From Chrysochromulina tobinii (taxonomy: Eukaryota), in the NCBI GenBank assembly GCA_001275005.1, contig JWZX01001576.1, positions 1 through 36,285 of the forward strand: DNA of 36,285 bases, read 5' to 3'. The translations under genes were made by a program, and so were the position numbers. Shown here piece by piece: positions 1-36,285 of the stretch. Position 1 is the first letter of the stretch. Each line of letters begins with the position of its first letter. The notes beneath the pieces were generated by a model, which saw nothing but the letters and a program-made list of their open reading frames with translations, had not been told where the DNA came from and searched no databases.

Positions 1-1
1 G

Positions 2-2491
2 GCCGCCGCCCCAGCCACAGCCCCAGCCGCCGCCCCGGCCACCGCCCCGGCCGCCCCCCCTGCCGCCGCCCCAGCCGCTGCCCTCCCGTCCGACACTAAG
101 ACGGCCATCTGTCGCAGCGATCCTGACGGCTGGTACACCTTTTATTTTGAAGAGCGCTCCGAGCCCCTCTTCCTGCGCGTGGGCGTCGCCTACGCGGCAC
201 CGGACGGCCAGGATGCCGAGCGCCATGCTGAGCGCGCCGTGGAGCGCCATGCTGAGCGCGCCGAGGAGCGCCGTGCTGAGCGCACCGAGGAGCGCCGTGC
301 TGAGCGGACCGAGGAGCGCCGTGCTGAGCGCACCGAGGACGCGAGAGACGATGCGCCGCTCAGCACGGCGCTTAGGCCGCTCGTGAGCGCATTTGAGAAG
401 GTGCGACGCCTCGCCATGGCGGCGAGCACGGCGGAGGATGCCGTCGATGAGCTCCGCGAGGGCGGCGCGGTCGCCACGCCAGGGGTCTCGCCTACCTCAT
501 CTTCTCCTTCGGGGCTCCGACCCACGACGGCGGCGGCGCCGCCCTCCTCATCGCGGCTGCAGGTGATGGCGTATCGTCCGACAACGGCCGGCGGCCCCGC
601 GCTTGCGACGGCGCTTTTGAGCAGCCGCAGCTCGGGCGAGATTGCGAGCAGCCGCAGCTCGGGCGAGATTGCTGTGGAAGCCCTCGCGGCTCGGCTTGGG
701 GAGCTCGTGGCTGCAGCATCGCTCCGGGCCCTCGGGCAGCACTACGCCCTCGTGCCGTCGACGATCGCCATGGTGCGCAGTCAGCTCGAGTTGCTGCCGC
801 CGGCGAGTGTGATCGAGATGGTCATCTCCCTTGAGGTGGGCACGCCCGAGGCGCTGCCTCTGCTCCGCATGGAGATGGGGCAGCTGCGCATCGTCCGCGC
901 GGGGCTGCAGCTCGAGCTCGTGGGCGACACACTGGTTGCGTGTCGCGGGGCTCTCGTACGCTCCACCTCGGCGCTCGTGCGCTCTGCCTCCGAGCCCACC
1001 GACATTCACATCATCTCGCCGCTCCAGACGCCCATCACGGCGCTGCAGACGCCCATCACGGCGCTGCAGACGCCCACGGCGGCGCTTGCGACGCCCACGA
1101 CGGCGAAGGATGCGCTTGTCGCCCGTCGGGTGCGCTCGACGCCCTTGCGCTCTCTCGTCGCGCACCGCGGCCACCCCGGCTTCTGGCTGCTCGCTCGGCT
1201 GGTCGCGCCCACGACGGCGCGGGTCACATCGGGCGCCGTCCCGATAGGTAGCAGCGACGCCTCCACCGCCGTGTCGCCGCCGCCGCCTGTCGCCTCTGCG
1301 TCGGCACCTGCCGCTGCCGCCCCCACGGCCCCGCCTGCCTCTTCGAACATGCCGCCGTCGGCGCGCGCCGTCCGGCAGGAGACGGCGGACGGCGGGGCGC
1401 GGGGCGGTGGCGCCCACGACGGCGCCTCGCGTCGGCTCGAGGTGCACGTCGTCGTGGGCGGGATGCTGCCCGAGCCATGCCGCGAGGTGCTCGAGAAGCT
1501 CGAGCGCGAGGCGCATGCAGCCGCCGCTCGTTCGACGAAACGGTCGTTGCTCAGCCGGCTCCACGAGACACGTGTCCTCGACGTGCGCTTGTTGCCCGGG
1601 GGCGAGCAGGAGCTGCCGTTGCTCGTCACGCATCCTCTGGAGCTGCATGAGCGCCTGCAGACCGACAAGTCTGCAGCGCTCGCCGCCGCGTGCGACGCTC
1701 TGCAGCCCTTTGCAGTGGACCCGGGGGGTGGCCACCCCAACGTCTTCGTGTACCGTACGGCGGCGGCGGCGGCGGGCAGCTCGCAGCGGCACATCTTTGT
1801 GCTGCGCCTCTCTCTGGATGAGATCCCCATCGAGGGCAGCGGCATCGCCTCCTCCGCCTCGTTCGTCGCGCTCGAAGGGAGCGCCGTCTTGGGCACCGTC
1901 TTGGACGGCGTCGTCGCGTGCGGCGTCTCGGCGAGCGTCCCTGGCAGCACGACGGCCGGCGCGCCGGCGGGCGCGCCCGCAGTCGAGCAGCCCGCAGCGG
2001 GCGCTGGCATCCAGGCTCGAACGGAGGTGAGGCTGCTGCTCAGCGTGTGTGGCGTGGACGAGCCCTCTGATGAGATCTCGCACGGTCTCGTCAATCACGT
2101 GCGCGAGAAGCTCGAGGAGCTCACCACGGCGCGCTTGGGGATCCTCCTGCCACGCATCGCACACACGCGAGTCTCGACCGCGGACCTGCGCTTCTTACGG
2201 CCCGTAGGCGCACCGCCGCTCGCCACCGCGCTCCTGCCGCTGCCGCGCACCGAGCCGTCGCGCACGCGGGCCGAATGGATGGACTGGCTGCGAGCGTGCG
2301 GGGGATGGCTTCGTGCGGGTGGCTGGTGCCCGCTCACCCACGCACCGCTCGCTGAGGCAGAGGTACTCACGTTGCTGCACGTGCCGCCGCGCTCGCACAA
2401 CTCGCGCCACGCGCACAAGGACTTGATCTGCGTCTTCGCGTCGCTTGAGGCGGCCTCGCAGGTCGACGTGAGCGGAGGCGGAGGCAGCGAC

Positions 2492-2543
<52 letters not shown>

Positions 2544-5534
2544 CGCGTGGAGACGCTGGGGAGGAGCCGTGGCGCTCTTCCGAGCTGGTTTGGGAGCAGC
2601 GGGTGCGCGTGCTTGGACACGCAGAGGCGTCGGATTGGTCGCTGCGCCTGAGGGCGTGGGGGCGTGGGCCTGGGGTCGTCGAGGGCGCCGTGGTGGTGGG
2701 TAGCCCCAGCGGACCTGACCCCCAGCGCTCCGATGGCCCCGCAGCCCAGCTCGTCGAGGCGCTTTGCTCGGCGTTCGCATCACGTCTGATCGAGGCGGAG
2801 GTGATCGAGGCGCTCGATTTCGTCCTGGCAGCTCTCCCGCGCACGAGCGCTGCCGGGATCACAATCTCCCCCGTGGCCCAGCGTCCACCCTCGCCCGTGC
2901 TCAGCCAGCAGCCCAATTTCATTCGCCCCTCTTCCGCGTTCGGCTTCCTCACAGGGCTTCCCTCCCTCCCTCGGCTGACGCCCCCCCTCTCCGACCCGCT
3001 GCCCCCACTGGTGCGCCGTGTCGCCTTTGCCCTCTGCGCCGCCAGTGCCGCCGGCTCGAGCGCCACGAGCCGCATGGCTCGCCCTCTCCTCATGCCGCGC
3101 TGGGCATTACGCCGCGTCGCGCACCTCGTTTGCCGAAGCATTGCAGAGCTGATGCCCCACGCACTCGCACCGTACCTCGTGTGCGCGACCGCCGCGGGGG
3201 ACGACTTCTTAGATGAGCAGTGGCAAAGGACCCCCCCCTCTACGTCCAATGAGTCTTCCGTCCACCGAGGGCAAGAAGTGGAGCCCTGTGGGGAACAGTC
3301 GAGCGCCGCGCCCGACGAGCACAGCGCTGTGCCGAGCGCCTCTGGCGCAGTGCCGAGCGCCTCTGGCGCTGTGCCGAGCGCCTCTGGCGCAGTCGGGCTC
3401 GTGCCTCCGCCGATACGTGTGCCGCCCATCTCGGCGCCCATCGGGTCCATCGGCGCCACGTCATCATACGGGGCCTCGGCACCAGCTGACCAGCTCAAAG
3501 GCGTTCACAGCGACTCGCCGTTCACAGCTGACCAGCTCTCGGGCGTGCGCGTGGCGAGCTGCGTGCTGCTGCTTGCCCTGCCCCTCTCGAGCCCCATCAG
3601 CCCGAGCACGAAGCAAGACGAGAGGTCCAGCCGCCTCGTGCTGCTCCACCTCGGGAGTGCCCTGGACGGCACCAGCGAGAACATCTCCACCCAAGCTCGC
3701 GCGGTGCACGACACTCATCGTATTTACTCTTCGGCGATTGGCTTCTCCCGTAGCGACGGCGCAGGGGCGGGCGCGCTGCCCTCGGCTGTGGGAACTCCTT
3801 CGCCGGCGGCGCCGCAGCTGCCGCCAGAGGTGCTTCCCTTGATGGCCATGCTGGACATGCAAGGGCAGCTCACGCGTCATGCGATGACGCTCCTCCCGCG
3901 CCGTGCCGAGCGCGATGGGCTCGTCGGCACCGGTAAGCCAACGCTCCCAACGACGTGCAGCTCGCCCCCGATCTCGGCGCCCGCTACGACGCCTTTGGCG
4001 CGGGAGCCTAGCAGCAGCAGCGGCGGCAGCAGCGGCGGCGCAGGAGCCCCCGCGGCCACCAGTGCCGTAGCCGAGGGCTCGAAAGGAAGCCGCGAGTCGA
4101 GCCGCGCCGTGCCGGGCGCCGTACCGGGCGCCTTGCCGGGCGCTGGGCAGGGCGCTGGGCAGGGCGTCGGTACAGGCGCCGTATCGGGCGCCATGGTGGG
4201 CGAGTCGATGGCAAAGGGAATGCCGCGCACCTCGCCGAACCTGAGCCGAACGGGCTCGGATTTGAGATCAGAGCTGAGACGCACGGTGAGCCTCGCTGCT
4301 GGCTCCGGGTACGACCCGAACATGAGCCGCACCGGCTCGAAGGGCGATGTGCATCGCGATGTAATGCCCTCCCAGTCGAACAAGCTCGCTTCGGCCTCGT
4401 CGGCGCTCTTGCATGCGGGCAAGCTGCACGAGGCGGCCGAAAGCGTGCTGCGCATTGCACCGAGGCTGCACACGTGGAGGCGCCCGCTTCTCCTCGTGCT
4501 CAGAGGCAACGGCAGCGGCGCCGGCGTCAGCGCCGGCGCCGCCACTGACACCGAGGCGGAGGCCGACACGCCCGAGGCAGGCCTCTTTGGGTGTTCTCGA
4601 TCGCGATCTCCGATGCATCTCGGCAGCGAGGACGGCGCCATGTCTTCGATCGTCTCCTCATTGAGCGTCTCGCCCCCACCGGCGCGATCGCCGCCCGCCG
4701 GGCTCGCGCACTCGCCCGTCGAAGGCCTCATCCTAGGCAGCCCCCCGTTTGGACTTGGCACCGCGCCGACCGGCACCGCGCCGACCGTGCATGGCGTCTC
4801 GCTCGCGACGGCTGCAAGCGCCGCCGTCCACGCTGAACGCGGAATGAACAACAGCCCCACTGTGGCCGCGGTCTCTGCGGCGTTTGAGCGTGCGGCGCTC
4901 CGCCAGGCATACTCGGAGCTCTCGTCCAAGCTGGTGCTCATGGTGGCGGAGCGCCTTGCCGAGCGGCTGAGCCAAGCTGGCCCGTACGCGGCCCATCACT
5001 GCCCGCCGCCCGCTACGGGCGCGGGTGCCATGCAGCCCGAGGGCGCCGAGCTGGGCGATGAGGCTGCGGAGGGCGTCGAGGAGGGCGTGTTCGAGGGGCC
5101 CAGAGCGGACACGGCGGCGGCGGGGGGGGTGCAATTTGTGCTTGCGCGCCGTCGCCGGTGCATCAGCCTGCTGCGACTGTCCACATCGGGGGGCGGCGTG
5201 CGCTGCGCCGTGCATCTGCTCGGCAGTCCGCCGCTCGAGCCGCGCGTGCGTGCGCGTGCTGCGGGTCCGTCGAGCGTCGTGCCGAGCGGGGGGCTCGACG
5301 CGAGACGAGACGACGAGACGGTGAGCGTGAATGCCCAACGCGACGCGAGACGAGACGACGAGACGGTGAGCGTGAATGCCCAACACGACGCGAATGCCCT
5401 CGCTGCCGAGGGTGCAGCAGCAGCAGCGCCCGAAGGGGGTGGCGACGGGACGTCCGAGCCGAACCGACAAGTGATCGTGGATGCAACCACGCATGAGAGC
5501 CGAGCGGCCGCGGCAGGTGCGGAGGGCGATGCCC

Positions 5535-5578
<44 letters not shown>

Positions 5579-6991
5579 ACCGCCGAGGACGCGGCTCCGG
5601 AGGTGAGGACGGCGCTCGAGGCACTGTATTACGACGCACACGTGGCCCTTTGCCTGCCGAGCGCGGCCGACGAGAGCGCCGTGTTGGTCGACGAGGGCGG
5701 CGAGGGCGGCGCTGCTAACCGGGCCACCCTCGGGGGAGCGAGCGTCGACTCGGTCACTTCGCTGCGCGCCTTGTTCGCTTCCTTTTCGAGCCCGCCGCTG
5801 AGCGCACGCTGCATCGTCCTCGAGGGCGAGGCCAACGGGCCACTCGCCTCGCCTGCACAGCTGCTTGGCTACCTCAGCTACCTCAAGCGACACGCCGGCG
5901 CCGCTGCCGGTGCGATGGGCAGCAGCGGTGGGGGCAGCAGCGGCGGGGGCAGCGGGGGCGTTGGTAGCGCCGGCCGGAGTGGCAGCCAAGTGCGCATCCT
6001 ACCTTGCGGCTCACGCGGCTCGATCGGGTTCCGGCTCCCAGAGCCTCATGAGGGCTTCGAATGCGTCGCATGGCTGCCGGACGGGTCGTCAGGGGGCGGT
6101 GGGGCGGCCGAGCCGGCGCCGCCAGCAGGCTGCTTCGGCAGTGCGGCCCATCCTTCGGCGCCCTCGGGTAGCGCTGTGCCGGGCGCGGGCGCGCAGGGCG
6201 GTAGCGCTGTGCCGGCGGAGGAGGAGGCCGGGGAGGGGCGCGCGTCGCCCGTCGCCCCGCCCGAGCCTACCCCAGGCTCGCGCTTCTCCTTTTTCCTCGT
6301 CGGAGCCCCCCGAGCGGCCGGTGCGGCGGCCGGTGGGGCGGCGGCCGGTGCGGCGGCGCGCGCACGCGACGAGGCCGGCCGACTGCTGGAACGCGCGTTG
6401 AGCGAGCGCTGGGCCGCCTATCGAAGCTATCTCGTGTGGACGCAGCTCCAGAGGGGCGACGCGCCGCCGGTGAGCGAGCTGATGGCCTTCCTCAAGGCGC
6501 TGCCGGTTGCCGTGGAGCTCGACACCATCTACCCATCGCTGCGCTCGCTACGTTCGCTGCCGCTGCCGTGGAGCGCCCTACTCCTCAGCCTCGCGAGGCT
6601 GCCGCTGCGCTCCTGCCGCTGGCACGACGGGAAGCGCGAGCACCTCATCCTGCTGCAGCGCGACCCCGCTCCCGCCAGCGCCCCGGCCTCGGTGCACGCG
6701 GGCGCCGCTGGCGCGGGCGCCGGTGCCGCGGCCACGGCCAGCACTGGCGGCGTGCACGGCGGGGCCCTCGCGTCTGTCGGCGGCGTGCACGGCGGGAGTA
6801 TCTGGTGCAGTGACCATCTCGTGCACTGCGAGGTGCGCTCGAGTGGGACAGAGCTGCGGCTGCGCGCGTGCTCGACGCGCCCGCTGACCGAGACGAGCGA
6901 ACTCAGTAGCGAGCTCACCGAGGTCGTCGCCAACGCCATCGCCTGCTGGGCGTGGGCCGCCGCGTTCGTGCCCCCGCCGCCCTCCTTTTGA
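2..6991 (+). CDS. SZT2: SZT2-like (KICSTOR scaffold) protein, 5'-truncated by the window, >2300 aa, no intron required
   Basis: The frame of ORF 179..6991 is open back to base 2 (AAAPA...DTKTAICRSDPDGWYTFYFEERSEPLFLRVGV). Blocks LLSRLHETRVLDVRLL, FAV...NVFVYRT...IFVLRLS, LSVCGVDEPSDEISHGLVNHVREKLEELT...STADLRFLRP and C-terminal LVWTQL...ELDTIYPSL...WSALLLSL...SCR...HLILL resemble, in order, blocks I recall from animal SZT2. They are separated by long low-complexity linkers. Confidence 0.7.
213..340 (+). repeat. 24-bp coding tandem repeat (AERTEERR-like, about 5 copies)
   Basis: The unit gctgagcgcaccgaggagcgccgt is repeated with variants. Confidence 0.85.
5297..5392 (+). repeat. 42-bp coding tandem duplication (DARRDDETVSVNAQ x2)
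   Basis: Direct repeat visible in both DNA and protein. Confidence 0.85.
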
Positions 6992-7201
6992 GAACAGAGA
7001 CTTAACCAAGAGAGATTCGAACGCGTGAAGCCACGTGAAGCAAGATCTGAAAAGTAGCTCCTACAACTTGGATTCCCAAAAGGGTAAAAGTTTCGGAGCC
7101 TCCGCGCGGAGAGCGGACCCCCATAACACAAACCGTGCTTCCGTGCAGCCTCCGTGCTGCGGAGAGAAGGGGCGACTCGTTTGGAGGCCCCCCGTCCGGA
7201 G

Positions 7202-8875
7202 ATGTGGAGCAAGGCTGGGCATTGGGGAGATTTTCTTGTCGCCTCCGCCCTGGGCGCGCGCTCCGAGAGCGTAACCTCACTCGAAGACGAGCCCCTCGCG
7301 TCGCCCCGTGTGCAGGAGGCCACCGCTCAGCGAAGTGAAATGGGTGGATACGCTTTCCTCCTTTTCTTTGTGATGACGGCTGACCTCGTCGTACTGTTGG
7401 TGGCGGGGCTCTTTGGAGCACTGCAATGGCGCACCATGCGAAAGGGGACGCAACGAGCACGTGGGAGTCGACGACTATCTCAGCCGGGAGGTCGGGTGAA
7501 TTTTTGGCTCATCGTTCTTATCAGCTTCAGCAGGATACCAAGCGTTGTTGGCATGTGGCCTGGTCCACCGCCACCGCCACCACTTACTTGCTCCAGCTGC
7601 TTTGGCCAAACGTGTGCACCGGGACAATGTTGTTGTGGCCTCCCTTTGCTTCGTGATGGTGGATGTTTTGAGCGATCCAAATGTTATGTCCCTGAGCTGT
7701 TCATTGGGTGTCCATTTAATACCCAAGGCGAGGGTTGGGTCTTTTGCCCAGGACCGCCACCTCCACCTTCTCCACCGCCACTTCCCCCTCCGCGACCTCC
7801 ACCTTCGCCCTCGCCGCCGCCACCTCGGCCGCCCTCGCCATCGCCACCGCCGCCCTCGCCCTCGCCACCGCCACCCTCGCCGCCTCCACCTTCGCACCCG
7901 CCGCCGCCAAAGAGGCCGCCGCCACGACCACCACCACCACCGTCGCCGCCGCCATTCAACACGTGCTCCAATTGCGGCGGATTTGGGTATATTTGTACAC
8001 CTGACCCAGGTGGCCTCGTACCGTGGTACGCGGCATACTGCGTGTGCACCACCACAAACGGGGGAGAATGCCATTGTTCCTCCAGTGATTGTGGACCGCC
8101 GCACTACGGGTGCTGGGCGACATTTTGCCCAGGTCCTCCACCACCACCACCACCATCGCGGCCGCCGCCGCCGCCACCCTCGCCGCCGCCGCCGCCGCCA
8201 CCCTCGCCACCGCCGCCCTCACCCTCGCCACCGCCGCCATCACCTCCACCCTCGCCACCCGACCTCACCCTCGTCCCCGCAACCGCCTCCCGCATGGTCC
8301 CCACGGCCATCGCCTTTGTCGGCACTGCGCTGACTGACGGCGCGACGTGCGCCTTTCTTCCCTCTGGCGACGACACGTGCGCGGGTGCCGCGGCCGGCCG
8401 GCTCTTTCCGACCGGCGGCGTGCTCTCGGGCGGCTCGCTCACCGTGCGCCTCGGCGGCCCGATGATCTACAAGCTCTGCGTCGCGCCGGCCGGCTCGGCC
8501 GCGAGCCTCGACGCTCACTTCACATATGTGAGCTCCGTACAGCTCACCGTCGAGATCTCGCCGTGGCAAGAGCCGCCACCGCCGCCGCCCTCGCCCCTTC
8601 CCGACGAAGGTATTCCAGTCGTGCCGCCGCCGGAGAGTGCGCCATCGGTCTCTGCCAACAAGGGCATGGACATCGGCCCCATTGCAGGCGGCGCCGGGGC
8701 CAGTCTCCTTCTCCTGGCCTTCCTCGGGCTGGTGTGGAAACGCCGCCAAGCAAATCGTGCGCAGACTGCCAACTCCCAGTCTGGGTACCAGCTGCGCGAG
8801 GTGACTCCCGAGGTGGTCACTGGGGTGGTGGTGGCTCCTCCTATGGTGCCCTACCAGAAGATGTCTGACATGTGA
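7202..8875 (+). CDS. Pro-rich (SPPP, extensin-like), Cys-rich cell-surface membrane protein
   Basis: First ATG at 7202 (7340 is an alternative). N-terminal hydrophobic segments, two Cys-rich modules each ending FCPGPPPPP, SPn linkers, a beta-rich module, then the TM helix IAGGAGASLLLLAFLGLVW followed by KRR and a short tail. Confidence 0.75.
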   Translation: MWSKAGHWGDFLVASALGARSESVTSLEDEPLASPRVQEATAQRSEMGGYAFLLFFVMTADLVVLLVAGLFGALQWRTMRKGTQRARGSRRLSQPGGRVNFWLIVLISFSRIPSVVGMWPGPPPPPPLTCSSCFGQTCAPGQCCCGLPLLRDGGCFERSKCYVPELFIGCPFNTQGEGWVFCPGPPPPPSPPPLPPPRPPPSPSPPPPRPPSPSPPPPSPSPPPPSPPPPSHPPPPKRPPPRPPPPPSPPPFNTCSNCGGFGYICTPDPGGLVPWYAAYCVCTTTNGGECHCSSSDCGPPHYGCWATFCPGPPPPPPPSRPPPPPPSPPPPPPPSPPPPSPSPPPPSPPPSPPDLTLVPATASRMVPTAIAFVGTALTDGATCAFLPSGDDTCAGAAAGRLFPTGGVLSGGSLTVRLGGPMIYKLCVAPAGSAASLDAHFTYVSSVQLTVEISPWQEPPPPPPSPLPDEGIPVVPPPESAPSVSANKGMDIGPIAGGAGASLLLLAFLGLVWKRRQANRAQTANSQSGYQLREVTPEVVTGVVVAPPMVPYQKMSDM

Positions 8876-9265
8876 GGGGAGGGCGCCGCAGCTGGACGGG
8901 CGTCACACCGCCGCATCTCCACTTCTCCAGTTGTAATGTGAGCGCGTGAGCGGCCCGGTGTGGGGTTGGTTCTCCACTGAGAGCGCGTACGCAGCGGCGC
9001 CCTGCAGCGGCGAGCGGGCCCGGACACAGGAAAAGCAGGGCTGTGCAGATAGCATTGAGGGTGTTCCCGCAGCAGCACGTGCTTGTCGAAGTCGTCGTGG
9101 TCATGTCTGGGCTGTCGGTGTGTCGACTGTGTGTCGCTCGAGGCGGGCGAGAGGGGCTTCAAAAAACGTCGTGTTGAGCGATTTCGAAAACGCGTCGCGT
9201 TTTTGGTCCGTCCGCGCGCGCACCGCCACCGGCGCGGCTTCTCTTTGGAGTAGGCACCGCACTAG

Positions 9266-12200
9266 ATGTTCGCCTTCGATGGGTTCATCCGACGAGAGCT
9301 CGACAAACTGATAGGCACAGCTGGCGACGCTAAAGTCAGCGTCAAAGGCGGCAACGTTGTCATCGAGGACTGCCACTTTGACGAGGCCGCGTTCGAGGAC
9401 ATCATCTTTCCGCCGACAGACCCGATGCTGCCGCCGCTGCGCCTGGGCACGATGCATGTGCGAAAACTCGCAATCACGATCCCGTGGGGCAACTTCTCCA
9501 AGGGATTCATCGACGTCGAGCTGGATGGCCTCAGCATAAACTGCTACCGCCGACCGCTGGAGGAGGCGACGAGTGAGATGCTGCGTGCCCGCAGGGAGGC
9601 GTGCGTCGCCGGGCTGATGGAGCAGCTCATCTCGACACTGACGGCCATGACGAAAGACTCGAAATCGAAGAAGAAGCCCAAGACCAAGCAGGATGCAAAG
9701 GCGTCCAAACCTGCAACGGACGAGCCAGACACCGGCGGAGGCGGCCCTTTCGGTCGCTTCGTGCGTGGCATCGTCCGCCAGGTCCTCCAGTCGTTCCGGC
9801 CGATCGTGCGTCTGACGAACGTGCACATCCGCTACGAGGATCTCCTGTCGGACACGAGCTCGCCGATGGCCTTGGGGCTCACCATACAGCGCCTCTTCAT
9901 ACAGCATCCCGACTCGCCCTACTCCGAGATGATCGAGGACCCCGAGATGCAACCCGTCAAGGACGTGACCTCGCTCGAGCTCAACCTCGACGGCGTCGGG
10001 CTGTACATGCACACCGCCTCGATGGGCGTGCAGTCAGTCATCGGCGGCGGCCCAGCTGCTCAAGCGGCCGCGGAGGCGGCTGGCAGCGCGAGCAACGCGA
10101 AGAAGCTGAGCGCCGGCGAGGCGCGTCGGCTTGCGGCGTCTGGTGGCGGAGCGGACGACCGGACAGTGGGGGCCATGGGGGCGCTGTTTGGCGAGTTGAT
10201 GCGCGGCGGCGACGATGGGCCCCATGGGCCGCAGCAGTGGCTCTTGAGGCCGATCCGCGTGAGTGGAAAGGTACACGTCAACGTTGGAGTCTTCATCAAG
10301 GCCCCGACTCGCTGGGACTGGAACCACCTTGCCGTGGCCAACCTGACCGTCTCGCCCATCCGACTGGCCGTCTCGGAGGCGCAAGCTACGAGCCTGGTGG
10401 CAGCCGGGGCGGCCCTGGCAGTCATGCCCGCGCGCTACCTGTTCGTGATGCTCCGGCCGGCTGTGTGGAATCCGCGTGCCGTGCTCCGCGCCGCGATGAA
10501 CGCGGTGCGCATGGCCCTCATCACCGTCTCACCGTCGACACGGCTGCGCAACGCGATCCGTGACCGATCCAAGTACCAGAAAGTCCTCGTGCACGCCTTG
10601 CTCGAGCTGCGCAAGCGTGACGGAAGCGCCACCCCGCAGCTCGAGGACATCAAGCACGTCACCTCGACCGACAAGTTGCCGCTGGCGAGTGTGCCTATGA
10701 CCCTAGTGGACTCCGCTCGGCCACAGGATGCGTTGCTGGAGATGGATGCATTGTCGACGCCGATGCAGATCGCCATGTGGCGGATCGTCGCGTGGTCGCA
10801 GGCCAAGGAAGCTGCCGAGCAGGAGAAGCTGCAGGGCAAAAAGGGCGGCCGTGCCGCATCCCTGCTCTCTGGATTGAGCTCCGCTAAGAAGAGTGTGGTG
10901 AACAGCGACGAGCTGATGGCGGCGAGCGATGCCGTCACACAGATCGGAGACCCCGGAGAAGAGCAGGGCGAGGACCCCCTGGCGGGTGCCCCGCGGCACT
11001 TTAACCTCGTGTGTGCCAACTTGAGGGTGCTCGAGATCTCATTGAAGCTCGTCATTGATGACTCGGCCAATCATGGGTCCCTCACGCTCGAGGCGGGCGC
11101 CAAGACGGGCGCCTCGAGCGCGCTCGCCGCGAAGACGGTGACCACCACGACCACGACGGTCAACCTTGACGGGTCTGTCACGACGACCACAAGTGTGACG
11201 ACGTTCGAACCGCCGGTGCGCGACGCGCCGATCTCGACGGCCCTCGGCGTGCGCATCGGACCGATCGTCGCACGCGCGTGGGTGGCGCCGAAGGAGGGGA
11301 TCCGCGCGCACGCGGCCATCGGGGAGCTCGTGATTGAGCACTCGACTGCACGCGGCGGGCACCGGATGCAGCCACTCGTCTGCTTCCCAGGGGAGACGGA
11401 CATCCCCGACACGTCACCGCTCCTCGGGCCGCCCATGCCGGAGACAGAAGAGCCGCGACCGGCTCTCTTTGGCTTCTTTGGCGGCGGAAGGAAGAAGACG
11501 CCGCCGCCCCCTTCTCCAGCTTCGGAGGGGGGTGGGCCAGCTGGCGCGCCCGTCGCGTCGCCGCCGGCGGTCCACGCAGTCGTCACGCTGCCCCCCGAGC
11601 AGCCACCCGGAGAGATGCCTCTAGATGGCTCGTTGAAGGCTTCCATTGTAATTGATCGCGGCGACCTGCGCCTCGCGCCCCACCAGCTGCATGAGCTCTT
11701 CCTTGCGTACTTCACCCCCCTCGACCGCGCCCTCGACTTGATGCCCGGCCCGGCGCTCGCGCGCGACAAGTTGGCCGAGTTGCGTCTCTTCACAGAGGGG
11801 ATGCTCACAAAGCCGTGGTGGGCCATCCTCTCCGCCCTCCCCGCGACCGCCGAGGGGCTGTCTGGCGCGATGCCCGCGCTCATGCCCCTCGACATCACCG
11901 CCACCATCCGCCACGGCCTGTCGCTCCACATCCTGGCAGAGCCTCCCGTGGACGCCGAGCCTCTGGCGCCGCTCGTGCCCCTTGCGATGGTGCGCGTGCC
12001 CCCGCTGCGCATCCAGCTGGCGCCAGCGTCGTCCACGGAAGTCAAATCGGAGTACAAGGAGGTGCGCATCGGCCTCACGTTGGACGGTGACGTCGTGCTC
12101 GGCGCACCGAAGGCGCCGAAGCCGTTCCGGCCCTTTAGTGGGCCCGAGGCGCGACCCTCGGTAGAGACGTCCAGGATGATGCCCATGTTGATCTCGGAGC

Positions 12201-12715
12201 AGATGCAGCTCGTCGAGAGGCTCGCCGAGGTGCGAACGGCCAACCGGTCCCTTGCGGCGGATCTTCAGAGCCGTCTCGCAGTCTCGCGCTCCGAGTCAGC
12301 CGCGCTGCTGCTCGCGACGCCGCCGCCGCCGCGCCCTGCCATGGCGGTGGCGCCGCCGCCGCCGCCGCCGGTGCCGTCGGCGGCACGCGATGATGACGCG
12401 GCCGACGACGAGGAAGCGGTGGGCGGCGGGGGCGGCCGCGCCGTCCGAAATGGTGTTGGCGGTGGCGGCGGCGGGGTCCGCCGCCACAGCGAAGGCGCCG
12501 TGAGCGCGATCGCCTCGCCGCCCGCGGGTCCGTCGCGCCAGATCTCGATGCCGGCGCTCATGATCGGCTCCCCCGCTGGGTCCTTTTCGAACCACACCCC
12601 TCGTAAAGGAGGAGCCTTGGGCAGTGCGCGCGGACGCCTCAGCGAAATGCTCGGTTTGAAGGCGAAGGCCAAGGGGTCGGAAACGCCACGGGGGGAGGTT
12701 ATGCAGCAAATGTAG
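9266..12715 (+). CDS. VPS13-like / Chorein_N bridge-like lipid transfer protein, 1149 aa
   Basis: The N-terminus GGNVVIED...LRLGTMHVRKLAITIPWGNF...IDVELDGL fits Chorein_N. LTNVHIRYED...MALGLTIQRL and WLLRPIRVSGKV match the VPS13 N-terminal region. A probable coiled coil lies near the C-terminus. Confidence 0.8.
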   Translation: MFAFDGFIRRELDKLIGTAGDAKVSVKGGNVVIEDCHFDEAAFEDIIFPPTDPMLPPLRLGTMHVRKLAITIPWGNFSKGFIDVELDGLSINCYRRPLEEATSEMLRARREACVAGLMEQLISTLTAMTKDSKSKKKPKTKQDAKASKPATDEPDTGGGGPFGRFVRGIVRQVLQSFRPIVRLTNVHIRYEDLLSDTSSPMALGLTIQRLFIQHPDSPYSEMIEDPEMQPVKDVTSLELNLDGVGLYMHTASMGVQSVIGGGPAAQAAAEAAGSASNAKKLSAGEARRLAASGGGADDRTVGAMGALFGELMRGGDDGPHGPQQWLLRPIRVSGKVHVNVGVFIKAPTRWDWNHLAVANLTVSPIRLAVSEAQATSLVAAGAALAVMPARYLFVMLRPAVWNPRAVLRAAMNAVRMALITVSPSTRLRNAIRDRSKYQKVLVHALLELRKRDGSATPQLEDIKHVTSTDKLPLASVPMTLVDSARPQDALLEMDALSTPMQIAMWRIVAWSQAKEAAEQEKLQGKKGGRAASLLSGLSSAKKSVVNSDELMAASDAVTQIGDPGEEQGEDPLAGAPRHFNLVCANLRVLEISLKLVIDDSANHGSLTLEAGAKTGASSALAAKTVTTTTTTVNLDGSVTTTTSVTTFEPPVRDAPISTALGVRIGPIVARAWVAPKEGIRAHAAIGELVIEHSTARGGHRMQPLVCFPGETDIPDTSPLLGPPMPETEEPRPALFGFFGGGRKKTPPPPSPASEGGGPAGAPVASPPAVHAVVTLPPEQPPGEMPLDGSLKASIVIDRGDLRLAPHQLHELFLAYFTPLDRALDLMPGPALARDKLAELRLFTEGMLTKPWWAILSALPATAEGLSGAMPALMPLDITATIRHGLSLHILAEPPVDAEPLAPLVPLAMVRVPPLRIQLAPASSTEVKSEYKEVRIGLTLDGDVVLGAPKAPKPFRPFSGPEARPSVETSRMMPMLISEQMQLVERLAEVRTANRSLAADLQSRLAVSRSESAALLLATPPPPRPAMAVAPPPPPPVPSAARDDDAADDEEAVGGGGGRAVRNGVGGGGGGVRRHSEGAVSAIASPPAGPSRQISMPALMIGSPAGSFSNHTPRKGGALGSARGRLSEMLGLKAKAKGSETPRGEVMQQM

Positions 12716-12986
12716 CGCTGCGAGGAGCAATGAGCTCATACAATGACAAGGAGCGAAGGAGCCGGTCGTGTGTGCCATACAATACCGCGCCCTCATGGCT
12801 CATGTGTCATGAGGGCTCTCATCGGCGTGTCCCGCGATCAAGGCCACATACCTCAGATGTCAGCTGCAAAGCAGTCTCATACATGTACCAGTGGTAGTCG
12901 TCGGTTCCGAGCCATACAATGTCCTGCACAAACGCCCTAGTTACGTGTAAATCATTGACGAAACCTTGTGAAGTTTCGTTAACACG

Positions 12987-15900
12987 ATGTTCTTCCCTTT
13001 ATCGCCGGCCGCAGACGTGGTGGCTCTCGATGCAGGAAGGAGGTTGCTTGCGCACCAGAATTGCACCTGCCGTGAGCTCTCGTGGCAGCTGGCTCGCACT
13101 TGCGCCGGCGTGCTCGTCGGCACCCTCGAGCGCCAGCATGCCGCAGTCGTCGAGACTGTGGTGCTGGCAGCAGAGGCTAGCCGCGCAGCAGAATGGTGGC
13201 AGCTAGCAGCAGGCAGCCTCATCAGCGCGTCGCTGCTCTACCACCACGGTCGCTGGATGGTGTGGATCTTACTCTCGATAGGTATTCTTTCGGTGCAAGC
13301 GCTCTACGTAGGTTGGCAAACGTGCATGATCTTCTTCAACGTCGTCTTATGTGCGCTTCCGCCGCTGAGCTGCTGCTTCCGCCTCCGAAGCTCGGCTTGT
13401 TTGCTCCTGCCTGCTCCTCCTTGATCGAAGCTCACTGCCACGCGCCCTGCCCCGTGTCAGACACTTGGGTGCGCAACGTCGGCGTTGTGTTCTGGTTGTG
13501 CGAGTCATCATACCGCTGGGTGATGGGAGGAAGCATCCGCAGGCGGTGGCGGCTGCGCCGCCGGCTGATGCGTGCAGTCACGTGGCGCGAGTACTCGGCG
13601 GCGGGTTTGGAGCTCGATGAGCTCGATGGGCGCGATCCATGGCGCGACTCACCCGCAGGCTACGGAGCGTCGGGTGTGACGACCGCCGCTCGCCAGCTTC
13701 GAGAGGCTCGAGAGGCTGGGAAGCGCGAGCAGCTGATGCAGCTGATGAGCACCATGATGGTTCGTAACCACCTTCAAATCGACCGACCGGCGCTGCACAC
13801 CGAGTGCCGTGTGGGCACCAAGCGGTCCATCGAGCAGCTCGTCACAGAGCAGGTGGCCGCGCTTCGGTGGCTCGCACAGGCTGCCAGGCTCGACGCCAAG
13901 GCCGACGCCTCCTCAGTGCCAGCGGCCATCGACTTCTTCGAGCGCAGCATCGTATGCCTGGGGCACACGGCCCTTTGCCTCTCCGGCGGTGGCAGCCTCG
14001 CCATGTATCGTAAGCACTGCCGCAGTCGCAGCGCGCGCACCGCCGCCGATCCTCACGCGAGGCGAGATTGCGATCTTGAGTTCCTGAGATCCGCCGCCGC
14101 CGATCCTCACGTGTGGCGCACCCCAATTTCTCAAGATCTCAGCTCATAACTCGCTTGCATCTCGTGCCTGCCGGCCGCAGACATGGGCGTCATCAAGACC
14201 CTCATCGAGAACGAGTGCATGCCGAGCATCGTGACGGGCACCAGCGGAGGCGCCATCATCGCGGGTATGCTCGCCATCTCCTCGGACGAGGAGATGCTCG
14301 AAAAGGTCATCCAGCCGGACATTGCGGTGCGCTACCCAGAGCGCTGGTTCCCGCCCATGGAGCAGCAGCTGTTCAACTACGTGCGCAACGGCTGCCTCGT
14401 CGAGCACGACGAGTTCGCCAATTGCTGCCGTCGCTATTACGGCGACGTGACCTTCGAAGAGGCGTTTGCTCGCACGGGGCGCATTGCAAACATCAACATC
14501 TCGGTGGGCGCGCGCCAGGGCGGCGTGGGCAAAAAGGCGTTGCTGCTCAACCACCTGACGGCGCCGCATGTGCTCATACGGTCGGCCGTGCATGCGTCGT
14601 GCGCGCTGCCCACGGTGATGCACCCGACCAAGCTGCTCATGAAGGGTGCCAACGGCCAGATAGAGCAGTTCGAGAAGGAGTCCCTCGAGTTCATCGACGG
14701 ATCCTTCACAGCAGACATCCCACGCCGTAGGCTGAGCGAACTGTTCCACGTGACGCAGGACATTGTGTCACAGGTGAACCCGCACGTGGTTGCGATGCTG
14801 CACTCGCGCCAACCGGGCGCATCGGCTGCCTACTCGCCGCTCCATCGCGTGCAGCAGCACTTCCTCGGAGACGTGCTCCATCGGCTCAAATACCTCGCAC
14901 GGCTGCGGCTGCTGCCTGCCATGTACGGCCAGGACATCACCGCAGCGATGGAGCAGCGATACACGGGCGACGTGACCATCGTACCGCGGGTGGGTGGGCC
15001 CTACGCGATCATCAAAATGGTCCAGAATCCTTCGCGCGCCATGATGACGCGCTACATCGCCGAGGGGCAGCGCGCAACCTTCCTGAGGCTCTCGCACATT
15101 AGGCATCTCCTGTCACTCGAGCAGGCCCTCGAGGCTGGGCTCGCCACCCTTCATGCTGAGCGACGCAAGCTCGAGGCTCTGGGCATCCTGCCGCCCTCCG
15201 ACCCCCGGACCCCATCGGCGGGGCAGCTGCGCTCGGGCACGGCGCCGGCACCGCTGCTGCGCCGCTCGCTCTCGCTGCCCCTCGGGCGCGAGACGCGGGA
15301 GGCGAGGCAGAGAGCCGAGGCCGAGGCTGTGGCCATGGTATCCGCATCGGTCGGGTCCGGGGGTGTGCCTCGACTGGCCACGTGGAGCGGTCCGTCCCCT
15401 CCCCCTCACCCTACCCTGTCGGATGCCCCAGCCGCCGCGGCGCCGTCCCGAGCACTCGGCCGCGCCCACCGACGCGCTGTGTCGCACGCGAGCCGCCTTG
15501 ATGACTGGCCATCCGCGGGCGGCGCTCAGGGCATCGGCGCTCAGGGCATCGGCGCTCAGGGCATCGGCGCTCAGGGCGTCGCGGGCACAGCCGAGGCGGA
15601 ACCAACGGACCCTCGGCACGGAAGGTGGCTCTCGACCTTGGTCGACTCTCCCTCTGCCGAGGCTGCCGACGGCTCCTCTGAGCCTTCACCTACCCTCCGA
15701 CTGCCAGCCGCGGTGGCGCCGACCCCCCCCAACCCGCGCCAGACCCGCGCCTCCCCGCACGCGGCCAATTGTGAACGCGAGAGCGGCTCGCCGACACGAG
15801 AGCGAGCCCCGAACAGCGCCGGCGGAGCGGCCGACGACGATGCTCGCTCGAAGCGCCTCCTCTCCGAGTCCATCAAACACAACAAGGCGCTGCAGCAGCT

Positions 15901-16078
15901 GACGCGTGACAAGGCCGCGATGCAAAAGGTTCTCGACGAGCAAGCCGATCTTTTGCGCTCGACCGAAGCCGCCCGCGAACGTGCAGAGCGCCGCTCGGCC
16001 GTGCTCGAGGCGACCCTGCGCACGATTCAAAGCGCGGCCTCGTCGTCCTTGTGTTCAACCGAGGTGCCGGCGCGCTGA
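12987..16078 (+). CDS. Patatin-like triacylglycerol lipase (SDP1/TGL3-4 family); exons 12987-13350, 13461-14009, 14181-16078; 936 aa
   Basis: Splicing restores LCLSGGGSLAMYHMGV (oxyanion motif). GTSGG nucleophile elbow, FIDGS catalytic Asp and IVSQVNPH are present. A DUF3336-like segment (AVTWREY...LDELDG..PWR) and a hydrophobic N-terminal region precede them. Both introns are GT..CAG and phase-compatible. Confidence 0.9.
13351..13460 (+). other. Spliceosomal intron 1 of lipase (110 nt)
   Basis: GTGCGC...GTGTCAG; joins T+AC to give Tyr and links two ORFs in frame. Confidence 0.8.
14010..14180 (+). other. Spliceosomal intron 2 of lipase (171 nt)
   Basis: GTAAGC...CCGCAG; joins C+AC to give His in the conserved YHMGV motif. 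Contains an internal direct repeat ccgccgccgatcctcacg. Confidence 0.92.
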
Positions 16079-16540
16079 ACGCTAGGATTCCTAGGCCGAC
16101 ACGGAGCCTGTGGCCGTCCTAGGCTGACCGCACAGGCTTGAAGATTCGAGATGTGGCTGTCGTGAGCCGTACTATACGTACGGCGTCGATAAACGTAGGC
16201 GGGCGACAGTCACCGCTATAACTCAAGAGGTGGACCGCACAAGAGTCGCTGCCGGAGCGACCGGCTGGCTTGGCACTATTCGACGCTGGCACAGGCCACA
16301 GCCGTGTACGGTTTATACGGTACGTGCGTACGTCGCACCGCGAACACTTTCTGAACACGTAGCCGTACACCATTAAATTTAAAAAAATTTATGTACAAGC
16401 AGTCAAACACAAAAGATCCTCCCGTTAGGCCGTTTCGTCGTTTCCAAATTTGTGAACTTGATTGGAATTACGTCGCGTCGGCCTGCAACCTTTTTTCAGG
16501 TTCTGTGCTTCGGGGCTCGAACTGGAACTGTGCGGGAGTG

Positions 16541-17059
16541 ATGCCGAAGCAGCGGCAGAACGGCCTACGAGAGTGGGAGAAAGAGATGATGCTGTGCGAC
16601 AACGAGGTTGACGATCGGCTGTGGGATGGCGCTCATGACGATGGCTGGCGCATTGTTCCGAGGGCTGACGCTGAGGGATGTGCCCGTGGGACCATCCGGT
16701 ACACCTACGTGGCACCTTCGGGTGAGCGACTGAGGTCCAAGACGGCGGCATTCGCCGAACACGAGGGTACCAGACTGTTGCACCCTGCGACAAACGACGT
16801 GCAGATTTCTCCTTCCGCGGCCGCAGCAGTCCAAGAGGCCGACGAGGCCGGTCTAGTGCTCTTACCTTCAGATCGCTCAGCGACGGGCTATAAGAATGTG
16901 GTTCACATCCGCGGCATGCGCAAGCCCTTCAAAGCCGAGATGATGGTCAGCAAGAAGGTCATGAATCTGGGCTTCTTCTCGACGGCGGAAGAGGCAGCAC
17001 TCTGTTGCGCCCGACAACGCGCAGCGGTGCCAGCAGCGGCCCGATGCCTGCGCCTCTGA
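16541..17059 (+). CDS. Small putative DNA-binding protein with MBD-like and AP2-like domains
   Basis: GWRIVPR...RYTYVAPSGERLRSK resembles the methyl-CpG-binding domain fold. SATGYKNV...FKAE...NLGFFSTAEEAAL resembles AP2/ERF-type domains. Start uncertain (upstream in-frame ATG at 16391); may be degenerate. Confidence 0.6.
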   Translation: MPKQRQNGLREWEKEMMLCDNEVDDRLWDGAHDDGWRIVPRADAEGCARGTIRYTYVAPSGERLRSKTAAFAEHEGTRLLHPATNDVQISPSAAAAVQEADEAGLVLLPSDRSATGYKNVVHIRGMRKPFKAEMMVSKKVMNLGFFSTAEEAALCCARQRAAVPAAARCLRL

Positions 17060-18398
17060 CTCTTTTGCGACAGTGCGTTCCGACTGTGTGGACTTACATG
17101 TGGACGCGGATCCGGTAGCGACCAGGGGCGGCGCACACCCGGCGGTAGCGGCGGCGTCAGATCCGCAGCCTTCAGATCCGCCGCCGCTGCCGCCGGTTGC
17201 GCGGGCGATGCGGCCCTAGTGCAGAGAGGGTGTGGCCGAGGAAGGCATTCGGCTCTCGGTCACACGACATCGAAATGGAATCGAAATGGACTCGTTGCAC
17301 GTCGGCATCGACGATAGTTCACCCTGAGCTCGCACGAGTCAAGCCGCGAGCACTCGGTGGAGCCGATTGAGCGTGAGGATGTGTGCACTGGGCCACTGGC
17401 TATACTGCGGCAGCTGAAACGGCGTAACGCGGTACGCGGCTACACTGTAGTACGCGTCCCTGGCGCGCCTCCCGCTGGAGCACTATCGCTGCACCGCCAG
17501 CTCGCAGGAAGCTCGCAGGCGCAGCTGCGGCGTCGTGGAGCACAGTGATTGTGATCCGCGTGTGCTTCTCGCACGCTCGGAGGACGGGGTCACTCTCTCG
17601 ACGTAGCGGTGTGTGCATCATAAATTCATATGCCGATATGCGATATGATGGTGTGTGAGTGTGTGTCCGGTCGCTTTTGCGGAAATGGGTTGCGTTGTGT
17701 CTTGTGATATGATACCACAGTGCGGCGTACAAACGAAACAATTCAGCTCTCATGTGCTTCAATGAACTACGCCTGCTAAGAACCTGCACAGCTGAGCTCG
17801 CCTGCACTAGCTCGGCTCAGAGCTCGCAACCGTGAGATCGACGCACGCTGGTGGGCCCACAGGGGCCGCCTTGGGGAGGTTGGCTTCGCGCTTCGGTCGT
17901 GGCGCCGGGCATGGCGCTTGGGCTGCACCGTCCCGGTGACTCGGCTGACGGCGGGAAGGGCGACGGCCTGAGAAGCGCGTCGAGCATGGCTGGCATCGTT
18001 GCGATGGTGAGGTCGCCGTCCGCGGATAAGTCGCCCTGGTGTTCGCAGGGCAACGCGCTGTGGCCGCTGGCTATGGAGCGCGTGCGCTGCAGCCGGCGCC
18101 GCGTTGGGCACGTACGGGGCAGCGGGCGTGGCGCCGTCGAGAAGGTGCCGGCATCGGTATGGTGGAGTTGAACCAGTCGCTCGTGCCAACGCCTTCCGTG
18201 GAGCTGCAAAAAGTCCTCCGCACCGAGAGGTCTGCAAGCTGCTGCATCTCGAGCTCGAGATTGGACTACGAGATGGACGGCATTCCGTCTTTTGAGACGT
18301 TCTCCTTCATGGGGATGCCGCTCATGCGCAGTCCTTGAAGAGTGCCACACCGCTGGCCGAAGAAGCCGCCGCCTACGCCACCGCCGCCGCCTCCGCTT

Positions 18399-18434
<36 letters not shown>

Positions 18435-18435
<1 letters not shown>

Positions 18436-19286
18436 TACCGCCGAGGTAGCCACTGCCGAGCAACTCGTGGCCGCCGCCGCCCGTTGCCGCCGCTCAGGCC
18501 GCGGCCGAGAAGGCCGCCGCGGAAACCTGCCCCGCCGAAGCCGACCGACAGCTGCGCCGACAGCTGCGCCGACAGCTGCGCCGACAGCCCACGCGCGCTC
18601 AGGGCGGCGCTCAGGGCGGCGAGGTTGGAGGCGCCGAGGCCGGCGCCGAGGCCTGCACCGCCCATCCCCATGCAGTTCAGTCTGGCATGCGCGAGACTCT
18701 CTAGTTGCGAGAGGTGCTCCAGGGATGAGAGCCCATCCCAACCGCCCAGCCCGGCGCCGCCGAGCAGCCGCGACAACGCCGACGTGCCTGCGCGCGCCGC
18801 CACGCGAGGTTGGAAGGCGCGCGGAGGCAGTGCAACCGTTGCCACCTCCGCCGCCACCTCCGCCGCCGCCTGCTCCGCTTCCTCCGCCGCCGGCACCTTG
18901 CTGTGGTACTCCCCCCCTTGATGTGGTACTCCCGTTGGTGTGCTCGCGGGCGATGACGCGTGCAGCATTTCCATCAGCTGCTCCCCCGCACGGCACCTTG
19001 TTTGGGCGGCGGCGGAGCCTTGCTCTTGGTGTCGACTTTGATCGGCCGTCTTGCACTCTGTGTCGACGCGCTTCTGCATAAGCAAAGCCTGTACTTTTGG
19101 AGGTGCGACTTGATGCTCAGGCGAGTGGGGGCGTTCTCGCCGTGCAGGTCCATGATCGTCCATGATCTGGGCGATCGCCACGAGCCCAAGCTCGGCCACG
19201 GCGGCCTCGAAGCGAAGGTGGAGGTCGGGTGACCAGACAAAGTAGACGAATCGCTGCTTTTGCTGCGGGCCGGGCGGGGCATCTCA
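18435..19286 (-). pseudogene. Disrupted GARP/G2-like MYB (SHAQKYF class) transcription factor
   Basis: KQRF..VWSPDLHLRFEAAVAELGL lies in one frame and PTRLSIKSHLQKYRL in another. They are separated by a 10-nt duplication (GTCCATGATC x2, 19148-19167). A second shift occurs near 19085, and an in-frame TGA lies at 19284-19286. The true extent is probably larger (about 17800-20200). Confidence 0.75.
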
Positions 19287-20684
19287 TAGGCCACCCAGGC
19301 CGCCACCCAGGCCGCCGCCCGGGCCGCCGCCGAGGCCGCCGCCGAGGCCGCTGCCGAACTTTCCAGCCATGGCCCCACCGCCGCCGCCGCCGCCACCGAA
19401 GCCGGGGCCGCCACCCGGGCCTCCGACGAGGCCGCCGAAGCCACCGAGACCGGCGTTCGTAGGCACGCTGCGCGAACGCATGAGCGCGATGTCGCCGCCC
19501 AGGTCGCCGCCCGGGCCGCCGTCCAGGCCGCCGCCCAGGCCGCCAAAGCCACCGAGACCGCCACCCTTGCCGCCACCGTTGTCGCCGTCGCCGCCGCCAC
19601 TGCTGCCACCGTCGCCACCGTTGCCGCCGTGGCCCACGCCTCCATTGCCGTCCGCACCGCCGGACCCGGCCAGCAGCTGCTGAGCATATTGTGAAGTGAT
19701 CTGACTGACGAAGAGTCGCTTGTCTGAAGATGGACGAGGCGGCCCGCCGCCGCCGAGGCTCTGCAACCCAGAGCGCTCGCCAGAGCGCCGGTGCTCAAGC
19801 CGCCAGACAGGCTGCCGCCCAGCCCTCCCGAAAGACCCCCGCACTCAACGCACTCGGACGCATTGAGGCTGCTTGAGAGATTCGCCGCGAGGCTGCCGCT
19901 GCCGCGGGGGGCGCCACCAAGAGCACCGCCCGAGCCGGCCGCCGAGCCCGCTGCCAGCCGGAAGGTTGGTGGCGAGGCTCCCCGAAAGTCCTCCCGACAA
20001 CTCTCCCGTGAGGAGACCGCTCGGGTAGGCGCCGCGTTCCTATCCCGCCGCCGAGTCCGCCGCCGAGCCCACCGCTCAGGCCGCCGCTCAGGCGACCGCT
20101 CAGGCCGCCGCTTAGCGCGCCACTGAGGCTGCCGCTCAGGCTGCCGAGGAGTGCACTAGAGCCAACGAAGCCATCCGCGCGTTCCTGCGCATCGAGGGGA
20201 GGGAGCGCACACACTCAGTCGCGAATGCGTAATGTGGAGCCGTGACAAGAATGAGGGTGCACGCGCTTCACCAGCCCCCGACGATGATACAATGCGCCTG
20301 TACCAGCTGCGCGCGCCGAGGGCCGCGAGCACGACGAGCAGCGAGGTGGCAAGGGCGAGGCATCCGAGCAGTCGATTGGCAACCCACGCACGGGGATTCA
20401 GAAGGGCAAAACGGTCGGGCCGGGCGCCGGTGCTCTGTGAGAGCTCGACAGGCGACGTGGCGCTCTCGGCCGCGCACTAGCCGCGCGCACCTCTCGCTCG
20501 ATTGGGTAGCCGCCGCGCCCAGGAGAGGAGGGCACGAGAGGGGGCAAGGAGGCGGTCCTCGCCGAGCCAAGCGGTCGGAGTGCGTGTTCAGGAATCCGTT
20601 TAAGAATTTTTACGTTTCAAAAGAATCTAACGGAATGATTTTCAGCTTGGTCTTTTCAGTTCCTGCTTTCGCAGTAAAGTACCC

Positions 20685-21782
20685 ATGATGAAAGTGCTCA
20701 TCGCGATTCTTCTCGCCGCGCCAGTCGCCGCCGCCGCCACCGCAAATTTGCGTGGGCGCTTGGTGCATTGATGCACCGCAGATTAACCTGACCGCATTCG
20801 GCTTTCCAAGCTGTTTTAATGATTGTGGAGCGACCATCTTGGAGAAAGCATTTGGCTGCAACTTCTGTGCGCAACCGGAGGTGGCGCCATCAACACGGGT
20901 TGCGCCACTTCCTTATGCGCGGATTGCCTGGGACCTGGCAAGCAGCAGATGTGCGCCTTGTGCAACGCCTACAAACTAACTTTGACGCCGCCAAAATCCA
21001 TCTTTGATGCGTACACTTGCCCCTCCCTTGGGCCACTGACGTGCGACACGATCAGGGCGGGATTCGAGGGTTGCACCAACGACTGCAGCCAGGCTGACTA
21101 CAAGAACATCCTGACCGTTACTCTCCCCTTGTTCATGACTACTACCGCGGAGATTGCTCAGTACACCACTCTCCGGGATACCTGCACTGTCCTTCCTCCC
21201 AGTCCGCCGCCCCCGCCGCCGGCGGCGAAGGCCGCCGACCCATGCTTCCCCAGCGATGCGCTCGTCACGATGGTGGACGGCACGTCGCGCCGCCTCGACG
21301 CGCTCCGCGCGGGTGACACCATCGTCGCCGCCCGTGCCGACGGCGCCCTCACCAATGACATCGTCTCTCCTCTCTCCCTCGCCGACGCGGATGTGAAGGG
21401 CACAAGCTTTGTGGTCCTCACGACGGAGTCTGGCCGCGAACTCACGCTGACGCCCACGCACCACGTGCCGGTCGGCGCCACGTGCTGCGCCAACCTCAAG
21501 GAGGCCAAGGACATCGTTATCGGCGAGACTGTCTATGAGGCAGTTGTGAGCGCTGCCGTGCATGCCACGCAGGTCAAGAAGATTGGCTCGGTGACCAAGT
21601 CAGGCCTGCACTCGCCGGTGCTTACGCACGGCGCGATGCCGATCGTGAACGGCGTGGTGACGTCCTTTGACTCCATGGAGATCGTGCGCCTTGCCACCTA
21701 CGGGCTGCCCCTGCTCGAGGCGACTGGGCTCACCAACACCTTCCGTGATGCTGTCCTCGCCCAACGCAAGTACATTGCCTAA
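20685..21782 (+). CDS. Secreted Cys-rich protein with C-terminal Hint/Hog (Hedgehog-intein) autoprocessing domain; 5' structure unresolved
   Basis: DP|CFPSDALV (block A), LTLTPTHH (TxxH block B) and GLHSP...IVNGVVTS (C-terminal block). Signal-like MMKVLIAILLAA starts at 20685 and a PPSPPPP linker precedes the Hint domain. Frame continuity between 20720 and 20870 needs an intron or two frameshifts. Confidence 0.85.
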
Positions 21783-22559
21783 GCGGGTGAAGCTGGGCAC
21801 AGGCATTGGCAGCAGGGTGGTAAGATGCGGCCAAGGGGCCTAAGAGCAAGAGTCAAGCAAGATCTCCGCACAAGAGCAAGGCAAGATGGCGCAGTTGTAT
21901 CTGCGTAGTACGATGAGATGATGACGCCTCAACCCGGCGCCTGACGAGCCGTCCTTCCTGTTCTACTGTGTGGAGATCAGTTCTCTTGTGGGTCAATCAG
22001 ATCAATTCCAAGAGGGTTTCTGAGTCGCTGAGACGAGATTGATTCGAAGAATTGATGGGGTATCGCATTGAGTAAAGGGTCGGCGTAGCGTCGAGTGTCC
22101 CGCATGTCGGCCCATGGCTTTAAAAAGAATTGTAATGATTATATGATTAAAGTACACAAAATTATTTCGTGTCCCCTCTTGTCCACTGCGCACTGGATTC
22201 CACTTTCCAGTGTCGAGTTCAACTCTGGAACTCAGTTCGGGAGTTCGGTTAACGCACGGCAGGAAAATTTGGATTACCGGTTCTCACGTCGCGAGGTCGC
22301 AGTGGCGCGAACACATGCACCCGCCCCCGGAGTCTTAAATATTAATAACGTTACGGTACGTGTACGCGTCCCCGCCGTCCTGGACCTGCGTGCTGGGGAG
22401 TGGGGTCTGGGGTGTGAATGATCTTAGTATGATCGTCGCGGCGCGGTGTATGAACCGCCCCCCGTGTGCCGCGCGCCCCTGGGTACCCCCCTCGCTGTAA
22501 ACCACCGCGCGGTCGCGCGTAGCAGTCTTTATGTCTCTTAGTCTGACACGCAGTCTGAC

Positions 22560-23941
22560 TCAACACTCATCAAGCTCATCCATGCGTACCACCGAGACAG
22601 CACGCGCTCTTCGCTCGGCCGCTGCCACGTCGAGATTTACCACCGACGGCACGCTCGGCCGCTGCCGCGTCGAGATTTGAGCAAACGAGCGCTCTGCCGC
22701 AGCCGCGGGCGACTGGGCGCTGCTGGAATCGTCAGGGAGAGGCTCGTCCACCGTTCGCCAGGCGAGGTCACAGCATAAAGAGACGTGGTCGCTGGGGAAC
22801 TCGGCGGATGGAATCGCCACATCGCGGATCAGTTCCTCCGACGGCGGGATCGGCGCCGTGCCCAGGACATCCAGCTGGGCTGCGTCCGCACAAATCCAAT
22901 CCAACGCATTCAGGTACGCTCGCGTGGCGTGAGTCGGCTGAGTGTGGAGCCCGTAGGCGCTCCGTAGCCTCCACGGCTGGCTGAGCTGCGCTCCCGCGCT
23001 CGCCTGGGCCAGCCTCGCTTGCAACTCCTCCTTCGCCTTCTCGGACGGTGGCGCGCCTTGCGTGTGCTCGCGCGCGAACTCGTCGCTCAGTCGAGCGACC
23101 TGCTCCCGCAGAGACGCCGCCGCTTCCTCGAGCTGCACGCCCAGCTCGCCGAGCTGCACCGCCGCCGCCTTGACCACCGCATCGCGATCGCGCTCCAAGG
23201 CGCCGCGTGGCAGCCCGAGCTGCAAGCTGATCTCTTCGGCGGCGAGCACGGGAGAGTCGAGCAGCGTGCGCCCAGCCTCCACTTCGGCGGCTAGGCGGGC
23301 GGCCCACGCGGTCTCCGCCGCCGCAGCCCCCGGCCCGTCTACGTGCAGGCTGACTTCCCTCGGCACATCGCGTGACAGTCGCACGCACTTGATGGCTCGA
23401 CGCAGCCTCTGAAAGCGCAAGGCCAGCTCCTTGGCACCTTGGAGGGACACCTGAGCCGGCCCCACTGGCGGCGGTGGCTGCTCGGCAGCGCCGCTAAGCT
23501 CGAGTGCTGGCGTGGGCAGGCTGAGGGCAGCCGGTCGCCGCCCGACAGCATCGACAGCTCGACGCTCTGCGGCAACGACGAAGCTCGAGGGCGAGGGAGT
23601 TGTGACGAAGCTCGAGGGCGAGGGAGGTGTGACGAAGCTCGATGGCGAGGGAGGCGTCCTTGTGGACGGTGGCACCGGCGACGCGGCTGCCGTCGGCCTC
23701 GGTGCGTCGGCTGGGCCATCCGCGGCTCGTCGGATCGTCGGCTCGTTCAAGCGGCCGAGGGCCGCACGCTTCGCGTCGTACTCCAGGCCTAGGGAGGAGG
23801 ACCACATGAGAGCGCCGTGCAACCAATCTGGATCGTCGGGACCCACGCATCCTGCCGTGAGCAGGCGCAGCACCGCATCAGTCGCGTCGCTGTTGAGGTC
23901 GCCAGCTACGATGAGCGCCGTCGGGGGCGCCGCTGCTGCTG

Positions 23942-23973
<32 letters not shown>

Positions 23974-25397
23974 TCGCCCGCCGTGGGCGTGGAGGCCTGC
24001 ACAGCGAGCCACTCGCGGGCGTGCCACAGCAGGTGAGCCGTCTGCATGACCCGCACGTGAACCGCGGGGTTGGCAAAGTACAGGTGCGTGTTGGCGACGA
24101 GGAGCCGTCGGCCGTTAGCTCGTGACTTGAGCAGCACGAGCTGACCCACCGTGGGCAGTGAGCGCATGCCCTCCGCTGTGAGCGGCTGCGCCCTGAGCAG
24201 CGCGCCGAGCTCCGGCGGCGCGTTCGTCGCGCAGTCGAGGGCGACAACGCGCGACTCTAGCACGTCAAAGGCGCTCTCACGCACAAACAGAGCGACGCCT
24301 TCGCTAGAGCTCTCGCCGCGCTTGAGCGCAAAGTGGCCTGCAAAGCCCGCCGCGCCCATGTGCGGCTGCCAGAGCGTCTCGAACCAGTCCTTGTCCACCT
24401 CCTGCAAGCACACGACGTCAGCGTCAAAGTGGCGCACTTCATCGATGAGCCTCGGCATCCGATGCGCGCCTCGGGTGAGAGAAGGGCTGCAATAGGAATG
24501 AACCGAGCCGGGCTCATCCCAGTGGCGCGAGTACGTGGCGGCCATCAAATTGTAGCTCAGCAGTCGGAAGCCCTCCCGCGCGCTCGAAGCTCTGCCGGCA
24601 CGCGCCGCATCCAGTGCCGCCACGCGCTCACGGAGCAGTCGGCGCACAGGCGGCCTCTCCACTCGGCCGACCGCCTCCGCCACCCTACCGAGCACGGCGG
24701 CCGCGCTGGCGGCCATCGCCTCGGACTCTTGGGGGCTCAGCTTGGGGATGAACTTCGGAGCGGGTGGCTCGGCACGCACGCGCAGCACGGCGCCCACGTC
24801 TGCGTCGGTTGGCATGTATGATCGTGCAGTGCAGACCACCACTGATTCCCCGGCGTCGTCGTGTCGCGTCCACACGAAGGTGCACTGATCGGCATCGCAG
24901 TTCAGGGTAGCAACAAATGGCAGCAACGGGATGCCGATCAGCGGCGCGGCCGTCAGGGAAAGCGCCTCAATTTCCGGTGGGTCGAAATGCACCGGTCGGC
25001 GTTCGGCGCCAATATCTAACCATGCAGCGCTTGCCCATGCCTGTTGCACGGGCGTGCTTGATAGAATGAGTTCGCCTTCGGCATTCGAGAGCGAGCAATC
25101 AGCCGTGGTCTCGCCGGCAGGGTCTTGCTTGGCCGCCTTGGCAGCCTTTTTGCTGACCGTTGCCGTGATCTCGCCGGCAGGGTCTTGCTTGGCCGCCTTG
25201 GCAGCCTTTTTGCTGACCGTTGCCGCACTCAGCCTATTGAGGCTCCGATCGAGATTTTCCGTCAGCGGCCGAAGAAGCGTGCGTGGTGCGCTGGCTCCCC
25301 TGGGCCAGAAGGTGATCTGCAGCTGGCTCTGCGTGCTCCTTACCACCACAGGAGACATGGCGGCGGCGGTGGCGATGGGAATGATTCGGAAATTCAT
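22560..25397 (-). CDS. PDE12: PDE12/CCR4-like EEP-family phosphodiesterase/deadenylase
   Basis: Motifs LLSYNL, VCLQEVD, NTHLYF, AGDLNS, LDWI and PSDH. PDE12-type N-terminal region (R...ENLDRSLNRL; YMPTDADVGAVLRV). First ATG at 25397. Confidence 0.85.
25106..25225 (-). repeat. 60-bp coding tandem duplication (ATVSKKAAKAAKQDPAGE x2)
   Basis: Near-perfect direct repeat. Confidence 0.9.
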
Positions 25398-25589
25398 GGT
25401 CAAGCATGAAGTTCATAGCCAAACAGGTCCTGAGAATAGCAAAAATAGGCAAGAGTGACATCGAGGTGCTCAGGATTGCCCCGTTTATCTGTAGAGTTCG
25501 AAGCGAGAACTGATGAGGTTGCGGCTCGCGGCTGAGCTCGCTCGCTCTCATCGCCGCGTCGCGGCGTGTGCTGAACCGACGACGCAAGC
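25398..25589. promoter_or_regulatory. Short divergent intergenic region, probable bidirectional promoter for PDE12-like and Cdc48
   Basis: Head-to-head ATGs about 190 bp apart; locally AT-richer sequence. Confidence 0.45.
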
Positions 25590-28402
25590 ATGGCTCGCTT
25601 GAGCCTGCTGCTGCTGCTATTGGCGCACGTGGGCCGCACGGCTGCCAAAGGAGCCGCTGCTGCACACTCGAGGCCCGCCGTGAGCATCACATCTGCTTGC
25701 GCCATCCCGGATGGGTCAACCGCCGCTGCCACGCCGCTCGCTTTGAGGAGGCTACGCGCCTTGCGAGGTGGCAACACGGAGACGGCTACGACACGGGCTC
25801 GGGCGAGGCCCGAGGACGACGCGCCGATCGGACGCATGCGCCTGGTCGTGGCGACGGGTCGCGCCAACGATCCCTCTGTCGTCGAGATCAGCAAGGCGGA
25901 CGCTAAGGCGATGGCGCTTGAGGAGGGCGCGCACGTGACGCTGCGCGGGCGCAAGCAGCGGCGGACGACATGCGTCGTGCTGGTGTCGGACGAGCTCAAG
26001 GCCGGCGAGGCCCGCCTCTCGCAGACGTCTCTGAACGCAGTCCGGCTCGCCGACGGGCAGGACGTCATCGTCGCACCAGAGCCCAATCTCGCCGAGGCGG
26101 AGCGTGTGCTGCTGCTGCCCTTCAAGGCGTCGCTGACGGCGGCGGATGTGGACAGCGAGAAGGCCTTCGAGCTTGGCCTCGCACCTTACCTCAAGGGCCA
26201 GGACAGGCCGCTCACAGTCGGCGACATCATCGAGACGCCCCTGCCCGACTCTGGCGCGATTGTGCGCTGGAAGGTGCTCGAGCTCGAGCCTCCTGCGACG
26301 AACCCGATCGAGGCGGCGAGGGGCACGGTGGGTGCAGAGACGCTGGTCTTTGCCGAGGGCGAGCCGCTCGAGGAGAAGGACGACCTGTCCGGCGATGACG
26401 ACATCATCGGGTACGACGACATCGGCGGCCTCGACAAACAGCTCTCGATGTTGCGCGAGCTCGTCGACCTGCCGCTGCTCCATCCGGTCGTCTTCGACGA
26501 GATCGGCGTGCGCCCTCCCCGCGGTGTGCTGCTCGTAGGGCCGCCGGGGAGCGGCAAGACGATGGTGGCGCGGGCGGTCAAGTCCGAGACGGGCGTGCAC
26601 TTCCAGACCGTCAACGGCCCCGAGGTCATGTCGAAGCGCAGCGGCGAGAGCGAGGCGGGACTACGCAAGATCTTCGCGGACGCCGAGGCGAACTCGCCCG
26701 CCATCATCTTCATTGACGAGATCGATGCGATCGCCCCCAAGCGCGAGAAGGCGCAGGGCGAAATGGAGCGGCGCATCGTCTCGCAGCTGCTCACCCTCAT
26801 GGACGGAATCAAGCCCACCAGCCACGTCATCGTGATCGGAGCAACCAACCGCCCCTCCATCCTCGACTCGGCGCTGCGCCGCTTTGGCCGCTTCGACCGT
26901 GAGATCGACCTGGGCATCCCGGATGCGGCCGGTCGGCTGCAGATCCTGACGAAGAAAGCGAAGGGGATGCGCTTCTCGGCCGAGGTCGACCTCGTCCACA
27001 TTGCCGACGACACGCACGGCTACGCAGGCGCCGACCTCTCGCAGCTCGTCACCGAGGCGGCGATGCAGTGCGTGCGCGAGCGCGCGGGCGACATCGACGT
27101 GGACGCGGAAGATGTGGACCCGGAGGTGCTCAACGCACTCATGATCACGCCAGACCACATCAAGTTCGCCATGGACAAGACGGCGCCCTCGTCACTGCGC
27201 GACAAGGCCGTCGAGATCCCCGATTGCTCGTGGGAGGATGTGGGTGGGTTGCTTGACGTCAAGCGCGAGATGACGGAGACGCTCATGTACCCGCTCAAGT
27301 ACGGGCCCAAGTACAAGCGCTTCGGGATGCAGCCCTCCAAGGGGGTGTTGCTCTACGGCCCCTCGGGCTGCGGCAAGACGCTCGTGGCCAAGGCCATTGC
27401 CAACGAGGTGCAATCCAACTTCATCAGCGTCAAGGGGCCGGAGCTGCTCTCGATGTGGTTCGGCGAGTCGGAATCAAACGTGCGCGAGCTCTTCGACAAG
27501 GCGCGCGGCGCGGCGCCGTGCATCCTCTTCTTCGACGAGATCGACTCGATCGCCAAGCCGCGTGGCTCTGGCGGCGCCGGCGGCTCCGATTCGGGTGACC
27601 GCATCGTCAACCAGATCCTCACGGAGATCGACGGCGTTGGCTCCAAGGGATCGGTGCGCGCGTGCACGCCTCGCCAGACGCCCTGCATGCCTCGCGCCCA
27701 CCCACGCTGCCGGCCCGGCCTGGCCGCTAGCTGCCGCGGGGATGTCGAGGACGAGCAACCCAATCCATGTCCAACACCGAGCGCGTCTGTGAGGACCGCT
27801 ATTGTACCATCAAATGCCGAGGCGTCCCACGCAGGCCCTAACCCTAACCCTCAGGCAGAGGAGCCGAGGCTTCCGAAACTGCCGCGAGGCCGCTCCGAGG
27901 CCGAGGCCCTCCTCTCTTGCCTTGGCGTTCGCCCCTCTCGCGCCCGCCGACCCCCTCATGACCGCGCCCTTCGTCGCCCGCTCGGCAGGTGTTCATCATC
28001 GCGGCGACCAATCGACCCGATATGCTCGACTCGGCGGTCATGCGCCCCGGCCGGCTCGACCAGCTCGTGTACCTGCCGCTTCCCGACCTCGAGTGCCGTC
28101 GCGCCATCTTCGGCGCCGCCACTCGCAAGTCACCGCTCGCCGCCGACATCTCGCTGGACGACTTCGCCGCACGCACAGAGGGCTACTCGGGCGCCGACAT
28201 CACCGAGCTGTGCCAGCGCGCATGCAAGCTAGCCATCCGGCAGCACATTGCCGACGCCAGCGCAGGCGCGCCCGAGGACCAGCGCTGCACCATCATCACC
28301 TCGGCCCACTTCGAGGAGGCCTTCAGCAAAGCTCGCAAGTCGGTCACTGCCGCGGATGTCAAAAAGTTTGAGACCTTCCAGGCATCGATGCGCGCTCGCT
28401 GA
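25590..28402 (+). CDS. CDC48: Cdc48/p97 AAA+ ATPase with bipartite leader (probable periplastidal SELMA sCdc48); exons 25590-27653, 27989-28402; 825 aa
   Basis: N-domain, D1 (GPPGSGKT, IFIDEID, ALRRFGRFDRE) and D2 (GPSGCGKT, FFDEID, MRPGRLDQ). Splicing restores GSKGS|VFIIAATNRPD. N-terminal signal-like MARLSLLLLLLAH plus a basic leader containing LRGG; no C-terminal HbYX tail. Confidence 0.93.
27654..27988 (+). other. Spliceosomal intron of CDC48 (335 nt)
   Basis: GTGCGC...GGCAG, phase 0. Contains CCCTAACCCTAACCCT at 27836-27851. Confidence 0.92.
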
Positions 28403-29081
28403 TGGGCGGGCCTAGCGCCGTGCGCCCCTCACAGGTGCGATCGAAAACGTGGGACAAGGGGACAAGGGCCTTGGTTCCAAGGGGGAGCCGGGGGGGGCAC
28501 GCAGCCCACAATTCCCGAGGCCGGGTGTGATGCATACCCGTGTGAGCCAATAAGCCGTGAGCTCCCGTACAGTGTGCCCTTCAAGCTATGTGTGTTTGGA
28601 CGAGTATAACACAATGTGCGGAAAGGCCAAAGAAGCGGTTCACACGGCATTGGCAAACGGGGTCCGGTCGCGATCGCGCGTCGCGGGCGCGCCGACACGC
28701 GATCGCGCGGTCGCGGGCCGCGCCGACCGCGCGTCGTCGGGCCGCGCGCGGGGCCGATTAGTTCGGCGCGGCCAGGATCGACGGAGGATGTGCTTGGTCC
28801 GTGCTCGTGTAGGAAGCGGTCTGCGCTCGTGCGGTGTGCGAATACCACAGTGAGCCTTCAATGCGCCCGTCGATGCGCCCGGCCATTCACGACCGACACC
28901 CTGGGTGCTGCAGCCTACCGAAAAGCCTACTACACTCACCACTTGGAGTGCGCGCCATGTATATCCCCGAAGGACCATCCTCAGCCCTGGATTCAAGACG
29001 GTCTCAAAGGTGACTCTCGGGCGGCCGCCAGCCCCTGTCGCCTCCGTTGGCCGCGCACCTGTCGCGGCAGGGGGGTCGCCG

Positions 29082-29242
29082 CACTGAGTTCAAAATCAGG
29101 TGGTGGGGATAGTGTCTTAGTGTGTGAATCCAGAAAGAATACCCTCCCCTACCCCTTTGGGTCAACCACTGAGTTCAAAATCAGGTGGTGGGGATAGTGT
29201 GTGAATCCAGAAAGAATACCCTCCCCTACCCCTTTGGGTCAA
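29082..29242. repeat. Intergenic direct repeat, 2 copies (84 and 76 bp)
   Basis: cactgagttcaaaatcagg...ctttgggtcaa at 29082-29165 and 29167-29242. The first copy has 8 extra nt (cttagtgt). Confidence 0.92.
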
Positions 29243-29537
29243 GCGCGGTGTTTCTGACGTGCTGTCTGCTGAAGGGCTGTCGCTCCCCGCCCGGCCCCGC
29301 TGTGGAGTTACGTAGTTTGTGAATAAAATTATACCGCCGGTAGGTTCGAGGAGCAGCTAGCCCTTGGCATATATGTCCAGAGCAGTGTGATGCACCTGGT
29401 CCAAGTCGCAAGTGTGGCGTGCTTCATATGATTTACAGCCTTAGAAGGGACCCTGGAACGCCTGGTTCCCTTCCACCCTTGACCTTCCACCCACTTGTGG
29501 CCTCAGCCTCGACAAGGTTCGTCCCCAAAGCCGAACG

Positions 29538-29594
29538 GCGCTCAAGACGACGCTCAACATGACGCTCAGAACGACGCTCAGAACGACGCTCAGA
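29538..29594. repeat. 12-bp tandem repeat (gacgctcagaac-like) at the bestrophin stop and 3' UTR
   Basis: About five imperfect copies. Confidence 0.8.
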
Positions 29595-31236
29595 ACAGTC
29601 CTTCGATCGCGGCCATCTCGGCTGGGGGTGCCGAGATCGCCTCCTGGAGATTGGCCATGATGATGTTGCACAGTGCCGTCATCGGCACGATCTCGAACGG
29701 CTGCTCCACCTGTGGGGAAGGGGAGCGCCGTGGTGAGCACTTGCATGCCGGGCGAGATCTCGAACGGCTGCTCCACCCACCTGGACACCCACTTCCTCGA
29801 TGCCCACGAAGATGTACACAATCAACGAGACCCAGAGGGCAATTGAGATCGGCGACATCGCGCCCGCGAGCACGAAGGGCAAGGTCGCGATCCACAGCAC
29901 GAGGCTGCGCACCTGCATGCAATGAGGGAGGCCATCAGTGGCAATCGGTGGCACTCGGTGGCACTCGGTGGCACTCGGTGGCAATCAGTTAGCAATCGGT
30001 GGCAATCAGTGGCCATCACAGCACGAGGCGGCGCACCACGTGACGCGACATGGTGGGCGGCACAGGCGACGAGAAGAGGCGCTCGCAGCCGCCCACGACC
30101 AGATTCAGATCCTCCAGATTCTGCTCCAGCTTCCGGTGCAGGTGGGCGGGTAAGTTCCCCGAACGAAATTGGCGATACAAGTTTCGGCGCAGCGCGCCCA
30201 GCAGCACGAGAGGTCGAGAACGCTGTTGGGACATCCACTCCGCCTCGGCCTTCGGGAGCAGTATGGAGAGCACGTTGTCCGAGTACACATCCGTATTTCG
30301 GATCGACGATGGTCCCGTCAGCTTCGCGTTCAGCTCCCAGCACCACGCTCCGAGGTACCTGATGAGGGATGCAATCAGCATGCAATCAGCATGCAATCAG
30401 TAGGCAATCAGCATGCAATCAGCATGCAATCAGCATGCAATCAGCATGCAATCAGCATGCAATCAGCTTCGCGTTCAGCTCGCAGCTCCACGCTCCGAGA
30501 CAGCGACACGTATCGCTGCGCCTGATGAGGGAGGCAATCAGCATGCAATCCGATACCGACACGTGTCCGCTGCGGCGCGCTTGGCTTCGGTCGGGCACGG
30601 CACGTCCGGATCAAAGAGCAGGGCCGTGGCGGCGTTCTGAGCGATCTCGCGGCACAAAAAGACGGCTCGGCCCCACAGCAGGCGTGCCTCGCTGAGTCGC
30701 TGGTACGTGTTGTTCGTCCGGAAGACGAGAAGCAGGCCAATCGCCGACCCGATCAGACCGTGAGGACCCGCCGCTGTGCGAGGAAGCCAGCGCGTCGGCA
30801 GTGACGCGACGAGGAACGCCCATGCCGATGCCGCGAGCATGATGGGCCAGAGTGCGGTCAGGATCGTCGAGTGGCGCCACGTGCGGATCGCCGCAAACCA
30901 GCGTCGGAAAGGCGGCCTGCCCGTGTACTGCTTCCACGTCTTGTGGTCAAAGAGCCGCGTATATGAAGGCTCGCCCGAAATGATGCCCGACACCTTGTAC
31001 ACAGGATTGAGACCGGCTGCACGCCACAGGCTCATCTGCACCTCAGGCGACTGATCCGATGGGCGGAGCGCGCGCACAGCTGCAAGCTGCGCTGAAAGCT
31101 CCTCCAGCACTGGGCGGACGGTGGTGGTTGCCAGAGGCGTGCCGCATCTTTGGATGGGTCGGACGATATTCATTCGGCCTCTCGGAGGCGAGACCACGAG
31201 CGCGCACATGCACAGGCCCATGGTGGTGACGATCAT
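29590..31236 (-). CDS. Bestrophin-like anion channel (UPF0187/VCCN1/BST type), probably plastid-targeted; exons 31236-30557, 30358-30037, 29912-29781, 29709-29590; 417 aa
   Basis: LLLVFRTNNTYQR..EARLLWG, GGCERLFSSPVP..MSRH and GIEEVGVQVEQPF are restored by three phase-compatible GT-AG introns (30556-30359, 30036-29913, 29780-29710). Hydrophobic start followed by a basic transit-like leader. Confidence 0.9.
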
Positions 31237-34124
31237 GGCGTCGCTGGATTCGTGAGGGTCGGGGGTACCAGTACCATGGTATGGGCAGCGAGAGGCGTCG
31301 CAGGATTCCTCGTGTGAACGTTCACACGACAGACGCGACAACCAGGTATGAAAACGACCGCTTTTCTTCACATTCCCGGATATGAACCTGAATGGACCCG
31401 GCGAGTATCCGTGAAAAACGGCGCGTCGCAGTCTACCGCGCGGCACACGATTCTAATTCGCGCTCACCGCTCCATAAGGTGGGGTGGCAGCCCCCCTGCA
31501 AACGCTGCCTGCCACTCCCCCAAAGTCCGCAGCCCGCAGCGTACTGCTTTGATCATTCCGCGGCGAGCTCGGCCTTTCGGGCGAGCTCCGCGGAGATCGT
31601 CGCGAGCTCATGAGCCGCACTCTTGACCTCCGCGGCGTGCTCGGCGTGCGTGGCGTCCCATGGCGGCTTCGCTGCCGCCGCCTCCATCGCCGCCACAACG
31701 TCTTCCAAACGCTCCCGTGTCGCTCCCACCGCGGCGCGCGCCGTCGCGTACCTAATTAGGGTGGCACGCATGGGCTCAATCAGCTGCACGCTCAAGTCAT
31801 CAGCTGCCATCACAAGGCACCGTCGCGCACCGATGCTGTGTGAGGATGGTCTGCACGCTGATGAGGGAGGCAATCATGGGCTCATCAGCTGTCATCAAAG
31901 GGCACCGTCGCGCACCGATGCTGTGTGAGGATGGTCTGCACGCAAATCTCGAGGAGGCGAGATGGCAGCTCTTCCGATGACGGAGACGCCGGTAGCGCCG
32001 TGTCGGGCGTGATAGGAGACATCGGTAGCGCCGTGTCGGGCGCGAGGGGAGACATTTGTGGCGCCGTGTCGGGCACGAGCGCTTGCGACGACGCTGCGAG
32101 CGCCCACGTTCTGGCGAGGTACTGTAGGTCGTCACTCGGCTTGCGCAGCAGCTGCCACTCAGGGCACGAGAGCTCGTCTGGAGGCACCGACGCGTTGAGC
32201 CTCTCGAACAAGCTCGGAGCACTCAACTGTGAGGGCGGCTCGAGCAGCGCGGAGAGTAGCTGCCGTCGGCGCTCGGTGCGCATGGACACTCCCGCCTCGT
32301 CCGCCCTATTCTGATCCAACAAGCCGTAGAGACGGCACACCGCCGCCCCATACTCACGCACCCCCGGCCGCTGCAGCAGCACATGGAGGAGCAGCAGCTC
32401 CGCCTGGTCACGTAGACCGGCGTGCTCCAGCCCCGTACCTGTGGGTGTGAACGCGCTGTGGTGAGCACATGCATGCAAGGCCGGTCATCAGGTGGCAATC
32501 AACGTCGAGCTCCAGCTGCGTACCGCGTGAACGGGAGCCGGACACATTCGACCCGATGGCCGCCGCCGCCGCCGCCGCCGCCGCCGTGGTGGTGGTGGTG
32601 GTGGTTGTGGTGGTGCCGGTGGCGGCGGCGGCGGCGGCGGCGAGTCGGGCGGCAGTGGCGTCGGCCGGTTCGTTCGCGACAGCACAGATAGCACACAGAG
32701 GCAAGGAATGGAGCTCTGCCAGCGAGGGGGGCCGTGGCCGAAGTCGCTCATGTGCACACGATGACGTGGCGATCCAATGGAGCGTATCCGGCACGGCGCT
32801 CCAAACATAAAGCTCATCAAGCCTCACCTCGAGCTCCGCTAATCTCGCCAGTGGAGGTCGTGCAGCCGAACGTGCAGGGGCTCGCGCCGCCGAGCGCGCC
32901 GTCGTGGGCGCTGACGACGGCGCCGGCGCCGGCGCCGGCGCCGATGACGACGAAGCTGACGAAGCGGGGGGCGAGAGAAGGTGTAGGCTTGCGTGGAGGT
33001 CGTCGCGCAGCTGGGCAGCGAGCGTGTCGTCGTCGGCCGCAAGCAGCCGAGCGAAGAGATGGATGTGGATCGATCGCTCGACCGCGGTACGCAAGTGGCT
33101 GAGCAAGGCCACCAACTCCTTCACGCACGCTTCGAGCTGGCCTGTGGACCGGCTCGCTTGATACGGCGCGAGCACCGATCGTCCCACCCACTCGACCCAG
33201 GAGGGCGCCGTGTCGAGCACCTGCATGCAACGAGGGAGGCCATCAGGTGGCACTCCAAGTGGCCATCATACGCGGGAGCGTGGGCGCCGTGTCGAGCACC
33301 TGCGTCTCGAAGGCGCGTCCGGCCGCCTGAGCGGCCGCTGCGGCGCCATCGGGGCCGACCGCAAACGCGGGCTGCGAGCGGATGGCGCCACGCGATGCCT
33401 GCACGTACTCGTCCGGATCCTTGTACGGTGTCGGCATCGTAGCGATGCGCACGTCGATCCCGCGAGCGTTGAGCCGAGCGAGCGCCCCACTCTCATAGAG
33501 CCGACGCGTCGCCTGCTGACCGGCCTCATCCGCATCGAGGGCGAGGACGAGCGTTCGGGACGGCGCGCCCGCGAGCAGCGGCGAGATTGCGAGCTCGAGT
33601 TGGAGATCGGTCAGAGCGGTGCCCAAGCACGCAACAGCATACCTGCGACAGAGAGCGCCCAAGCGCACCTGAAGCGCAATCAGCGGCCATCAGTGGCCAT
33701 CAGTGGCCATCAGTGGCCATCAGCGGCCATCAGCGGCCATCAGCGGCGGCCAGCGGCGGCGACCAGCGGCGACCAGCGGCGACCAGCGGCGACCAGCGGC
33801 GACCAGCGCAACTCCGCGCACCGTATCCCGACCGAATGCAGCGCGATGGCGTCCATGTACCCCTCGACGATCACCGCGCGCCCCGCCCGACGCATGGCTC
33901 CTTTGGCGAGGTGGTACGCGTACAACGTACCTGTGGGGAGGAGAGGCGCCGTAGTGAGCACTTGCATGCGCGAGGTGGTATGCGTACAACGTACCCCCTT
34001 TCGAGAAGACGGGCGAGTCGATCGAGTTGAGGTACCTAATAAGGCAGGTCATCCGGAGGGCTCAGCTCACAGAGGTCATCACAGAGGCCATCACAGAGGC
34101 AATCACAGAGGTCATCACAGTTAC
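29710..34124 (-). mobile_element. Set of nine related repeat-filled introns (candidate introner-like or duplication-born introns) at 29710-29780, 29913-30036, 30359-30556, 31752-31915, 32439-32523, 33221-33299, 33643-33821, 33931-33994, 34036-34124
   Basis: Shared 3' cassettes, 10-12-mer internal repeats and duplicated flanking exon sequence. The introns themselves are well supported; mobility is inferred. Confidence 0.5.
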
Positions 34125-34990
34125 TTTGGGTAGAGGGCCTCCCTGCCCGGTTCGGGCGGCTTGAGGGCGCGCCCGCCAAAGGCGATCACGCGCCCGTGCG
34201 CGTCGTGGATCGGAATCATCAGCCGCGCGCGGAAACGGTCGTAGCTCTCGCCGCCGGTGTCGATGATCAGCCCGGCCTGCACGCACGCGGTGCGCGACAC
34301 GTTTGGCTGGCTAGCGAGGTACTTGGTGAGCACCTTGCCGCCGGCCGCGAAGCCGAGGCCGAAGCGCTCGGCAAGCGCGTTGTCGATGCCGCGCGAGCGC
34401 ATCTGCTCCGCGCACAGCGCCGCGTCACTTCCGGGCAGCGCGCGCGCACGCCGCGCCTGCTGGTACGCCGCCGCGGCCGCCTCGTTCGCAGCGACGAGGG
34501 CCTGATGCTCGGCCGTGAGCGGCGGCGCTGCCGGCCAGCCACCGGCGCCGAGCTGCTGCGTGTCGATCGCGTCGGCGCCCTCCACGTCGTACCGGCGCGC
34601 AAGCTCGGCCAGCGCCTCTCCGGTCGCCATCCCTTCGTGATGCTCCAGAAAGGTGACGGCGTTGCCGCTCGCCTCGCAAGCAAAACAGTAGTACACGCCC
34701 TTTTCGTCGTTGATGGACATCGAAGGGGTGCGCTCCGTGCCATCGCCATGGAACGGGCAGCGCGCCATAATCTTGCCGCCCGAGGCCTGCACGTGCACGC
34801 CGCTGTCGGCGATCACCTCAGAAAGCTTCGCCGCGCGGTGCACGGCCTCTCGAAAGCTGCTCAGTCCGCGGCGACGGCCGGCGCCGCCATCGGCGCCCGT
34901 TGCAACCATGCGCAGCGCCTGCGACACAACGCGCGCAGGGAGCGCCCTCCGCAGCAGCGACGTCATGAGGAATAGCCAGACGCCGCGCAT
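31553..34990 (-). CDS. dnaG: Bacterial-type DNA primase DnaG, nuclear-encoded and organelle-targeted; exons 34990-34125, 34035-33995, 33930-33822, 33642-33300, 33220-32524, 32438-31916, 31751-31553; about 925 aa
   Basis: CHC2 zinc finger (CPFH...CFAC), DRFRARLMIPI...IAFGGR, PKYLNS, and TOPRIM motifs VEGYMD, LGTALT, LDADEAG, KDPDE. All six introns are GT-AG and phase-compatible. Exons 5-7 are less certain than exons 1-4. Confidence 0.9.
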
Positions 34991-35202
34991 CCGGCTGTGA
35001 TGACACTGTGGCGTCGTTTCGAGCGTTTAGGGCCAAAGCGACGCGGCAGCAGTCTCGTTCAACCACGTGGAGCCGTGCGTGGGGAAATAAGAGATAACGA
35101 TGTGCAGTTCGGTACCGGGACAAGTCAATGAAAGAGATCAATGCGACAGACTCTACACAGGTTGAGGCCCGCGCTCATAGTGCTCATGTCCGCGCTGGGC
35201 CG

Positions 35203-36105
35203 TCACGGCAGCTGCAGCCGGTACAGCCGCTCGCCCTGCAGGTGGAACTTGCGCTCGAAGAGCGTGAGAGCGTCGTCCTCGTGGCGCAGCGGCGGCAGCT
35301 CCGTCAACAGCCGCCCTCGGTGCCCATTCATAGCCACGCCACGGGCGCTCAGCCTCGACGCACACAGCCGTGCCGCCGCCGTGGCCGCGCTGTCCTGAGC
35401 GCCGCCCTCCTCCTCCTCCTTCGGCCAGCGACTGACGGCGAGCTGCACCGCGTCGTTCGCCGTGCCGGTCAGCGAGCGCGCCGCGCCCAGGAATTCGTTC
35501 AGGTAGACGTTCCAGTTGGAACGGATCTCTAGTGTTCCACCGAGGCCGCAGAGAACGGGCAGCGCCGGGTGTCCGTGCCATCGCAAGTTGAGCCTTGCGG
35601 CCTTCGGGTACGGGTTCGGGTAGAGGAGAAAGTGGTGTCGCACGCGTGCCGCGCTCAGGCCGCTCCTGCCCGCGCCCTCCACGTCGCGCTGTAAGAGTAG
35701 CCGCCAGAACGAAGAGCACTCGGCGCGCACGAGCAGCGCATTCGGAGGCAAGGGCTGAGCCGACGCCTCCAGACGAGCCTCCGATCGATCGAGGCCGATG
35801 ATGGCTGCGTCGGGGTGCGCCCGCGCGAGCATGCACGTCGAGCGACCCGTGCCGCAGCCTGAGTCGAGGATGACTGGCGGGCGGCCTTCCAAGCCTTGGA
35901 GCCACGCCTCCGCTCCTTTGAAGGCATCGATTGTCGGTGCATGCAGTGGGCTCGCCAGGTAGCGCGGCAGGTGCTCCAATGAGCGCAGCCCGTAGCGCTC
36001 CACATTCGGGTGGGCCACCTGCGGGTATACCGCAGCGAGGTTGCTGCACTGCATATCCTCGGTTTTCGTGTAAGGGAAAGTGCAACCGCACGGTGGTGTG
36101 AACAT
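35203..36105 (-). CDS. Class I SAM-dependent methyltransferase, TrmB-like (tRNA m7G46 family)
   Basis: ILDSGCGTG (motif I), IGLDRS, LLYPNPYPK...RWHGHP, LEIRSNW and TLFERKF. Start codon uncertain. Confidence 0.8.
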   Translation of the reverse strand: MFTPPCGCTFPYTKTEDMQCSNLAAVYPQVAHPNVERYGLRSLEHLPRYLASPLHAPTIDAFKGAEAWLQGLEGRPPVILDSGCGTGRSTCMLARAHPDAAIIGLDRSEARLEASAQPLPPNALLVRAECSSFWRLLLQRDVEGAGRSGLSAARVRHHFLLYPNPYPKAARLNLRWHGHPALPVLCGLGGTLEIRSNWNVYLNEFLGAARSLTGTANDAVQLAVSRWPKEEEEGGAQDSAATAAARLCASRLSARGVAMNGHRGRLLTELPPLRHEDDALTLFERKFHLQGERLYRLQLP

Positions 36106-36285
36106 GGGGGCACTTGCAGAGGCAAGTGCGAGTGACGAGGCCGCTTACTACGCAGGCCGTGCCGTGCTTCCGGAAAAGGAAACAATCCTATCCAAATGTT
36201 TAGAGTGCTACCGCCGGCTTCCCCACCCCCGTTTGTCGTTTCTCGTTTCGGTGGTGAGGTTCTCTTACTTTAGTCACTTTAGTTC

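Follow-up and report, generated by a model that had tools for sequence, protein, structure and literature searches.

How new introns arise is a long-standing open question, and part of it is whether existing introns can seed others without a transposase (for general background, see PMC3296678, PMC11282704 and PMC8469720). The question is raised here by a stretch of 36,285 nucleotides from Chrysochromulina tobinii (GCA_001275005.1 JWZX01001576.1:1-36285), referred to below as the window. Between 29592 and 34966, its minus strand carries a bestrophin gene with three introns and a primase gene with six. A preliminary description had proposed that they come from an intron-generating system, in which an acceptor-bearing cassette is inserted with a long, variable target duplication whose exonic GT becomes the donor.

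Nine introns in two genes of a haptophyte

With the nine introns removed, the two genes have open frames of 417 aa and 917 aa, respectively, and both products carry the Pfam domains expected of them. The closest named protein matches were to Prymnesium parvum (63%) and Phaeocystis antarctica (74%), so that the host is a haptophyte. The features are as follows.

31552..34966, minus strand: host gene, DnaG-type primase, 917 aa once spliced (Pfam PF01807, PF08275, Toprim)
34036..34124, minus strand: primase intron P1, 89 nt; family-type repeats and acceptor, without long duplication; junction predicted from the frame
33931..33994, minus strand: primase intron P2, 64 nt; 25-nt copy of the next exon start, core and CCCCACAG acceptor; junction predicted from the frame
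33643..33821, minus strand: primase intron P3, 179 nt; 10-nt repeat array, without long duplication; junction predicted from the frame
33221..33299, minus strand: primase intron P4, 79 nt; copy of the next exon start and family acceptor; junction predicted from the frame
32439..32523, minus strand: primase intron P5, 85 nt; 17/21 copy and diverged core; spliced in X15 RNA contigs
31752..31915, minus strand: primase intron P6, 164 nt; 12/14 copy and nested second insertion; spliced in X13 and X15 RNA contigs
29592..31236, minus strand: host gene, bestrophin, 417 aa once spliced (Pfam PF25539; homologue alignment)
30359..30556, minus strand: bestrophin intron B1, 198 nt; two nested events; spliced in X12 and X13 RNA contigs
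29913..30036, minus strand: bestrophin intron B2, 124 nt; 19/20 copy, 10-nt repeat array and acceptor; spliced in RNA contigs
29710..29780, minus strand: bestrophin intron B3, 71 nt; GTGG, 21/21 copy, core and CCCCACAG acceptor; spliced in RNA contigs
29725..29748, minus strand: family core, 24 nt, holding the presumed branch point GCTCAC

The six identities first reported between an intron start and the start of the next exon were reproduced exactly (24/25 at 33994, 18/18 at 33299, 17/21 at 32523, 12/14 at 31915, 19/20 at 30036 and 21/21 at 29776). Their match scores ranged from 9 to 22.5, whereas the nine intron starts, cross-paired in 72 combinations with next-exon starts other than their own, scored 6.5 at most. 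The downstream exon begins with GT at all nine introns, as described. Donors were refined to 34124 (P1), 33821 (P3) and, for B3, 29780, before the 4-nt GTGG. In B1, the copy of the next exon is displaced by a second, nested insertion: an inner 59-nt copy spans the exon junction, and 36/41 nt of the next exon start lie at 30503-30463. With this copy added to the six, the footprint is present in seven of the nine introns. The nested insertion of P6 comes with a 61-nt duplication (58/61) that begins at CG in the upstream exon; the nested events of B1 and P6 start at non-GT sites (GC or CG). Neither core nor duplication was found in the window's two other introns (14010-14180 and 27654-27988).

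RNA contigs corroborated five of the nine predicted junctions (B1, B2, B3, P5 and P6). They skip 198 nt at B1, 85 nt at P5 and 164 nt at P6, while B2 and B3 were confirmed jointly: 130 nt are missing in X13 and X15, as predicted, and a donor at 29776 would give 134. The junctions of P1 to P4 are supported by the open 917-aa primase frame and its Pfam hits; the RNA pieces of X13 and X15 end at 34122, adjoining the P1 donor. Four sequencing runs (X18-X21) that had almost no shared words were left out. The claim that the protein is left unchanged held for bestrophin, whose spliced product is free of gaps at all three intron positions against the 8 of 26 homologues that were aligned.

The introns are short (64 to 198 nt) and contain no ORF. 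Rfam gave no match at E<=1 across 28500-36285, and neither group II RNA structure nor an intron-encoded protein was found (Rfam; introns without ORF). There was no consistent fold across the six introns examined; B3 folds through pairing of its 5' and 3' parts (z of -2.9), and the other five folded stretches had z values from -1.6 to 0.6. The intron anatomy of the proposed system was borne out, but no dedicated enzyme, and no reverse transcriptase or transposase family, was detected among 12 window ORFs or exons, so that a "system" is something we infer.

A family of truncated copies with long target duplications

A 20-nt core motif retrieved 137 metagenome stretches, from 4 of the 64 parts of the collection. 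Since many of these stretches are probably assemblies of the same organism, sites were de-duplicated: 170 with sufficient flank gave 139 unique ones, 105 of which end in a pyrimidine tract plus AG. The family is dense in the motif-fetched loci, with 249 unique core copies (<=5 mismatches) in 285 kb versus 0 to 2 for shuffled cores, and the GCTCA columns of the core are 95 to 100% conserved. Members are alike over part of their length, not end to end; two loci with unrelated genes (L041 and L063) have in common a 23/24-nt extension. Of 147 pairs of neighbouring cores less than 600 nt apart, 137 have both cores on one strand, and there are places where an exon piece and its cassette are repeated together as a tandem array. 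Viral contigs gave one match, at a contig end, in one search and none in another.

At the 105 acceptor-bearing sites (class I), 87 of the next exons start with GT and 9 with GC. The next-exon start recurs upstream in 80 of them (score >=10), compared with 0.5% of permuted pairs and 2/104 shifted controls, and the expected cassette with its long duplication and GT donor was thus recovered well beyond the window. When 77 sites (score >=12; the tandem array at locus L023 excluded) were aligned with gaps, the duplications proved to be 13 to 63 nt long, with a median of 29. Ahead of the core there are 0 to 35 nt of filler; overlap with the core, that is, microhomology at the left joint, replaced it in only 8/77 sites. 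Upstream exon ends matched intron 3' ends at chance level, bar three nested cases. The targets often have a latent-donor form: GTRNG was present at 44/70 of them versus 135/731 exonic GTs.

The two copies of a duplication diverge by 6.2% on average, and this divergence is overdispersed (chi2 of 109, df 76, p=0.008). With a relaxed core, the duplication was detectable in 66/85, 21/31, 9/23 and 8/14 sites at 0, 1, 2 and >=3 core mismatches, respectively, a rough age gradient. Together, overdispersion and fewer detectable duplications beside diverged cores lend modest support to the graded ages first proposed.

The scope of the phenomenon is wider than was first claimed, with a mirror, donor-carrying class and acceptor-less core inserts besides the nested non-GT events. 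Acceptor-less cores make up 34 of the 139 unique sites, and direct repeats flank 19 to 20 of these 34 (null of 10 to 13%). A donor-carrying full-length form of about 70 nt also exists, and 12 of 15 donor-carrying starts come after AG. In the mirror class (class II), 8/14 inserts end in a 15- to 39-nt copy of the upstream exon end (null of 2.3%; one window site that belongs to class I is omitted from the 14), which in most cases supplies the acceptor. Either end of a family intron can therefore be exact, the exact joint being AG|GT in most cases for class I and class II alike. Inserts are cut off at either end, with variable ends on both sides. We saw neither terminal inverted repeats, the one inverted pair (5 bp) lying inside one acceptor type, nor any poly(A) or fixed tail. 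A count of 48/106 for a second acceptor type was discarded, because its palindromic motif also matched cores of the first type on the opposite strand.

Target-primed reverse transcription gives a fixed 3' end, a ragged 5' end and a variable duplication. A SINE-like retro-introner, for which a LINE-type endonuclease and reverse transcriptase would prime on intron RNA, matches the geometry of class I in its exact AG end, 5' truncation and variable duplication, and the exact ends of classes I and II correspond to the 3' and 5' ends that an intron has once excised. Of the introners that have been classified, about 5% were assigned to non-LTR elements (PMC12130899). However, the lack of a poly(A) or fixed tail, the inserts that stop inside the element (the acceptor-less cores), the exact 5' end of the mirror class and the lack of a reverse transcriptase or transposase family among 12 window ORFs or exons all speak against this explanation, which we consider possible but doubtful.

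The same loci contain 130 plain tandem duplications with a median of 27 nt. Their length is a multiple of 3 in 89/130 cases versus 26/77 intron duplications, an absence of frame bias in the latter that would be expected if splicing frees them from the frame. Given the similar sizes of both kinds, a single duplication process, with or without an insert, is suggested. This richness in tandem duplications and in exon-piece plus cassette arrays could also be taken to mean that the introns are older, the duplications having arisen by later slippage around them, the core being a long splicing signal and empty alleles being precise losses, which direct repeats would favor. But slippage would not place a copy of the exon start right behind the upstream exon, with the old donor traceless at most sites, and the core mismatch levels resemble the divergence of the duplications. 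With the match of the L085 insert to its neighbour, described below, we regard great age as quite improbable.

Polymorphic sites and the proposed copying of existing introns

Comparison of orthologous loci, which the preliminary description had called for, yielded presence/absence differences at two sites. Locus L011 and the identical L042 are without an 81-nt segment that L085 carries; the L011 and L085 alleles differ at 11/521 other sites (about 2%). The segment, an in-frame predicted intron, consists of a perfect 33-nt duplication starting with GTGAGT and a 48-nt cassette. The empty site is spanned without differences by a 699-nt contig of DNA run X1, and a neighbouring family intron at L011 is spliced in X12 and X15 RNA contigs. 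At the second site, L114 has a 33-nt duplication that L050 lacks, enclosing no more than about 9 nt from the acceptor end.

The L085 insert also points to its source. It has 53 consecutive nt in common with an intron 476 nt away in the same gene, a stretch absent from every other fetched locus, and there is microhomology of 2 nt at the left joint and a 4-nt match (G|GTG) at the right one. The empty allele and, in this one case, the identity to a neighbouring intron are direct observations, as are the anatomy and the splicing. Gain is the likelier direction at this site, although precise loss via the direct repeats would yield an identical empty allele. Thirty-three identical nt at about 2% allele divergence are on their own weak evidence that the L085 intron is young; against its being old, the insert equals its neighbour over 53 nt, though tails vary widely in the family. 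The data support existing introns, rather than one fixed cassette, as the source.

An assembly artefact caused by repeats is very improbable. All the DNA evidence consists of short-read contigs, and some repeats are longer than the 31-nt word size, but the duplicate copies differ by about 6% on average, the RNA contigs skip exactly the predicted lengths, the X1 contig crosses the empty site and the pattern is repeated in assemblies from several sources.

Our preferred reading, to which we give roughly even odds (about 0.5), is that a staggered DNA break is mended by copying a stretch of a family intron already present, with microhomology at AG|GT as the guide, and that selection retains those products that can be spliced. 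Offset nicks about 15 to 40 nt apart would leave overhangs, and their fill-in would duplicate the target. A few matching bases, frequently those of the AG|GT boundary, would then let one end prime on an existing family intron (its DNA or its unspliced RNA); 10 to 70 nt would be copied before rejoining by microhomology. Where the duplicated target has a latent donor at its start (class I) or AG at its end (class II), the whole addition could be spliced out, leaving the protein unchanged and a new intron available as a further template. The break, the polymerase, the type of template and the direction of change are presumed in this scheme. The broad spread of duplication lengths, close to that of the plain tandem duplications, fits this scheme, and so does the truncation at either end seen across class I, class II, the core-only inserts and L114. 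Mouse cells provide a precedent, in which breaks with 3' overhangs lead to tandem duplications, sometimes with templated inserts (PMC5730883). With one family intron missing in a close relative, it is likely that intron making by copying old introns into breaks is ongoing.

Two results bear on how such copying might choose its template and target. Regarding the template, a raw count of 21/145 similar same-locus pairs looked significant, but after tandem arrays were collapsed it did not (p=0.21; 89 pairs, permutation); same-locus cassettes are thus no more alike than random ones. We discard local templating as a general mechanism; the single L085 case stands behind it. Neither local sequence nor its reverse complement was supported as a template for the variable tail (p of 0.22 to 0.98). 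Regarding the target, a rough model of random cuts plus selection predicted 7 to 48% GT starts versus the 124/158 observed, an excess that makes some targeting likely; microhomology to the AG|GT context of the source introns would provide it. Repair alone leaves unexplained why this family serves so frequently as filler. The rarity of core overlap at left joints (8/77), the chance-level match of upstream exon ends to intron 3' ends and the lack of a candidate enzyme among the window ORFs or exons also count against the repair reading.

One alternative, which we hold to be possible at most, is that the introns of this alga are themselves mobile: the AG end of an intron RNA would be joined to latent donors in transcribed DNA, by the spliceosome or by a reverse-transcribing repair polymerase of the host, and new introns would seed more. 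If so, introns would be gained in a chain reaction that needs no transposase, is still active and marks each event with a readable 30-nt scar. A specifically spliceosomal version, half reverse splicing, seems unlikely to us. Here the intron 3'-OH would attack single-stranded DNA at a donor-like GT and be joined to it, cDNA would be primed from a downstream nick in the opposite strand and fill-in would duplicate the exon start. The exact AG|GT joint in both classes, the GTRNG targets, the GT excess over the random-cut model and the common strand of neighbouring cores are all in line with it. Moreover, an intron-lariat spliceosome is able to connect a 5' splice site with a 3' end (PMC11146597), and in linear group II retrohoming the 3' joint is precise, the 5' joint is truncated and the bottom strand has an overhang (PMC3280974). 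However, microhomology to source AG|GT together with selection can equally enrich donor-like targets, the nested events of B1 and P6 start at GC or CG, and the core-only and class II inserts do not fit.

In this family, the target and both joints can be read from every event, and often the source as well. With numerous copies, at least one polymorphic site and a cultured source of runs, the rival mechanisms are therefore directly testable. Since members are alike over only part of their length, screens based on end-to-end similarity would likely miss such families, and this kind of intron gain may be under-counted elsewhere.

Comparison with known routes of intron gain

In the literature searched, where most subscription papers were outside reach, we found no account of this intron family. 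As described in the accessible parts of the reports cited here, introner target duplications measure 2 to 10 bp: 3 to 9 bp in Gozashti 2022, with a donor-carrying family of 4 bp in a marine Chrysochromulina (PMC9860276), and 4 and 8 nt in Roy et al., with 4 or 8 nt in Polarella (bioRxiv 10.1101/2020.10.14.339549). In the corresponding part of Gozashti 2025, Emiliania huxleyi fam24 has 5 copies with 10-bp terminal direct repeats, the 5' site being co-opted and the 3' site carried, and zero introner families are given for C. tobinii (PMC12130899). More generally, Rogers and Bendich reported 4- to 30-bp repeats near intron borders (PMC11782384).

Like the introners in these reports (PMC9860276, PMC12130899, bioRxiv 10.1101/2020.10.14.339549), the family described here is repeated, carries one splice site and recruits the other from a duplication; mRNA length is unchanged, and haptophytes are known introner hosts. 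Many partially similar introns lie at unrelated positions, they are spliced out with unchanged protein (five of the nine window junctions and the L011 intron) and they vary in presence at orthologous sites (L011/L042 versus L085, and L050 versus L114). In contrast to the short, family-specific duplications of introners as reported there, those found here are long (13 to 63 nt) and variable, and copies are truncated at either end. The hallmarks of DNA-transposon (MITE-type) introners, namely, a short, fixed duplication, terminal inverted repeats and fixed ends, were not found, and the geometry of non-LTR retro-introners is matched by class I and contradicted by class II and the core-only inserts.

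In the introns attributed to staggered breaks in Daphnia pulex (PMC4202315), as far as that report was accessible, there are likewise a far-end repeat of the adjacent exon end, nested secondary insertions and polymorphic alleles, and here too a direct repeat of the adjacent exon flanks filler. However, the Daphnia repeats are of 4 to 12 bp (33 cases) with inserts mostly of unknown, unrelated origin, whereas the repeats found here have about three times that length, with a copy of a single intron family as the insert. Linear group II retrohoming in Drosophila (PMC3280974) has in common with our sites an exact 3' joint, a truncated 5' joint with microhomology or filler, and a staggered cut with an overhang into the downstream exon; as described there, it is an introduced ribozyme with its own protein and the overhang is lost, while we found no group II structure or protein. 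As in tandem genomic duplication at AG|GT (PMC3296678), a duplicated exon segment provides a splice site, but here the duplication accounts for one site alone, and it is a foreign, repeated insert that brings the other site and the branch point. What is new is thus a spliced, polymorphic intron family with unusually long, variable target duplications, introner-like in its working and resembling intron gain by break repair with a recurring, intron-derived filler.

Unusual family copies at other loci

In L006, one of the loci retrieved with a 20-nt core motif of the intron family, the second core (near 1945) and a 27-nt duplication together made up 51 nt, in frame, within what we take from its appearance to be a PRP6-like splicing-factor gene; no acceptor was seen at this core. 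In L023, L039, L040, L051, L074, and L078, the unit of target piece plus cassette was tandemly reiterated, from two to several times, producing serial AG|GT sites that could act as recursive splice sites. The core was also detected at the extreme end of L138, a phage-like contig from a viral collection (positions 4495-4514), where it probably represents a junction or an assembly chimera.

Introns and exonic duplications outside the family

Both the core and the exon-start copy were absent from the following introns of the window, the first of which contained an internal 25-nt direct repeat around a 29-nt, nonfamily spacer:

14010-14180; 27654-27988: introns of patatin-like and CDC48-like genes, predicted from sequence

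Plain tandem duplications, in frame and with units of 21 to 60 nt, were numerous within the exons of the window, pointing to a general small-duplication mutator:

218-340: exonic in-frame tandem duplication
5296-5393: the same
23577-23654: the same
25102-25225: the same
31982-32080: the same

Other genes and intergenic repeats of the window

20949-21782 (+): gene encoding a Hint domain of the hedgehog/intein type
22560-25397 (-): gene for a 945-aa protein that carries an endonuclease/exonuclease/phosphatase domain
29082-29252: compound direct repeat between genes, with units of 34 and 58 nt
31280-31360: stretch upstream of a gene, with GTGTGAAC
36040-36140: stretch upstream of a gene, with the same motif

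For the 945-aa protein, which had no reverse transcriptase match, a role as a phosphodiesterase of the host seems likelier than an origin from a LINE. In DNA sequencing run X1, the summed contig depth in the bin of the compound repeat was ca. 19,600, versus ca. 45 in single-copy bins, and this repeat is therefore likely a further dispersed family. Summed depth was also elevated in the bins holding the two upstream stretches (ca. 7,700 and 8,200, respectively). Their common motif, palindromic at 31280-31360, possibly marks a repeated promoter element or a small mobile element.

What the first reader, a model, noticed from the sequence alone, without database searches (positions are those of the whole stretch)
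29710..34060. Unrelated introns share a few conserved 3' acceptor cassettes and related microsatellite fill
Seen (minus strand), four classes. A: GCATGCAAGTGCTCACYACGGCGC...CCCCACAG ends introns at 29710 and 33931, with a variant at 32439. B: TGATGGCCTCCCTCRTTGCATGCAG ends 29913 and 33221. C: TGATTGCMTCCCTCATCAG occurs at 30359, internally at about 30522 and at 31858. D: CCTWATTAG ends 31752 and 34036. Interiors are built from related 10-12-mers (TGATTGCATGC, CCACCGAGTG, CCGCTGATGG, CTGTGATGACCT). This similarity far exceeds a normal splice consensus, implying common templates or copying between introns.
Basis: partly seen in the sequence, partly recalled or inferred. Interest (0 to 1): 0.72.

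Follow-up and report, generated by a model that had tools for sequence, protein, structure and literature searches.

The report
Introns copied from neighbouring introns
In the alga Chrysochromulina tobinii many short introns consist of a duplicated piece of the gene's own next exon joined to a tail shared with other, often nearby, introns, which likely means that introns here multiply by a copying step of DNA repair rather than as a transposon.

Summary
In one strain pair an 81-nt intron is cleanly absent from one strain, and its last 50 nt are identical to an intron 524 nt away. Best matches lie on the same contig 8 times more often than chance, and some introns carry exon-derived remnants of a neighbour. 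A mirror type inherits the 5' half instead. So the template is likely an existing intron, not one master element; the enzyme (repair polymerase or reverse transcriptase) is unknown. Two Introner surveys screened this species without a hit. The scan noted the flanking duplication before on another piece of this genome (e1-2577349); the neighbour-as-template result is new here.

The parts
29590..31236 (-). Bestrophin-family gene, 4 exons, 417 aa
   Evidence: spliced frame identical to named C. tobinii protein P0100; Pfam Bestrophin_2
29710..29780 (-). Bestrophin intron 3 (71 nt): exon copy 29776-29756, A core 29748-29725, pyrimidine tail and AG; the copied exon start is 29709-29689 (21 of 21 identical)
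   Evidence: RNA contigs leave about 130 letters between 29705 and 30031, fitting the 132-nt exon
29913..30036 (-). Bestrophin intron 2 (124 nt): exon copy 30036-30017 (19 of 20 with 29912-29893), 10-mer filler, B end
30359..30556 (-). Bestrophin intron 1 (198 nt), nested: short C-ended piece (to 30522), then a copy of the joined exon1/exon2 junction (about 30519-30463), 11-mer filler, C end
   Evidence: RNA bridge in X12 and X13; other strains differ at its 5' end, and P0114 reads like the simple one-step form
31553..34990 (-). DnaG-type primase gene, 7 exons, 917 aa from the second ATG (34966)
   Evidence: prefix identical to named C. tobinii protein P0037
31752..31915 (-). Primase intron 6 (164 nt), nested: C-ended piece (to 31858), copy of the upstream exon end (31857-31831 = 31942-31916) and of the intron start, D end; its first 11 nt copy the next exon (10 of 11)
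   Evidence: RNA joint 31749-31914 in X13 and X15
32439..32523 (-). Primase intron 5 (85 nt): exon copy 32523-32509 (13 of 15), long shared filler, variant A core 32476-32453
   Evidence: RNA joint 32433-32519 in X15
33221..33299 (-). Primase intron 4 (79 nt): exon copy 33299-33282 (18 of 18 with 33220-33203), filler, B end
   Evidence: spliced out in P0037
33643..33821 (-). Primase intron 3 (179 nt): 10-mer filler array, no clear exon copy, ordinary acceptor
   Evidence: spliced out in P0037
33931..33994 (-). Primase intron 2 (64 nt): exon copy 33994-33970 (24 of 25 with 33930-33906) joined directly to A core 33969-33946 and tail
   Evidence: spliced out in P0037; distant relatives P0002 and P0004 read through this site
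34036..34124 (-). Primase intron 1 (89 nt): 12-mer filler, D end, no exon copy beyond 3 nt
   Evidence: relative P0003 appears to have an unrelated intron at this site, P0002 and P0004 read through

Best explanation
These introns are chimeras of a duplicated piece of the host exon and a 40-60-nt stretch shared with other introns, and they likely arise when a repair polymerase briefly switches template to an existing, often nearby intron. Shown: (1) the intron starts with a 10-44-nt copy of the next exon, whose GT becomes the donor; (2) the rest (branch-point-like core or filler, pyrimidine tail, AG) is shared with other introns, preferentially ones within a few kb; (3) the product is spliced out exactly and can be present in one strain and absent in another; (4) a mirror type keeps the shared 5' half and takes its AG from a copy of the upstream exon end. 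Inferred: at a nick or staggered break the growing strand pairs with a neighbouring intron over a few bases (AG|GT at one junction, 2-5 bases at the other), copies a short patch, and rejoins 10-45 nt behind the point it left, so the host stretch is duplicated. Inferred: only events that give a GT-AG intron of about 60 nt or more survive in exons; because each birth overwrites one half with host sequence, only the middle (core, filler, acceptor) stays alike across the genome, and each new intron is itself a possible template. Inferred: unequal exchange between the direct repeats explains the head-to-tail multiples and should also delete such introns precisely.
For: Exon copy: 101 of 132 isolated A cores followed by YAG|GT, against 2 of 1984 mismatched pairs and 48 of 971 motif-free YAG|GT sites; it starts with GT in 97 of 101; introns 55-94 nt; unanchored search 145 of 196 against 4 of 394; C type 43 of 78 against 1 of 578, not cleaned of tandem units. 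Empty site: L076 has an 81-nt intron with a perfect 33-nt exon copy that L010 and L041 lack exactly; flanks differ at 12 of 884 aligned bases; its last 50 nt are identical to the intron 524 nt downstream in L010/L041 (1 mismatch in L076 itself) and match nothing else in 130 loci at up to 1 mismatch. Donor remnants: an intron of L067 carries 12 exon-derived bases of a neighbour 1.7 kb away plus its rare core variant; an intron of L048 carries 11 such bases from 2.5 kb away. Locality: best match on the same contig for 42.8 of 270 acceptors, expected 5.3, highest of 2000 permutations 17, median distance 1.1 kb; shared core variants 32 of 125 pairs against 17.0 permuted, p=0.0012, within one near-identical record series; filler 9-mer overlap 0.053 against 0.023, 0 of 3000 permutations. 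Many templates: 29 introns with perfect copies of 20 nt or more have 28 different tails; tail likeness predicts likeness upstream of the core, p=0.0015. Microhomology: mean 2.5 nt in 21 of 39 usable C/B junctions against 0.84 simulated; AG before the donor in 54 of 115 against 89 of 981 background GT sites. Donors lie upstream (L067, L048) and downstream (L076) of the recipient. Splicing.
Against: No enzyme was identified and no event was caught in the act. Only one DNA-level presence/absence case was found (plus protein-level hints P0044, P0097, P0105, P0108 that may come from partly spliced RNA). About 84% of acceptors have their best match on another contig (only about 1% of the genome was sampled), and within the window only 1 of 9 cassette ends has its best match in the window. 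45 of 49 local best matches are on the same strand, which also fits an RNA template, though opposite-strand pairs are rare in the sample. The AG|GT enrichment is equally explained by selection for a good donor. The 24-nt core is no more diverged than the exon copies (3.0% against 4.4%, both biased by my filters; no correlation, rho -0.12) although tails are very diverse, so something beyond descent may hold it constant. A first test of core distance within and between loci was negative (exact seed matches inflate the between-locus likeness). Short gaps before the core did not match local flanks more than controls (13 of 34 against 7 of 32). Two window introns (34124-34036, 33821-33643) have filler without an exon copy.
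Confidence: 0.6

Rival explanations
1. Same anatomy, RNA template: a reverse transcriptase (or a repair polymerase acting on RNA) primes at a nick on unspliced pre-mRNA or released intron RNA from the same or a nearby gene, as in target-primed reverse transcription, and the staggered second nick makes the long duplication.
For: Copied pieces end at intron ends: AG in the common type, GT in the mirror type; two internal C cassettes in the window end exactly at AG before a duplicated stretch that does not start with GT; variable 5' truncation with microhomology; 45 of 49 local best matches on the same strand; error-prone C-rich tails.
Against: Donors occur downstream as well as upstream, and 4 of 49 local best matches are on the opposite strand; the presumed branch A of the core is not hypervariable (288 of 294), so no lariat read-through scar; no RT-like motif in the 0.7 Mb held (about 1% of the genome and a crude pattern, so weak).
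Confidence: 0.24
2. A non-autonomous transposon (Introner, SINE- or MITE-like) with one or a few master copies inserts with an unusually long target duplication.
For: High copy number; a recurring 30-nt 5' half plus core in 16 rows; 85 of 188 cores identical; palindromes in the cassettes; empty site.
Against: No fixed ends or fixed duplication length (10-44 nt) against 3-9 bp in described Introners; 28 tails in 29 young copies; recipients carry host-exon remnants of neighbouring introns; no common sequence beyond the cassette in loose ends (agreement 0.41-0.47 in X1); no Rfam match.
Confidence: 0.08
3. The introns are old or were inserted whole, and their 5' or 3' halves were later overwritten by recombination with an intron-less allele or cDNA.
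For: Narrow length range and an inverse relation between copy length and gap (r=-0.65); intron 30556-30359 holds a copy of the joined exon junction; intron 5' ends turn over among strains; P0003 may share the site of primase intron 1.
Against: The strain-specific intron in L076 has no whole precursor in L010/L041 and copies a neighbour; in 32523-32439 exon copy plus retained shared filler exceed the length of the shared 5' half; P0114 fits two successive insertions; duplications flank cores and palindromes that form no obvious intron.
Confidence: 0.06
4. Convergence: a strict branch-point and acceptor consensus plus microsatellite slippage, with no copying.
For: Cassettes and fillers are rich in branch-point-like words (CTCAC, CTGAT, CTAAT), seen in the sequence.
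Against: Cassette-free introns exist in the window; consensus cannot produce exon copies, 50-nt identity to a neighbour or transfer of exon-derived remnants.
Confidence: 0.02

Closest known systems
Intron gain during repair of staggered double-strand breaks (Daphnia pulex; PMC4202315, passages read; review PMC3443670, sections 6 and 9 and passages read)
   Same: New introns flanked by direct repeats, present in some strains and absent in others, with internal repeats from repeated events.
   Different: In Daphnia the source of most new introns is stated to be unknown and the new introns are AT-rich; here the source is identified as another intron's half, the repeats are 10-44 nt, and the process feeds itself into genome-wide families.
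Introners and introner-like elements (PMC9860276, section 7, passages and supplement searches; PMC12130899, passages and supplement search; bioRxiv 10.1101/2020.10.14.339549, parts 1-2 of 4)
   Same: Families of similar introns in unrelated genes; one splice site carried, the other taken from a target duplication; both orientations of that arrangement are described.
   Different: Described duplications are 3-9 bp and fixed per family, and copies are alike end to end. Here the duplication is long and variable, only half of the intron is shared, there are no fixed ends, and neighbours are templates. C. tobinii is in the screened lists of both surveys: 0 families in the 2025 table and no hit row found in the 2022 file, which was cut when stored. 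One Emiliania huxleyi family (5 copies, '10bp terminal direct repeats', co-opts 5', carries 3') in the 2025 table may be similar; its sequence was not seen.
[quoted passage not shown]
   Same: A duplicated exon stretch supplies a splice site and splicing restores the coding sequence exactly.
   Different: There both sites come from the duplicated segment; here a foreign patch with branch point and AG (or GT) is inserted between the copies, so a 10-44-nt duplication suffices.
Intron transposition, spliceosomal retrohoming and RT template switching (review PMC3443670, section 6 read); Hypoxylaceae sister stwintrons (PMC8469720, passages read)
   Same: An existing intron is the source of a new one.
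   Different: Those models move whole introns seamlessly, and the fungal cases have no target duplication; the review counts 14 identified events. Here half introns are copied with a long duplication, at hundreds to thousands of sites.

Membership tests
Introner / introner-like element | Many similar intron copies in unrelated genes | tested here: met
   319 distinct acceptors in about 0.68 Mb (A 188, C 111, B 13, D 7); depth ratio of several hundred
Introner / introner-like element | Similarity over the whole intron with defined ends | tested here: not met
   5' part is host-derived in 101 of 132; 28 tails in 29 young copies
Introner / introner-like element | Fixed short target duplication (3-9 bp) or none | tested here: not met
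   10-44 nt, median 26; literature range
Introner / introner-like element | Recent presence/absence at orthologous sites | tested here: met
   one DNA case, L076 against L010/L041; protein-level hint P0044
Introner / introner-like element | Terminal inverted repeats or an autonomous partner | tested here: inconclusive
   short palindromes inside cassettes but no shared inverted ends; no common continuation in loose ends; whole genome not held
SINE / target-primed retroposition | Variable-length target duplication and truncation with microhomology | tested here: met
SINE / target-primed retroposition | tRNA-, 5S- or 7SL-derived head or other defined source RNA | tested here: not met
   no Rfam match at E up to 1 in window 29000-35000; templates trace to neighbouring introns
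SINE / target-primed retroposition | A partner reverse transcriptase | tested here: inconclusive
   0 motif hits in about 1% of the genome with a crude pattern
Intron gain in staggered-break repair | Direct repeats at intron ends above background | tested here: met
Intron gain in staggered-break repair | Dependence on an end-joining or template-switch repair pathway | not testable with these tools
   needs genetics or induced breaks
Tandem genomic duplication (AGGT model) | Both splice sites come from the duplicated exon segment, no foreign insert | tested here: not met
   a shared cassette lies between the copies
Intron transposition by reverse splicing | Whole intron inserted without target duplication | tested here: not met
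   half introns with long duplication

The most novel reading that the evidence does not exclude
C. tobinii introns reproduce as half-introns with no transposon: each new intron takes one splice site from a duplicated piece of its host exon and the other from a copy of a neighbouring intron, in either direction, so a branch-point-bearing core spreads as a self-renewing lineage that has made thousands of this genome's introns and is invisible to Introner searches.
Probability: 0.5. Interest if true: 0.88.

Novelty: new variant of a known kind. Interest (0 to 1): 0.78.

Why it matters
Where new spliceosomal introns come from is a long-standing question; for most recent gains the source sequence is unknown, and copying of one intron into a new site has few documented cases. 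Here parent and daughter introns can be paired at base resolution in a culturable alga with natural strain variation, so rate, distance, direction and enzyme become testable. It also shows a class of intron families that end-to-end Introner searches miss (this species scored 0 families), and it explains why intron density is patchy from gene to gene: introns seed new introns nearby.

Tried and rejected
No whole genome is held, so all genome-wide numbers come from 129 metagenome loci chosen for an exact A match (0.70 Mb, about 1% of a 59-Mb genome) and from depth; 11-15 redundant or strain-duplicate loci were dropped before counts. Prokaryote genomes: 0 exact matches. Viral contigs: 1 match at the very end of a phage-like contig, probably a chimeric assembly. 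Rfam: nothing. RT motif scan: nothing, weak test. First microhomology null was unfair and was replaced. Core distance within against between loci was negative and confounded by seed selection; redone on variant cores only. Gap sequences as local templated insertions: not above control. Telomerase-like origin of the fillers: considered because relatives show telomere-repeat read-throughs and a haptophyte genome has many interstitial TTAGGG tracts (PMC13518057, passages read), but the fillers here are not TTAGGG and nothing tested links them. An RNA hairpin in the core: variants break rather than keep the possible pairs (read), dropped. The D pattern alone is weak: of 30 matches only 6 are followed by GT and several are the opposite strand of a palindrome. 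Runs X18-X21 hold none of the stretch and were not used. Literature searches gave no paper describing these introns; the genome paper (PMC4580454, passages) mentions only one intron per gene on average. Subscription papers, bioRxiv supplements, files 13-14 of PMC12130899 and the cut part of the PMC9860276 file were not seen and could hold a mention.
Full report
Observation. The region holds two minus-strand genes with nine introns. Removing the nine segments gives stop-free frames of 417 aa (Pfam Bestrophin_2) and 917 aa (DnaG zinc ribbon, catalytic core, Toprim). The first is identical to a named Chrysochromulina tobinii protein, the second to another over its 531 residues, which fixes the organism and seven of the nine junctions; RNA contigs bridge bestrophin intron 1 and primase introns 5 and 6. 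The other 29 kb of the window hold no cassette, and two introns read there from sequence have ordinary acceptors.

Extent. In DNA run X1 the summed contig depth at cassette A is about 19,000-21,000 against 35-51 for single-copy contigs, which points to several hundred close copies (summed depth is a rough measure). An exact 24-nt search gave 134 stretches from 4 of 64 parts of the metagenome collection, 1 at the end of a viral contig and 0 in prokaryote genomes. The loci hold 319 distinct acceptors (A 188, C 111, B 13, D 7). More than 4 kb from any seed there are 46 in 249 kb, which would scale to about 11,000 in 59 Mb; this is an upper figure, because the loci were chosen for holding a cassette (genome size from PMC4580454). 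RNA contigs also join across such introns in L067, with GT-AG ends on the minus strand at five joints.

The 5' part of most of these introns is a copy of the start of the next exon. In the window: 21 of 21, 19 of 20, 24 of 25, 18 of 18, 13 of 15 and 10 of 11 bases, plus two nested cases. In the loci: 101 of 132 isolated A cores followed by YAG|GT have such a copy, against 2 of 1984 mismatched pairs and 48 of 971 motif-free YAG|GT sites; the copy is 10-44 nt (median 26), 95% identical, starts with GT in 97 of 101, and the intron is 55-94 nt. An unanchored search gives 145 of 196 against 4 of 394. C ends show the same (43 of 78 against 1 of 578; tandem units not removed), B 4 of 6, D 2 of 6. A mirror type exists: a shared GT-starting 5' half and core, followed by a copy of the upstream exon end that supplies the AG; by eye this holds in six contigs among the 16 rows with that 5' half (L008, L028, L046, L054, L059, L110). 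The four classes overlap (A cores with D ends, B ending where A begins, shared filler), so they are one vocabulary.

Birth of an intron. L076 and L010/L041 cover the same gene (12 mismatches in 884 aligned bases near the site). L076 has an extra 81 nt: a perfect 33-nt exon copy, 6 bases, the core and a tail. L010 and L041 lack it exactly. Its last 50 nt are identical to the intron 524 nt downstream in L010/L041, differ by one base from that intron in L076, and match nothing else in 130 loci. This gives both direction (gain) and template (the neighbour). Protein records add hints: P0044 runs into filler at a primase site that is intron-free in the window; bestrophin intron 1 has at least six different 5' readings among 54 records, and P0114 reads like the one-step form of the nested intron; P0097, P0105 and P0108 keep intron 1 but read through introns 2 and 3, which may be strains or partly spliced RNA. 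Distant relatives P0002 and P0004 read through the sites of primase introns 1 and 2; P0003 seems to have an intron at site 1.

The template is another intron. An intron in L067 carries 12 bases that are exon-derived in a neighbour 1.7 kb upstream, and the same rare core variant; an intron in L048 carries 11 such bases from 2.5 kb upstream; these strings occur nowhere else in the loci. Such private sharing is seen in 4 of 216 same-contig pairs and 18 of 16,427 other pairs. Within one near-identical record series, 32 of 125 same-contig pairs share a core variant against 17.0 permuted (p=0.0012), and neighbouring C/B/D introns share filler words (0.053 against 0.023). For 270 acceptors with a same-contig partner, the best match of the last 50 nt is on the same contig 42.8 times, expected 5.3; median distance 1.1 kb; a few of the closest may be leftover tandem units. 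The 29 introns with perfect copies of 20 nt or more have 28 different tails, which a single active master would not give. Against this: most best matches are on other contigs, in the window only the B end at 33221 finds its best match locally, one earlier test was negative, and gaps do not match local flanks above control.

Mechanism. Junctions show microhomology: 2.5 nt on average in 21 of 39 usable C/B cases against 0.84 simulated, and AG precedes the donor in 54 of 115 cases against 89 of 981 background sites, with GTACG and GTGCG starts enriched; the latter could also be selection for a good donor. I infer a short template switch during repair of a nick or staggered break: the strand pairs with a nearby intron, copies 40-60 nt, and rejoins behind its point of departure. 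Splicing then filters the events. Donors on both sides of the recipient and the two mirror types fit a DNA-level process (0.6); copied pieces ending at intron ends and the same-strand bias fit an RNA template (0.24). The enzyme is not identified. The constancy of the 24-nt core beside very variable tails is not fully explained.

Comparison. It works like break-repair intron gain in Daphnia (direct repeats, polymorphism; PMC4202315) and like Introners that take one splice site from a target duplication, but it fails Introner membership on end-to-end similarity and on duplication length, fails the AGGT tandem-duplication model because a foreign patch is inserted, and fails reverse-splicing transposition because only half is moved. 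C. tobinii was screened in both large Introner surveys: 0 families in 2025, no hit row in the stored part of the 2022 file. Nine literature searches found no description.

Verdict. Real, genome-wide and mechanistically informative: a new variant of intron gain in which parent and daughter introns can be paired. Interest 0.78.

Noticed in passing
window 27653-27988 (+): Intron in a CDC48/p97-like AAA gene (name from my reading of the sequence, not tested) contains a short telomere-type run at about 27834-27854 ending in CAG; relatives P0002 and P0003 also run into telomere-repeat-like readings, so other haptophytes may fill introns with telomere repeats.
   Followed up: partly
window 13988-14180 (+): Cassette-free intron with an internal direct repeat of about 18 nt.
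   Followed up: no
L002 7026-7134 (-), L039 9304-9640 (+), L022 1542-1680 (+), L008 7608-7750 (-): Head-to-tail multiples of the unit 'exon copy + cassette + AG'; copy number differs between strains in L022/L051 and L010/L076.
   Followed up: partly
L072 8730-8820 (+), L014 11750-11830 (+), L126 480-560 (-): The 10-nt palindrome of class D alone sits between direct repeats of 30-44 nt, without an obvious intron.
   Followed up: no
window 29748-29743, 29920-29915, 30369-30467 (-): Cassettes A and B and one filler share the palindrome GCATGC, nearly invariant in 294 cores; TGCATG is, from recall and not tested, a splicing-regulator motif in animals.
   Followed up: no
window 29082-29236: Direct repeat of about 70 nt, two copies with a small insertion, in the intergenic DNA downstream of the bestrophin gene.
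   Followed up: no
window 31553-34990 (-): A bacterial-type DnaG primase encoded in a eukaryote nucleus, with an N-terminal extension that may be an organelle targeting peptide and a long low-complexity C-terminal half; best named hits after haptophyte-like records are alphaproteobacterial.
   Followed up: partly
L001 2990-3060: The only viral-collection match lies in the last 60 nt of a phage-like contig, probably a chimeric join.
   Followed up: partly
window 36070-36285 and 31240-31469: Summed depth in DNA run X1 is about 9,000 in these bins, so other repeats or conserved sequences lie there.
   Followed up: no
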